Assembly (NCBI RefSeq): GCF_001194135.2
Contig: NC_069008.1
Location: 657,867 to 708,134 of the forward strand
Reading direction: 5' to 3'
DNA from: Octopus bimaculoides
Taxonomy: Eukaryota
DNA length: 50,268 nucleotides
The translations under genes were made by a program, and so were the position numbers. This document shows positions 1 to 50,268 of the stretch, one piece after another. The notes below the pieces were generated by a model, which was not told the DNA's origin, made no database searches, and was given only the letters and a program-made list of their open reading frames with translations. Positions within the stretch are counted from its first letter, which is position 1; every line of letters starts with the position of its first letter.

Positions 1-150
1 AAGACCCTTTCTCAGTGTAGCTCCTTTTTAAAGACCCTTTCTCAGTGTAGCTCCTTTTTAAAGACCCTTTCTCAGTGTAGCTCCTTTTTAAAGACCCTTT
101 CTCAGTGTAGCTCCTTTTTAAAGACCCTTTCTCAGTGTAGCTCCTTTTTA
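1..150. repeat. 30-bp minisatellite, 5 identical units (AAGACCCTTTCTCAGTGTAGCTCCTTTTTA), open at the window edge
   Basis: Exact 30-nt periodicity read directly from positions 1-150. Confidence 0.97.
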
Positions 151-462
151 ACTGATATGTCTGGTCAACTCACTTTAATAGTTCTATCAGAATAAATTAT
201 TACCTCTCAGACAATGGTAATAAGACCAATCTCTGACTGCTCAGGTAAGTGTTTCTGCAAAATTTCTGTCATTCTTTCGCAAAGTGATTATAGATGTTCC
301 AATGAATTTATTGCCCTTTTTGGTTTTGTCTCCTTTAATATATATATATACAGCAGGCCCAAAAAAACCCATATTATTGGTTCCGTTTTTATCAATTTTT
401 AAATAATAACAAAATCTTCGCTAATTAATTTTTCATAAATTATTTTTCTTGTGAATTGTTTG

Positions 463-518
<56 letters not shown>

Positions 519-544
519 AATCTATACCATCTCAATCATTCCAG

Positions 545-586
545 CCACCATTCACATCAATTAACAGAAAGAAAACCATTGAAAAA
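545..586 (+). CDS. RPS6KB1: p70 S6 kinase (RPS6KB1/2 ortholog) internal exon, [14 protein letters not shown]
   Basis: CCAG acceptor (AG 543-544) and GTAAGT donor at 587; 42 nt, phase 0/0. Matches the S6K kinase-domain segment PPFTGENRKKTIDK. Earlier exons lie outside the window. Confidence 0.93.
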
Positions 587-855
587 GTAAGTTTTTTTAA
601 AATTCAAAAATATTTTTGTTGGTTTTGTTGCTGTCTGAGTGTGTATGTATGTAAATGTATATGCATACAAAGGAATCAGTTATTATTATTATTATTAGGT
701 GTATTATATTATTCTTATTAGATAAAGTATTAACAGAGGCAGGAGAAAGTTTATCGAAAGAGAAATAATAGTGGAATTTAAAAAAAATCAATCTATCTTA
801 AGATTATTGTAGGGTTAGGGTTAGGAATGAAAAGGTATAGAAATGAGGAATACCT

Positions 856-887
<32 letters not shown>

Positions 888-1528
888 TTACGTACAAACA
901 TACCCATAGACACATAGATATTACATGTGTTGAGAAGGGAGGATTATTGCAGCAGTTTCTATTTTACTTTTTATATAATTATAATATATATTCTCCTGGA
1001 GGAGATGTCCTCCTGGGGCTAAAAGCAACAGTAACATCCACCCCTAGGGGTCAGCCACACTTAAGTGGCAATATACTACACTTTATCGTGCAGTTACTGT
1101 TAATACTTCATTTAGAGAATTAACATTGATAATTATAATAATTATACACAAACGTATATATATATTCATAATACGATGCGATATATTTTTTATTGAGGGC
1201 TTTAGACAAAGGTCCACAGCGAGTGGGTGAGAGTTTATATTAATACCTGGGATATTAAGCGGTGGTGGTGGTGGTTTTTGCTTATTAAATCATCTCTGCT
1301 GTTGTTGCAATTTGTCGCCCATGAGTTCTCTCCCCTTGCCGCCTTGTGGAAAATTTTTTTATCCAATAAACAACGTAAACATGTTAGTTTCTGTTCAGAA
1401 CGAAGTTGAATTTCCGTTTTCTGATACCGTTTTCACTGCTTATATCCTAACCACGAAGTAATCAAGCTTTGAAATCGAACTTTGTTAAAACATAATATTG
1501 CATATTTAATGTTTCGTAATCTGTTTAA

Positions 1529-1937
1529 GGTAATCTTCCAGTTTCGGGAGGTAAAAAAGGTAAATAAAACTACAAGGGAAATAACTTAACGTCTTACTAG
1601 CATTATCCGTACTACTCTGAAATGTGATTTTTTTTTTAGCTGTTTATATATAAATCACACACGTGATTGAATATCATAGAACCGGCTGCACAACAACTTA
1701 CGGTAATCTTCCAGTATAGGGAAATAACGGTCAAACTAAAGCGTTTGACCCGAGCTCAAAAATAAAAAAATAAATTAGTGTAATAGGTGTAAAACAACTT
1801 GCTGGGAACGAATATGAAGAATGCGCGCTCGCGAACGGGTGGGGTGGGGAGAGTACGGATAATACTAGTAAGACCTTAAGTTATTTCCCTTGTATTTTTA
1901 TTTACTTTTTTTTACCTCCCGAAACTGGAAAATTACC
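1529..1937. mobile_element. MITE with ~85-bp terminal inverted repeats and a 9-bp target-site duplication (Mutator/MULE-like)
   Basis: Begins GGTAATCTTCCAGTTTCGGGAGG and ends CCTCCCGAAACTGGAAAATTACC. TCTGTTTAA occurs at both 1520-1528 and 1938-1946. No ORF. Confidence 0.85.
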
Positions 1938-1950
1938 TCTGTTTAAAACT

Positions 1951-1992
<42 letters not shown>

Positions 1993-2033
1993 TCTAATTA
2001 TATCTCTGCCTATTTTGAACTTTTTCTCTGCAG

Positions 2034-2099
2034 ATATTAAAGTGTAAATTAAATTTTCCTCCCTATTTGACAAACGAAGCGCGTAACCTTATCAAAAAG
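2034..2099 (+). CDS. RPS6KB1: p70 S6 kinase exon, [22 protein letters not shown]
   Basis: Polypyrimidine tract plus TGCAG acceptor, AAG|GTAAG donor. Near-identical to S6K1 [22 protein letters not shown]. Confidence 0.96.
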
Positions 2100-2332
2100 G
2101 TAAGAACTATTCTCCATATACTCTCTTCTGTGTGTGTGTGTGTGTTTATAGGCACAGGTATGGCTCTGTGGTTAAGGTCACTTCCCACCCTCATGGTTCT
2201 GAGTTCAGTCCCACTGTCATGTATACACACACACATGTACAAACTAAATATATATACTCCAAATACGTATGTTTGTGCATACATAGTCTGGTAATAGACA
2301 TGCTAAATGAATGTGTTTACAATGTATGTGTA

Positions 2333-2363
<31 letters not shown>

Positions 2364-2380
2364 CAGTTCTATATTTAAGA

Positions 2381-2548
2381 GATGAGGAAGTTAAAATAAT
2401 AGACAGGGAACAACACTGGAAAATACGAAAACTAAAAGAAGCAGCACATATGCTAGGACACAACAACCTCCTAAGCAGACCGAGTGCAGATATGAACAGC
2501 ATATGGGAACCGGTATTGAGGAAGGATAGAAAAATAATAGATTTATAA
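2381..2548 (+). mobile_element. Penelope-like element remnant: C-terminal end of GIY-YIG endonuclease
   Basis: DEEVKIIDREQHWKIRKLKEAAHMLGHNNLLSRPSADMNSIWEPVL* fits the PLE endonuclease tail pattern (KI+D+E..W..RK+KEA+.I...+NR....+..IW.P++), recognised by eye. Confidence 0.65.
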
Positions 2549-2577
2549 GCCTTAAAATTCACCCCATAATTGCCCAC

Positions 2578-2690
2578 GGGCATATGGCGTAGTGGTTAAG
2601 AGCGCGGGCTACTAACCCCAAGGTTCCGAGTTCGATTCACGGCAGCGACCTGATTAATAATAGTAATAATAATAATAATAATATAATAAT
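2578..2690 (+). mobile_element. tRNA-derived SINE head with (AAT)n tail
   Basis: A box TGGCGTAGTGG and B box GAGTTCGATTC. Acceptor stem does not close; runs directly into (AAT)n. Confidence 0.75.
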
Positions 2691-4331
2691 NNNNNNNNNN
2701 NNNNNNNNNNNNNNNNNNNNNNNNNNNNNNNNNNNNNNNNNNNNNNNNNNNNNNNNNNNNNNNNNNNNNNNNNNNNNNNNNNNNNNNNNNNNNNNNNNNN
2801 NNNNNNNNNNNNNNNNNNNNNNNNNNNNNNNNNNNNNNNNNNNNNNNNNNNNNNNNNNNNNNNNNNNNNNNNNNNNNNNNNNNNNNNNNNNNNNNNNNNN
2901 NNNNNNNNNNNNNNNNNNNNNNNNNNNNNNNNNNNNNNNNNNNNNNNNNNNNNNNNNNNNNNNNNNNNNNNNNNNNNNNNNNNNNNNNNNNNNNNNNNNN
3001 NNNNNNNNNNNNNNNNNNNNNNNNNNNNNNNNNNNNNNNNNNNNNNNNNNNNNNNNNNNNNNNNNNNNNNNNNNNNNNNNNNNNNNNNNNNNNNNNNNNN
3101 NNNNNNNNNNNNNNNNNNNNNNNNNNNNNNNNNNNNNNNNNNNNNNNNNNNNNNNNNNNNNNNNNNNNNNNNNNNNNNNNNNNNNNNNNNNNNNNNNNNN
3201 NNNNNNNNNNNNNNNNNNNNNNNNNNNNNNNNNNNNNNNNNNNNNNNNNNNNNNNNNNNNNNNNNNNNNNNNNNNNNNNNNNNNNNNNNNNNNNNNNNNN
3301 NNNNNNNNNNNNNTATATTCTACCTTTTACCTGTTTCAGTCATTTCCCTGTGGCCATGCTGGGGCACTACCTTGAATTTGTAGTCGAATGAATTGACCAC
3401 AGTACTTATTTATTTTATCGCTCTTTTTTGCTGAATCGCTAAGTTACGGGGAATATAAACACCAACACCATTTGTCAAGTGGTGATGGGGGGGGGCAAAT
3501 ACAGAAATACATGGATATACATACTCTTTTACTTGTTTCAGTCATTTGACTGCGGCCATGCTGGAGCACCGCCTTTAGTCTAGAAAATCGACACAAGGAC
3601 TTACTCTTTGTAAGCCTTGTACTTATTCTATCGGTCTCTTTTTGCTGAACTTCTAAGTTACACCTGTTTCGATATATGAGTTTATTGCATAACTTAAGAG
3701 ATGACATTATGTGAATTTGTATTGTTCCATAAGCAAAGTCACCAGTTAGACAATGTGAAGGGGAGATGAAAGTAGTAACTATGTGAAGATTTTCTAACTA
3801 GTTGCTTTGCTCGCTGCAAGATCAGTGACTGATTGTCACTTGATTTTTCTAGATATTGCAAGCCGGAGTGAATTCCCACCATCTCTAGCAGCCAGGTGTT
3901 CACCACTGAATATTGGCACAAATAGCCTCAAACCATTCAGTCTGGTGATCCTGTCACCTGCTAGAAGACGGTAAGAGTTCGCTCCCCTGCTTGCAATATA
4001 TACAGGGTGCAGACTGCATCAATAAGCAGCTGGAGGAGGGCTCTTCCTGGGGTTAAAAACACTAGTAATATCAAACACCCATATTGATTTGGTGCTAAAC
4101 ATTACTTGTTTTGTTACATAGCCACTCATTTCTTCAGGTGATATTTTGGCCGAATATTTGGTGGAATATTACCTGAGGAAATGGAAAGATTTTGTTTTAT
4201 TACAAAATATATTTACACACACTTTCTAAGAATAATGTTACCAGTCATTAACACTTCCACTTAACGAACACCTTGTTGTTGTACATAAATAATTGATCCT
4301 CTTATTCATAAGTAATTATCTGTTTGTCCAG

Positions 4332-4394
4332 CTCTTGAAGAAGAACCCAGAGGAACGGTTAGGAGGTGGCAAGGATGATTCACGGCCCATCAAG
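4332..4394 (+). CDS. RPS6KB1: p70 S6 kinase exon, [21 protein letters not shown] (kinase subdomain XI)
   Basis: TCCAG acceptor, AAG|GTTGGT donor, 63 nt phase 0/0. AGC-kinase LL..P..RLG motif continues the previous exon in frame. Confidence 0.93.
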
Positions 4395-5182
4395 GTTGGT
4401 CACTGAATTCTTGTTTTTAACTTTTTTTTTCTTTTTTTCTTTTGAGGTGAGGAGTTATTGCTACTGCTGTTGTTGTTGTTGTTGTTATTGTTGTTACTGC
4501 TGAAATTTAGCAGTTTACTTGAGTGAGGCTCAAGTGATTATATCAAAGCTCCCTCACTGGTTCATTTGGTCCCTATTTTAAAGATAGGAGGGAGTTTATT
4601 GATGAAGAGATTTGGTCGTTACATTGAGTAACAAGCAAATGGCTACATGGAAGCTCCCTCACTGGTTCATTTGGTCCCTGTTTTAAAGATAGGAGGGAGT
4701 TTGTTGCAGGAGAGATTTGGTTGTTGCCCCCTTGCTATTCTGCCACTCAGCCCAGTGTAACCCCCTTTTTACTCCCATTTCAGTCCTGTTTTAATTTCTC
4801 TCCTGCCACTCACCTTCTTGGAGGAGAGTCTTCTACTTTCACTTTGGTTTCGAAATATGACAGAAACAACAAATGAAAATGGTGACATGGGACTTGGCCT
4901 TTTGTATAGAGAAGTTCTCATCTTGGAAAAGTCTGCAAAATCGATTCGGAAAAATTATTGTTGTTGTTGTTGTTGTTCTTTTTACTGAATTTCTGTATTT
5001 CAATGTTGCTTCTTGTTCTCTTTATCCTACTCTTTTCTCTCTCTCTCTCCCTCCCCCTTTCTATGTGTGTGTGTGTATATATATATATATACACACATAC
5101 ACACACACACACATACATACACACACACACACATACACACACACACACATACACACACACACACATACAGCCATACATAGAC

Positions 5183-5226
<44 letters not shown>

Positions 5227-5908
5227 CCATCCACCTCTTCTTTTCTCCCCTCTCTCTTTCTATATATATATATGTATAGCTCTCTCTCTCTCACTCTCTC
5301 TCTCTCTCTAGCTGTTGAAGATAATTGGGGTTGCTGAGGCCAGTCCTATTAAGGTTGGTTGTGTGTGTAGCTGTGTGGCAGTATATGAATGTGTGTGTGT
5401 GTGTAGCCTTGTAGATGTGTGTGTAAGTGTTTAGCTTTATCATGGAATATGTGTACCTGTACAGCAGTATGTGTGTGTAGTTGTGTGTGTGTGTGCATGC
5501 ATGTATGTGGGAGGTGCATTCCAGATGTTTTGAGACTCTTTTAGGAGAGACATTTATTAACTTCAAAGAACTACAACCAAACCCTAAACTCCTTCAAATT
5601 AGGGTCCTCTCACTTCAATGTACTTGTCATTGCAATCCAGCCATTTCATGAAGGCCCCAGGGAAGTCCTCCAAACTTTATTGCATAGCAACCTTCCAAAT
5701 GGTCTTCACATCTCAGCCACATTCAAAGTGCTGTCACAGGTATCTCCTTCAATCTGGAAAACACAAAATGTGGCAGGTCAGCTTATTAGATGGATAGTGA
5801 TGATATACTGAATTTACAACAGCCTCGGGAAGTTATAAGTGCCTCTTCTGAAAAAGGTCTCCACCCTTATGATGTGCATCTGGTATGTCAGACAACTCTT
5901 TATGTTAA

Positions 5909-6127
5909 CCCCTTAGCATTCAGTGTAGTTTATCAAATGTACTCCTTATTTATCCAGATTTGGAAAAATGAATCCTACATTACCTTGTAGTTTCAAAATT
6001 TCGAAGATGTAATTGTTTATGTTTAGAATGACACTGTAGGGTAGGTGTGAAAAGCTGGATCTGGCCAGTTTCAGTGTAAAACAGGTTAATATTTGGGCTA
6101 GATACAGCCAGAATAAATGCTAAAGGG
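5909..6127. mobile_element. piggyBac-like MITE
   Basis: TTAA at 5905-5908 and 6128-6131. Ends CCCCTTAGCATT ... AATGCTAAAGGG form a 12-bp near-perfect inverted repeat. Confidence 0.75.
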
Positions 6128-6206
6128 TTAATGTGTGTGTGTGTGTGTGTGTGTGTGTCTGCCACCAGCACAGGTTTGCATAGCACAGTGTGTGTTTGTG
6201 TATATC

Positions 6207-6243
<37 letters not shown>

Positions 6244-7254
6244 TTATCACAGTAGTGGAGAGAGCAATGTTAATGTTGTAGATGCAGAAGAGTAGTGCAC
6301 AGAATGGCAGTGATGTAGTGGTTAGTCCAGTGCCATAACAGTGTGTTGCAGTGGTGTCGTAGCTAGATTTCCACCTCCACGTTCCACCTTCATGCACAAA
6401 CACGCACCAATAGACATGGGTTCAATCCCAATGCATGACACCTTGGGTAAGTGTTTTTCTAAAATAGTCACAGGTCAACAAAGGCCTAAATGCCTTATGA
6501 GTGAATTTAGTGAAGGAAACTGTGCAGAAGCCCCCTGTGCCTATCTGCCACAGCAGAATTGATACTTGTGTGAGTGGCACATAAAAAGGCACTCGTGCCA
6601 CTTGAAAAGTACAGGTTCTGGTGTCACATTAAAAAGCACTGGGGATGGTGCCACATAAAAAGCACCCAGTACACTCTGTGGAATGGTTGGCGTTGGGAAG
6701 GGCATTCAGCCTTAGTAACCATACCAGAACAGAAAACGGAGCCTGGTGGGGCCCCTGGCCTTACCAGTTCATGATGATGATGACGAAGCATCACACACGC
6801 ATCATACTTTATCCCCTTAACACCTGGCATAAAGCCACCTTCCTCTCTAAAATACTCCCACTGAGTCGACGAGGCTTTTTGTTATGCGAGCTATAAGGTG
6901 GTTTCACGTGTACAAGTGGCACGCAAAAAGCACCCAGTCCACCCTGGAAACCAGTTGGCATTAGGAAGGGTGTCCAGCTGTAGAAGCCATGTTTAAAAGA
7001 CACTAGGGCTCATCGGAGCCTGTCAAACAGCCTGAAACATCCCAGCATGCAGCACAGGCCACAAANNNNNNNNNNNNNNNNNNNNNNNNNNNNNNNNNNN
7101 NNNNNNNNNNNNNNNNNNNNNNNNNNNNNNNNNNNNNNNNNNNNNNNNNNNNNNNNNNNNNNNNNNNNNNNNNNNNNNNNNNNNNNNNNNNNNNNNNNNN
7201 NNNNNNNNNNNNNNNNNNNNNNNNNNNNNNNNNNNNNNNNNNNNNNATATATAT

Positions 7255-7457
7255 ATATATACACTGGAGTAAGCACATAAAATGTGCAACAAGGTGGAAA
7301 AAAAGAGTACTCAAATACCAGAGGTAGAGTAATATGCTTTATTCAAAAGCAGCAGAAATATAACAAAAGACTGTTACTCAGAGTTTCACGTTGCCATTCA
7401 TCGGACAGTTTTATTAGAAAAAAAAAGAAAACTGTCCGATGAACAGGAACGTGTAAC
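7255..7457 (-). mobile_element. Penelope-type pseudo-LTR remnant with a minimal hammerhead motif (7370-7409, minus strand), downstream AATAAA, and a second inverted partial copy (7431-7457, plus strand)
   Basis: Minus strand reads ACTGT-CCGATGA-ATG(GCAA)CGT-GAAA-CTC(T)GAG-TA-ACAGT. AATAAA follows (plus-strand TTTATT at 7338-7343), then (TA)n. Confidence 0.6.
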
Positions 7458-8369
7458 ATGCAGTGGGACTGAACCCAGAACCATGTGGCTGGGAAGCAAA
7501 CTTCTTACCACTCGGCCATAATAGTTTTTATGTCATGTAATAAAACCAGTTTTGCTTTCAACTGAAGGAGTACTCAATACATTTTGTAGAGTATATATTA
7601 TACTTTTATGAGAAGAACAGTGGCAGTTACATACACACACACACACATCTTTTACTCGTTACAGTCAATTGACTGTGGCCATGCTGGGGCATCACCTTAA
7701 AGGGTTCTTAGTTGGACAAATCAACCCCTGGGTTTATTTATTTATTTGTTTTTTTTTTTAACCTAGCACTTATTCTATCAGTCTCTTTTGCCAAACTGCT
7801 CTGTTGTGGGACTTAAACACACCTGCATGGGTTGTCAAGCAGTGGTAGGGGACAAACACACACACACACACACACACACTCAATGTCTTAAAAGTGAAAA
7901 TATCAGGTTTAACAAGAAACTCACCAAAATTCCTGGGGCTGATTCTCTGATTTTCGAGTTAGAGGACAAAATCTGGAAATAGGTGGTGGAAGTGGATGGG
8001 TGGGGTGGTATTTAACGAGTTTCACATTTTATAATTGTTTTCTGTTAATTTGTTTCTTGTCAGCCTGGAATTTGACTCTGTATATTATTTCTTTAACCAG
8101 ACAATTGTCTTGGAATGCTTTCTTACCAAATTTCTGTGGTTTCAATTGAATTTGAAAAAAAACAAGTAACGTATTTTCTAAATTAAGTTTGTCATTAATT
8201 AATTTTGTGTTTTTGGAACATAAATTAACATGAAATTTTGATGGAAAGTTTTCACTTTTTTTTTGAAACTTTGTGTCCTAAATCCAGTTGTAATGTCATA
8301 CAGGTTGGTATGGAAAGGAACTGTTTTTGTTTTGTCTTTTATTCAAACTCTTACATGCAGGTTTCTAAT

Positions 8370-9990
8370 CAGGTTGATGGAATCACGTTGCCCAGGTAGG
8401 TTTCCGTTGGTGGTGTCTTCAAAGGATTCTTGATTCACACAAATTTGCGTCCCTCCTGGTCCACCTTGGTTTTCTTGGAGGGGGTTCTTAAATCTGCATT
8501 TGTTGCCTCCTCATACACTCTGGTCATCATTTGTTGGACTATGAAAGGGGCACAATGTCATTGGTATAGACCAGGTTTGTTAGGTGTCTACCCACAGTCC
8601 ACTGCATTCTTGCAAACAGCCCGTTTCTGGCTCACCACAAGACAAAGCCTAAAACTAGAAGAAACAGCAGAGATGACAGGAGACAACCTTGTCTCACTCC
8701 TGTGATGATGATGATGATGGCGAATTCTGTTCCCTCTTTCAGTTCTCACACTGCAGCTTGAGTTGGTTGGTATACAGACCCTTAAGGAAGGAGGTATAGC
8801 AAATGCCTTGCCAATGCAGCCCAGCATTTCTCTTGTAAAGGTTTTTTTTTAAATTGATTCAATGACCAGTGGTGGCTGGAATTCTATGCATTTCTTGACA
8901 GTTTTGCAGTACAAAGATCTGTCTGATGCATGGTCTTCCAGCCTGGAATCCTGCTTGCTCTTCTTTGAATTGTTCATCCAGTGCTTCCTTCAAACATTGT
9001 AGCAGGACAGCAGAAGACGCTGCCGGACGCCAACATCAAAAGGTGAAGTTGCTGGAGTTGTTGAGTTTACCTTTCTTTGACAGCTACGACACTCGTTATC
9101 TACTCTTCTGGTTCTGCTCTGTTTTCCCAACAGGTGTTACACAATTTGGTTAGCTCTTGTATCTTGGCAGCATTTCCTCCATCCATTCTTTAGTAGTTCA
9201 TTTTGGAGATATAATCCAATCCTGGGGTTTCAAATGTCAGAGCCTGGATGACTTCATCTCCACCAATAGGTACTGTAATGTCACCTGGTTAGCTTCTGCA
9301 ATGGTACCAGATGATTCAAGCTCTTTCAGAGCTCCTCCATTTTTTTTGTCTTTCACCAACTCTGGACCATTCAAATCTTGCACTTCATGATAAGTGTCCT
9401 CCTGGTGGCATTTCTATTTGCTCTTTCCTCGCCTTCACCTATCTTCCTTTCCTATCCATGTCTTCTTATCTCTCCTGCAGCCTTTTTCTTTCCAATACTT
9501 CAGCAACTTTCCAGTTTTTTGTGACCATTTGACAACCTTGTTTAATTTTTACCCAATCTTTTCTCCTCCTCATTTCTTTCTTCTCATCAATAAATTTCCA
9601 AGTTTTAGCTCTCATCCATCTTTCCCTTTCACTGCCTCATTTACTTCTGATGACAATTGTTTGGCACTAAACCACTTTTTGAAAAACGCTCCATTGTTCC
9701 TCCAGACTGTTCATTCCTTGAAAGAACATAGTTAAATCTTTTCTTAACCTTTCTTGTGGTCACTCTTAAACCATCATCCCTGTAAATTCCTCCTTTTTTT
9801 AGAAGTTCCTTTTGCCTGTTGAAGTTTGTATTGGGGCCCTCTTTCACTCTTTCTACTGCAAATGGTCAATCTACTTCTTTCTTTCTTACCTTTTCTCCAG
9901 TTTCATTTGCAGTCCAAACAAGATGATGGTCTGATTGTACATCTGCATCTTTTACAGCAAGGCTTGCTAACCTTCGACCTCCTTCCATTG
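8370..9990 (-). mobile_element. Degenerate RTE-clade LINE ORF2 (end of APE endonuclease plus reverse transcriptase), frameshifted
   Basis: Minus-strand fragments DADVQSDHHLV (APE SDH motif), DEVIQAL..PGLD, LDEQFKEEQAGFQAGRPCIRQIFVL, GVRQGCLLSSLLFLLVL, LTNLVYTNDIV (decayed YADD) and YLGNVI. Confidence 0.85.
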
Positions 9991-11387
9991 AAACTTCTAC
10001 ATCTGTGATTTCTGGTAATGTGTCAAGACACTAAATTTAGGAATTCCCAATTGAAATTAGATTTTCCAAGTGTAAAGTTTGCTTCAGCCATTGACAAATA
10101 AGAAATATGGTTAAGTTTATTTGAAAACAAATAATTCTGAGATTTGGTTGTCCTGTGCCAAACCCAGAAGTTCACAGTTTCCATCAGGGCAACACAATGC
10201 AACAGGGGCAATCCCAGAATTATAGCAGCCTTCCTTACAAACAAATTGAAAGCAGCCATGAACAACAGGAAGGAACTACATGGGGCAGACTGCTTATCAT
10301 AGCAACACCAGTCTGTCCTGTTTTTGTTCCCAACTTTGACCCTCCATGAATCCCAAATTTTATTTTGGTACTTATGGGAGCAACTGTCTTTGATGACTCA
10401 CATTGTTGTTCAATGCTTGAAATGAGGAGTAGGACACACAGCCAAATCTGATGAAGGGTCATTCTTTTTTTCTATGTTACTTGTCCTGTTTTCCATTTCT
10501 TTATCTCGTTGCTGTATATTGAACTCATTTGTTTTTGTAACTCATTTGTTTTTGTTTTTTCTCTTCAATTATTTTCCCTTTTTATTCTTGTTATTTTCGT
10601 TGTTGTTTTTTAAACATAATTCCTCTCAGCTTCCATCTTTCCAGTAAATTCGATTGCTGTTGTTCTTCTTCTTGCTGCTGTTGTTGTTGTCATTATATTT
10701 CCACTCCTGTTTTTATTTCGTGTCTCGCCAGTTTCTAAACTACTCCACATCTAACTCAGATATGACAACTGCCTGCTTAACAATTTAGCTTCGCAAATTC
10801 TGTGGTTTCAGGTTCGTCCCCGATGTTCGGCACCTGGGGCAAGTGTCTAGTATCGTAACTTCAAATCAACTAAGCTCTGGGAATGGAATTTGGTAAACAG
10901 AAACTGAATGGAACCGTATTGGATGGTTGACTTAACACGTGACTCTCTTTAACGCAGACTTCCTGGTCGTTAGGTCTCGTTTGCGGACTTGACTATGTGA
11001 CGAGCATCCGGTCCAGGTCTCTGATGGTAGATACCTACTTCCCTGTCCACACCAAGGCCCAGCAGTTATACCATTTTTTATTTATGAACCCTTTTGGTAA
11101 CGATTTTACTATTATGGACCCCCACCCCCAGTCAGTTCTTTTATAATTAGATCATATGAATTTTATAGAAATAATTGTTAAAATATTTTGTGTGTTGTAG
11201 GAATTTAACCAATTTATTGCAAATTAAGTTTAATGACAAAATCTTACATGGACCCCCGTGGGTTATATAGACCCCGTTTGAAAACCACAGAGTTACCCCC
11301 TTCTTTCTTTGACGCTGTTCATTGTTTATTCAGTGGAGAAGGATGTGACCTTGACCCCCTTTACGGCGCTTCAAAGATTGAGAGGAG

Positions 11388-11446
<59 letters not shown>

Positions 11447-46300: not shown

Positions 46301-47921
46301 AAACCTCGTCCTTCTCAAAGAACTTTACCTCAACGATAACAGCATGAATCATTTTGACCAAAATGTATTCCATGGTTTACGATCTTTAAGGCACCTTGAT
46401 CTTAGCGGTAACAAGTTCCATGTGATCGAGGCACATACTCTGATTGAGTTCAGCCATATTAGAACCTTAGAGTCAATCCAGCTGGAGCAAAATCCATGGC
46501 AGTGTGCATGCGGCAATCAACAGTTCTACCATTGGCTTAATTACAATTACACTATTGTGCGTAACAGGAGAGACATACGATGTAACCACAAGATCATTGT
46601 TGATCAACGTCCGTCTGCATTTAAGTGTCAGCCGTCCTTAACCAGGAAAATCATTGTGATTGGCCTCATAATGTCTGTGATTATATTGGCATTTTGTTTA
46701 GCTTTCTTCATAAGATATCGCCGTGAATGTGTGGCCTGCATCTATGTGAAACTGGGGTTGCAGTGTTGTCGGTACCGAGATCGGTCGTACAAACCATTTG
46801 ATATCTTCCTCGTTTATGATCGTCGAGATGAAGACTGCCGCAAATGGATTGAGTCGACCTTACTACCCAGGCTTGAGTACAGTGGGAAGCATGCTTTCAA
46901 GATTTTCTATCCAGACCGCAACGCCATCACCATCATCAGAGGTAGATCTAGGGTCAGAAACGCTGCTCCAACGCCTTCCCGCAGCGTTTGCACCACCACC
47001 GCCGCCGCTGACTCCATTGCTGACAACACCACCACCGCCAAGGAGAGCAACTACAGTAATGACACAAGCAATGCCACTGTTTCCACAGGTGCCACCGCCG
47101 CCACCACCTCCAACAACACAGACCTTCCTACAGCCATCAACACCACTAACGCTGCCACAATTACTACTATGAATTACAACAACAACAATAATAACAACCA
47201 CGCGGCCACCGCCACCACCACAATTGCTTCCACAGCCACCAGCTGCACAGGCAGCCTCGTTGCTGCCATCAGCCAGTGTCGCTGCACAATGGTTATAGTG
47301 TCTCGCGGCACTGGCTCCAGCCCGTCATGCATGGCGGCACTAAGGGTCGCCGTTGCTCTCTCTAAGGGCCGGCTTTTGATGGGTGTGGGTGGAAGCAGTG
47401 GAGGTGTGTACGATGGTGATGATGACGACGACGGCAGTCATGGGAACAGGTTTGCAGGAGAGCGGGGGAGAGGAGAGCAAGGAGACGTCGACGAGGAGGG
47501 AGGAGGGGTAGGTCACCACCGACACCAGCATCCCCTACAACAACAACAACGTCATTATCATCATCACAGCCTCCAACCTCAACAGCATCATCACAATCGT
47601 TATCATCGTCATCATGACCCCAACCCCCACTATCGCCATCATCATCACCATCGTCATCACCATCAACAACAGCATCGGGTTGTGTTGGTTTTTTTCGGTG
47701 ACGTGGATATCTCGACGTTGGATGATGAGATCAAACGCCGGGTGCAGCACCGGGAGTATCTGACTGCTCGGGGCCGTTGCTTCTGGCACAGGCTGCAATA
47801 CGAACTGCCGAAGCCGGGTCCCTGCCGTGGACAAGAGCTCAACGAACACGAGGCATCAGTGGACGAGGAGACGGCTATCATACAGAACTCTGTCCTGGCT
47901 GAGTATACCTCATGTATGTAA
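43335..47921 (+). CDS. Toll-like receptor, multiple-cysteine-cluster (long Toll-type) architecture, single coding exon, ~1510-1530 aa
   Basis: In-frame TAG at 43305 bounds the ORF. ATG at 43335, or CACCATG at 43395 giving signal peptide MSVASYVLLITFALIGISHA. About 23 LxxLxLxxN repeats, LRRCT GNPIVCSCD, LRRNT CSSKCDC, about 6 more LRRs, LRRCT QNPWQCAC, TM IIVIGLIMSVIILAFCLAFFI (~46650-46712), then TIR box 1 FDIFLVY (46797), AISQCRCTMVIVS and box 3 FWHRLQYELP. A likely acceptor TTTCCAG (AG 43231-43232) implies an upstream non-coding exon. Confidence 0.93.
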   Translation: MVSTPTISHTTIATPASTNTMSVASYVLLITFALIGISHAQEQRNRSFPFQLSGAARTVLSFHYQPASECLYDINANVSICASDQPFTTSTTSATPQGQPSPSNISYIYIHCRNNPTRFSPHRSKCLCKFGNPIFPVLNNAHISDGPLELTPTVNNEQKSNTRSLDVSDMDIDGGSRIGLAASSRPHLQNGHQSEPWVNKNQQHESRSQTVPKKNFEFLPSHKPQDSSPVQPKNFIFCQVTDLTSISLHHLKSLTAVDLGSNSVRAVPSKFFVGLVNLKYISLSNNPIDILPDGVFCGLKNLTYLDLSNLHLSGYPSVAFLCHRVSPPIRYIDVSHNSIETLSTEALTTLASSLIFLNLSSNAINHIHSSAFQNSRVLRTLDLSFNRLSELPARLCQGLAALRHLYISSNRIFVLHALPLINCTRLLHLDLSSNIINHIPQHLNLSSLQLLNLSTNDLKSLTPSMFSAFPLLKQLDLSQNKIKLIEKNSFSSFPALRSLNLSRNRLEDGLNFNVIFQHLGSLTVLDLSSNVITSLGNNSFAHLLNLEHLDLSHNFLSFFNRLVFRKLSRLKELNLRANMISLLSRGAFEDLVDLQILDLSENDLVTIENEAFPQCPFTLDLSRNSLQVVPAGLKNTSIRHLDMRWNYIRKLHFQAFHDMGRLERLQVGHNRIEEAIPGAFSSLSNLKTLSLDHNKLNIDFEENIFQGLETLASINLAYNNIHRLNDIFRYPALQRVQYLNISHNPIKSIGDYLFPPTYPVRGAIRKLSLDSCNITEIIPFAFNNLENLTAISLRDNFLTRFKPFVVMSSGLSVLLHGNPIVCSCDMRWLKEQQQQQQQKRSFAMEKLSESTYHVRECTFEHSPDWKPILMTSIDEFLCVSKIECSSKCDCFAGKEAGSPLRTLCSRRLTTLPDVIASSTVQLYLDGNDFSSLGQLTSLSERKRMQTQELYLNSSQISSIGEDFLKRFPELRVLRLNKNSMLTLPAFVFGNLVLLKELYLNDNSMNHFDQNVFHGLRSLRHLDLSGNKFHVIEAHTLIEFSHIRTLESIQLEQNPWQCACGNQQFYHWLNYNYTIVRNRRDIRCNHKIIVDQRPSAFKCQPSLTRKIIVIGLIMSVIILAFCLAFFIRYRRECVACIYVKLGLQCCRYRDRSYKPFDIFLVYDRRDEDCRKWIESTLLPRLEYSGKHAFKIFYPDRNAITIIRGRSRVRNAAPTPSRSVCTTTAAADSIADNTTTAKESNYSNDTSNATVSTGATAATTSNNTDLPTAINTTNAATITTMNYNNNNNNNHAATATTTIASTATSCTGSLVAAISQCRCTMVIVSRGTGSSPSCMAALRVAVALSKGRLLMGVGGSSGGVYDGDDDDDGSHGNRFAGERGRGEQGDVDEEGGGVGHHRHQHPLQQQQRHYHHHSLQPQQHHHNRYHRHHDPNPHYRHHHHHRHHHQQQHRVVLVFFGDVDISTLDDEIKRRVQHREYLTARGRCFWHRLQYELPKPGPCRGQELNEHEASVDEETAIIQNSVLAEYTSCM

Positions 47922-47929
47922 GATAGAAG

Positions 47930-48400
47930 AACAGTACTATGGAGTAGAGGTTAACTTGGGTGATTTAGAGGAGATCGAGTCGAGCAGAGATTGAGTGGAG
48001 TAGAAGGGCTGGTGGAGTGTAGGGGTGGGAGATGTGTGGTGTATTGGAGTTTGGGTGGAGTGGAAGTGTGGTAGTAAAGTGGAGTGGACTGTGAGTGTAG
48101 GTAAAGTAGAGTGAGAGAGCGGGTAAAGTGGAATGTAGTACAAGTAAAAAGGAGTGGAGTGTATAAAGTGAAGTGGAGTGTGTGTAAAGTGAAGTACAGT
48201 GAATGTGTCAGTAAAGTGGAGTGAGAGTTTGAGTAGAGTGGAGTGGAGCGTGAGTGAAGTGAAATGGAGTGGAACCGATCACTGCAGCAGAATGTTGTCG
48301 AGTGGAGTAGGAGTCTGCACTTGAAATAGTGGAACAGGGATGGAGTGTGGGAACATGCCTTTGGAGTGAAGTAGGTTGGAGTGGAGTGTGGTTGTAGAGC
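47930..48400 (+). repeat. (GGAGT/GAAGT)-rich degenerate pentamer tract immediately after the TLR stop codon
   Basis: GTGGAGTGGAGT and GTGAAGT motifs dominate ~470 nt. Confidence 0.8.
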
Positions 48401-50119
48401 ATAAGGTCAGATCACCGCATCCAACAGATGAAAAACATTCCAGATATGACAGTCCTGCCTTTCATTCAGACATAGTGTATCTTGGACTGCCTTATTTAAA
48501 GTGTCCTTCCTTGTTGTTTTTGTTGTTGTTGTTTAACCACAGGTCAGCCCTAGTCGAATAGACCTATACTTGAAGATCTTTCAGCTATGACAATCCTGCC
48601 TTTTACACACACACACACACACACGCACACATACACATATAAGATACATACAGATAGGTGCATATAGACACATATTTATATAGTCACATACACACAAACA
48701 CTGACATAAATAAATATATATANNNNNNNNNNNNNNNNNNNNNNNNNNNNNNNNNNNNNNNNNNNNNNNNNNNNNNNNNNNNNNNNNNNNNNNNNNNNNN
48801 NNNNNNNNNNNNNNNNNNNNNNNNNNNNNNNNNNNNNNNNNNNNNNNNNNNNNNNNNNNNNNNNNNNNNNNNNNNNNNNNNNNNNNNNNNNNNNNNNNNN
48901 NNNNNNNNNNNNNNNNNNNNNNNNNNNNNNNNNNNNNNNNNNNNNNNNNNNNNNNNNNNNNNNNNNNNNNNNNNNNNNNNNNNNNNNNNNNNNNNNNNNN
49001 NNNNNNNNNNNNNNNNNNNNNNNNNNNNNNNNNNNNNNNNNNNNNNNNNNNNNNNNNNNNNNNNNNNNNNNNNNNNNNNNNNNNNNNNNNNNNNNNNNNN
49101 NNNNNNNNNNNNNNNNNNNNNNNNNNNNNNNNNNNNNNNNNNNNNNNNNNNNNNNNNNNNNNNNNNNNNNNNNNNNNNNNNNNNNNNNNNNNNNNNNNNN
49201 NNNNNNNNNNNNNNNNNNNNNNNNNNNNNNNNNNNNNNNNNNNNNNNNNNNNNNNNNNNNNNNNNNNNNNNNNNNNNNNNNNNNNNNNNNNNNNNNNNNN
49301 NNNNNNNNNNNNNNNNNNNNNNNNNNNNNNNNNNNNNNNNNNNNNNNNNNNNNNNNNNNNNNNNNNNNNNNNNNNNNATGAAGATGATGATAATTATGAT
49401 GATGATGATGGTAACGTTGAAGAAGAAAAAAAAGGAAGAAACGTGAATATATTAATGGCTTCAGAAAATTTCCGTTTTTTTTAAAATTATGCAAATAAAT
49501 TAAAATTCATTAAAATAGAAAAAACTAAATAAAATTTAATAAATAAAACAAATCACTTTGCCTCTTTTCTTTCTTTCTTTCTTTCTTTCTTTCCCCCTGT
49601 CTGCGTGTCTGTCTCACTGTCTATCAGTTTTTCCCTCTCTCTGTGCGCCCAAATCAACATCGTGAGTCGCCTGTATCGTCCAATCAGCATAGGCGTCACC
49701 ATAACACCCCGTCCTACCTTGCCCCAGCGTCGCCGTGTGGCCGTTCGACGTTTCGTTTGGCACTCCGTCGCTTACGACGACGAGGGTTCCAGTTGATCCG
49801 ATCAACGGAACAGCCTGCTCTCGTGAAATTAACGTGCAAGTGGCTGAGCACTCCACAGACNNNNNNNNNNTGATCCGATCAACGGAACAGCCTGCTCTCG
49901 TGAAATTAACGTGCAAGTGGCTGAGCACTCCACAGACACGTGTACCCTTAACGTAGTTCTCGGAGGATATTCAGCGGTCATAGGATCGCGGTTTCGATTC
50001 CCAGGTCTCAAATTACCTAGAAATGTGGTAAAGTCCATATAATATCAAAATCGTGTGTGAAATAAATAATTTTTTTACTGTGAGACGTTTCTTTTATAGT
50101 TCAGTATGCATATACATGT

Positions 50120-50268
50120 GGAGGCGCAATGGCCCAGTGGTTAGGGCAGCGGACTCGTGGTCATAGGATCGCGGTCTCGACTCCCAGACCGGGCGTTGTG
50201 AGTGTTTATTGAGCGAAAACACCTAAAGCCCCACGAGGCTCCGGCAGGGGATGGTGGCGAACCCTGCT
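50120..50268 (+). mobile_element. tRNA-derived SINE (GGAGGCGCAATGGCCCAGTGGTTAGGGCAGCGGACTCG...), truncated by the window end; fragment also at ~49975-50005
   Basis: A box TGGCCCAGTGG and B-box-like GGTCTCGACTCCC; non-tRNA body follows. Confidence 0.75.

What the first reader, a model, noticed from the sequence alone, without database searches (positions are those of the whole stretch)
46791..47820. Toll-like receptor whose TIR domain is split by two ~100-aa in-frame low-complexity inserts and lacks the BB-loop Pro and the alphaC Trp/Glu
Seen in sequence: TIR elements occur in order (FDIFLVY, WIESTLLPRLE, FKIFYPDRN, SLVAAISQCRCTMVIVS, SPSCMAAL, RVVLVFF, YLT, FWHRLQYELP) but span ~345 codons instead of ~140. 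Insert 1 (~46944-47249) is a Thr/Ala/Asn tract of ACC/AAC repeats placed in the BB loop, where RDxxPG is replaced by RNAITIIRG. Insert 2 (~47382-47675) is Gly/Asp-rich, then His/Gln-rich. Neither insert breaks the frame. Established: the BB-loop proline is needed for MyD88/TIRAP recruitment (TLR4 P712H), and the alphaC WCxxE glutamate is catalytic in NADase TIRs; here it reads SCMAAL. Inference: this may be a non-canonical Toll (decoy, adhesion/developmental, or using disordered His/Gln tracts as a new interaction surface) rather than a MyD88-signalling receptor.
Basis: partly seen in the sequence, partly recalled or inferred. Interest (0 to 1): 0.72.

Follow-up and report, generated by a model that had tools for sequence, protein, structure and literature searches.

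The report
Octopus Toll receptor with split TIR
An octopus immune-type (Toll) receptor gene has two roughly 100-residue floppy, repetitive stretches inserted into loops of its otherwise intact signalling (TIR) domain; they look translated and are found only in octopuses, which is an unusual variant of a known receptor family, not a new kind of system.

Summary
The window holds one intronless 1537-codon ORF (43308..47921, +). It encodes a multiple-cysteine-cluster Toll with a signal peptide, many LRRs, two Cys clusters, a TM segment and a cytoplasmic tail.

The tail is a TIR domain cut into three pieces by two low-complexity inserts: 46944-47252 (Thr/Ala/Asn) and 47382-47675 (Gly/Asp, then His/Gln). 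With the inserts, Pfam TIR is below threshold. Without them it passes, and AlphaFold folds the three pieces as one TIR with both inserts disordered.

The inserts are probably translated, not spliced out. O. vulgaris has both at the same sites. All indels are multiples of 3. dN/dS is 0.46 and 0.18, against 0.10 for the TIR core. No in-frame GT..AG pair is conserved. RNA evidence is lacking.

The O. sinensis model is frameshifted by a 4-nt gap in a (GCC)n run, probably an assembly error or a very recent change.

The missing Box 2 is not octopus-specific. It is shared by a pan-mollusc Toll clade whose other members, including cuttlefish, have compact tails. The alphaC Trp and Glu vary across that clade; cuttlefish keeps the Trp, octopus has Ser and Ala.

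So only the inserts are new. Their function and the adaptor used are unknown. Interest is moderate.

The parts
43308..47921 (+). Single open reading frame of 1537 codons (first ATG at 43335; signal-peptide-like MSVASYVLLITFALIGISHA from 43395). It encodes the whole Toll receptor, and its stop is TAA at 47919-47921.
   Evidence: ORF list. P0075, 1528 aa, is 100% identical and is the window's own annotated protein. LRR_8 at E 3e-98.
44050..46640 (+). LRR ectodomain of the multiple-cysteine-cluster (mcc, 'P-type') kind. It has a first LRRCT (GNPIVCSC, 45783), a poly-Gln run (~45834-45854), an LRRNT-like Cys cluster (CSSKCDCF) and a second LRRCT (NPWQCAC, 46491).
   Evidence: dN/dS is 0.14 against O. 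vulgaris.
46650..46715 (+). Transmembrane segment (IIVIGLIMSVIILAFCLAFFI).
   Evidence: Read directly from the sequence. It aligns with the TM segments of the mollusc orthologues.
46788..46943 (+). TIR core piece A: betaA (Box 1, FDIFLVY), alphaA, betaB (FKIFY) and a degenerate Box 2 (PDRNAITIIRG).
   Evidence: pLDDT 84-96. 169 bits against the family profile. dN/dS 0.04.
46944..47252 (+). Insert 1: 103 codons rich in Thr/Ala/Asn (ACC/GCC/AAC-type codons) inside the BB loop. It is predicted to be disordered.
   Evidence: pLDDT 30-50. It is 110 codons in O. vulgaris, 81% identical, and its five indels are all multiples of 3. dN/dS 0.46, p=0.04 against neutral.
47253..47381 (+). TIR core piece B: the end of alphaB, betaC (CTMVIVS) and alphaC (SPSCMAALRVAVALSK), with Ser and Ala in place of the usual Trp and Glu.
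   Evidence: pLDDT 90-97, alignment, 44 bits.
47382..47675 (+). Insert 2: 98 codons in the CD loop (alphaC to betaD). A Gly/Asp/Glu-rich half is followed by a His/Gln/Arg-rich half (24 His in 56 residues). It is predicted to be disordered.
   Evidence: pLDDT 44-56. It is 108 codons in O. vulgaris, 86% identical, with indels of 18 and 12 nt. dN/dS 0.18, p=3e-5 against neutral.
47676..47816 (+). TIR core piece C: betaD (RVVLVFF), alphaD, the clade-specific motif REYLTARGRCFW (it contains Box 3, FW) and alphaE (HRLQYELP).
   Evidence: pLDDT 93-97, 133 bits, dN/dS 0.05.
47817..47918 (+). Acidic C-terminal tail (…EHEASVDEETAIIQNSVLAEYTSCM). It corresponds to a clade-wide motif, D-VSE-x-D-[VI]-I-[IL]-[YF].
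   Evidence: Alignment A3. There are 0 non-synonymous and 4 synonymous changes in 34 codons against O. vulgaris.

Best explanation
This is a functional, single-exon, mcc-type Toll receptor gene of an Octopus species. The species is probably O. bimaculoides; that is an inference from 93% identity to O. sinensis/vulgaris and from the gappy scaffold.

Its cytoplasmic TIR domain belongs to an old, mollusc-wide clade that keeps Box 1, Box 3 and the TIR fold but lost the canonical Box 2 (BB-loop) motif.

In the octopus lineage, after the split from cuttlefish and before the split of this species from O. vulgaris, slippage-type expansion of trinucleotide-rich sequence enlarged two surface loops into disordered tracts of about 100 residues. 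The BB loop grew from about 18 to 120 residues and the CD loop from about 5 to 103.

These tracts are part of the mRNA and are translated. The three core pieces still assemble into one TIR fold, with the inserts looping out.

Shown: the coordinates, the frame, the restriction to Octopus, purifying selection on the core, coding-type constraint on the inserts, and a confident TIR model for the core.

Inferred:
- A 100-residue disordered tract sits in the loop that canonical TIRs use for head-to-tail assembly, and the whole clade lacks Box 2. The receptor therefore most likely signals, or is regulated, through another surface. The candidates are the strongly conserved alphaD/betaE/alphaE motif (…YLTARGRCFWHRLQYELP) and the acidic C-terminal motif.
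- The inserts are mostly tolerated loop expansions kept as flexible linkers.
- Insert 2, an acidic half followed by a His/Arg-rich half under tighter constraint, is the better candidate for an acquired modulatory role.
For: Gene and domains: (LRR_8 at 3e-98).

TIR identity:
- Pfam TIR scores 18.3 bits for the native tail and 36.5 bits for the insert-deleted tail.
- The family profile hits solved TLR15/2/1/6/10 TIRs at E 1e-24 to 1e-20.
- AlphaFold with a 25-row alignment gives 113 residues at pLDDT >=90 in betaA-alphaA-betaB / alphaB-betaC-alphaC / betaD-alphaD-betaE-alphaE order, with both inserts below about 50.
- The top Foldseek matches are all TIRs (IL-18Rbeta, TM 0.68 normalised to the target, probability 0.99).

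Translated, not spliced:
- O. vulgaris CAI9742777 keeps both inserts in frame at the same sites.
- 9 of 9 CDS indels are multiples of 3 (7 lie in the inserts), against 5 of 20 in the flanks.
- The inserts are 81% and 86% identical in amino acids, with dN/dS 0.46 and 0.18 and an excess of synonymous changes (p=0.04 and 3e-5).
- Every in-frame GT..AG pair that could excise an insert in the window loses its AG or GT in O. vulgaris and O. sinensis.

Not a pseudogene: TIR core dN/dS is 0.10 (p=1.5e-7), the ectodomain 0.14, and the C-tail has 0 non-synonymous changes.

Lineage: of 24 other tails aligned, none has an insert. Twenty of them are mollusc clade members, including the cuttlefish cluster P0197 (1205 aa, Logan contig of 4.2 kb, Pfam TIR hit). 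Box 2 is absent from the whole clade.
Against: - No transcript or peptide evidence was available. Retention of the inserts in mRNA rests on comparative sequence and on three annotations that may simply have followed the long ORF.
- Trinucleotide-repeat DNA tends to change length in units of 3 even without selection. Low-complexity sequence also keeps several frames open (insert 1 has 0-1 stops in 4 of 6 frames). The indel and open-frame arguments are therefore weaker than they look.
- Constraint on insert 1 is only marginal (p=0.04).
- The annotated O. sinensis proteins are frameshifted inside insert 1 and lack most of the TIR. If that frameshift is real, the TIR can be lost.
- In the window, insert 1 is bounded by G|GTAGAT … CACAG|G, a usable-looking 309-nt in-frame splice pair.
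- The Foldseek E-values are weak (0.04).
- TIR core piece B has dN/dS 0.69, but that rests on only 6 changes.
Confidence: 0.72

Rival explanations
1. The inserts are cryptic introns or 'exitrons'. They lie inside the genomic ORF but are removed from most mature mRNA, so the protein made has a compact TIR of ordinary length.
For: In the window, insert 1 is flanked by GAG|GTAGAT (GT at 46942) and CACAG|GC (AG at 47250). That makes 309 nt, in frame, and removing it joins …IIRG to SLVAAIS exactly where the compact orthologues align. Insert 2 has GT at 47385/47406 and AG at 47672, also in frame. The insert-deleted tail is what passes Pfam TIR. The two O. sinensis RefSeq isoforms differ by 30 nt inside insert 1, so something variable is seen there.
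Against: None of these pairs is conserved. The acceptor AG is CG (insert 1) or GG (insert 2) in O. vulgaris and O. sinensis, and the alternative donor at 46953 is GC there. The donor lacks the +5 G, and the tract before the acceptor is not pyrimidine-rich. All 7 insert indels are multiples of 3. dN/dS is 0.46 and 0.18, and non-repetitive stretches such as KESNY.NDTSNATV and GVGGSSGGVYDGDDDDDGSHG are conserved. Three independent annotations keep the inserts in the CDS.
Confidence: 0.1
2. The cytoplasmic tail is decaying. The TIR is a relic being broken up by repeat expansion, and the protein works, if at all, as a TIR-independent LRR adhesion or decoy molecule.
For: The native tail fails the Pfam TIR threshold. 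Box 2 and the alphaC Trp/Glu are lost. The O. sinensis models are frameshifted in insert 1 and end inside alphaC. O. vulgaris has an annotated TIR-less isoform (P0194). Core piece B has dN/dS 0.69.
Against: TIR core dN/dS is 0.10, with a highly significant excess of synonymous changes. Pieces A and C are at 0.04-0.05 and the C-tail has no amino-acid change. The frame is open to the same stop in all three species once the single 4-nt (GCC)n gap is set aside. O. sinensis differs from O. vulgaris at only 6 of 4649 aligned bases, so the frameshift is either very recent or an assembly error. The core folds at pLDDT above 90. The tail has been conserved across mollusc classes.
Confidence: 0.06
3. 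The inserts are acquired functional modules and not passive loops. For example, the acidic-then-His/Arg-rich insert 2 could act as a pH- or metal-dependent switch or a multivalent interaction tract that controls TIR clustering. The Thr/Ser/Asn-rich insert 1 could be a phosphorylation or O-GlcNAc substrate that masks the BB surface.
For: Insert 2 has dN/dS 0.18, close to the ectodomain's 0.14, and its non-repetitive acidic half is nearly identical between species. The two halves carry opposite charge character. Both inserts lie at loops on the TIR surface. Both have persisted since before the split of this species from O. vulgaris (dS about 0.2).
Against: There is no direct evidence. The length varies by 7-10 residues between close species. 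No Pfam match was found in the inserts. The composition is typical of slippage-generated tracts, and the same gene shows similar in-frame slippage elsewhere (poly-Gln in the ectodomain). Constraint on insert 1 is weak.
Confidence: 0.12

Closest known systems
Mollusc clade of about 1200-aa mcc Toll receptors with a Box 2-less TIR. Examples: Acanthosepion (Sepia) pharaonis cluster P0197, Mytilus californianus XP_052084445 ('slit homolog 1-like'), Mizuhopecten XP_021359091, Pinctada KAK3094725, Potamilus P0077, Haliotis asinina 'Tollo' P0078, Patella 'TLR6', Liolophura 'Tollo'.
   Same: The architecture and ectodomain are the same, at 28-30% identity over more than 80% of the length. The tail shares Box 1, a degenerate BB loop, the YITARSRxxWxRLxYELP motif and an acidic C-terminal motif. 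The octopus gene is the orthologue of these proteins.
   Different: All other members have compact tails, with a BB segment of 15-22 residues and a CD segment of 4-6 residues. Only Octopus has the two inserts of about 100 residues. Octopus has also lost the alphaC Trp, which cuttlefish, Mytilus, scallop and chiton keep.
Canonical protostome mcc Tolls of the Toll-6/-7/Tollo type (the arthropod hits P0200, P0208, P0216, P0220 and the many 'Tollo'/'Toll-7' hits).
   Same: An mcc LRR ectodomain, a TM segment and a TIR. These are the best non-mollusc matches for both the ectodomain and the tail.
   Different: They keep Box 2 as RDW/FxxG and the alphaC SxW…EF motif, have no internal inserts, and pass Pfam TIR easily.
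SIGIRR/TIR8 and IL-1RAcPb: receptor-family TIRs with altered signalling surfaces that act as non-signalling or inhibitory receptors (from established knowledge; PMC9213720 for IL-1RAcPb).
   Same: A receptor TIR whose fold is retained while canonical interface residues are replaced. SIGIRR TIR is among the sequence and fold matches.
   Different: There is no orthology. Those proteins have point changes and a C-terminal extension, not 100-residue inserts inside the domain. An inhibitory role for the octopus protein has not been tested.
Vertebrate TLR1/2/6/10/15 TIR domains (solved structures 7YLF, 1FYW, 1FYV, 4OM7, 2J67).
   Same: They are the best solved-structure relatives of the clade profile (E 1e-24 to 1e-20). 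Their BB loop motif, H-x-R-D-F-x-x-G, also lacks a conserved Pro (PMC7075850).
   Different: They keep the R-D…G of Box 2 and the alphaC Trp, are compact, and carry scc ectodomains.

Membership tests
TIR domain (Pfam PF01582 / PF13676) | Scores above the curated Pfam threshold | tested here: inconclusive
   The native tail scores 18.3 bits, below the 21.3 cut-off. The tail with both inserts removed scores 36.5 bits (E 5e-9). 22 of 25 aligned tails match TIR at E<=0.01.
TIR domain (Pfam PF01582 / PF13676) | Flavodoxin-like alternating beta/alpha fold (betaA-alphaA … betaE-alphaE) | tested here: met
   The AlphaFold model puts the elements in the expected order, with 113 residues at pLDDT >=90. 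The top Foldseek PDB matches are TIR domains (TM 0.62-0.68 normalised to the target), though E is only 0.04 because of the disordered loops.
TIR domain (Pfam PF01582 / PF13676) | Box 1 ((F/Y)D(A/V)F(I/V)SY-like) | tested here: met
   The sequence reads PFDIFLVYD at 46794-46820. The Asp is invariant in A3.
TIR domain (Pfam PF01582 / PF13676) | Box 2 / BB loop, RDxxPG | tested here: not met
   The sequence reads PDRNAITIIRG followed by the 103-residue insert 1. The motif is absent from the whole mollusc clade.
TIR domain (Pfam PF01582 / PF13676) | Box 3 (FW) | tested here: met
   The sequence reads GRCFWHRL at 47772-47795. The Trp is nearly invariant in the alignment.
NADase-type TIR (SARM1, plant and bacterial TIRs) | Conserved catalytic Glu in the alphaC region | tested here: not met
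   The canonical …W..(E)F… column is Ala in octopus (SCMAALRVA). The importance of this Glu is taken from PMC7075850. NADase activity is therefore not expected, but it is not expected of receptor TIRs in general either.
mcc ('P-type') Toll-like receptor | Signal peptide, LRR array with more than one Cys-cluster cap, a single TM segment and a cytoplasmic TIR | tested here: met
   LRR_8 at 3e-98 with 13 matched stretches. LRRCT motifs at 45783 and 46491, with an LRRNT-like CSSKCDCF between them. TM at 46650-46715. TIR as above.
Mollusc Box 2-less mcc Toll clade | Full-length similarity plus the clade motifs (YITARSRxxWxRLxYELP and the acidic C-terminal VSE-D-II motif) | tested here: met
   Potamilus and Haliotis match at E 3e-143 and 1e-129 over 83% of the query. 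The octopus tail reads EYLTARGRCFWHRLQYELP and SVDEETAIIQ. The clade profile gives 343 bits in total. No tree was built.
MyD88-dependent signalling receptor | Ligand-induced recruitment of MyD88 or another TIR adaptor and NF-kB activation | not testable with these tools
   This needs co-IP or reporter assays. Sequence alone does not decide it: canonical Tolls aligned here also lack the BB-loop Pro.
Spliceosomal intron / exitron (for the inserts) | Conserved GT…AG boundaries; no coding constraint (free indel lengths, dN/dS near 1) | tested here: not met
   The boundaries are not conserved in O. vulgaris or O. sinensis. 7 of 7 insert indels are multiples of 3. dN/dS is 0.46 and 0.18. Direct RNA evidence is not available.
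Processed or decaying pseudogene | Frameshifts or stops and relaxed selection (dN/dS near 1) | tested here: not met
   The frame is open in the window and in O. vulgaris. dN/dS is 0.10 (TIR core) and 0.14 (ectodomain). The only frame break is a 4-nt gap in an O. sinensis (GCC)n run.

The most novel reading that the evidence does not exclude
The two octopus-specific disordered tracts turn a TIR domain into a regulated assembly module. Insert 1 would occupy the BB-loop surface as a removable or modifiable mask rich in Thr, Ser and Asn. Insert 2 is an acidic block followed by a 43%-His block; it would act as a pH- or Zn-sensitive, self-interacting or multivalent switch that controls clustering of the receptor tails. 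That would be a way of gating TIR signalling not described for any Toll or TLR.
Probability: 0.1. Interest if true: 0.75.

Novelty: new variant of a known kind. Interest (0 to 1): 0.4.

Why it matters
TIR domains are compact signalling modules of about 140 residues, and their BB loop is the classic contact for receptor-adaptor assembly. A TIR that tolerates, and keeps under selection, a 100-residue disordered tract in that very loop, plus a second one in the CD loop, is a natural experiment. It shows which TIR surfaces can be dispensed with, and it points to the alphaD-alphaE face and the C-terminal motif as the working surface of this mollusc clade.

There is also a practical point. The inserts push the domain below the Pfam TIR threshold. 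Relatives in other molluscs are annotated as 'slit homolog', 'Tollo', 'TLR6' or 'TLR7'. HMM-filtered TLR censuses could therefore miss this receptor. One such census reports that cephalopods have the smallest TLR repertoires and lack single-TIR mccTLRs (PMC10279657). Whether this clade corresponds to that subfamily was not established here.

The O. sinensis RefSeq models for this gene are probably truncated by an indel in a GCC repeat.

Tried and rejected
1. The first homologue search used the native C-terminal 712 aa. It returned only distant LRR/Toll hits and missed even the window's own protein, because the His/Gln/Thr/Asn words filled the 8000-candidate limit. Repeating it with the inserts removed worked.

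2. The third homologue search, with the tail alignment A1, returned nothing, not even its own source proteins. As a result I could not look for transcript-derived octopus fragments or for other octopod orthologues.

It was rerun as A2.

4. Single-sequence AlphaFold of the native tail was useless (pLDDT 35). The alignment-based run was used instead.

5. Cryptic-intron idea: I noticed G|GTAGAT…CACAG|G around insert 1 and took it seriously. It was rejected as the main explanation because neither it nor any other in-frame pair is conserved, and because the inserts evolve like coding sequence.

6. Pseudogene idea, prompted by the frameshifted O. sinensis models: rejected for the window gene.

7. 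I considered that loss of the BB-loop Pro argues against MyD88 use. I dropped it as an argument because canonical Tolls in the same alignment lack the Pro.

8. A Pfam scan of two small ORFs upstream of the gene found nothing meaningful. The literature searches found no description of inserts inside a TIR or of this clade.
Full report
**What is there.** The window contains one long open reading frame, 43308..47921 on the + strand (1537 codons, first ATG at 43335). Nothing else in the 50 kb looks like a gene. The rest is rich in microsatellites and has many N gaps.

The product has a signal-peptide-like start and a large LRR array (Pfam LRR_8 at E 3e-98, 13 stretches). It also has two cysteine-cluster caps (GNPIVCSC at 45783, NPWQCAC at 46491, with a CSSKCDCF cluster between them), one hydrophobic TM segment (46650-46715) and a 420-residue cytoplasmic tail. 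That is the architecture of a multiple-cysteine-cluster (mcc, 'P-type') Toll.

The protein collection holds the same protein as a 1528-aa entry (P0075, 100% identical). The nearest relatives are O. sinensis and O. vulgaris proteins at 93% identity. The window is therefore from another Octopus species, probably O. bimaculoides (inference).

**Check of the observation.** From Box 1 (FDIFLVY, 46797) to Box 3/alphaE (FWHRLQYELP, ending 47810) is 338 codons.

- Insert 1 is codons 1213-1315 (46944-47252): 103 residues, 26% Thr, 18% Ala, 17% Asn.
- Insert 2 is codons 1359-1456 (47382-47675): 98 residues, a Gly/Asp/Glu-rich half followed by a half that is 43% His and 20% Gln.

The native tail is below the Pfam TIR threshold (18.3 against 21.3 bits). 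With both inserts removed it passes (36.5 bits, E 5e-9). A profile built from compact mollusc tails hits the three core pieces in order at 169, 44 and 133 bits.

**Is it a TIR fold?** Single-sequence AlphaFold failed (pLDDT 35). With a 25-row family alignment (A3) the native 383-residue tail gave 113 residues at pLDDT >=90. The elements came in the order betaA, alphaA, betaB | alphaB, betaC, alphaC | betaD, alphaD, betaE, alphaE, and both inserts scored below about 50.

The best Foldseek matches in the PDB are all TIR domains (IL-18Rbeta, SIGIRR, RUN1, Hydra TRR-2). TM-scores normalised to the target are 0.62-0.68, but E-values are weak (0.04) because two-thirds of the query is disordered loop. 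The clade profile matches solved TLR15/2/1/6/10 TIRs at E 1e-24 to 1e-20.

**Are the inserts translated, or are they cryptic introns?** I noticed that insert 1 in the window is bounded by GAG|GTAGAT (GT at 46942) and CACAG|GC (AG at 47250). That is 309 nt, in frame, and removing it would join the core pieces exactly where the compact orthologues align. Insert 2 also has in-frame GT…AG pairs. I tested this against orthologous DNA from O. vulgaris (L002) and O. sinensis (L001).

1. In both other species each such pair loses a dinucleotide. The insert 1 acceptors become CG or fall in a deletion, the alternative donor becomes GC, and the insert 2 acceptor becomes GG.
2. All nine indels between the window and O. 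vulgaris in the CDS are multiples of 3 (18, 15, 12, 30, 3, 18, 12, 3 and 21 nt), and seven lie in the inserts. In 1.4 kb of flanking non-coding alignment only 5 of 20 indels are multiples of 3.
3. The inserts are 81% and 86% identical at the amino-acid level. Conserved non-repetitive stretches include KESNY.NDTSNATV, TTSNNTDLP and GVGGSSGGVYDGDDDDDGSHG.
4. Nei-Gojobori dN/dS is 0.46 for insert 1 (excess of synonymous changes, p=0.04) and 0.18 for insert 2 (p=3e-5). The TIR core is at 0.10 and the ectodomain at 0.14.

There are caveats. Trinucleotide-rich DNA slips in units of 3 anyway, low-complexity sequence keeps several frames open, and no RNA or peptide data could be consulted. I put the probability that the inserts are mostly translated at about 0.85.

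**Is the gene decaying?** The annotated O. sinensis proteins (XP_036355783 and XP_036355784) follow the window up to …RSVCT. They then read insert 1 in the +1 frame (Pro-rich) and stop inside alphaC.

The DNA alignment shows a single cause: a 4-nt gap in a (GCC)n run at the equivalent of about 46995. Downstream, the original frame is open to the same stop (ORF 9672..10649 in L001). O. sinensis differs from O. vulgaris at only 6 of 4649 aligned bases. This is either an assembly indel in a repeat or a very recent event, and it says nothing about long-term constraint.

Between the window species and O. vulgaris (dS about 0.15-0.2), TIR pieces A and C have dN/dS 0.04-0.05. The 34-codon C-tail has four synonymous and no non-synonymous changes. 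Piece B is at 0.69, but on six changes only. The tail is under purifying selection.

**Where the peculiarities come from.** An exhaustive profile search with insert-free tails (A2) found 24 representatives at E<=1e-30. Cluster look-ups identify them as proteins of about 1200 aa from the following groups:

- cuttlefish (the Acanthosepion pharaonis cluster, P0197, 1205 aa);
- bivalves (Mytilus, Pinctada, Mizuhopecten, Potamilus);
- gastropods (Haliotis, Patella, Babylonia);
- a chiton (Liolophura).

They are annotated variously as 'slit homolog', 'Tollo', 'TLR6' or 'TIR domain-containing'. The cuttlefish protein comes from Logan contigs of 4.1-4.5 kb, a size consistent with transcripts, and it has a Pfam TIR hit.

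In alignment A3, none of the 20 non-octopus clade members and none of four canonical Toll TIRs has an insertion at either site. The betaB-to-betaC segment is 15-22 residues (120 in octopus). The alphaC-to-betaD segment is 4-6 residues (103 in octopus).

Box 2 (RDW/FxxG in the canonical sequences) is missing from the entire mollusc clade. The alphaC Trp is present in cuttlefish, Mytilus, scallop and chiton, is Phe or Tyr in others, and is Ser in octopus. The alphaC Glu is present in some members and absent in others.

The clade has its own strongly conserved motifs: …GDYITARSRxxWxRLxYELP (octopus REYLTARGRCFWHRLQYELP) and an acidic C-terminal D-VSE-x-D-[VI]I[IL][YF] motif (octopus SVDEETAIIQ).

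So the loss of Box 2 is old and clade-wide. The two large inserts, and the alphaC Trp-to-Ser change, are the derived octopus state. They arose after the split from cuttlefish and before the split of this species from O. vulgaris. Short S/T/N/A-rich and His-containing sequences at the same loop positions in cuttlefish (…RRLSIASNSTE…, …KEPSHK…) look like the seeds of the expansions (inference).

**How it most likely works.**

Shown: an intact, selected receptor gene; a TIR core that models confidently; and two disordered loop expansions that evolve as coding sequence.

Inferred:
- In canonical TIR assemblies the BB loop is a principal contact (PMC7075850 and established knowledge, for example TLR4 P712H). 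This clade has no Box 2, and octopus can place 103 disordered residues in that loop. The working interface of this receptor is therefore probably elsewhere, most plausibly the conserved alphaD-betaE-alphaE face and the C-terminal acidic motif.
- The inserts themselves are most simply explained as slippage-generated loop expansions, tolerated because those loops are not used.
- Insert 2 has an acidic block followed by a His/Arg block and shows tighter constraint. It is the better candidate for an acquired modulatory role, but nothing here tests that.

'Non-canonical Toll' is reasonable, but two of its arguments are weak.

- The BB-loop Pro is also Val or Ala in canonical Tolls in the same alignment (RDWLAG, RDWKAG, RDFAVG). 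It is not conserved in TLR1/2/6/10-type TIRs either (PMC7075850).
- The alphaC Glu is catalytic in NADase TIRs (PMC7075850) and is not a known requirement of receptor TIRs.

Whether MyD88 is recruited cannot be decided from sequence.

**Comparison and novelty.** The gene is a member of the mcc Toll family and of a mollusc Box 2-less clade. I found no description of large inserts inside a TIR, or of this clade, in the papers searched.

One census states that single-TIR mccTLRs are absent from cephalopods (PMC10279657), and censuses of this type select TLRs by TIR-HMM hits (PMC8609888). The native octopus tail is below the Pfam threshold, so this gene may be a false negative of such surveys. I did not establish that this clade is the subfamily meant there.

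I rate the finding as a new variant of a known kind. It is of moderate interest (0.4). The anatomy is genuinely unusual and evolutionarily well supported, but it is confined to one lineage, has no functional evidence, and the mundane explanation (tolerated low-complexity loop expansion) is the most likely one.

Noticed in passing
window 46701-46712 (…TTCTTCATAAGA…); L002 ~9403-9414 and 24665; L001 ~9388-9399: O. vulgaris has an annotated TIR-less isoform (CAI9742778, 971 aa, ending …AFFVTRY*). It uses a donor TTC|GTAAGA at the end of the TM segment, which is also present in O. sinensis, and an acceptor about 15 kb downstream (TTCATAG|GTGACCAGATATTGA). The window reads ATAAGA (Ile for Val), so it has no GT donor and this tail-less isoform is not available in the window species.
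   Followed up: partly
L001 (O. sinensis VCDQ01005924.1), equivalent of window ~46995: The RefSeq models XP_036355783 and XP_036355784 are truncated by a 4-nt gap in a (GCC)n run. They read insert 1 in the +1 frame (Pro-rich) and stop in alphaC. Downstream, the true frame is intact and differs from O. vulgaris by a single substitution. This is a likely assembly or annotation error. The two isoforms differ by 30 nt inside the repeat.
   Followed up: partly
window ~45834-45854: A poly-Gln run between the first LRRCT and the LRRNT-like cluster of the ectodomain is 5 codons longer in O. vulgaris and O. sinensis. There is also an 18-nt in-frame indel at about 43850 in the N-terminal region. This is the same kind of in-frame slippage as in the tail inserts, so the gene is generally prone to it.
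   Followed up: partly
window 47817-47918, and alignment A3 C-terminal columns: A clade-wide acidic motif follows the TIR (D-VSE-x-D-[VI]I[IL][YF]; octopus and cuttlefish read EHEA.(V/M)(D/E)E(E/D)TAII.NSV). It has 0 non-synonymous and 4 synonymous changes against O. vulgaris. It looks like a conserved short linear interaction motif of unknown partner.
   Followed up: no
window 47960-48400: The 3' flank consists of degenerate tandem repeats (periods 21 and 70, unit about GTAAAGTGGAGTG) with an extreme excess of G over C (GC skew up to +0.9). The first 700 nt of the flank are 89% identical to O. vulgaris, so this is probably a conserved 3'UTR.
   Followed up: partly
clade members P0198, P0201, P0078, P0209, P0353: Orthologues in other molluscs carry inconsistent names ('slit homolog 1/2-like', 'Tollo', 'TLR6', 'TLR7'). 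Together with the sub-threshold Pfam TIR score of the native octopus tail, this suggests the clade is under-counted in TLR censuses. PMC10279657 reports single-TIR mccTLRs as absent from cephalopods.
   Followed up: partly
window 1-43300: No other convincing gene was found. There are many N gaps (18 runs of 10-744 nt) and microsatellite-derived pseudo-ORFs (TA/CA repeats). Two small ORFs just upstream (41926-42273 and 42713-43030, minus strand) gave no meaningful Pfam match.
   Followed up: partly
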